Origin: Propionibacteriaceae bacterium
GTDB lineage: Bacteria > Actinomycetota > Actinomycetes > Propionibacteriales > Propionibacteriaceae
Length of the DNA stretch: 32,000 nt
Direction of reading: 5' to 3'
Assembly (NCBI GenBank): GCA_031256725.1
Contig: JAIRQE010000025.1
Span: 30,001-62,000 of the forward strand
The first letter of the stretch is position 1, and each line of letters opens with the position of its first letter. Of the stretch, positions 1 to 32,000 are shown piece after piece. The notes beneath the pieces were generated by a model that searched no databases, had not been told where the DNA came from, and saw only the letters and a list, made by a program, of their open reading frames with translations. A program made the translations under genes and the position numbers.

Positions 1-966
1 TGCAGGAACCATATCTTTGAGACCCTGCTGGTACTGGATGCCGACGAGCTCGGCCCCGAAGTCATCTGAGAGGCGTACAGCAGCGACGTACATCTTCATC
101 TGTTCCAAAACCTGGGCGGTGGTCAGGCATTCCTTTTCGTCGCCCTCGTCATCGATATGGAAGGTGAACCCCTTGGTGTCGAGCCAGGATTTCACGGCCT
201 GGGCTTCGGCATCGGTGACTGTACGCATTTCGGCGACGAGTGCTGACTGCGAGAGGCGCTCCTTGTAGATCCCGGTTGGATTCAGGAGTTCATCGTCGAT
301 GAGGGCGTTGTACATCCCCATGCAGTATTCGTCGAAGATAGCCATGATGACCTTATCGTTCTTCAACTGTGCAGCAAGTGCTTCACCGAGCTTCTTCTCC
401 TCAGAATCTGGGAGTTTCGGCAGGGGACGTACATGGGATTCATCATGGATGATCTCGCCTGTGGAAAGCCACTCAGCGAGCTTGGCCTTAGCCCAGTCAT
501 CAGTGAAGTCTTTGGACCACAGAGCTGAGTGCTTGGTACCCATCTTGGTCATCGACCCGGTCAGGTTCAGCAAACCGACGAGTCCTGGGAAGTCGCCCGC
601 GAAATTGGCGACAACAAGAATCGGCCCCTCATGGTCACGCAGGCCATGAAGAAGATGGTGGCTGTACTGCCAAACCGCTTCAACCACAACTAGTGGCGCA
701 TCCTTAGGAATGGAGCGGAAAACCTCCATTCCACGATGTTGGGAATCGATAAAGCCGTGACCCGTGGCAGGGTTCACCCCATGGGCGCGTTGTACGTCCC
801 AACCAAGTTCGCGAGCGGCTGCAGCAAATTGGGCTTCCACTTCCTGTTGCTTGGCCCAAGTTTTGACGTTTGTCGTCAATCTCAAGTCCCCGTTGGCCAC
901 CGTGTAAATCGTCTTCGGTTTTGCGGCGGGCCTGACAGTGAGCTTGGGGAAAGTGTATGTGGTCAT
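1..966 (-). CDS. L-fucose/L-arabinose isomerase-family sugar isomerase, N-terminal 322 codons (3' end lies beyond the window)
   Basis: Absent from the ORF track because it is open at the window edge. My reverse-strand translation from ATG at 966 reads MTTYTFPKLTVRPAAKPKTIYTVANGDLRL...PILVVANFAGDFPGLVGLLNLTGSMTKMG...AIFDEYCMGMYNALIDDE, with no stop through position 1. A GGAGAGA Shine-Dalgarno sits at 970-976 on the reverse strand. The + strand ORFs 17-649 are antisense to it. Family call is from recalled similarity and the FucU/sugar-ABC context. Confidence 0.6.
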   Translation of the reverse strand, partial: MTTYTFPKLTVRPAAKPKTIYTVANGDLRLTTNVKTWAKQQEVEAQFAAAARELGWDVQRAHGVNPATGHGFIDSQHRGMEVFRSIPKDAPLVVVEAVWQYSHHLLHGLRDHEGPILVVANFAGDFPGLVGLLNLTGSMTKMGTKHSALWSKDFTDDWAKAKLAEWLSTGEIIHDESHVRPLPKLPDSEEKKLGEALAAQLKNDKVIMAIFDEYCMGMYNALIDDELLNPTGIYKERLSQSALVAEMRTVTDAEAQAVKSWLDTKGFTFHIDDEGDEKECLTTAQVLEQMKMYVAAVRLSDDFGAELVGIQYQQGLKDMVPA

Positions 967-1017
967 TGTCTCTCCTTAGTCTGGAATCTGACTCACTACG
1001 TGGCTTCCATCCTGCCA

Positions 1018-1031
1018 TGAAATCGATTTCA
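1018..1031. promoter_or_regulatory. Perfect 14-bp palindrome TGAAATCGATTTCA, candidate LacI-family operator upstream of the isomerase gene
   Basis: The sequence is its own reverse complement. It lies 52 nt upstream of the isomerase ATG and is identical to the site at 6377-6390. It fits the LacI/CcpA-type TGnAAnCGnTTnCA operator pattern. Confidence 0.6.
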
Positions 1032-1171
1032 GCGCAAGAGGTTGCAGTTCACTTTTTCGGTAGATTTCCCCAGTTTTCGCTACAAACGGAGCACTCACGT
1101 GGTACATCTGAATACCCGGAACACATGTTAAAGGTAATCCTAGAATGACGAGGGTTAGGGAATAGTGATAT

Positions 1172-2164
1172 TCATGAGACGTCGGTACCAGGGTCTTCCA
1201 TGGCTATGGGGAGGGTGACTGTACGAGCATCAGATTCAAGACCGTTGATGCGCTCTATGAGCATGGCTGCTGCCGTGGTACCAATCAAACTATCGGGGAG
1301 GTAGGTGACGATGACCCCAGGCCAAGCGAACAGGGAATTAGGAGGACCACCAAAGGCAACCAACCCAACCTTGGGGGGCATGGTGTCCAACCGGTACAAG
1401 GCTCGCAAGGTGCCAGTCGCCAAACGGTTATTTCCCGCAAAGATGGCGTCGGGGGGATTATCAAGACTGAGGAGTTGCTGGGCTGCTCGCTCACCATCAC
1501 GGTCATCAACATAGCGAGCCCTCAACACTAATTCTGGATCAGGGTCCGTACCAGTGTGGTCGCGTACTGCCTTCATCCAGCCTTCCAAACGGGCTGTGGA
1601 GGTCTCAACTGTTTCAGGGCCAGTGATACAGCCAAGTCGGGTGTATCCAGCCTCAAAAAGGAGATGGGTGGCGGCAGTGGCGGCTGTGATGTTGTCAACG
1701 ACGACGGCATCAATCTCGTGGTGTGGGGCGTGACGGTCGACACAGACCATGGGTACCCCACGCTCGACAGCCCAGTCGAGTTCAGAATTAGCATTGGGTG
1801 CGATGATGATTCCGGCAACCTGCTCGCTGGTGGCGACCCGAAGGTACTCCTGCTCGCGTTCGGGATCCTCATCGGTGTTGCAGAGCATGACCGAGAAACC
1901 GGCTGCGCGGGCGACATCCTCAACGGCTCTGGTCATGTGGGTGAAGAAGGAGTTGGAAACATCAGGGACCATCATCGCGATGATTTCAGAGGAGTTGGTA
2001 CGCAGTCTGCGTGCATTGCGATTGGGGACGAATCCGAGTTCCTCGGCTGCGGCGCGTACTGCTTGTACCCTATCTGGGGTGACGGGTGTCTGACCGCCGT
2101 ACACCCGGGAAACCGTGGCAGGGGACACACCAGCACGCTTGGCAACATCGTAGATAGTGACCAT
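1172..2164 (-). CDS. LacI-family transcriptional regulator
   Basis: N-terminal HTH MVTIYDVAKRAGVSPATVSRV, followed by a periplasmic-binding-protein-like sugar-binding core. I place the start at the internal ATG 2164 (M33 of the listed ORF 1172..2260) because GAAAGGGG precedes it and LacI HTHs begin at residues 1-5. Confidence 0.85.
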   Translation of the reverse strand: MVTIYDVAKRAGVSPATVSRVYGGQTPVTPDRVQAVRAAAEELGFVPNRNARRLRTNSSEIIAMMVPDVSNSFFTHMTRAVEDVARAAGFSVMLCNTDEDPEREQEYLRVATSEQVAGIIIAPNANSELDWAVERGVPMVCVDRHAPHHEIDAVVVDNITAATAATHLLFEAGYTRLGCITGPETVETSTARLEGWMKAVRDHTGTDPDPELVLRARYVDDRDGERAAQQLLSLDNPPDAIFAGNNRLATGTLRALYRLDTMPPKVGLVAFGGPPNSLFAWPGVIVTYLPDSLIGTTAAAMLIERINGLESDARTVTLPIAMEDPGTDVS

Positions 2165-2198
2165 TGTTCCTGCCCCTTTCTCACCACTATATAGGTGT

Positions 2199-2224
2199 GG
2201 GGTGGGCCCGAGTGGACCCACCCC
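2199..2224 (-). terminator. GC-rich hairpin between the binding-protein gene and lacI (possible terminator or processing site, no U tract)
   Basis: GGGGTGGGCCC gagt GGACCCACCCC. This is an 11-bp stem with one mismatch, which becomes a G-U pair in the minus-strand RNA. No T run follows on the minus strand; AGTTTTGA follows on the plus strand. Confidence 0.3.
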
Positions 2225-2278
2225 AGTTTTGAGCCATCTGTGACCGTTCATGAGCATCATGAATCGGTCTAGATCAGA

Positions 2279-3256
2279 TCAGTCGTAAAGGACTGCGGCA
2301 ATATTTGGCTGGTCGATGTTTGTGGAGTCGTACCAGTAGAAGCCGGTGTCGATGAACGCAGGAAGCGTCTGACCGTTGATGGCGTCCACAGCAGCCTTGA
2401 TAACAGCCTTGCCCATGCCTACTGGATCCTGGGTGATGGCGCCATCCATGGTACCTGCGCGAACAGCGTCGGTCTGGGCCTTGCCAGAGTCGAAGCCGAC
2501 GAGCTTGATCTGGCCAGCTACGCCAGCTTCTTCAACACCCTTGAGTGCGCCAATAGCGGAGCCTTCGTTGGAACCGAAGATGCCGGTCAGATCTGGATTA
2601 GCGGTGATGATCGACTTGGCGATGTCAGCGGACTTTGCCTGGTCGCCTCCGCCGTACTGTGGCTCAAGAACTTCCACGTCTGGGCAGTACTCGGCCATAC
2701 CTTCGAGGAAGCCGTCGCGACGATCAGTACCAGACTTTGAAACCTGGTCGTGAACGATAACGCCAACCTTGCCCTTATTATCGAGCAGACGGCACATGTT
2801 CTCAGCAGCGTGCTTGGCAGCAGCCTTGTTGTCGGTGGCAGCTGTGGTCAGCGGGATATCGGAGTCGACACCGGAGTCGAAGGCGATAACCGGGATGCCA
2901 GCATCCTTGAACTTGGTCAGGGTCGCAGCAGCGGCCCTAGAGTCGAGGGCTGCGAAGCCGATAGCGGCTGGATTCTTTGCCAAAGCTGTGTCGAGCATAC
3001 CCATTTGCTGTTCGACTTCGGATTCGGAGGCCGGGCCAACGAACTCCATTTCGACGCCCATTTCGGCTGCCTGCTGCTCAGCACCAGACTTCACTGCTTG
3101 CCAGAACTGATGCTGGAAGCCCTTGGAGATGATCGAGATGAAAGGCTTGTCGGCTGTACCCGGATCTGTTGTGGGTTCGCCCTTATCGTCGCCTCCACAC
3201 GATGCCATAGCAAAGCACAGGGCCAGTGCGGCGAGTGCCGCGAATGTTTTCCGCAT
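2279..3256 (-). CDS. Sugar ABC transporter substrate-binding lipoprotein (ribose/monosaccharide PBP type I)
   Basis: Signal peptide with lipobox ...LCFAMASCGG. The remainder resembles RbsB-like periplasmic binding proteins (FISIISKGFQHQFWQAV..., GFDSG). Confidence 0.85.
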   Translation of the reverse strand: MRKTFAALAALALCFAMASCGGDDKGEPTTDPGTADKPFISIISKGFQHQFWQAVKSGAEQQAAEMGVEMEFVGPASESEVEQQMGMLDTALAKNPAAIGFAALDSRAAAATLTKFKDAGIPVIAFDSGVDSDIPLTTAATDNKAAAKHAAENMCRLLDNKGKVGVIVHDQVSKSGTDRRDGFLEGMAEYCPDVEVLEPQYGGGDQAKSADIAKSIITANPDLTGIFGSNEGSAIGALKGVEEAGVAGQIKLVGFDSGKAQTDAVRAGTMDGAITQDPVGMGKAVIKAAVDAINGQTLPAFIDTGFYWYDSTNIDQPNIAAVLYD

Positions 3257-3325
3257 TTTCTTCTCCTTTGTTGGGGTGCGGGGGTTGGACCCATCCAGTA
3301 GAGGACCTCTGAACTGGGTGGGTTG

Positions 3326-4366
3326 TTAGCGGGCTTTCGCCTGCTTGTTTCTTAGCTGGTCGATGAAAACAACGACCACAATGACCGTCCCGAGGACGAC
3401 GTTCTGCCACTGTTGTGGAAGCATAATAATTTGGAGCCCGTTGTTGATCACCGAGATGATCAGGGCGCCGATGAGGGTACCTATCACTGAGCCTTTACCG
3501 CCAGCCAGGGAGGTACCGCCGATCACTGTTGCCGCGATGGCCTGCATCTCATAGCCAGCTCCAGTGGCAGGTTGTGCTGAACCGAGTCGAGCGGAGATCA
3601 TGATGCCACCGAGTGCAGTGAAGGTACCAGCGGCTGCATAAATAAGGATGAGCCACTTTTTGACGTTGATCCCGGATAGGGCAGTAGCCTCCATATTGGA
3701 ACCAATGGACACATCGTAGCGACCCAGGATCGTCTTGTTGAACAGGATGTACGCCACTACCACGGCAAGAATCAGCACAAAGATGGCGTTCGGAAACCCC
3801 GATCCGGGAATGAGGTTCCCCGTCGAGATCCACATATAGGAGGCATGGTCGACCGGATCGAAATAGATTGGGGCCACATTGGAGACGACCAGGGCCAACC
3901 CCTGGCAGATCATCATCATGGCCAGGGTGGCGATGAAGGGTGGCAGACCAAGGATGGTGACCGCTGTGCCATTGATCAACCCGATGAAGGCACCGAAGGC
4001 CAAAGTCAGAAGGATACCCAACCACACCGGCAGCCCCCACCGTACCATGAAGGTAGCCGCCATGACCGCACATAGAGCCATACCTGTACCAACGCTCAAG
4101 TCGATGCCAGCCGAGACGATCACCAGGGTGGCGCCCATCGCGAGACATCCAATGACCACAGCGGAGAACAGGATGTTCATCACATTGGAGTAGGTCGCAA
4201 AGGTGGTGGGTGCAACGATGGAGAAAGCCAGGAAGATGATCAGCAAACCGGCAAAGGCCAACAACTGTTGGAGGCGCTGTTTCCAGATGCCCGCCTGTTT
4301 CTCTTCGGGGGTTACGACTGCGGTGGAATCCTGGATGGGATCGGGGTTCGCTGCAGAAAACATCAT
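3326..4366 (-). CDS. Sugar ABC transporter permease (RbsC/AraH family)
   Basis: Polytopic hydrophobic 346-aa protein with RbsC-like motifs (GIDLSVG, GGTSLAGGKGSVIGT). Its start overlaps the ATPase stop (4363-4366). Confidence 0.85.
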   Translation of the reverse strand: MMFSAANPDPIQDSTAVVTPEEKQAGIWKQRLQQLLAFAGLLIIFLAFSIVAPTTFATYSNVMNILFSAVVIGCLAMGATLVIVSAGIDLSVGTGMALCAVMAATFMVRWGLPVWLGILLTLAFGAFIGLINGTAVTILGLPPFIATLAMMMICQGLALVVSNVAPIYFDPVDHASYMWISTGNLIPGSGFPNAIFVLILAVVVAYILFNKTILGRYDVSIGSNMEATALSGINVKKWLILIYAAAGTFTALGGIMISARLGSAQPATGAGYEMQAIAATVIGGTSLAGGKGSVIGTLIGALIISVINNGLQIIMLPQQWQNVVLGTVIVVVVFIDQLRNKQAKAR

Positions 4367-5886
4367 GGTAGTTCCTTTTCAGAAAGGCGGGTCGTTGCAA
4401 GAGCCATGATGGACTCCTGGGTGGCTTCATCGGCCTGGAGGGTACCTGTGACATAGCCGTCGCTCATCACAACCACTCTGTGTGCCATCCGCAGGATCTC
4501 CGGGAGTTCCGAAGAGATCATGATGATGGACTTTCCTTGTTCGGCAAGGTGATTCAGGAGTTGATAGATCTCCTCTTTGGCGCCGACATCAATCCCTCGT
4601 GTGGGTTCATCGAAGATCAGCACATCGCAATCCTTGACCAGCCAACGGCCGATAATGGCCTTCTGCTGGTTCCCGCCGGAGAGGAACTTCACTTGCTGAG
4701 TCATGGAAGGGGTCTTGACTTTCAGCAGTTCGACCGCATCTTGGGCAGCTTGGCGGATGGCGCTCTTCTTCTCGAAGGGGCCGGTTGTGAACTTGTCTTG
4801 GATCGAGGAGATGGTCACATTGTGTGCCACATCCAGGTTGAGCATGAGGCCGTACTTCTTGCGATCCTCGGAGAGGTAACCGATCCCCATGCGCGCAGCC
4901 TGTGCCGGGTTGCTGATGGTGACAGTCGTACCTCGTAGGGTGATTTCTGCGCTTACATGTGGGTCTGCTCCGATGATTGCTCGCGCAGTTTCTGTACGCC
5001 CCGCACCCATGAGTCCAGCGAATCCCAGTACCTCGCCTTTATGGAGATCGAAGCTCACTTCATGGAGCGCGGATTTCGTGGTCAGGTTGCGTACTGAGAG
5101 GATCACTTCGCGATCATCGCGCACATTGACTGGTTTGGCTGAGGTGTCGATCGCACGACCAACCATGTGGGAGATAATTTCGTCGAGGGTCGAGGTGGCT
5201 GTATCGGTTGTGGTGATGTACTTCCCGTCGCGAATCACGGTGATTCGGTCTGTGATTGACTTGAGTTCCGGCATCCTATGGGTGATGTACACAACCCCAG
5301 TTTCGGGTGTCACGAATCGTCGAATGAGGGTGTGAAGTTGAGCAACCTCGGTTTCGTTGAGTGCGGAGGTGGGTTCATCCATGATCAGTACCTTGGCATC
5401 AAAGCTGAGTGCCTTAGCGATCTCGACCATCTGCTGCTTGGCGACCGTGAGGTTTGCGACTAGGGCTTTCGGATCGAGATCCATCTCAAGGCGTTCAAGG
5501 AGGTCACGGGTACGCGCTATCTGTTCACGTGGTTTCGTGAAGACCCCACCGCTCCTGGGTTCGCGGCCCAACCAGATGTTTTCGGCGACCGTGAGATGGG
5601 AGACGAGGTTGAGTTCCTGGTGGATGATGGACAGCCCACGCTTTTCGGCATCAAGAGGGGTACGTACTCGTAGCGGCTCCCCATCAAGGAAGAATTCGCC
5701 TTCCTGGTGGATGTAGATCCCAGTAAGAAGCTTCATGAGGGTTGACTTCCCGGCACCATTTTCACCAACGAGGCCGAGCACTTCACCATGTCGCAGGTCC
5801 AACCTCATTCCAGACAGCGCATTCACTCCAGGGAAGGACTTGTGGACATCTTCCACTTGGAGGAGCAGGGTGGGGTCGTATTCCAT
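4363..5886 (-). CDS. Sugar ABC transporter ATP-binding protein with two ATPase domains (RbsA/AraG type)
   Basis: Walker A GENGAGKST, a signature-like LSGGNQQK, and a degenerate second P-loop GLMGAGRTE. The 507-aa length is typical of CUT2 ATPases. Confidence 0.9.
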   Translation of the reverse strand: MEYDPTLLLQVEDVHKSFPGVNALSGMRLDLRHGEVLGLVGENGAGKSTLMKLLTGIYIHQEGEFFLDGEPLRVRTPLDAEKRGLSIIHQELNLVSHLTVAENIWLGREPRSGGVFTKPREQIARTRDLLERLEMDLDPKALVANLTVAKQQMVEIAKALSFDAKVLIMDEPTSALNETEVAQLHTLIRRFVTPETGVVYITHRMPELKSITDRITVIRDGKYITTTDTATSTLDEIISHMVGRAIDTSAKPVNVRDDREVILSVRNLTTKSALHEVSFDLHKGEVLGFAGLMGAGRTETARAIIGADPHVSAEITLRGTTVTISNPAQAARMGIGYLSEDRKKYGLMLNLDVAHNVTISSIQDKFTTGPFEKKSAIRQAAQDAVELLKVKTPSMTQQVKFLSGGNQQKAIIGRWLVKDCDVLIFDEPTRGIDVGAKEEIYQLLNHLAEQGKSIIMISSELPEILRMAHRVVVMSDGYVTGTLQADEATQESIMALATTRLSEKELP

Positions 5887-5894
5887 AGCTGATC

Positions 5895-6365
5895 CTAGGT
5901 TGTGAGAACGGGGGTTACCCCTTTGAAGAAGAGTGCATTTCCGTAGATCCGTGTTTCTCCGGTACGGATGATGAGCTCTGCTTGGGCGGCCCGGTCGTAG
6001 AAGGCTTGACGGTCGAGTAGGCGTACGTGAGCCGCAGTTGAGTTTGCCGGCTTCTCACCTGTGGAGATGGTCGGGGAGTCTAGGAGGGCCACATCAACGA
6101 GTTCTGTTTGTACCTCTAGAAGCTGGTCTCCTGGGCATTCCATGAGGCCAAGCTGGTAGGGCTCGTACTCATCGGGTACGAAAACGGAGCGAATAGCTTG
6201 AAGTACTCGCGGTGTGGATAGTCCAGGCATCTCAATGACTGGGTTTTTGGCGAGTTTCTTGGCGGTGAAGTGGGCATCCGCGATGACTACTGCGTCACCA
6301 TGACCCATGTCATCAAGAGCCTTGAGTAGGACTCCCGTCAGAATCGCATCGACTCCTACAAGCAC
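5895..6365 (-). CDS. RbsD/FucU-family sugar mutarotase (L-fucose mutarotase / D-ribose pyranase-like)
   Basis: LLKALDDMGHGDAVVIADAHF matches the FucU/RbsD MGHGD...D..FP motif. I move the start to GTG 6365 (MLVGVDAILTG...). It is preceded by AAGGAGGA (6371-6378), and the longer listed ORF (to 6422) would read through the operator palindrome and the promoter. Confidence 0.75.
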   Translation of the reverse strand: MLVGVDAILTGVLLKALDDMGHGDAVVIADAHFTAKKLAKNPVIEMPGLSTPRVLQAIRSVFVPDEYEPYQLGLMECPGDQLLEVQTELVDVALLDSPTISTGEKPANSTAAHVRLLDRQAFYDRAAQAELIIRTGETRIYGNALFFKGVTPVLTT

Positions 6366-6376
6366 GCTATCCTCCT

Positions 6377-6390
6377 TGAAATCGATTTCA
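6377..6390. promoter_or_regulatory. Second perfect copy of TGAAATCGATTTCA, candidate LacI operator of the transporter operon
   Basis: Identical to 1018-1031. It lies between a candidate -10 element and the SD of the FucU-like gene. Confidence 0.6.
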
Positions 6391-6393
6391 ACG

Positions 6394-6422
6394 AGCCTAT
6401 TAAGCCTGGACCGAGTTGTCAA
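6394..6422 (-). promoter_or_regulatory. Candidate promoter of the FucU-ABC-lacI operon
   Basis: The reverse strand reads TTGACA (6417-6422), a 17-nt spacer, then TAGGCT (6394-6399). It sits immediately upstream of the operator. Confidence 0.45.
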
Positions 6423-6744
6423 CTGGTGTTACCGAATCGTTATCCCTGACGGGGATGATGGTGAGAAAACTATGGAAACTAACCATCATCATTTGTAGTG
6501 GGCTATTCCTACTTTGTTCTGCATACTCAAGTCGACTTCCGTAGCTGGGTAGCCTCAGGATTCCGAAACCAAGCTGACGGCCTCCACTAGTTCACAACAT
6601 CACCTCGAACTCGTGGCTCGGCGGATGGTTTGAGAAGTTAGACCTCATGTAGCGTCGATTTTGGTGTACAAAGTTCGCAATCCCCGCACGAGCGTACCCA
6701 AGAGGTCGCTGATGTACTGGTGGGGTAAGCGCGGGGAAATGTAC

Positions 6745-6855
6745 GGAGGGGGTGGTGTATATCTATTATGGACATTCCCGCAGTTGTTCCCCCACAGGGA
6801 AACAATTCCTCCGTTCGGGGATACTGTCCACAACAGATATACCTCCACCCCCTCC
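6745..6855. repeat. Long imperfect inverted repeat (about 29-bp arms, about 52-nt spacer with an internal hairpin)
   Basis: Left arm GGAGGGGGTGGTGTATATCTATTATGGAC (6745-6773). Right arm GTCCACAACAGATATACCTCCACCCCCTCC (6826-6855). The spacer contains TTGTTCCC ccaca GGGAAACAA. Confidence 0.6.
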
Positions 6856-6926
6856 TTGATTGCGTCTGAATGCTGCGTTGGGAAATGTGCTGAGTTGAGA
6901 ATGTGAATCGAGAGATGTTCACCCAC
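6833..6926 (+). repeat. Dispersed intergenic repeat family, longest copy (A1)
   Basis: ACAGATATACCTCCACCCCCTCCTTGATTGCGTCTGAATGCTGCGTTGGGAAATGTGCTGAG...TCGAGAGATGTTCACCCAC. Related copies lie at 7866-7917 and 24880-24960 (reverse), and the core recurs at 6745-6773 (reverse). Confidence 0.6.
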
Positions 6927-6992
6927 ATGGCCTGGCTATCTAAATATTGCTATGGGCATTGATCTTGATCTGGTGGGCACTATTCTTGGATT

Positions 6993-7865
6993 ATGGTGTT
7001 GTTTGAAATATCTTGGGAGTGGCCGGAGACTTTGATTATGGTGGTGGCCACTATCGGGATCGCCATTGTGCTCCATGTGATTGTCGTACAACTGATCAAA
7101 AGGGTCACACGGCGAGTATCGAAGATGGCTTCACAACCTGAGGGATCTCTCGCCCATAATGTTGCTAGTGCTCTGGGGTCGGCATCAGGGGCCAAGCCCG
7201 GTCGTACTGTCGTACACATGACAGCACTTGCCCACCTGCTCAAATCAGTGTGGACAATTGTCCTGGTCATCGTGGTTATTCTGACTGTGTTATCGACCCT
7301 TGGGGTGCCACTGAGCCCCATTCTTGCCTCGGCAGGTATTGGTGGTATTGTCCTCGCATTCGGTGCCCAGTCGTTGATCAAGGACTACCTCTCAGGGATC
7401 TCAATGATCCTTGAAGATCAGTACGGTGTCGGCGACCAAATCGACGTGGGTGAGGTCACGGGTACCGTTGATGCCATCACCTTGCGTATCACCAAGATCC
7501 ATGACCAATCCGGGACGATCTGGTACATCCGTAATGGGCAGATCATGAGAGTCGGCAACATCTCCCAGGGGTACTCCACGGGTCTGATAGATGTACCTGT
7601 GTCCTATGATGCTGATGTGACAGTCGTGACTGAGGTACTCACCAAGGTCGTGGAGGAGGTCTCCCAGGACCCCACGATCACTGAGAAACTCATCAAACCC
7701 CCGCAGTTGCTTGGTGTCGAGTCGATCACCCCTACCACGATGACTATGCGCATCCTTATCAAGACTGCCCCCAACCAACAGCATGGCCCTTCACGGGATA
7801 TCCGGGAACGAGCCATGGCCGCCTTAGCCGCAGCCGGAATCCCCTCCCCAATGACCCAGCTCTAG
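6993..7865 (+). CDS. Mechanosensitive ion channel, MscS family
   Basis: LIKDYLSGISMILEDQYGVGDQIDVGEVTGTVDAITLRITKIHDQSGTIWYIRNG is the MscS TM3/beta-domain signature. An alternative start at ATG 7038 has a better SD (GGAG). Confidence 0.85.
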   Translation: MVLFEISWEWPETLIMVVATIGIAIVLHVIVVQLIKRVTRRVSKMASQPEGSLAHNVASALGSASGAKPGRTVVHMTALAHLLKSVWTIVLVIVVILTVLSTLGVPLSPILASAGIGGIVLAFGAQSLIKDYLSGISMILEDQYGVGDQIDVGEVTGTVDAITLRITKIHDQSGTIWYIRNGQIMRVGNISQGYSTGLIDVPVSYDADVTVVTEVLTKVVEEVSQDPTITEKLIKPPQLLGVESITPTTMTMRILIKTAPNQQHGPSRDIRERAMAALAAAGIPSPMTQL

Positions 7866-7917
7866 CCACCCCCTCCTTGATTGCTCATGGACTGCTGAGT
7901 CGAGAGATGTTCGCACC
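7866..7917 (+). repeat. Dispersed repeat family, shortened copy (A2) abutting the mscS stop codon
   Basis: CCACCCCCTCCTTGATTGC (7866-7884) matches 6845-6863 at 19 of 19 positions. It is followed by GCTGAG-TCGAGAGATGTTCGCACC, which matches the tail of A1 with internal deletions. Confidence 0.6.
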
Positions 7918-8015
7918 AGCACATCAACCGATAGAAAAGCGGAGTTTCGGAATCCAGAACTACTGGACCATCGCGACTGACGACAATGCAGTTCGGTCTT
8001 GGTTCAGTCAGTGAA

Positions 8016-8696
8016 TTATGAGGTGAATTTCTGACGCGGGGTATGAGATACAGTCCCCAGCAGAATATCCCTTAACTCGGCCACAGTGTCCACGAGAATC
8101 GTTGGCCCAGCATCGACTAACTCCTCGCGTACCCCTGCACCCCAGGTTACGGCGATGGAATCCATTCCAGCCGCTTGGGCTGCCTGTACATCTACGAGAG
8201 CATCCCCTATATAGACGGTCTCCTCGACGGGGCACTCGAGCTTCTTAGCAGCCAACAATAGGGGAGCAGGATGAGGCTTGTGATCTACAACATCATCATG
8301 GGTGACCAGCAAGGGTACGACCCCCTCAAGGCCAACGACCTCAAGGGTTTCTTGGGCGGATCTGAATCTTTTTGAGGATGCGATGCCCGTTTGTACCTTG
8401 AATTCATGGAGTTCAGTCAAGAGTTCCGGAATCCCAGGGTAGGGGTCAGCCATGGTCGCCAGATGGGCTTGGTTCCATTCAATGTAGGCCGCGAAGAGAT
8501 CCTCACCCTTGTCAGGGCAGGTATTGGTCAAGGATTCGCGCAGGGACTTCCCAATCCAGGAACGGATCTCAGCCTCAGGGTATTCATGACCCAAGACAGT
8601 ACGGAAGGCGTACTGATACGAGGAAACAATGAGGTCGATGGTATTGATCAGGGTTCCATCAAGGTCAAAGATGACTGTGTGCCATCGTGGAGTCAC
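8016..8696 (-). CDS. HAD-superfamily hydrolase (phosphoglycolate phosphatase/PGMB-like subfamily IA)
   Basis: Motif I VIFDLDGTLINT and motif IV YIGDALVDVQAA. I place the start at GTG 8696, preceded by GGAAGG. The listed ORF extends to a GTG at 8744. Confidence 0.8.
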   Translation of the reverse strand: MTPRWHTVIFDLDGTLINTIDLIVSSYQYAFRTVLGHEYPEAEIRSWIGKSLRESLTNTCPDKGEDLFAAYIEWNQAHLATMADPYPGIPELLTELHEFKVQTGIASSKRFRSAQETLEVVGLEGVVPLLVTHDDVVDHKPHPAPLLLAAKKLECPVEETVYIGDALVDVQAAQAAGMDSIAVTWGAGVREELVDAGPTILVDTVAELRDILLGTVSHTPRQKFTS

Positions 8697-8844
8697 GAAA
8701 TGCCTTCCGCTGATGGGTGTGTTCACCACCAGGTGAGACCACACCTTGAAACTGTACCGTTGTCACTAATGAGGGTAACGGTGAGACTACACCCCACCAC
8801 TGGGTGAGATCGCAACCCCATCCAATGGTGACTTGTCGATTAAT

Positions 8845-9567
8845 CTACTTAACGTCGCTCACGCCAGAGGCCTGAGTGTAATCCGGCTGGACGTAGTCCC
8901 CTCCAGGGGCAGGAGGCGCAGCGAAAGGCTCACTCGTCTGGGGAGGAAGGGCCGGAGTCTCAGCAGGTGCAGCCGCGGGCGCAGTACCAAAATCAACTGT
9001 CGGAGCCTGACGCATTCCCGGGTCCTGGATCTGGAAGTACTGTGCCTTCGAGAAGCGACCCCCGGCAATCAGAGAGTTCGGGAAGGACTCGATCATGGTG
9101 TTGTAGGAGCCAACATTGGCGTTGTAGTACTTGCGGGCATTGGCGATGCGGGCCTCAATCTCGCTGAGTTCCTTCTGCAACTGGATGAAGGAGGCATTGG
9201 CCTTCAGATCAGGGTACGCCTCCATCGTGACCGAAACGAGGTTCTGCAACTGGGAAGTCAACTGTGCCTCAACGGCGGCTCGTTGGGCTGGGTCAGCATG
9301 GGAACCTGCAAGTGCAGTTGCCTGGTTGCGCAGGCCGATCACCGATTCCAGGGTGGACTTTTCGTGGTCTGTAGCGCCTTTGATGGTGTTGACGAGGTTC
9401 GGGATGAGGTCGTACCGGCGATTCAACTCAACATCGATCTGGTTCCAGGACTCTTCGACAAGATTGCGACCCTGAACCATGCGGTTATAGGCCCCGATGA
9501 CCCACAGGACAACACCTACAACGAGAACAAGAATGACGATAAAGATTAGGCCCACAGTACCCAACAT
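8845..9567 (-). CDS. lemA: LemA-family membrane protein with a Pro/Ala-rich C-terminal tail
   Basis: N-terminal TM followed by YNRMVQGRNLVEESWNQIDVELNRRYDLIPNLVNTIKG, the LemA signature. AAAGGAG SD lies upstream of ATG 9567. Confidence 0.85.
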   Translation of the reverse strand: MLGTVGLIFIVILVLVVGVVLWVIGAYNRMVQGRNLVEESWNQIDVELNRRYDLIPNLVNTIKGATDHEKSTLESVIGLRNQATALAGSHADPAQRAAVEAQLTSQLQNLVSVTMEAYPDLKANASFIQLQKELSEIEARIANARKYYNANVGSYNTMIESFPNSLIAGGRFSKAQYFQIQDPGMRQAPTVDFGTAPAAAPAETPALPPQTSEPFAAPPAPGGDYVQPDYTQASGVSDVK

Positions 9568-9784
9568 GGCAGACTCCTTTGAAAGACTGGATGGTTCCAG
9601 CTTAGCTGAAAAGATCTCTTCGAGTTACAGAATTTTCTGGCAGTACACGTACACAATTCTCATGAGATTAAAGCTGTATTTAACCATTGAGTCATGAAAC
9701 ATTAAGGCTCTTTAGGCGAAAACCCTTATTCAATCCACCAAATTGAGCCTGAGTACCCCAGTAGACCCCTTTTACAGGATCAGC

Positions 9785-9808
9785 GATGAACATATGTGCA
9801 GGTTCATC
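9785..9808. promoter_or_regulatory. Inverted repeat GATGAAC-N10-GTTCATC in the AT-rich cydA upstream region (candidate operator)
   Basis: Perfect 7-bp arms located 52 nt upstream of the cydA ATG. The half-sites resemble Rex/CRP-type TGAAC/GTTCA halves, but the spacing is atypical. Confidence 0.25.
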
Positions 9809-9859
9809 ATTTAGGACTAAGAAATTGCATCTGGCAGCGGAAAGCGATAGGTTCACACT

Positions 9860-11332
9860 ATGAGTCCGGATACCATTGCCAGGTGGCAGTTTGGCATCAC
9901 AACGGTTTACCACTTCTTGTTCGTGCCTCTCACGATTGCATTGAGTGTGTTGACCGCGGTGCTTCAGTCACTCTGGAACAAAACAGGCAATGATGCCTAT
10001 TTGCGTTTGACGAAGTTTTTTGGGCGTTTGTTCCTGATCAACTTCGCCATGGGGGTTGTCACGGGTATCGTGCAGGAGTTCCAGTTCGGTATGAACTGGT
10101 CGGAGTATTCCCGCTTTGTCGGTGATATCTTCGGTGCTCCTCTCGCCCTTGAAGCTCTCATCGCGTTCTTCCTGGAGTCGACATTCATCGGAATGTGGAT
10201 TTTCGGGTGGGATCGCTTGTCCAAGAAGGTACACCTAGTCGTCATTTGGTTGGCTGCTGCGGGTACTTTCATCTCCTCCATCTTCATCATCGCTGCTAAC
10301 GCATGGATGCAGAACCCAACAGGAGCTGTGTACAACGCCGCTAATGGCCGTGCAGAGCTCGATAGCCTCCTGGCTGTCATCCTGAACCCGGTGTTCCTCA
10401 CCCAGTGGCCGCACACCATCGCTGCTTCCTTCGTGACAGCTGGTGCGTTCATCGCTGGCGTAGCTGCGTACCTTCTCATTAAGAAGAACAAGGAAGGCGC
10501 CAAGGATGCTGACCTCGAGGCCTATCGCAAGGGCGTAAAGCTCGGTGCATGGGTTCTCATCGTCGCTGGCGTGTGCACCATCGTTACTGGTGACCTCCTT
10601 GGAAAGCAGATGGTAACCCACCAGCCCGCCAAGATGGCTGCAGCTGAAAACATCCAGGATCCTCAGGAAGCCGGCCAGACCGGATTCCAGATCATCCCAG
10701 GTGTTGAGGTGTTCCCAGGCTTGGTCAACTGGCTCTATGGCTCCGAGAAGGTTCCTTCGATCCCTGAGATCAGAGACAACTTCACTGCCAAGGGTTATCA
10801 GATCTGGGACGGTACCGCATTCGTTGATCCTGATAATGCCCTGCAGACTGCGTTTGCTTCAGAGTTGGCTGCGATCAAGGCTGATATCGATCCAATCCCA
10901 AGTGTTGGCGCTAACTTCTGGTCCTTCCGCTTGATGATTGGTATTGGTTGCCTCGCAATGCTCGGTGGCATTCTCCTGTTGGCCGTTACCCGTGGGAAGA
11001 AGATCCCGAAGCCTAGCGCACTGTGGACTGCCGTTTGCGTAGCTCTGCCGTTGCTCCCGCTTCTGGCTAACACCTTCGGTTGGATCTTCACTGAGATGGG
11101 CCGTCAGCCATATATCGTCAATGGCGTCATGCCGACACTCCAGGGTCTCTCGCCGATTAACGTGGTCCCTGTTGCTTCCGTATGGTTCTCCTTGATCGTG
11201 TACACCCTCGTCTACGGCATCCTTGCTGTGATTGAGGTCGGCTTGCTGCTGAAGTACATCAAGATGGGTCTGCCAGACGAAACCGCTGTTTCCGTCAAGG
11301 ATGAGGCTGAGCCTCTGTCCTTCGCTTACTAA
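9860..11332 (+). CDS. cydA: Cytochrome bd ubiquinol/menaquinol oxidase subunit I
   Basis: MSPDTIARWQFGITTVYHFLFVPLTI..., EFQFGMNWS, and GWIFTEMGRQPYIV are canonical CydA motifs. Confidence 0.95.
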   Translation: MSPDTIARWQFGITTVYHFLFVPLTIALSVLTAVLQSLWNKTGNDAYLRLTKFFGRLFLINFAMGVVTGIVQEFQFGMNWSEYSRFVGDIFGAPLALEALIAFFLESTFIGMWIFGWDRLSKKVHLVVIWLAAAGTFISSIFIIAANAWMQNPTGAVYNAANGRAELDSLLAVILNPVFLTQWPHTIAASFVTAGAFIAGVAAYLLIKKNKEGAKDADLEAYRKGVKLGAWVLIVAGVCTIVTGDLLGKQMVTHQPAKMAAAENIQDPQEAGQTGFQIIPGVEVFPGLVNWLYGSEKVPSIPEIRDNFTAKGYQIWDGTAFVDPDNALQTAFASELAAIKADIDPIPSVGANFWSFRLMIGIGCLAMLGGILLLAVTRGKKIPKPSALWTAVCVALPLLPLLANTFGWIFTEMGRQPYIVNGVMPTLQGLSPINVVPVASVWFSLIVYTLVYGILAVIEVGLLLKYIKMGLPDETAVSVKDEAEPLSFAY

Positions 11333-11350
11333 GAAAGGAGCTGAACTATC

Positions 11351-12520
11351 ATGACTATTTTTGAAGCTGCTGCTGCAACTCATGGAAACTTTGTTCTCCA
11401 GGTTGTGTGGGTAATTCTTGTTGCTGTCCTATGGATTGGCTTCTTCGTTCTCGAAGGCTTTGACTTCGGTGTTGCGATGCTGGTTCCCTTCTTGGGTAAG
11501 GGCGATAAGGGTCATGACGATCAGGCTCGCCGCGTCGTCATCAACACCATTGGACCTCACTGGGATGCTAACGAGGTATGGTTGCTGACCGCTGGAGGCG
11601 CGATGTTCGCTGCCTTCCCAGGTTGGTACGCCACTTTGTTCTCTGGTCTGTATCTCCCCTTGTTCCTGGTCCTCCTCGGCCTCATCGTTCGCGGTGTTGC
11701 CTTCGAGTATCGTTCCAAGAGGGAAGCTGCAACATGGAGGAGAAGCTGGGACTGGGCGATGGCCATTGCGTCATTCATCCCACCACTGGTTTTGGGCGTT
11801 GGCTTCGCCAACTTCATCCAGGGTGTCCCGATTGTTAAGGTCCCGACTGACTTTGGAACTGAGATTCCTGTCGTCGCAGCCACAATCGTGGCTGAGGGTA
11901 ACCCAATCATGGCTTTGTTGCTCCTGTTCACGCCGTTCACCATTGTTGGCGGTCTGCTGTTCGTGTCCCTCTTCTTGGCTCATGGCGCCTTCTTTATCGC
12001 CTTGAAGACCAAGGGTGCGGTCCACGAACGTTCACAGCAGTACGGCAACATCTTGTCGATCGTCGCAGCTGTGATCGCTCTCGCCTTCGTGGTGTGGGCA
12101 AATCTCGGCTTCTTCGGCAAGTTGGATGCAAAGTGGGCAGGCTTGGAGAACTACAACGTACAGATCATCCCCGCCATCTTGGTGTGGATCGTCGGCGCCG
12201 TTGCAGTTGTGGCACTCGCACTGGCTTGGTTCATGAACTCCAAGAAGCGTGACGGCTGGGCATTCATCTCCACGACGCTGGCTATCGCCATGCTGACTGT
12301 GATGATGTTCCTGCACTTCGTCCCGGGTCTTGGTTTCGCTAATGAGATCAACCTCACGAACGTGTCGAGCTCTGAGCACACGCTTACCCTCATGACCATT
12401 GCAGCGGGATGTCTCGTCCCAGTTGTCTTGGCCTACACAGCATGGGCATACTTCTTCGTGTTTAGGCGTCGCCTCAACACCACGAATATCCCTGCTCTGA
12501 CAGTCAATACACAAGACTGA
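11351..12520 (+). CDS. cydB: Cytochrome bd oxidase subunit II
   Basis: It follows cydA by 18 nt with an AAGGAG SD. LEGFDFGVAML and HWDANEVWLLTAGGAMFAAFP are CydB motifs. Confidence 0.9.
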   Translation: MTIFEAAAATHGNFVLQVVWVILVAVLWIGFFVLEGFDFGVAMLVPFLGKGDKGHDDQARRVVINTIGPHWDANEVWLLTAGGAMFAAFPGWYATLFSGLYLPLFLVLLGLIVRGVAFEYRSKREAATWRRSWDWAMAIASFIPPLVLGVGFANFIQGVPIVKVPTDFGTEIPVVAATIVAEGNPIMALLLLFTPFTIVGGLLFVSLFLAHGAFFIALKTKGAVHERSQQYGNILSIVAAVIALAFVVWANLGFFGKLDAKWAGLENYNVQIIPAILVWIVGAVAVVALALAWFMNSKKRDGWAFISTTLAIAMLTVMMFLHFVPGLGFANEINLTNVSSSEHTLTLMTIAAGCLVPVVLAYTAWAYFFVFRRRLNTTNIPALTVNTQD

Positions 12521-12541
12521 TCACTATTGAGTTAGTTATAG

Positions 12542-12577
12542 GTACGGGGTCGCGCAAGCGGCCCCGTACTTCCTTTT
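12542..12577 (+). terminator. Intrinsic terminator between cydB and cydDC
   Basis: GTACGGGGTCGC gcaa GCGGCCCCGTAC. This is a 12-bp stem with one G-U pair and a GNRA-type loop, followed by TTCCTTTT. Confidence 0.6.
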
Positions 12578-12611
12578 AGGTACGACATGGCGAACATGAC
12601 AGGGGGATGAC

Positions 12612-15600
12612 GTGGGACCCCCCGTCACAGTGACAATCGGAATGGTACATTGTGACAAGAACATGGCGAAAGAAGATATGAGTACTACTGAGCAAGACAT
12701 CAAACCAGGCCAAACTCCCCGCGAGGAGAAGCGCAAGGCCGCCCCTATTGATCCCCGCCTGATTAGGCGAGCTCAGGCCACCCGGGTCTACCTCATTGCT
12801 GGGGTCGTGGTGGGTTCTCTCACAGCTGTACTCGTCCTCACCCAAGCATCACTGTTGTCCACGTCCATTGCAGCAGTCTTTGACAATCGCTCCTTGGAGG
12901 GCCTTGGTCTAACACTTGCCCTGCTTGTGGCTGTGCTCATTGGTCGGGCAATCCTTGCCTGGGCCTCCGCGTGGTTCTCCCAACGTACCTCTGCTGCCGT
13001 GAAATCCCAGTTGCGACGCGACATCATGGCTTCACGGATCAAGAACCCAGCCCATCAGACCTCATCCTCATCAAGTTTGGTGAACCTGGCTACCCAAGGT
13101 CTGGATGCCCTCGACGGGTACTTCTCCAAATACCTTCCCCAACTCCTTCTTGCGGTAACTGTACCTCTCATCATTGGTGTGGCGATCCTGACCCAGGATT
13201 GGCTTTCGGCGGTGATCATTGCCGCCACGATCCCCTTCATCCCGATTCTGATGGCACTCGTGGGAAGGAATACCGAGAAAAAGATCGCCAAGCGGTGGGC
13301 CTATCAGGCCCGTCTCGCTAGTCACTTCGCTGACCTGATCTCCGGTCTTCCAACCCTTCAGGTCTTCGGTCGCGCCAAGGCTCAAGCACAGGGTCTGAAA
13401 CGTACCGAGACTGCTAATCGGCGTGAAACCCTAGGAATCCTTAGGATCGCCTTCCTTTCTGCCTTCGTACTTGAATTGTTCGCAACCATTGCTGTGGCTG
13501 TGGTTGCTCTCGTGATTGCCTCACGTTTGGTTTATGGCCAGATGGAATTCTCGACGGCCCTGTTCATTCTTATTCTCGCCCCAGAGGTCTATCTGCCGCT
13601 TCGCCAGGTCGGGGTTCATTACCACGACTCTGCTCACGGTCTCGCAGCCGCTGAGGCAGCCTTCAAGGAGATCGACCGCGCTGGTACCCCTGAAAACCTT
13701 GCTTCTGCCCAAGTCCAAGTGGAGGTACCCTCGCAGACCTACCCACCGTCGGTGAGCGCAAGAAACCTGAGGTATACCTATCCTGGTACCTCCACTGAGA
13801 TTGGCCCCTTCGACTTGGAGGTTAAACCCGGTGAGGTGGTTGCCATAGCGGGCCGATCCGGGGGCGGGAAGACCACCCTGCTCAACTGCATCCTGGGTTT
13901 CCTGACCCCACAGGAGGGCTCGACGCTCACCCTAGGTGGGGTTGATGCCCCCACCCTCTCCTGGGATTCCTGGCGCCACACTATTGCTTACGTACCCCAG
14001 ATCCCTGGGATGATCGACGGTACGATTGCAGACAACGTGCGCCTGGGTTGCCCAACAGCCACCGACAACGAGGTACACCAAATGCTCGCCGAGGCTGGGG
14101 CCACCACCTTGGATCCTTCCCGTGAGGTGGGTGAAGAGGGCGAGGGTCTCTCTGTTGGTGAACGTCGTCGCGTGGGGATTGCCCGCGCCTTGGCACGAAT
14201 CCACATCGGGGGGGCTCGACTCCTCATCCTGGATGAACCCACCGCTGGTTTGGATGTTGACACCGAAGCCACAGTGCTGGTCAGCGTACGCAACTCTGGG
14301 GCCACAGCCCTGGTTGTCTCCCACCGCGAAGCAGTACTTGAGGCTGCAGACCGAGTGGTCGAAATCCAATCTGGTGAAGCCCCAGTTGAGGAAACCCCAA
14401 CAGCTGAACTCAAGGTGACCGAGTCCAAGGACGTGATCAGGGTCAAGGACAACATCACTGAGGTTGAATCACTGCCTGACAAGGCTAAAGACATCACGGA
14501 TGCTCCTATCGATCTTCCAGAAGAGGATCTCGAAAAACGTTACAAGGGGTCACCTCTGGTACGCCTAGTGTTCAGGCTCTTAGATGCAGTACCAGGGGCA
14601 AAGATGAGACTTGTCTTCGCTGTACTCCTGACGGCTTGCGCTTCGGGTGCAGCAGTTGCACTCATGGGTGTGTCAGCATGGCTGATCTCCCGAGCTGCTC
14701 AGCAGCCGAACTTCCTTGAATTGTCTGTCGGGGCAGTGGGTGTGAGGTTCTTTGGTATCTCCCGTGCGATCTTCCGCTACCTTGAGCGTCTGGTTGGTCA
14801 CGAGGTGGCCCTATCTATGCAGTCGGCACTCAGGTTGAAGACCTACCAATCCCTGTCGAAGACAACCCTTCTAGGTCGCAAACAGGGTGACCTTCTCGTA
14901 CGCGTGGTTGCGGATGTGAATGGTATTGAGGACATCGTCGTACGTATCGTGCAACCCTTCCTGTCAGCGGCTGTGGTTGTGGTCGGAGTCTGTGCCATCT
15001 TGGCTCCCTTCTCGGCGGGGGCATCGTTAGCGATCCTGGTGAGTGCGGTTCTTGCGGGTCTGTTAGTACCCTGGATGACTCAAAGGGCTTCCCAGCGTGA
15101 TGATGCTGAGTCTGTACCTCTGCGTGGAAATCTGGGTGTCGTTGTCCATGATCTGTCGAGGAATGCCATCGATCTGGCTGCCTATGGAGCCCAAGCCGAA
15201 GCTGTGACTCGAATGGATGACGTTGATCGCGCGTTGGTACGAGTCGAGGAAAGGTCCGCTTGGGTGAAAGGCCTTGGCGCTGGTCTGCAAACCCTTGCCT
15301 CTGGGATCGGGTTCATTGGTGGGTTGTGGATAGGCTCCTATGCTGTGGTCTCTGGGGATTTGAATGAGACCATGTTGGCGGTCTTTGTTCTCGTACCCCT
15401 TGCTCTTCATGAGGTGTTTGCGAACTTTACTCAAGCCGCTCAGACCTGGACGAGAGCAAAGGTCTCCCTGGATCGTGTTACCGGTATCCTGGATGCCCCA
15501 CCTGTGGGTCAAGGCGATGTGGATGTACGTGATGCCACGCAGAAGCCAACCTTGAAGGCCAAGAACCTCTCCATTGGATGGCCCGGCTATCCGAATGTGG

Positions 15601-16133
15601 CTGAGGGTATTGATCTTGATTTGGCTCCCGGTGAGGCCATCGCAGTCATGGGACCCTCGGGTATCGGGAAGACCACGCTCGCGGCAACTGTCATGGGTCT
15701 AATCCCCCCTGTTGAAGGTGAACTCACCACAACTGGTCGAATCGGGTACCTTGCTCAGGATGCCCATATCTTCTCAACCACCATTGCCGAGAATGTACGT
15801 ATTGGCAACAAGGATGCCACCGACGATGAGGTACGAGCTGCCCTCGCCGAAGCAGGTCTGGATATGCCCCTCGATCGTGAGGCTGGCGAAATGGGGGTTG
15901 GTCTCTCTGGTGGTGAGGCTCGTCGATTGGCTCTAGCGCGGCTCTTTGTCGGGAATTATCGTTTGCTGATTCTGGATGAGCCGACCGAGCACCTTGATCG
16001 TGACACGGCAGACACCTTGATGGATGAGATCTTCGCTGGAGTGAGCAGGCGCCCTGTCATGGTGATCTCCCACGACGAACTAGTGGGCGCACGATGTGAT
16101 CGAGTACTCACCATGGATGGGGTCAAAGTGTGA
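12612..16133 (+). CDS. cydDC: Fused CydD-CydC thiol-reductant (cysteine/glutathione) ABC exporter, both half-transporters in one polypeptide
   Basis: Two TMD-NBD units are present. Unit 1 has Walker A GRSGGGKTT, signature LSVGERRR and Walker B LLILDEPT. Unit 2 has GPSGIGKTT, LSGGEARR and LLILDEPT. An acidic linker of about 60 aa joins them (…PVEETPTAELKVTESKD…DLPEEDLEK…). GTG 12612 is preceded by AGGGGGA; ATG 12663 is the alternative start. Confidence 0.85.
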   Translation: MGPPVTVTIGMVHCDKNMAKEDMSTTEQDIKPGQTPREEKRKAAPIDPRLIRRAQATRVYLIAGVVVGSLTAVLVLTQASLLSTSIAAVFDNRSLEGLGLTLALLVAVLIGRAILAWASAWFSQRTSAAVKSQLRRDIMASRIKNPAHQTSSSSSLVNLATQGLDALDGYFSKYLPQLLLAVTVPLIIGVAILTQDWLSAVIIAATIPFIPILMALVGRNTEKKIAKRWAYQARLASHFADLISGLPTLQVFGRAKAQAQGLKRTETANRRETLGILRIAFLSAFVLELFATIAVAVVALVIASRLVYGQMEFSTALFILILAPEVYLPLRQVGVHYHDSAHGLAAAEAAFKEIDRAGTPENLASAQVQVEVPSQTYPPSVSARNLRYTYPGTSTEIGPFDLEVKPGEVVAIAGRSGGGKTTLLNCILGFLTPQEGSTLTLGGVDAPTLSWDSWRHTIAYVPQIPGMIDGTIADNVRLGCPTATDNEVHQMLAEAGATTLDPSREVGEEGEGLSVGERRRVGIARALARIHIGGARLLILDEPTAGLDVDTEATVLVSVRNSGATALVVSHREAVLEAADRVVEIQSGEAPVEETPTAELKVTESKDVIRVKDNITEVESLPDKAKDITDAPIDLPEEDLEKRYKGSPLVRLVFRLLDAVPGAKMRLVFAVLLTACASGAAVALMGVSAWLISRAAQQPNFLELSVGAVGVRFFGISRAIFRYLERLVGHEVALSMQSALRLKTYQSLSKTTLLGRKQGDLLVRVVADVNGIEDIVVRIVQPFLSAAVVVVGVCAILAPFSAGASLAILVSAVLAGLLVPWMTQRASQRDDAESVPLRGNLGVVVHDLSRNAIDLAAYGAQAEAVTRMDDVDRALVRVEERSAWVKGLGAGLQTLASGIGFIGGLWIGSYAVVSGDLNETMLAVFVLVPLALHEVFANFTQAAQTWTRAKVSLDRVTGILDAPPVGQGDVDVRDATQKPTLKAKNLSIGWPGYPNVAEGIDLDLAPGEAIAVMGPSGIGKTTLAATVMGLIPPVEGELTTTGRIGYLAQDAHIFSTTIAENVRIGNKDATDDEVRAALAEAGLDMPLDREAGEMGVGLSGGEARRLALARLFVGNYRLLILDEPTEHLDRDTADTLMDEIFAGVSRRPVMVISHDELVGARCDRVLTMDGVKV

Positions 16134-16140
16134 CAGCGGG

Positions 16141-17118
16141 TTAGGTACCAAAGAAGGGTGATCCTGGGGGACGACTTGGGCGACGTTCGCGACGTTCTGT
16201 GGAACGCCCACCAGAGGTACTGCCCAAGGAATCTGAACCCGAGAGTCGACTAGAGCCAGTCGTACGATCTGAAGTCGAGTACCGATCCTGGGCAGAATAA
16301 CGGTCTTGATCCAAGTAGCGATCCGAGCTTGAACGCCGATCAGAACTTGGGGCTCGGTCTGTACCAGAGAATTCTGAACCGCGATCAGAACCGGGGAGAC
16401 GATCTGCACTCGTGCCACGATCCATGCTCGTACCACGGTCTATGGTTGTACGATCCACGGAGTAGGTTGTCTCGGGTTGTGCTGAGAAATGGGCCCAGAT
16501 GCAGATTTCGGACTCAATAGGCATGGGAGTGATCTTAACCTCGTCGGTTGTCGTTTCCGTGCGGTGAGTGGGCTGCGGTGGTACAGGGCGAGGTTCGTTG
16601 AGGCTCGTATCAGATGTGGTCACCAACTGGGGGTCCGACATGGTGACGATCCCCGTGATCGTCAACCCGGAGGCTGTTGCAAAGGTCTCAGCCTTGCGGC
16701 GTGCATTGCGTACAGCCTCGACACTCAAGGCGATATTGACCTCTTTCTCGAGCGCTGGGGAGAGTTGCCAATCAATGGCTTTCACGCGGAAGAGACCGTG
16801 AGGCTGCTGGAATATCCATTCGCTCATGACATGAAAATCGGTGAAAACGACAGAAACATCGACAGCTTCCGAGTAGGCGACACCAATATCGTCAGCCCAG
16901 GTACGCTGAGAAATCTGGGTGATCTCGGGGGTACCAATGGCCTTTGGATAGTCCGTGGAAACCTGTTTGAGCGCATCAAGGACAACATTGACCCCAGACA
17001 TCACTGCCTGATGGATGGCCTCCCAATCGCGACCCCAGCGGCTTGTCTGGAGTCGGACATGGGCCCGATCTGGCGAACGAGAGTCACGCGCAAATCCATA
17101 AACCTTGATGTCGGTCAC
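16141..17118 (-). CDS. SIMPL/DUF541-domain protein with a C-terminal S/T-D-R repeat disordered tail
   Basis: The N-terminal ~200 aa resemble SIMPL (IKVYGFARDSRSPDRAHVRLQT..., NARRKAETFATASGLTITGIV). The last ~110 aa hold about 11 x-x-D-R units (DRGTSMDRGTSADRLPGSDRGS...DRYLDQDRYSAQDRYSTSDR). It is convergent with cydDC across a 7-nt gap. Confidence 0.7.
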   Translation of the reverse strand: MTDIKVYGFARDSRSPDRAHVRLQTSRWGRDWEAIHQAVMSGVNVVLDALKQVSTDYPKAIGTPEITQISQRTWADDIGVAYSEAVDVSVVFTDFHVMSEWIFQQPHGLFRVKAIDWQLSPALEKEVNIALSVEAVRNARRKAETFATASGLTITGIVTMSDPQLVTTSDTSLNEPRPVPPQPTHRTETTTDEVKITPMPIESEICIWAHFSAQPETTYSVDRTTIDRGTSMDRGTSADRLPGSDRGSEFSGTDRAPSSDRRSSSDRYLDQDRYSAQDRYSTSDRTTGSSRLSGSDSLGSTSGGRSTERRERRPSRPPGSPFFGT

Positions 17119-17193
17119 AGGTATGTCCCAACTCTAGTCAGATTTGTAAAAGCCATTCAAGATTACCATTGTTGCGTAAAATATCGTATTTGC

Positions 17194-18507
17194 TCATATC
17201 CGTCGTACAATCAGGGCTTTTGCACCCTCAGGGCTGGGCGTGAGGATGACCGTAGCCTGGTTTCTCCCTGTGAGTTTGAGGGTACGGCGAAAGCTCGCTG
17301 GATCGATGTCGAGACCGCGTACCTTGATCTCCAAGGTACCAATGTCCCGGCTAGCAACCCAGGCTTTGAGTGCCTTGGGTGAGAAAACCTGGATTTCTTC
17401 CACTGCGAAGACTGACGCGAACCGGGTTTGGTGAAGATCATTGCCAGTGAGGTAGGCGATATGGTCAGCTATGGGGTGTGTCGATGTGAATGATGCGAGG
17501 GTGGGGATGGCTCGTGCTCGGATGACTGCGGGGTCGGGTTCGTAAACATAGGTACCAACAGGCCCAGGTGCAGGGGCGTCATCACCAGTGGGGAGTCGGT
17601 GTTCGGTGGCGCCATCCACGATGACTGCTTCACGTCGGGATCTCGCCTGGGGAATGGCCCAGAGAGTGGTTTCCACGAGGTCACCCCTGTGGGAGACCCA
17701 TGTGACATCCGTGTTCTCGGGGAGGAGTCGGCGTGGGAATCCTGGGGCTAGCTTGATGATGACCGGGGATGTACGTCTGTTTATCATCGACTCCACAAAC
17801 TCCCACGATGGGCTGAGGTCGCGGATATCCCAGGATCGCCTATGGGCGTTACGTCTGGCTGGGTCAAGATAGAGTGCGTGGTCTTGGTCGCGGGGGAGCC
17901 AGTCTGTGTGGGCGGTCAGGTCGGTTACGTGTACCTCCCATGGGGTTGGAGCGTTTCCTGGAACCAATGATGTTGATATATCCCCAGATGGAGAGGTTGG
18001 ACCCTCGTGAAGACCTGAGCTTCCGGGGTCAGGGGTTTCCTGGGGATTGGATGGTTCTGTGAGTTTGGGATCGTGGAATGTGGTTCCCAAGGCGAGGTTA
18101 GCGCTTGCGAGGGTGGCTAGTACGGAATCCCTTTCAAGGGCGGTGACTGAGATCCCCATGGTGTGAAAGGCCACAGAGTCAATGCCGACACCACATCCAG
18201 CATCAGTGACCCTGGTGATTCCCAGAGCGGCAAGGTGGCGAGCCCTCCACAGTGCTACCTCCCAGCGTGTGGCCTGCTCCAATGAATCCTGGGTGAGGAA
18301 GAGGTGATCAGCCATGTCCCCGAGTTTCTTATGGGCCCGACGTCGAAGGGACACCAGATCTAGTACGGCCGCTGCTCGGTCGGGGCTGAGTTCCCTGCGA
18401 AGGGAGGTACCCGCGCTCAGAGAGGACGGGTCCGAGTAGGAGGCCGCCTGATCGATGTACGGCCGAGCCTCAGAAGACACCAACCATTGAGCCACCTCAA
18501 GTTCCAT
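17194..18507 (-). CDS. Class I SAM-dependent methyltransferase with a THUMP-like C-terminal domain
   Basis: SAM motif I VTDAGCGVGIDSVAF. The overall 437-aa architecture is recalled from actinobacterial THUMP-like methyltransferases. Confidence 0.7.
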   Translation of the reverse strand: MELEVAQWLVSSEARPYIDQAASYSDPSSLSAGTSLRRELSPDRAAAVLDLVSLRRRAHKKLGDMADHLFLTQDSLEQATRWEVALWRARHLAALGITRVTDAGCGVGIDSVAFHTMGISVTALERDSVLATLASANLALGTTFHDPKLTEPSNPQETPDPGSSGLHEGPTSPSGDISTSLVPGNAPTPWEVHVTDLTAHTDWLPRDQDHALYLDPARRNAHRRSWDIRDLSPSWEFVESMINRRTSPVIIKLAPGFPRRLLPENTDVTWVSHRGDLVETTLWAIPQARSRREAVIVDGATEHRLPTGDDAPAPGPVGTYVYEPDPAVIRARAIPTLASFTSTHPIADHIAYLTGNDLHQTRFASVFAVEEIQVFSPKALKAWVASRDIGTLEIKVRGLDIDPASFRRTLKLTGRNQATVILTPSPEGAKALIVRRI

Positions 18508-18648
18508 GGGTACTAGCCTAATCCAACCCTGACGTCGTGGGTTTCCAGAAAACCCTGTCCGAATTCATTGAGTGTCAGTCTGTCATTCCGCACACTGCGG
18601 CTTTGCGCAGCACAGGCTTCGTCGCAGAATCCAGGAGGTACGGTCTAG

Positions 18649-18670
18649 ATCCTGCGACTGCGCGCAGGAT
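18649..18670. promoter_or_regulatory. Perfect hairpin/palindrome ATCCTGCG-actgcg-CGCAGGAT in the divergent methyltransferase/GNAT intergenic region
   Basis: 8-bp perfect arms. A related CTGCG-gctttg-CGCAG element lies at about 18595-18610, and ATTCCGCA...TGCAGAAT flanks 18585-18630. Confidence 0.2.
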
Positions 18671-18730
18671 GACATCGGGGACTGGGGTGGATCTCTAGCC
18701 ATTGGGTACCAACCGTGAGACTATGGAGTC

Positions 18731-19024
18731 ATGGACTTCCGTATCACTGATTCACGGTTTGAGGCTGTTGGCGATGGTCAGGTCGTGGGATGGCTCGACT
18801 TCACGAACGACAATGGCATGGTCTCTATGACCCATACGGTCGTACCTTCCAAGTACGAGGGACGTGGAATTGGTACCTCCCTTGTTGCCCATGCCCTGAA
18901 TTATGCCCGGGATCATGACTGGCAGGTACTTCCGTACTGTTCCTTTATCCAGGCGTACATCGTAACTCACGAGGGCTATCTCCAATTGGTACCTAAGGAT
19001 CGCCGAGCGGAATTCGTGCTCTAG
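18731..19024 (+). CDS. Small GNAT-family N-acetyltransferase (YjdJ-like single-domain type)
   Basis: The 97-aa protein carries VVPSKYEGRGIGTSLVAHALNYARDHDWQVLPYCSF, typical of the short GNAT_YJDJ-type family. Confidence 0.7.
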   Translation: MDFRITDSRFEAVGDGQVVGWLDFTNDNGMVSMTHTVVPSKYEGRGIGTSLVAHALNYARDHDWQVLPYCSFIQAYIVTHEGYLQLVPKDRRAEFVL

Positions 19025-19213
19025 AGTCAGGCTCCACCATCGGCTACCAAACACCCATCGAAGCCGAAGAACAGTACTACAATCACCATGATACAAACTA
19101 TTCGCCAGTAACCAAGCAGCATAGAAGCCGGGACGGTTCATTGGTGCGGGGTGCTGGGAACACGAAGATCAGAATATCTGATACTACAGTCGATCACCGG
19201 CATCGTAATTGAT

Positions 19214-19675
19214 TCATAGGATGTCCCATTGCGTTGATGCCATTTTGAAAAGGTCATCTATCTGTGCTTGGTACTGGTCGACAAGGGCCAGTTCAGCCGG
19301 GTCCGAAGTCAACGCTCGATGCTGATAATCAAGCATGATTCCCCAGACCTCGGTGCCTTCCTCCGCAGGAAGCCGCACCCCGTATGTTGTTTCCTTCCCG
19401 ATTCCTGGCCAAATAATCAGTGCAAACACACCATTGTAGGTTTGAACACCCAGATTCCCGGTGTAACTCAGATAGTCAGGAAACTTTACGTTGTAGTTGT
19501 AGCCGTTGTCGCCGTCCAAGACGTGAGTTCCAGGGTAGAGTTCTCTCATATCAACGGTGTACGGATCGTATTTGTGTTGAACTACGTTGTACCAGATACA
19601 GTTGTAGACTCCGAATCCGAGCAACACAATTCCTAGCAATATGAGTAATGCTGGGACCTTTCTCTGTTTCTTCAT
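19214..19675 (-). CDS. Membrane-anchored hypothetical protein (N-terminal TM, Tyr/Asn/Gly-rich extracytoplasmic domain); last gene of the bacteriocin cassette and a candidate immunity/accessory factor
   Basis: [28 protein letters not shown]... then a soluble domain. I use ATG 19675, which overlaps the ATPase stop as ATGA (translational coupling); the listed ORF starts at 19693. I do not recognise the family. Confidence 0.6.
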   Translation of the reverse strand: MKKQRKVPALLILLGIVLLGFGVYNCIWYNVVQHKYDPYTVDMRELYPGTHVLDGDNGYNYNVKFPDYLSYTGNLGVQTYNGVFALIIWPGIGKETTYGVRLPAEEGTEVWGIMLDYQHRALTSDPAELALVDQYQAQIDDLFKMASTQWDIL

Positions 19676-20280
19676 AGGTTGACCACTCTCCACCCTCGCG
19701 CCATGATGCTCTCGTCATGGGTCACGACGACGACTGTTTTTCCGGCCCGGTGCAAATCCTCTAATATGGAGACAATTTCCTGAGCGTTTCCTCGATCAAG
19801 AGATCCTGTGGGTTCATCTGCAAGAATCACGTCGCACTTCTTAACCATAAGACGGGCTAACGCAACGCGTTGCTGTTCACCTCCAGAAAGCGTGTATACC
19901 TTGTCGTCTACTCGGTGCGCCAGACCTACTCTCTCAAGGGCTTGGTCGATTCCCAACTCGGCTGAACTGACCTTGGTAACCAATCGCAAATTCTGTCGAA
20001 CCGTTTTGTCATCGATCAGAACGAAGTTTTGGAAGACGAAACCCACCTTTTCCTTAAAAAGGAAACGGTGGTTTCGCTGTTGATTAACATCAATATCATC
20101 GATAGTGACGACACCTTTGTCGAACTTCTCCAATGCTCCGATGATATTGAGTAAAGTGGTCTTGCCGGAACCACTCGCCCCACAGAGAGCGACAATCTCA
20201 CCGGTGTCAACTGTGAGAGAAAAGTTGGTGAACAGATGGTTTGATCCGAAAGACTTGCACAAATCACTTATTTTGATCAC
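19672..20280 (-). CDS. ABC transporter ATP-binding protein (MacB/LolD-like; lactococcin-972-group bacteriocin exporter type)
   Basis: Walker [10 protein letters not shown], signature LSGGEQQR, Walker [12 protein letters not shown]. Its GTG start overlaps the stop of the upstream membrane-protein gene (GTGA). Confidence 0.9.
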
Positions 20281-22196
20281 AATGTTGCCCCCTTCGACAC
20301 TCGTTGGAAACTTATCCGGCTGTACTTTCGCATGTAATGAAGAGTCACGCTGAGATCCAGGAGCAGAAGAACACCGCCCCCAACCCCCAAGTACGCAACT
20401 GAACGGATACCCGCTAAGGGGGCAAGGTTGATGCTAACGACAACAGCGAGCAGCGTGGTTATGACCAACAAAGCGAATGTGCGTAGATTGATCCGCGCCA
20501 CGGTATAGCCATGCAACCTCATCAAAGAGCGCTCGGTCGCGTTAATGGTATAGTCGAAAAGAAGCAGGCTGCGGGTAACCATGCTACTGATGCCGACAAC
20601 CAGGAACAGCATGACTAACCCGATCATGATACTACGATCAACAAGTTTCAAATGATATTGGTAATTCGCGTAGGCGTTGGTTAAGTAGTGAAGTTCAGTT
20701 GCCACTTCGGCCTCTGACACAAACTCCTCGAAATCGGCGCTGCTAATATTAAAGAGTGTACTCGCAGAGATGTATCCAGGGTTTCGCAGATGCTCAATGC
20801 TTGATGGACCTAAGTTATTTAAAATGATAATCGGATTACGTTTTATTGAGGTAAATACAACACCCTGATTGCTAATTGCTATTACATCGGTCGTCCTACA
20901 CTCGACAATTTCAAAATCATATTCCTGATCGTAATAGGACCACCAAATGTCCATCATATCTGACTCAATATTATCCAAACCGAAGTATGTTCTTGGTACG
21001 AGGAAGTAAACCTTTCTGTCAAGGATTGTCCCCTCGAGTTCTGGAATGACCGACTGAAGATAAGGCAGCGCGCTTGCGTCGGAATACACGTATTCCGCAG
21101 CGGTGTTCCAACTCTCAAGATCAACAATCGTCATAGTTTGTTTCTGTGCTGCAAAGAAAAACATTATGGATTTACTAATACTAAAATCACTATTTGCTTC
21201 AGCGCTGATGTTTACATAGTTGAAGTCGGCATGCTGCTCAAAAAAAGGCTTTTGGCGGTAGTAGTCGGCGCCGTCTGCGATAAACTTGACATTCCCAGAC
21301 ATGATGATGATAGCGAACAAGATTACCACTACCTTATAAATAAAACTGAGCCACAGAATTCTCTTCGCGCCCTGTCGTGTATTTACATCCTTTCGGAAGT
21401 CAAAACGTAGCAATCTCATATACTGGAGGGAGTTGCTGACAAGGAAGACGGCTACACTCAAGCCGGTGAGATGCACCATGTAGGATGCGTTTGTGAACTC
21501 ACTTAATAGGAGAATCATCGCGGTAATGGTAACAGAATAGAATACTAAATCTCTGAGAATGTTGGAGGCGATGAAGACAGAAAGTGATTGTCCTGAGGTG
21601 ACACGCACCAAAACCTCACGCTTCATCAGAGCTGCCTCGTAAGTGGACATAAGTAAGAGCAAGCCGAAGACAGCAAACCACACCCCCAGAACATTATATG
21701 CATCTCCTAGCGATCGCATTGGCTGTTGGGGGTATCTACCCCCATAGCTATCGATCAGTATCTGCTTGAAGCTGATCTGGTCATCCATATCTCCGATTAG
21801 ATAGAGGACGTCTGGAGTGCGATCTGTGGGCCATTCCTCCACTGAGAAGAACCTCACCGTTACATCACCAATAAAGATACTACTGAGTGTGCCCGACCGA
21901 ATATGTCCCTTGTTCGTCAAGACATCCTTTGCTCCATCCGTCGAGAAGATATTCATGGTGATCGAAAAAATACTCTCAACATCTCTTGCCACCAAGAAGA
22001 ACTCGATGTCTGTTTGATGCGCGGCATCAAGCACGTCGGCTATTAGCTGAGAGTTCGGAGCAGATTCCTTTACGCTGAAAGTGGTGTACGCGTAATCGGT
22101 TTCGAATGAGCTAATATGCCATACATAGAATTCGCCGATCAATACGAGAGCACTGAACATCAGAATAGCACTTGTGAAATACTTCGCTTTCTTCAT
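20277..22196 (-). CDS. Bacteriocin-associated polytopic integral membrane protein (DUF1430 / bact_immun_7tm-like; putative permease/immunity component)
   Basis: 639 aa laid out as an N-terminal TM, an extracytoplasmic domain of about 150 aa, a cluster of about 4 TMs, a second soluble domain of about 220 aa, and about 3 C-terminal TMs. It is AT-rich, has an AAAGGGA SD, and lies between a small secreted peptide gene and an ABC ATPase. Confidence 0.65.
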   Translation of the reverse strand: MKKAKYFTSAILMFSALVLIGEFYVWHISSFETDYAYTTFSVKESAPNSQLIADVLDAAHQTDIEFFLVARDVESIFSITMNIFSTDGAKDVLTNKGHIRSGTLSSIFIGDVTVRFFSVEEWPTDRTPDVLYLIGDMDDQISFKQILIDSYGGRYPQQPMRSLGDAYNVLGVWFAVFGLLLLMSTYEAALMKREVLVRVTSGQSLSVFIASNILRDLVFYSVTITAMILLLSEFTNASYMVHLTGLSVAVFLVSNSLQYMRLLRFDFRKDVNTRQGAKRILWLSFIYKVVVILFAIIIMSGNVKFIADGADYYRQKPFFEQHADFNYVNISAEANSDFSISKSIMFFFAAQKQTMTIVDLESWNTAAEYVYSDASALPYLQSVIPELEGTILDRKVYFLVPRTYFGLDNIESDMMDIWWSYYDQEYDFEIVECRTTDVIAISNQGVVFTSIKRNPIIILNNLGPSSIEHLRNPGYISASTLFNISSADFEEFVSEAEVATELHYLTNAYANYQYHLKLVDRSIMIGLVMLFLVVGISSMVTRSLLLFDYTINATERSLMRLHGYTVARINLRTFALLVITTLLAVVVSINLAPLAGIRSVAYLGVGGGVLLLLDLSVTLHYMRKYSRISFQRVSKGATL

Positions 22197-22239
22197 GTAA
22201 TATCCCTTTACGCGACAAGTACAGTATTCACCGTCGAAT

Positions 22240-22295
22240 TTGAACTGAAAGAAGATGCGCAGAGGTGTTGGTGTTGAAGCAGTCCTCTGCGCATC
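22240..22295 (-). terminator. Intrinsic terminator/attenuator between the bacteriocin structural gene and the transporter genes
   Basis: Perfect 12-bp inverted repeat GATGCGCAGAGG (22254-22265) / CCTCTGCGCATC (22284-22295). In the minus-strand transcript it is followed by TTCTTTCAGTT. Confidence 0.6.
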
Positions 22296-22303
22296 TCACA
22301 GTG

Positions 22304-22666
22304 TTAGAAGTTGCAGTAGTATTCGTAGGTCGCGATGGCCGTATGGGTGATTTCGATCTTCGATACAGCCGTTACACTCTTTGTCGGGCCGGCATAGGTT
22401 CCTTTGCCGTTCTTCAGCGAAGCGTAGTGGGTGAGTGTGCTGTGATTCGCCCAGGCATAGTCTTCATGGATGGCGGTCGTGTTGAACCCATATGTGAGGG
22501 CGGCACGATTGCTGTCTCCCGAGGTGTACAACTGCCAAGCTGAGGTGAACCCCGTATTACCGTGGGTCGCCTTGAGTTGTCCTGCGTGGGCGGTGGCTCC
22601 TGGTACTGCGACGATCGCGATTCCACAGGCAAGTGCAAAGGTAATCAGCCTTCGAGCAATCTTCAT
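22304..22666 (-). CDS. Lactococcin-972-family bacteriocin precursor (candidate)
   Basis: 120 aa with a Sec signal MKIARRLITFALACGIAIVAVPGATAHA|GQ. The mature part carries HSTLTHYASL and a C-terminal ATYEYYCNF. My recollection of Lcn972 has HGSKTHSATV and ASFYYNFW at the matching places. It is immediately upstream of a large polytopic membrane protein and an ABC ATPase. GGGAGA SD at 22672-22677. Confidence 0.6.
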   Translation of the reverse strand: MKIARRLITFALACGIAIVAVPGATAHAGQLKATHGNTGFTSAWQLYTSGDSNRAALTYGFNTTAIHEDYAWANHSTLTHYASLKNGKGTYAGPTKSVTAVSKIEITHTAIATYEYYCNF

Positions 22667-22682
22667 GATAATCTCCCATCAT

Positions 22683-22735
22683 ATTATAGCAATATTGCTG
22701 CGTTCAGTCTATTCTTTATATTGATAAGTAGTCAA
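22683..22735 (-). promoter_or_regulatory. Promoter region of the bacteriocin gene with two overlapping candidate sigma-70-type promoters and a 10-bp palindrome
   Basis: The reverse strand reads TTGACT (22730-22735), 18 nt, TAGACT (22706-22711), 17 nt, TATAAT (22683-22688). A perfect palindrome GCAATATTGC lies at 22689-22698 between the last two hexamers. Confidence 0.45.
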
Positions 22736-22760
22736 GTTCACGACGACAATCATAAGTAGT

Positions 22761-22823
22761 GCCCGCGAAGTGGGTGCCCATGTATCACTTGGTTTTGCCC
22801 GCGAAACCTGTGGGGCGCGAAAC
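22761..22823 (+). repeat. Three direct copies of a GC-rich motif (GCCCGCGAA / GCCCGCGAAAC / GCGCGAAAC) at the islet border
   Basis: Copies at 22761-22769, 22797-22807 and 22815-22823. They lie between the bacteriocin promoter and the transposase fragment. Confidence 0.5.
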
Positions 22824-22882
22824 ACTAGGTTCTGCTAGAACGCTGTCATGGATAGCATGGTAGATGGTTTCTGCTTCCACTG

Positions 22883-23101
22883 TTGGGATGTCTCCACAGT
22901 ATCTGTGACAACTTTTGTACTGAACATGGTATTGCCAGGAAAAGGTTTTATGCGATTCGTCGTCGGGTTTGTGAGGATGGCCCAGATTCGTCGTTGGAAC
23001 CTCGAAGTCGCCGACCGGTTCGTAGTCCGACCCGACTACCGGACCAGGCCCGTATAGAGGCGCTACAGGTCAGGGCGTCGTTGGAGGCGTCAGGGTTGGG
23101 C
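22883..23101 (+). pseudogene. Fragment of an IS481-like (rve-integrase type) transposase gene, N-terminal HTH region only
   Basis: The translation ...HGIARKRFYAIRRRVCEDGPDSSLEPRSRRPVRSPTRLPDQARIEALQVRASLEASGLG resembles the conserved GISRKTFY...LEPRSRRP...ALEASGL N-terminus of actinobacterial IS481-family transposases. No integrase core follows, and the frame degenerates after about 23101. Confidence 0.55.
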
Positions 23102-23366
23102 TCCGGAGAATACCTATTGTTATTTGCATTCGACATGACTCTAACCTTCCTCTCAAATCAAACAGAGTCAAGGGTAAAACCGTGAACCAAGGCGATACCC
23201 TCTCCCTCATTCTCACGCGCCTTCGACCACCTCAAGGGATAGCCAAGACAAGCGTTATTGCCACCAGTCAGGCGGACATTTAAGTGAGGCATCCCTCAAC
23301 TTTTCCCGGACAACTGATGATGAGGCAAGACGCTCATCAAACCGGGGAGAGCGTACTATTGCATCC

Positions 23367-23828
23367 ATGAGCGAAGAGAACTGGTTCGATGCAATCGAGG
23401 TGGGGGACTGCTTTCATTCCGAGGTGGAAATCGAGGTGACAGCGGAAGCGATCATCGCGTTTGCGGAAACCTATGACCCCCAACCTGGGCATCTCAGTGA
23501 GGAATTGGCCAAGGCAACCCCATTCAAGGGGTTGGCTGCATCAGGGTGGCACACTGCAGCAATCACGATGAGGCTCCTGGCGGAAACGGGGTGGACGGAT
23601 ACGATCGGTCTTGGCGTGAGTCTGAAATGGCCGACCGCGACCCGCCCTGGTGATCATCTGAGGTTGGAGGGCAGGATCACCTCCAAGAGACTTTCCGAAT
23701 CCAGGCCCGATACTGCCATTCTGGGGATTGAGTACACAACCCTCAACCACGACGGTGAGGTGCGTCAGATCACTGAGGCAACTGTGATGGCAACCTCGAC
23801 CTTCCACGTACCACTTCATAGAGACTAG
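23367..23828 (+). CDS. MaoC-like (R)-specific enoyl-CoA hydratase / hotdog-fold dehydratase
   Basis: 153 aa. FAETYDPQPGHLSEE...GLAASGWHTAAITMRLL is typical of the MaoC dehydratase hotdog family. Confidence 0.75.
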   Translation: MSEENWFDAIEVGDCFHSEVEIEVTAEAIIAFAETYDPQPGHLSEELAKATPFKGLAASGWHTAAITMRLLAETGWTDTIGLGVSLKWPTATRPGDHLRLEGRITSKRLSESRPDTAILGIEYTTLNHDGEVRQITEATVMATSTFHVPLHRD

Positions 23829-23916
23829 ATGACTTCCTCGTACCCTTGCAGAAAGCTGGGTCATAAGGACTCATTGGGAAGGATCAATCCAGGCATTGTT
23901 GTTTGTTCCGTGCAGG

Positions 23917-24855
23917 ATGACGGAGCACAATCCGGTATATTCTAGTGGGATGCTTGGATACTTCGGCCCACAGGGTACCTTCACTCATCAAGCCTTGCTG
24001 AGTCTCGACATTGATGAGGAGACCCAGCCTTTCCCATCCGTGGGAGCCTGTTTGGATGCTGTCAGGGAGGGTACGATCCGGGCCGGGTTGGTTCCGATCG
24101 AGAACTCGGTTGAGGGTGGGGTGTCAGCCACGCTTGATGCTCTGTCCCAGGGGGAACCCCTCCAGATCATGGCTGAGGTACTCCTTCCGGTCGCCTTCGG
24201 GTTGTTTGTTCGCCCGGGCATAAAACTTGACCAGGTACGCTCAATCATCACCCATCCCCATGCTGCAGCGCAGGTACGCGGCTGGATTGCGGAGAATCTT
24301 CCTGAGGCGACAATAATCGAGCAGGGGTCGACCGCAGCTGCAGCAGCAGAGGTGTCACACCCTGATTCCCCTTATGATGGGGCTATTTGTGCTGCTGTTG
24401 CGGGGACACTGTATGGGTTGGTGTCCGTGGCTTCTGAGATCGCCGATAACCCTGATGCTGTCACCAGATTCATCTTGGTTTCTCGGCCCTTCCCGCCAGC
24501 GGAGCCCTGTGGATATGACAAGACGAGTGTGACGGTGCATCTCAACTCTGATCATCCTGGCGGTCTGATGGAGGTACTGCAACAGTTCTCTCTACGCGGG
24601 GTCAACCTGTGTCGCATCGAATCACGCCCCGAGAAGGACAAGATCGGCAACTACTATTTCTCGATTGATGCCGAGGGTCATATCCAGGAACGTCGTCTCC
24701 AAGAAGCATTGATGGGCCTGCATCGTACCTGCCGTGAAGTGGGATTCTTGGGTTCCTATCCGCGTGCTGACAAGGTACCTCAGTCTGTTGATTTGGGGAT
24801 GAGCGATACGGACTTTGCTGAAGCCGACACCTGGATCTTCACCATCTTGAATTAA
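23917..24855 (+). CDS. pheA: Prephenate dehydratase
   Basis: YFGPQGTFTHQA, VPIENSVEGGV, and the ACT-domain motif CRIESRP...YYFSID. ATG 23917 was chosen; the listed ORF begins at TTG 23896. Confidence 0.9.
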   Translation: MTEHNPVYSSGMLGYFGPQGTFTHQALLSLDIDEETQPFPSVGACLDAVREGTIRAGLVPIENSVEGGVSATLDALSQGEPLQIMAEVLLPVAFGLFVRPGIKLDQVRSIITHPHAAAQVRGWIAENLPEATIIEQGSTAAAAAEVSHPDSPYDGAICAAVAGTLYGLVSVASEIADNPDAVTRFILVSRPFPPAEPCGYDKTSVTVHLNSDHPGGLMEVLQQFSLRGVNLCRIESRPEKDKIGNYYFSIDAEGHIQERRLQEALMGLHRTCREVGFLGSYPRADKVPQSVDLGMSDTDFAEADTWIFTILN

Positions 24856-24879
24856 GTACCAGGTGACAGTGGGGCCGGT

Positions 24880-24960
24880 TCTTTTTGTCACATGTGGTGC
24901 TCAGCACATTTCCCAACGTAGTATTCAGACCCAATCAAAGAGGGGGTGGGGTGTATCTGT
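24880..24960 (-). repeat. Dispersed repeat family, copy A3 (reverse orientation) in the pheA-adk intergenic region
   Basis: The reverse complement of 24901-24960 is ACAGATACACCCCACCCCCTCTTTGATTGGGTCTGAATACTACGTTGGGAAATGTGCTGA. By hand alignment it matches A1 (6833-6893) at roughly 50 of 60 positions. Confidence 0.6.
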
Positions 24961-25143
24961 TTTGTACCCTGAAATCAGCGTTTCAGAAGTCGTAACTTCA
25001 CAAAGCTCATGATCGTCTCGGATGTAGAGTCAACTTTGTCCACTTTGCCCCGTGAGTTTTCTAAAATCTACTGTGGCTAGCCGAAGTCGGAGTAAAGTAG
25101 GTGGTCGATGACTTTGGTTACGGTGGTAGGGAAAGGATAACCA

Positions 25144-25707
25144 ATGAGGATGCTGATCATGGGCCCTCCCGGAGCGGGGAAAGGAACCCAGGGTACAAAG
25201 GTTGCTGAGGAATTAGGGATTCCTGAGATTTCAACTGGTGCAGTCTTTCGATGGAATATCGCCCATCAGACCGAACTCGGGATACAGGTGAAGAAGATCA
25301 TCGACAATGGCGATCTCGTACCCGATCCCATCGTCGAAGCCCTTGTTGCTGATCGCCTTGCCCAGCCGGATACTGCTCCCGGATTCCTTCTCGATGGATT
25401 CCCACGTACCATCCACCAAGCCCAAGGATTGGATGAGATTCTCGCCACCCTTGGTGTCGAACTTGATGCAGCACTCAGCCTCGTCGTTGATGCAGAGACC
25501 CTTATCGCTCGCATGATGAAGAGGGCCGCCATTGAGGGTCGCGCTGATGATAACGAGGAAACCATTCGCCACCGTTTCGAGGTTTACGAAGAAGTTACCG
25601 CACCCCTACTCGCCTTCTACCGCGAACGCGGACTCCTAGTAGAGGTTGACGGACTTGGTGATGTCGACGTCGTCCACGAACGCATAATCACCGCCCTCAA
25701 GAAGTGA
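25144..25707 (+). CDS. adk: Adenylate kinase (short type, no zinc lid)
   Basis: GPPGAGKGTQ P-loop, LLDGFPRT, and 187 aa. GAAAGGA SD. Confidence 0.95.
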   Translation: MRMLIMGPPGAGKGTQGTKVAEELGIPEISTGAVFRWNIAHQTELGIQVKKIIDNGDLVPDPIVEALVADRLAQPDTAPGFLLDGFPRTIHQAQGLDEILATLGVELDAALSLVVDAETLIARMMKRAAIEGRADDNEETIRHRFEVYEEVTAPLLAFYRERGLLVEVDGLGDVDVVHERIITALKK

Positions 25708-26549
25708 AGAAACGTCGCGTCCCCGGCATCGAAATCCTCAGTGATGAGGATCTGAAATTGATGCGCAAAGCCGGTCTGGTTGTAGCTCGCGCCCTACGCG
25801 AAATGACCTCCAACGTACGCGTAGGCATGACCACCCATGAAGTCGATGCCATCGCTGTCGATGTTCTAGCCCGAGAGGGTGCCACCTCCAGTTTCTTAGG
25901 GTACGAGCCCATGAAAGGGATCCCACCCTATCCGGGGGTCACCTGTCTGTCCGTCAACGAAGAGGTGGTACACGGCCTACCCTCAGAACGGGTCCTCGCC
26001 GAAGGCGACCTCCTCTCCATAGATTTCGGAGCCATGATAGAAGGGGTACACGGGGACGCCGCTCGTTCTGTGGGAATCGGTGACCTCGCTTCCGATGTTG
26101 AAAAGCTGAACATCGACACCGAGAAATCCTTGTGGGCCGGGATTTCCGCAGCCCGACTAGGTGGGAAAATCGGTGACATTTCTTCGGCCATAGAACGATC
26201 TTTGAGGAATGCTGGCAAGTATGGCATTGTTCGTGGATATACCGGTCACGGGATTGGCCACCAGATGCATCAACCACCAGACATCCCCAACTATGGGTCC
26301 AGGGGCAAGGGGCCAATAATCGAACAAGGGCTCTGCATGGCGATCGAACCCATGGCAACCCTGGGTACATCCAACACCGATATCCTTGACGATGATTGGA
26401 CTGTTGTGACCACTGATGGTTCAGTCGGTGCCCATTGGGAGAACACTATTACTGTGACCAAGTTTGGGATTTGGGTACTTACTGAAGAAGACGGTGGGGA
26501 GGAAACTCTTCATCGTCTTGGTCTGCCCTTTGGCCCATTATCTGATTGA
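25704..26549 (+). CDS. map: Type I methionine aminopeptidase
   Basis: Metal-ligand motifs SIDFGA, GYTGHGIG, and EPM...E. Its GTG start overlaps the adk stop (GTGA). Confidence 0.95.
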   Translation: MKKRRVPGIEILSDEDLKLMRKAGLVVARALREMTSNVRVGMTTHEVDAIAVDVLAREGATSSFLGYEPMKGIPPYPGVTCLSVNEEVVHGLPSERVLAEGDLLSIDFGAMIEGVHGDAARSVGIGDLASDVEKLNIDTEKSLWAGISAARLGGKIGDISSAIERSLRNAGKYGIVRGYTGHGIGHQMHQPPDIPNYGSRGKGPIIEQGLCMAIEPMATLGTSNTDILDDDWTVVTTDGSVGAHWENTITVTKFGIWVLTEEDGGEETLHRLGLPFGPLSD

Positions 26550-26590
26550 TTTATGACTGGTTCGCCTATTGATTTGTGACTGGTCCGCCT
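26545..26590 (+). repeat. Tandem 23-bp duplication spanning the map stop codon
   Basis: ATTGATTTATGACTGGTTCGCCT (26545-26567) is followed directly by ATTGATTTGTGACTGGTCCGCCT (26568-26590), with 2 mismatches. Confidence 0.7.
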
Positions 26591-26643
26591 GCCACGGCGG
26601 GACCCCCCATTTGTCCTCGGATCATCGCTTTCGCGATGAGGAC
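26582..26643. terminator. Two hairpins between the convergent map gene and the small Cys-rich ORF (candidate terminators)
   Basis: GGTCCGCC tgccac GGCGGGACC (26582-26604) is followed by CCCCATTTGT. GTCCTCggaTCATCGC tttc GCGATGAGGAC lies at 26613-26643. Confidence 0.35.
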
Positions 26644-26770
26644 CTGCGGAAATGGGTGCCCCCTCCGGGCGCGGCTTGACCCATCTACGAATTTATATGT
26701 AAACCGTGTCGCGTGTTCTGCGATTCTCCTGGGTTGGCGACGATTGAGAGGTTCCTCTTTGGGGGCTGGG

Positions 26771-26950
26771 CTAGCGGCTGAACAATCTGGCTAAGAAACC
26801 TTGGGGTTGGGCAGCAGCAATCTGCTCGGGGGTATGCTGGCCGTTACACCACTGGTCTTTGGATACCATGGCTTTGACTTGGGCGACATGTTGGCCGCAT
26901 CCGGCCCAGGTGGTTTTTCCGCACACATTGCAGGGGACTGGACGACACAT
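26771..26950 (-). CDS. Conserved small Cys-rich protein (59 aa), co-oriented with and 18 nt downstream of the CoA-disulfide reductase gene
   Basis: Not in the ORF track, where a longer out-of-frame ORF 26844..27107 masks it. My translation is MCRPVPCNVCGKTTWAGCGQHVAQVKAMVSKDQWCNGQHTPEQIAAAQPQGFLARLFSR. A perfect AAGGAG SD lies 5 nt upstream. The MCRPV.C..CGK.TWAGCG.HV pattern is recalled from small hypothetical proteins of actinobacteria. Confidence 0.7.
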   Translation of the reverse strand: MCRPVPCNVCGKTTWAGCGQHVAQVKAMVSKDQWCNGQHTPEQIAAAQPQGFLARLFSR

Positions 26951-26968
26951 ATTTTCTCCTTAGTGTTG

Positions 26969-28636
26969 TTATGAAACGAGTACAGTGGTGGCCGTGTTGC
27001 CGAGCCAGGCTTTCAATGTCAGCATCCCACCTGAGAGGGTTTGGGATTCGAGACCGGCGGCAACAAGGATTCGGTGGGCGATGTAAGAACGTACCCCTGA
27101 TTGGCACATGACAGCGATGGGCCGCCCAGCCGCTAGGGTGCGTACTTCCTCGAGACGGGACCGCAATGCGGTGTGGGCGATGTTGACGGACTCCGGGAGG
27201 TGTCCTGTGGCGTACTCGGTTGGGGTCCTCACATCAAGGACGAAAGCCTCACGGCGGGCCCAATCGAGTTGCTCGGGATGCCACAGCTTGGTTTGCCCCG
27301 TGAGTACATTGTCAGCGATGAAACCAATCATGGTGACGGGATCTTTCGCTGATCCATAGGGAGGGGAATAACACAGATCAAGATCGATGAGGTCGGGGGC
27401 TTTCAGCCCGGCTTTGATTGCGGTGGCGAGGATGTCTATCCGCTTGTCAAGACCATTTCCGCCGACTCCTTGAGCACCAAGGATCTCCCCAGTGGTCGGG
27501 TCGATATGGACCACCAGATGCATCTGTGTTGCCCCAGGGAAGTACCCCGCGTGATCGCTAGGATGGATATGGATGGTTGTGTATGCTCGACCGACCTCAT
27601 CAAGTACTCCACGATTGGCGCCCGTTACTGCTGCAGTGAGTCGCCCCATGCGTACGATGGCTGTGCCCAAGGTTGCAGGGATCGGACGGGCAGGGCCTCC
27701 AGCGAGGTGATCGGCGACCAATCGGCCAGCGCGGTTTGTAGGCCCCGCGAGTTGTACGGGATGGCGAAGGTTGGTGACGAGGTTCTTCGATAGGGTCGCA
27801 TCACCAACCGCATAGACGTCGGGCAGGTTGGTCGTACCATGCTCGTCGACCACAATGTACCCTCGTGTGCAGGCGAGTCCAGCATCCTCAAAGACCCGGG
27901 TGTCCGGGGTTGTTCCTGCGGCCAGGACGACGATGTCGGCTTGTACTTCTTCTTCGGTGTTGAGGTGGACGACGGGTGTCCCGGCATTGTCGGTGATCAT
28001 GATCGCGGCTGTGGACTCATGGACCGCGATGCCGAGGTGACGCATCTCTTCCGCAAGCAGCCACGCAAGTTCCTTCTCCAGAGGGGGAAGTACATGCGCA
28101 GCGTACTCAACGACGGTGACCTTCAACCCGCGATGGGCGAGGGCTTCCGCGGCTTCAAGTCCAATGAATCCTGCACCCAAGACGACCGCAGTTTCAGCGG
28201 TTGAGGCATGAGCGGCGAGTGTTCGCGCATCATCGATAGTACGCAAAGTGGTGACTCTCGGATGATTGAGACCCTCGATTGGGGGGCGGGCCGCTTGGGC
28301 GCCGGGGGAGAGGATCAGTGAATCATAGGTGAGATTTTCTTGCCCGTCGGGGGTGGCTACCGTGACCTGATGGGTGGTGGGATCAAGGGCGATCACGTCA
28401 TGGTTGATGCGCACATCAAGGTTGAGTGACGCGGCTAAGGATTGGGGGGTTTGCAGGAGGAGGGACTGTTCATTGTCGATCTCTCCAGACACATGATAGG
28501 GCAGCCCACAGTTGGCGAAGGAGACGTAAGCACCCCTCTCCAGTACGACGATGGACGCTGACTCATCTCGTCTTCTCAGGCGGGCTGCTGCAGACATTCC
28601 GCCAGCAACTCCACCTACCACAATGTACCTATGCAT
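26969..28636 (-). CDS. CoA-disulfide reductase / CoA-persulfide reductase-like flavoprotein fused to a C-terminal rhodanese domain (CoADR-RHD)
   Basis: FAD motif IVVGGVAGGMSAAARL, redox Cys motif SFANCGLPY, second dinucleotide fold VVLGAGFIGLE, and a C-terminal rhodanese active-site loop CQSGVRS. Confidence 0.85.
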   Translation of the reverse strand: MHRYIVVGGVAGGMSAAARLRRRDESASIVVLERGAYVSFANCGLPYHVSGEIDNEQSLLLQTPQSLAASLNLDVRINHDVIALDPTTHQVTVATPDGQENLTYDSLILSPGAQAARPPIEGLNHPRVTTLRTIDDARTLAAHASTAETAVVLGAGFIGLEAAEALAHRGLKVTVVEYAAHVLPPLEKELAWLLAEEMRHLGIAVHESTAAIMITDNAGTPVVHLNTEEEVQADIVVLAAGTTPDTRVFEDAGLACTRGYIVVDEHGTTNLPDVYAVGDATLSKNLVTNLRHPVQLAGPTNRAGRLVADHLAGGPARPIPATLGTAIVRMGRLTAAVTGANRGVLDEVGRAYTTIHIHPSDHAGYFPGATQMHLVVHIDPTTGEILGAQGVGGNGLDKRIDILATAIKAGLKAPDLIDLDLCYSPPYGSAKDPVTMIGFIADNVLTGQTKLWHPEQLDWARREAFVLDVRTPTEYATGHLPESVNIAHTALRSRLEEVRTLAAGRPIAVMCQSGVRSYIAHRILVAAGLESQTLSGGMLTLKAWLGNTATTVLVS

Positions 28637-28645
28637 GGAATTAGT

Positions 28646-28661
28646 ATACCCCAGGGGGTAT
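28646..28661. promoter_or_regulatory. CsoR/CstR-type operator candidate OP1 (ATACCCC-AG-GGGGTAT) overlapping a possible leaderless promoter of the CoADR-RHD gene
   Basis: Perfect 7-bp arms. On the reverse strand, TATACT (28643-28648) ends 6 nt before the ATG at 28636 and no SD is present, which is consistent with a leaderless mRNA. Confidence 0.55.
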
Positions 28662-28737
28662 TGAATGGCGAGTGGGGATTTTCCTGAAAAACGTGGGCTC
28701 GCTCATATTTTCAACTTGCATTCACTCAAGATTGGGT

Positions 28738-28753
28738 ATACCCTGGGGGGTAT
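28738..28753. promoter_or_regulatory. CsoR/CstR-type operator candidate OP2 (ATACCCT-GG-GGGGTAT)
   Basis: Near-identical to OP1, including the flanks (GTATACCCyrGGGGGTATT). It lies 92 bp from OP1 and about 185 nt upstream of the SQR-like ATG. Confidence 0.55.
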
Positions 28754-28936
28754 TAAAGTAGTTCCCTATCGCTAACACAATCTGGATGATGGAGTTCAGT
28801 GCATGAAGGCGATCTCAGGAGTTTTTGCTCACGCTAAAAAGAGCATTGATACTTGTCAACGCAGGTTTTTGCCCTTGTAGCCGTGATGAGTCGGGTGTAC
28901 TTTAGGCCTAGTGCAGTGAAGCAGATTGGATGAGAT

Positions 28937-30391
28937 ATGGCCCGTGTAGTCATACTAGGTGCGGGTGTTGCAGGTCATACTGCCGCCCTCCACGCCAAAA
29001 GAATATTAGGATCACGCCACGAAGTCATCGTGATCTCCCCCAACTCGAATTGGAACTGGATTCCATCGAATATCTGGGTTGGTGTCGGCAAGATGAGACA
29101 GGAGCAGGTCCTCTTTCCACTGGCTCCCCTCTATCGTCGGAAGAAGATTGAGTTCCATCAGGGATTTGCCACCGAGATTCACCCCGAAGGAGGATCCGAG
29201 TCTGAGCGCCCCTTCGTTGTGGTGAAGTCCACTCACCCGGATTCCATAGATCAGGTCGAGCAGATTGAGTACGACTATCTCATCAACTGCACTGGCCCGA
29301 AACTCAATTTCGCAGCCACCGAAGGATTGGGTCCCGAGGGTCATAGCCTGTCGGTATGTACTGCCTCCCATGCGGTGGAGGCTGCCGAGAATCTCAAGGT
29401 GGCCATCGACAAACTCAAGCAGAGCCAACCGCAACGCTTTGTGGTGGGTACAGGCCACGGAACATGTACATGCGAGGGTGCGGCCTTCGAGTACACCTTC
29501 AACCTCGATCACGTTCTGCGCGAGGAAGGGGTACGCGACCAAGCCGAGGTGATCTACCTCACCAACGAAGCCGAACTCGGCGACTTCGGTGTTGGCGGGC
29601 TCACTTTCACACAGCAGGGGTTCCAAACAACCTCGCGGCTGTGGACTGAGTCCCTCTTCCGCGAAAGGGAGGTACGCCCCATACTCGGCGCCCATTGTAC
29701 GAAGATCGAAGAGGGGGTCATCCATTATGAGCAACTCGATGGGACAACCCACACGCTGGACTTCGATTTTGCGATGCTGCTGCCGCCATTCAAGGGCGCT
29801 GATTTGAAGGCCTACAACCGTACGGGTGAGGATATTTCAGATCAGATCTTCAACCCGGCAGGATTCATGAAAGTGGATGGCAATTATGCGGTCGGTAGCT
29901 ACGAAAACTGGAGTGCCTCAGATTGGCCGAAGACCTATCAGTCACCGGTGTACGACAATATCTATGCTGCCGGGATTGCCTTTGCCCCACCGCATCAGAT
30001 TTCAGTACCGCGGACTAGCCCCAATGGAACGATCATCACCCCAGCACCCCCTCGAACGGGTATGCCATCGGGGATGATCGCCAAGGCGGTCGTACTCACG
30101 GTCGTTGACCGAATTCAAGGAAAGAAAACCCCGCCACACGAGGCACCCATGTCCTCCATGGGGGCTGCCTGTATCGCCTCAGCGGGAATGGGATTCTTGC
30201 GCGGATCAGCCGCCTCAATGACCATGCATCCCGTGGTACCAGACTGGGATACCTATCCTGAAACCGGGCGTGACCTCAAAGGTACATCCGGTGAGATCGG
30301 ACTTGCAGGACACTGGATGAAGCACATCCTCCACATCCTGTTCTTGTACAAAGCCAAAGCCCGCCCGATGTGGTGGCTCATCCCCGAGTGA
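28937..30391 (+). CDS. sqr: Sulfide:quinone oxidoreductase-like FAD-dependent oxidoreductase
   Basis: N-terminal FAD fold VVILGAGVAGHTAA. Cys-containing segments GTGHGTCTCEGAAFEY and MGAACIASAG sit where SQR redox cysteines lie. The C-terminus is amphipathic. The gene is divergent from CoADR-RHD. Confidence 0.7.
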   Translation: MARVVILGAGVAGHTAALHAKRILGSRHEVIVISPNSNWNWIPSNIWVGVGKMRQEQVLFPLAPLYRRKKIEFHQGFATEIHPEGGSESERPFVVVKSTHPDSIDQVEQIEYDYLINCTGPKLNFAATEGLGPEGHSLSVCTASHAVEAAENLKVAIDKLKQSQPQRFVVGTGHGTCTCEGAAFEYTFNLDHVLREEGVRDQAEVIYLTNEAELGDFGVGGLTFTQQGFQTTSRLWTESLFREREVRPILGAHCTKIEEGVIHYEQLDGTTHTLDFDFAMLLPPFKGADLKAYNRTGEDISDQIFNPAGFMKVDGNYAVGSYENWSASDWPKTYQSPVYDNIYAAGIAFAPPHQISVPRTSPNGTIITPAPPRTGMPSGMIAKAVVLTVVDRIQGKKTPPHEAPMSSMGAACIASAGMGFLRGSAASMTMHPVVPDWDTYPETGRDLKGTSGEIGLAGHWMKHILHILFLYKAKARPMWWLIPE

Positions 30392-30441
30392 CAAGAGATG
30401 ATCATGAAGGTGATCAACTGTGACGACTCATCCCCGAGTGA
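30377..30441 (+). repeat. 15-bp perfect direct repeat CTCATCCCCGAGTGA duplicating the sqr 3' end
   Basis: Copies at 30377-30391 (the last codons plus stop of sqr) and 30427-30441, 50 bp apart. Confidence 0.7.
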
Positions 30442-30452
30442 AAGGAACCACG

Positions 30453-30611
30453 ATGGATGCTTTTGATCCGGCTGCCCAACAAAGAATCGACGGGGCACCA
30501 CTACCGACCAAGAAGACTCTTCAACGTCGCAGGAACCCTGTGTACCAACTGATTCGATTGGCTGCCATCAACATCAAGATGATTAAGGTTATTGCCGCTT
30601 CACATCATTAG
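30453..30611 (+). CDS. Small hypothetical protein (52 aa) downstream of sqr
   Basis: MDAFDPAAQQRIDGAPLPTKKTLQRRRNPVYQLIRLAAINIKMIKVIAASHH. AAAGGA lies 8 nt upstream of the ATG. The C-terminus forms a basic/amphipathic helix. Family not recognised. Confidence 0.3.
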   Translation: MDAFDPAAQQRIDGAPLPTKKTLQRRRNPVYQLIRLAAINIKMIKVIAASHH

Positions 30612-30699
30612 TGTTTGGCTTGGTTGTCAGGGAACGTATCTCGTGACACCGGATGTCATACAGTATTTTCACCACTGGCGTATTTAGCTGTGGTTGGTT

Positions 30700-30812
30700 C
30701 TCGTAGAGGGTGGGAGTCTTCATCCTCAGGCACATTCACGGACGCGATTCCTTGGAATCGCATCCCCCATTCGGGGGACGTCCCGAGAACGAAGACTCCC
30801 ACCCTCTACGAG
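30700..30812. repeat. 113-bp element closed by a perfect 22-bp inverted repeat and enclosing two small hairpins
   Basis: CTCGTAGAGGGTGGGAGTCTTC (30700-30721) and GAAGACTCCCACCCTCTACGAG (30791-30812) are exact reverse complements. Inside are GCGATTCC-tt-GGAATCGC and CCCCC-attc-GGGGG. The element lies between convergent genes. Confidence 0.7.
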
Positions 30813-30824
30813 CTAGTTACTAGA

Positions 30825-31346
30825 CTATCGACGGCGATCTTGGCGGGCCAGGATCTCTTCAACGGGTGGGAAGAGCCAGGAATCTACGGCTAGGAAGGGT
30901 TTCTTGGCCACTATGAGCCAGACTCCACAGGCTAGGAGACCGATGTCCTCTGCGATCCTTATGGGATAGTTCTTGCTGGCGGTCTCCCAGTCAATGGGGC
31001 CACCGTCACCGAAACATCCACAGTCAATGGCGATGCCGCGAGCCCAGACACTGGCGATAGCGATGATGAAGGCCAGCATCATGAGCGCCCCAAAGAGCCC
31101 CATGGCCCGAGTGAAGAAACCGATGATGAGCATGATCCCCAAAGCGATCTCGGCGAAGGGCAGGATGAACCCCACGATGCGCGCGGCCTCGTAGGGGATC
31201 AACTGGTAAGCCGCAGTAGCATGAACGGAGCCATTGAGGTTCCCGACTTTCAGTGCGCCAGCTACGACGAGGACAGTTCCCAGAACCAGTCGAGCAACCA
31301 AGGAGACCCAATTCTTCCATTCACGGGCATCAGCAGAAAAACTCAT
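30825..31346 (-). CDS. MauE/DoxX-family integral membrane protein
   Basis: Four predicted TMs and the IAIDCGCFGDGG motif typical of MauE-type proteins. ATG 31346 was chosen; the listed ORF starts at TTG 31406. Confidence 0.7.
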   Translation of the reverse strand: MSFSADAREWKNWVSLVARLVLGTVLVVAGALKVGNLNGSVHATAAYQLIPYEAARIVGFILPFAEIALGIMLIIGFFTRAMGLFGALMMLAFIIAIASVWARGIAIDCGCFGDGGPIDWETASKNYPIRIAEDIGLLACGVWLIVAKKPFLAVDSWLFPPVEEILARQDRRR

Positions 31347-31465
31347 GTACCCATTGTAATACTCAAACAAGATTTCGTGATTAGAGACTTCTTGGCACCC
31401 AATCAACCCCCAGATAATCTGTGGACAGGTATCTGGATTGGGGGAGAGTATGACACACTGGAGAT

Positions 31466-32000
31466 ATGTCAGATCCTATGGTTCCCCCTGTCCCAGTTCA
31501 ATCTGTACCCCCAAATCCTGATTCGGCGCAGCCTGCTGCACCAATAATGGTTCCTGCGCTACATCAGCCCAAGCTTTTCCAACCCAAGCAACTGAAGGAC
31601 TATATGAGGTTCTTTCAGGTACCAGCTCGGCCATGGTGGTGGGCCTTCATCGCCTTTGCCGCATTCGTGGCAGCTCTGGGTATCTCGTTGGTTCTGCTGA
31701 GCATCCCTTTGCTTTTCCTCGAACCTGAGTTTGCACTAGGTACCCTCGCTGGGGAAATGGTGATCACTCCCGTGGTCTTCTTAATGAACAACATCATGAT
31801 CATTGCCGCGATACCCCTGGCGATACTCACATCATGGTTGTTCTATAAGCAGGGCTTTGGATGGTTATCTTCGGTGGTGGGACGATTCCGCTGGAAGTGG
31901 CTGGGGTTCACCCTCGGCGTTTTTGCGGCTGGATATCTCGTTTGGTACGTCGTCGAATTCCTGATCATGAGGGATACTGAGGCCTACTCGAATCTGTCAG
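31466..32000 (+). CDS. Polytopic membrane protein, possibly a CPBP-family intramembrane protease (N-terminal 178 codons; runs off the window)
   Basis: Absent from the ORF track because it is open-ended. My translation is MSDPMVPPVPVQSVPPNPDSAQPAAP...RPWWWAFIAFAAFVAALGISLVLL...GRFRWKWLGFTLGVFAAGYLVW.... An in-frame stop at 31451-31453 makes 31466 the first ATG. The diagnostic CPBP motifs would lie beyond the window. Confidence 0.5.
   Translation, partial: MSDPMVPPVPVQSVPPNPDSAQPAAPIMVPALHQPKLFQPKQLKDYMRFFQVPARPWWWAFIAFAAFVAALGISLVLLSIPLLFLEPEFALGTLAGEMVITPVVFLMNNIMIIAAIPLAILTSWLFYKQGFGWLSSVVGRFRWKWLGFTLGVFAAGYLVWYVVEFLIMRDTEAYSNLS

Follow-up and report, generated by a model that had tools for sequence, protein, structure and literature searches.

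A mediterrocin-family bacteriocin cassette on a probably acquired islet of an uncultured Propionibacteriaceae genome

In 2025 mediterrocin, the founding member of its family, was characterised in Mediterraneibacter gnavus by purification and gene knockout, and its 25-aa signal peptide was defined by mass spectrometry (PMC12345188). We recovered mediterrocin and its cluster mdcF-mdcI in MT839570.1, where the length of the protein, its 81-93 peptide and its 12+ m/z of 811.21 all agree with those published. As far as the literature cited in PMC12345188 goes, lipid II binding has been demonstrated only for lactococcin 972 (Lcn972). Clusters of the Lcn972 type have been mined in Propionibacterium (Cutibacterium) acnes and Bifidobacterium longum subsp. 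infantis (PMC4289311), and in Brevibacterium a four-gene operon for a bacteriocin, two transmembrane proteins and an ABC ATPase lies on a strain-specific genomic island (PMC5719810). With these actinobacterial clusters published, the statement of the original prediction that Lcn972 is characterised only in Lactococcus is outdated.

The cassette described here comes from a metagenome-assembled genome (MAG) of an uncultured member of the Propionibacteriaceae, of which a stretch of 32,000 nt (the window) was analysed. Its features are listed in Table 1. The four co-oriented genes were found as predicted, and so were the two overlaps between them: the membrane-protein stop and the ATPase start share GTGA, read as ACATTGTGATCAAA, and the ATPase stop and the start of the fourth gene share ATGA, read as CAACCTATGAAGAAA. 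The last ORF would encode 159 aa if its first GTG were used (19214-19693) and encodes 153 aa with the ATG at position 19675 as its start; the ATG was favoured because homologues of the product are 151-153 aa long. The same four genes with identical overlaps were present in eleven related loci. A Sec-secreted small protein, a polytopic protein of ~640 aa and a MacB/LolD/FtsE-like ATPase make up a bacteriocin cassette of lactococcin-972 architecture, as had been proposed. That assignment holds at the level of the superfamily but not for the family named, as the small protein is of the mediterrocin family. The cassette adds a new member from the actinobacteria to a family known from gut Firmicutes, and the type of system is not new. 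The fourth coupled gene and the longer mature peptide had been put forward as actinobacterial novelties; both traits run through the whole family.

Table 1. Features of the cassette and its surroundings, in window positions.
Feature	Position	Strand	Remarks
Inserted block, maximum extent	19025..23366		GNAT stop to MaoC start
Fourth gene, 153-aa product	19214-19675	minus	ATG start
ABC ATPase gene, 202 aa	19672-20280	minus	
Membrane-protein gene, 639 aa	20277-22196	minus	
Hairpin between bacteriocin and membrane-protein genes	22253..22296	minus	13-14-bp perfect stem, 18-nt loop
Bacteriocin precursor gene, 120 aa	22304-22666	minus	
Signal peptide, residues 1-28	22583-22666	minus	heuristic
Predicted mature protein, residues 29-120		minus	92 aa, ~10.0 kDa, pI ~8.1, one Cys
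Promoter-like region upstream of bacteriocin gene	22683..22735	minus	
IS481-family transposase fragment	22883-23185	plus	N-terminal HTH only

In profile searches the small protein matched the NCBIfam model NF052268 'mediterrocin family bacteriocin' with 110.8 bits (E 3.8e-32; cut-off 40 bits). The matches to PF09683 and TIGR01653 that had been expected were absent, and the protein was rejected as a direct member of the lactococcin-972 models. All 148 relatives scanned match NF052268; TIGR01653 is also matched by 22 of them (best E 3.6e-6) and PF09683 by 3. When the family profile was aligned with Lcn972 by hhalign, an E-value of 0.002 was obtained across the HxxxxH-A...SK core. The small protein belongs to the mediterrocin family, a diverged sister of Lcn972. 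Its closest homologues are 45-68% identical, the near-invariant family residues F40, W44, Y59, G60, E68, D69 and H108 are retained, and its conserved core motifs are common to mediterrocin. Hydropathy and a sequence heuristic detected a Sec-type signal peptide, in which a basic n-region (MKIARR) and a hydrophobic core are succeeded by AHA, just before G29. Cleavage is predicted after AHA (Ala28), in analogy to the signal peptide of mediterrocin. The leader is of the classical Sec type, with no double-glycine leader in the precursor. AlphaFold models of the small protein and the membrane protein were of low confidence (pLDDT 48.6 and 49.4). With the former as query, Foldseek ranked Lcn972 (2LGN) first among 350,542 PDB chains; with the latter, the top matches were FtsX, HrtB, BceB and LolC/E, with weak scores from a poor model. 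The fold-match E-values of 0.16-0.18 are non-significant because both models are of low confidence.

Kyte-Doolittle analysis resolved eight hydrophobic peaks in the 639-aa protein; two of its loops are large (~137 and ~224 aa) and acidic, and its short loops and both termini are basic. Hydropathy and loop charge thus agree with the predicted polytopic protein with two large extracytoplasmic domains. The anticipated matches to its family models were not obtained: no Pfam model matched, PF07242 (DUF1430) included, and TIGR01654 scored 18.6 bits against a cut-off of 189. Full-length homologues with 30-43% identity were found in 17 loci, and those 33-34% identical carry DUF1430. PF07242 was passed or matched by 5 of 11 aligned homologues, on the C-terminal ~100 residues. 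The three final TM helices fall in this region, in which the pBL1 protein also gives a weak match to FtsX; DUF1430 and FtsX are placed in one Pfam clan (PMC6588880). No internal 4-TM duplication was detected by hhalign (E 0.19). We regard the protein as a putative FtsX-like permease of an immunity ABC system, of the DUF1430 or 'bacteriocin-associated integral membrane protein' lineage.

The 202-aa protein matched ABC_tran with an E-value of 7e-35. TIGR03608 (L_ocin_972_ABC) was its best model, as foreseen, but the score of 232.6 bits fell below the cut-off of 254.85. The next-best models were FtsE, DevA, DarD, MacB and LolD, the best non-cognate ones all being MacB-type. The translation contains intact Walker A (GASGSGKTT), signature (LSGGEQQR), Walker B (ILADEPTG) and H-loop (THD) motifs, and is 55-66% identical to the ATPases of the closest cassettes. 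By hydropathy the fourth protein consists of a single hydrophobic (TM) helix at the N-terminus and an outside domain of ~120 aa, which supports the membrane anchoring that had been suggested. It had no match in Pfam, NCBIfam or PDB sequences. Its gene was found in all 14 related loci long enough to check, and was absent from pBL1 and pSsal-YU10. In the mediterrocin cluster the homologue is flanked by the genes for mediterrocin and for the membrane protein, which is the mdcG position (A3 profile E 1.5e-28; blastp E 6e-14).

Upstream of the bacteriocin gene we found TAGACT-17 nt-TATAAT with a TG extended -10 (10 of 12 matches) at 22711-22683, a TTGACT at 22735, and a GGGAG ribosome-binding site, in the form GGGAGA, 6 nt ahead of the ATG at 22666. 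The region held 7 promoter-like sites against 6.0 ± 2.7 in shuffles, no excess, so that the candidate promoter is marked by its position alone. The hairpin between the first two genes is followed by UCUUCUUUCAGUU, a poor U-tract. The 110-nt intergenic RNA that contains it had an MFE of -33.3 kcal/mol (z -3.6), and none of 200 shuffles was as stable. A strong hairpin occurs at the equivalent position in six related loci and in pBL1, with unrelated stem sequences. The structure is likely a partial terminator or an mRNA stabiliser.

The gene order Thump_like(-)-GNAT-MaoC-PDT-ADK is kept in two related Propionibacteriaceae MAGs, in which the GNAT-MaoC spacer measures 211 bp (L014/L015) and 336 bp (L016) as compared with 4342 bp here. 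The ~4-kb insert that had been predicted is therefore missing from the same spacer of both relatives. Flanking genes match the relatives at 67-81% nucleotide identity, and no nucleotide match to them was found within the block. No terminal repeats were found, and the relatives' intergenic DNA could not be aligned, so the coordinates given for the block are its maximum extent. The block has a GC content of 0.478 and the window as a whole one of 0.541, and sliding GC is 0.43-0.50 over 19001-23000 against 0.52-0.60 in most of the window. Three of the four cassette genes lie 4.7-6.4 sd under 18 host genes in total GC but just 1.3-2.1 sd under them in GC3, which indicates that much of the dip is due to codon positions 1 and 2. 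Synonymous codon usage of cassette and host correlated at 0.35, and that of one host half with the other at 0.89. The AT-richer islet of the original prediction is borne out by windowed GC. GC3 is 0.53-0.65 in the cassette, 0.62 in the host and 0.28-0.33 in Firmicute versions, and the value of the homologous locus L009 overlaps that of the cassette; the shift from the Firmicute towards the host value suggests long residence under selection. The ORF at the right border matched NF033577 (E 1.6e-7, 31 bits, model positions 18-79 of 284) and HTH_32 (E 3e-4), and is, as anticipated, an IS481-like transposase fragment, of which the HTH part remains; the DDE domain is missing since only 181 bp are left before MaoC. 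Spacer comparison, composition, codon usage and the IS481 fragment agree, and point to horizontal acquisition of the cassette.

The mediterrocin cluster shares with the present one a member of the NF052268 family that is an unmodified Sec-secreted protein of ~90 aa, a DUF1430-lineage membrane protein, a 202-aa ATPase and a small anchored protein, and both lie in low-GC mobile DNA beside mobile-element genes. Between the two clusters the bacteriocins share only 37% identity, the membrane proteins 21%, the ATPases 50% and the anchored proteins 28%. The anchored-protein gene is second there but last here, the present host belongs to another phylum (Actinomycetota, Propionibacteriaceae), and the present cassette is without neighbouring regulator or integrase genes. 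The Lcn972 operon of Lactococcus lactis pBL1 shows the same succession of a Sec-secreted beta-rich bacteriocin, a hairpin, a ~640-aa protein and a ~205-aa ATPase. Its membrane protein has the same eight-peak hydropathy pattern, its ATPase is 42% identical, and the HxSxxTHxA motif and a C-terminal aromatic tail are in common. However, direct comparison gave no significant sequence similarity of the small protein or the membrane protein to those of pBL1, the mature peptide here exceeds that of Lcn972 by ~26 aa, and pBL1 is without a homologue of the fourth gene. The mined Lcn972-like clusters share actinobacterial hosts with the present one, but by their descriptions the precursors are PF09683/Lcn972 matches, unlike the present protein (PMC4289311, PMC5719810). 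The Brevibacterium island lies at a tRNA-Val gene (PMC5719810), whereas the present block occupies the GNAT-MaoC spacer and the window contains no tRNA gene.

Likeness to the type VII ABC systems (MacB, FtsEX, LolCDE, BceAB, HrtBA) is seen in the MacB/FtsE/LolD-like ATPase and in the permease, which has large outward domains and a C-terminal helix bundle of the FtsX clan; the proposed mode of action, mechanotransmission or target protection, is likewise in common. The structural part of this similarity comes from a low-confidence model and is suggestive. Orphan three-gene modules placed behind a two-component system resemble Bce modules. In contrast to type VII systems, the present permease has no significant FtsX Pfam match and an extra anchored subunit is present; BceB has 10 TM helices against 8 hydrophobic peaks here. 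In LanI and LanFEG systems of the NisI/NisFEG type, an anchored outside protein and an ABC system protect the producer from a cell-wall-targeting peptide, and the same logic applies here. LanFEG permeases are of the ABC-2 type and LanI is a lipoprotein, whereas the fourth protein carries a signal-anchor helix and lacks a lipobox. To our knowledge there is no homology between the present module and LanI/LanFEG.

We infer activity, target and immunity mechanism of the cassette from these comparisons. The most probable reading, with a probability of roughly 0.78, is that a horizontally acquired, apparently intact operon makes a mediterrocin-family bacteriocin and protects its producer from it. 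All four genes would be driven by a single promoter upstream of 22666. Sec would export the 120-aa precursor, and cleavage after Ala28 would yield an unmodified, beta-rich protein of ~92 aa. The hairpin, a positionally conserved structure, probably terminates or stabilises part of the transcripts and would so keep the bacteriocin message above the downstream message. The three translationally coupled downstream genes would form a self-immunity machine, composed of a 7-8-TM DUF1430-lineage permease with two large outward loops, a MacB/FtsE/LolD-type ATPase and an mdcG-like anchored protein. By analogy with type VII BceAB and MacB, ATP hydrolysis inside may move the domains outside, and this movement may strip the bacteriocin off its envelope target with no transport across the membrane. 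The anchored protein may be an outside partner or a bacteriocin-binding subunit. Like Lcn972, the bacteriocin would probably act on a precursor of the cell wall, for instance lipid II.

Dedicated ABC exporters are common in bacteriocin operons, and the membrane protein and ATPase might instead export or process the bacteriocin, with immunity, if any, provided by the fourth protein alone. TIGR03608 is named 'putative bacteriocin export ABC transporter', and the size and anchoring of the fourth protein are typical for small immunity proteins. We consider this unlikely. The Sec signal peptide in place of a double-glycine leader supports an immunity role for the ABC module, released mediterrocin lacks its Sec signal peptide (PMC12345188), and the ATPase is of the MacB/FtsE/LolD group and not of the peptidase-containing exporters. 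Furthermore, the three-gene module occurs without a bacteriocin gene in four loci, in three of which genes for an OmpR-type regulator and a HisKA kinase precede it; such modules favour immunity over export. Doubtful to a similar degree is the reading of the cassette as a passenger that came in with an IS element, has since lost its regulators and its expression and is silent or decaying, or of which only the resistance function is kept. No regulator gene accompanies the operon in the islet, whereas Firmicute versions adjoin Agr-type, two-component or sigma/HTH genes; a truncated IS481 adjoins the cassette, promoter evidence is weak and the source is a MAG. Against decay, all four ORFs are intact and full-length, translational coupling is preserved, the near-invariant residues and ATPase motifs are retained, and GC3 has moved towards the host value.

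Antimicrobial activity has been demonstrated for one mediterrocin-family member only (PMC12345188), to which the small protein is just 37% identical, and the protein might be a signalling or envelope factor, the ABC module handling some other envelope stress. The strong equivalog-level model match, the core motifs common to mediterrocin and a gene partnership equal to that of the mediterrocin and Lcn972 operons make this quite improbable. An assembly or binning artefact that linked cassette and chromosome would be in keeping with the metagenomic origin of the window and with the fact that all other taxonomically placed loci are from Bacillota, but it is the least credible explanation and can be given very little weight. 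The cassette lies within one spacer with syntenic Propionibacteriaceae genes 200-700 bp off on both sides, its GC3 is distant from that of low-GC homologues (the L009 overlap excepted), and the sampled donors come no closer than 43-68% protein identity. An independent Logan assembly (run SRR14710887) reproduces the cassette and 3.9 kb of host DNA with 100% identity over 7.5 kb spanning the left junction, which indicates that the cassette is not a chimera. This assembly ends at window position 22859, 24 nt short of the IS481 ORF, as expected if that sequence is a repeat.

All four co-oriented minus-strand reading frames predicted for the cassette were present, and the start/stop overlaps GTGA and ATGA were read from the sequence. 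As read from the sequence, the three genes behind the bacteriocin gene form a translationally coupled trio; they encode a polytopic membrane protein, an ATPase of MacB type and an anchored protein on the outside. The window is part of a 162-kb contig of a Propionibacteriaceae MAG (locus tags LBG99_08505 and LBG99_08510). Since the number of promoter-like sites in the upstream region was not above chance, it is position that argues for the site found before the bacteriocin gene. The 110-nt intergenic RNA with the hairpin that follows this gene folded at -33.3 kcal/mol (z -3.6). Rfam and tRNA scans found no RNA genes in the window.

The 120-aa small protein matched the NCBIfam equivalog NF052268, 'mediterrocin family bacteriocin', with 110.8 bits (cut-off 40, E 3.8e-32), and the alignment was full-length (residues 1-120 on model positions 1-115). 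A profile search of 1.84 billion representatives gave 226 clusters at E <= 1e-3, from which 148 wider relatives were scanned. All 148, as well as 8 of 8 close relatives, matched NF052268. The original prediction had expected the lactococcin 972 (Lcn972) models instead; the small protein had no Pfam match, and neither PF09683 nor TIGR01653 matched it even at E <= 10. Some relatives did match TIGR01653 (22 of 148, best E 3.6e-6) or PF09683 (3 of 148, best E 1.9e-4), so the relation to Lcn972 is one of superfamily level. The family profile was aligned by hhalign to the Lcn972 sequence, which had first been checked against PDB entry 2LGN, the Lcn972 beta-sandwich structure, with E 0.002 and a probability of 14% over the HxSxxTHxA...SK core. 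An AlphaFold2 model of the bacteriocin from an 8-sequence alignment was of low confidence (pLDDT 48.6), and Foldseek results from this model and from that of the membrane protein were taken as hints only. Despite the poor model, 2LGN ranked first of 350,542 chains, with E 0.18 and prob 0.96 over 54 columns (TM 0.52 on the target). The mediterrocin family is therefore placed in the Lcn972 superfamily as a diverged branch, and by the Pfam and TIGRFAM definitions the small protein lies outside the Lcn972 family itself. Sequence and profile searches of the PDB with the small protein gave nothing meaningful, and it had no match in the plasmid collection. A short match of 42% identity to bacteriocin residues 60-97 was seen on a predicted viral contig of GC 0.545 (IMG/VR UViG_3300029238_000248, positions 6001-6114); it is probably spurious, as the family profiles had no match on that contig.

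The mediterrocin family, the gene cluster and a curated model were known before this analysis. Mediterrocin, described in 2025 from human-gut Bacillota, is a secreted bacteriocin of Mediterraneibacter gnavus, for which mass spectrometry put the signal peptide at 25 aa and the mature part at 89 aa, and its AlphaFold model is reported to be similar to 2LGN (PMC12345188). The cluster consists of mdcF (bacteriocin), mdcG (without assignment, likely secreted), mdcH (DUF1430, 7 TM) and mdcI (ABC) (PMC12345188). MT839570.1, a human-faecal contig of 4.2 kb (whole record 4183 bp), almost certainly encodes mediterrocin itself, because its precursor has 114 aa, the published tryptic peptide NGNGSFSGSNVGK lies at residues 81-93, and the average mass of the 89-aa mature part gives a 12+ ion of m/z 811.21 against the published 811.22. 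The contig also codes for a membrane protein, an ATPase and a homologue of the fourth gene. The small protein of the window was 37% identical to this mediterrocin, and its partners matched those of the contig by blastp at E 1e-16, 2e-71 and 6e-14 (membrane protein, ATPase and anchored protein as listed) and by profile at E 8e-60 and 1.5e-28. In GenBank, MT839570.1 is listed as 'UNVERIFIED: Bacteriophage sp.' with human faeces as the source; nothing phage-like was seen on the record, so the label is probably wrong.

By heuristic reading, the small protein starts with a Sec-type signal peptide with basic n-region, hydrophobic core and an AHA|G site, which predicts a mature bacteriocin of 92 aa, about 10 kDa and mildly basic. 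We rejected a lipoprotein reading of L-A-C-G at residues 12-15, as the Cys lies inside the hydrophobic core and a good AXA site follows 14 residues later, and mass spectrometry of mediterrocin showed plain signal-peptide cleavage. Lipobox-like L/I-A-C-G occurs in the hydrophobic core of many signal peptides of the family (window 22625-22633, residues 12-14, and the homologues P0003, P0005, P0006 and P0008). The motif is probably irrelevant, the mediterrocin spectra indicating ordinary signal-peptidase cleavage.

The 639-aa membrane protein had been expected to match the DUF1430 models and did not: PF07242 gave no match, and TIGR01654 gave 18.6 bits over residues 171-328 (E 5e-4), below its cut-off of 189.35. 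Two homologues, P0012 and P0013, aligned with 33-34% identity at 100% coverage (E ~1e-114) and score 34-36 bits against PF07242, above its cut-off of 28.2. This model covers the last ~100 residues of full-length homologues and was matched by 5 of the 11 aligned. In the 639-aa protein, hydropathy analysis gave eight hydrophobic peaks; the two large loops (~137 and ~224 aa) are acidic, and the short loops and the tail are basic. This pattern of hydropathy and charge fits two FtsX-type four-helix modules in which helices 1 and 2 enclose a large outside domain. An internal duplication was not detected in the family (hhalign of N-terminal against C-terminal half, E 0.19). The membrane protein of the Lcn972 plasmid pBL1 has equal length and the same eight-peak pattern; direct and profile comparison found no sequence similarity between the two. 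The pBL1 protein had a weak FtsX model match (E 0.005) where DUF1430 maps, and DUF1430 and FtsX belong to one Pfam clan (PMC6588880). An AlphaFold2 model from 7 sequences was of low confidence (pLDDT 49.4), and its top Foldseek matches were FtsX, HrtB, BceB and LolC/E (E 0.16-1.8). PDB sequence and profile searches with the family gave nothing meaningful, and the plasmid collection held only one match, of 17% identity.

The ATPase scored 232.6 bits against TIGR03608, narrowly below the cut-off of 254.85. Of all models this one, the predicted assignment, still scored highest, 59 bits ahead of FtsE. FtsE, DevA, DarD, MacB and LolD followed (E 1e-42 to 5e-51), and the protein can be classed by sequence as a MacB/LolD/FtsE-type nucleotide-binding subunit of type VII (MacB/FtsX-like) ABC systems. 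Identity was 42% to the ATPase of pBL1 and 50% to that of the mediterrocin cluster. One N-terminal helix and a domain of ~120 aa predicted to face outward make up the fourth protein, which matched nothing in the model libraries or, by sequence and profile search, among solved structures in the PDB.

Metagenomic and genomic loci L001-L009, L018 and L019 have all four genes in unchanged order and with identical overlaps; they come from Niallia taxi, Lachnospiraceae, Faecousia, Oscillospiraceae and gut contigs. Compared with the window proteins, the bacteriocins were 45-68% identical, the membrane proteins 30-42%, the ATPases 55-66% and the fourth proteins 35-53%. The fourth gene was present in 14 of the 14 loci long enough to show it; it is last in the window operon, whereas in the mediterrocin cluster of MT839570.1 it lies between the bacteriocin and membrane-protein genes, in the mdcG position. 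It was absent from pBL1 and from an Lcn972-type plasmid cluster of Streptococcus salivarius. The fourth gene therefore belongs to the conserved core of the mediterrocin branch, though its position varies, and is not a trait of this actinobacterium.

Four further loci carried the trio only, with no mediterrocin-like ORF in any frame. At three of them (L011-L013) the trio lies directly behind genes for an OmpR-type response regulator and a HisKA kinase, and in L010 behind a Peptidase_S41 gene. These loci look like stand-alone resistance modules. Directly 3' of the bacteriocin stop codon, most mediterrocin-type loci have a strong hairpin, and so does the pBL1 operon for Lcn972; the stems were unrelated between loci, so that conservation is of position and not of sequence.

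Features of the cassette in the window and corresponding features at compared loci
Feature	Position	Strand	Remarks
Bacteriocin precursor	22304-22666	-	120 aa; ORF confirmed
Membrane protein	20277-22196	-	639 aa; ORF confirmed
ABC ATPase	19672-20280	-	202 aa; ORF confirmed
Fourth protein	19214-19675	-	153 aa from ATG; first start of ORF finder is GTG at 19693
Promoter-like site	22711-22683		TAGACT-17-TGnTATAAT; upstream of bacteriocin gene
Ribosome-binding site			GGGAG; before bacteriocin gene
Hairpin	22253-22296		13-14-bp perfect stem; directly 3' of bacteriocin gene
IS481 N-terminal transposase fragment	22883-23185		NF033577 model positions 18-79 of 284; 31 bits, cut-off 224
Hairpin	L001:5495-5576
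Hairpin	L005:6649-6700
Hairpin	L007:1092-1178
Hairpin	L008:8367-8477
Hairpin	L009:8244-8314
Hairpin	L019:6376-6465
Hairpin	L021:3516-3570		pBL1
Trio, no bacteriocin	L010:2131-5107
Trio, no bacteriocin	L011:6032-10974
Trio, no bacteriocin	L012:396-5338
Trio, no bacteriocin	L013:414-4658

Two roles may be considered for the trio, export of the bacteriocin and immunity of the producer. The small protein is predicted to be exported by Sec and belongs to a family with one experimentally proven bacteriocin. As the precursor takes the Sec route, and as copies of the trio exist behind two-component systems with no bacteriocin gene, we infer that the trio is the immunity system rather than an exporter. 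Bce-type resistance modules likewise stand behind two-component systems. The permease may be FtsX-like, as the Pfam clan (PMC6588880), the weak FtsX match of the pBL1 protein, the topology and the weak Foldseek matches suggest. ATP hydrolysis would then move the outside domains and dislodge the bacteriocin from its target, with the anchored protein as a possible outside partner or binding subunit. Lcn972 binds lipid II and inhibits septum formation; by analogy, the target would be a cell-wall precursor. The hairpin may raise the level of the bacteriocin message. Tentatively, with a probability of about 0.3, the trio could be a hitherto unrecognised Bce-like 'target-protection' ABC machine of three components: a DUF1430 permease of the FtsX clan, a MacB-type ATPase and an mdcG-like outside subunit, anchored and obligatory. 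It would travel with mediterrocin-type bacteriocins and also, as a resistance module under two-component control, alone. If this is true, transfer into Actinomycetota would mean that immunity mechanism and bacteriocin target alike function in more than one Gram-positive phylum.

Genes flank the block in the order cydA-cydB-cydDC-SIMPL-Thump_like-GNAT-[block]-MaoC-PDT-ADK, and two related Propionibacteriaceae MAG contigs, L014/L015 (MaoC 66% identical) and L016, have kept this order. The block was missing from both: the GNAT-MaoC spacer has 4342 bp in the window against 211 bp in L014/L015 and 336 bp in L016. The flanking genes had 67-81% nucleotide identity to the relatives, and 19025-23366 had no match there. 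GC of three of the four operon genes was 4.7-6.4 sd below that of host genes, and GC3 was only 1.3-2.1 sd low (0.53-0.56 against 0.62 in the host), far above low-GC homologues with their 0.28-0.33. Between operon and host, synonymous codon usage correlated at 0.35, against 0.89 within the host. The block is evidently foreign as judged from these sequence data, and the combination of low GC, mildly low GC3 and divergent codon usage suggests either partly ameliorated DNA or a donor of intermediate GC.

An independent Logan assembly (run SRR14710887) was 100% identical to window 22859-15304, which argues against a chimeric join; it ends at 22859, 24 nt before the IS481 fragment, as fits repeated DNA, and suggests more IS481 copies elsewhere in the genome or sample. 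The IS481 element is a remnant, as its DDE transposase is incomplete and a search for inverted repeats found none that was convincing. Neither a target-site duplication nor terminal inverted repeats were found at the ends of the block, and the exact insertion ends were not located, the intergenic DNA of the relatives being too diverged to align. In the GNAT-MaoC spacer of L016 (7677-7924) there are two tandem 104-nt copies of 99% identity and a 41-nt inverted arm. This content looks like a small repeat element, and the spacer may therefore be insertion-prone.

Lcn972-like clusters have been mined in genomes of Propionibacterium acnes and Bifidobacterium longum (PMC4289311), and in Brevibacterium a four-gene operon lies on a strain-specific island (PMC5719810). 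The present locus adds modestly to this: a cassette of the mediterrocin branch in a Propionibacteriaceae chromosome, where the mediterrocin paper has Bacillota only (PMC12345188), together with observations across the family on mdcG, on the modules without a bacteriocin and on the hairpin. The locus extends the mediterrocin family to an actinobacterial chromosome and points to cross-phylum transfer with time for partial adaptation to host composition. It also makes testable that the small anchored protein in the mdcG position is part of a conserved four-gene core, that immunity genes circulate alone behind two-component systems, and that a hairpin 3' of the structural gene is conserved and common to the Lcn972 operon. 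The understanding of such systems is unchanged, and the locus is a useful extension rather than a surprise.

The closest sampled donor candidates had 43-68% protein identity, and none was nearer. Two narrow scans for further actinobacterial members, both dependent on two exact peptide patterns, gave four loci among GTDB representatives, all in Bacillota, and four further loci in metagenomes with GC of 0.33-0.49, all below 50%. Among 20 family representatives looked up, the only organism names were Clostridium polysaccharolyticum and Turicibacter; the others were metagenome proteins. A second GC dip was seen in the window at 9501-10000 (0.448), just upstream of cydA (9860-11332), where two overlapping ORFs of ~240 aa end (8833-9549 on the plus strand and 8845-9567 on the minus strand).
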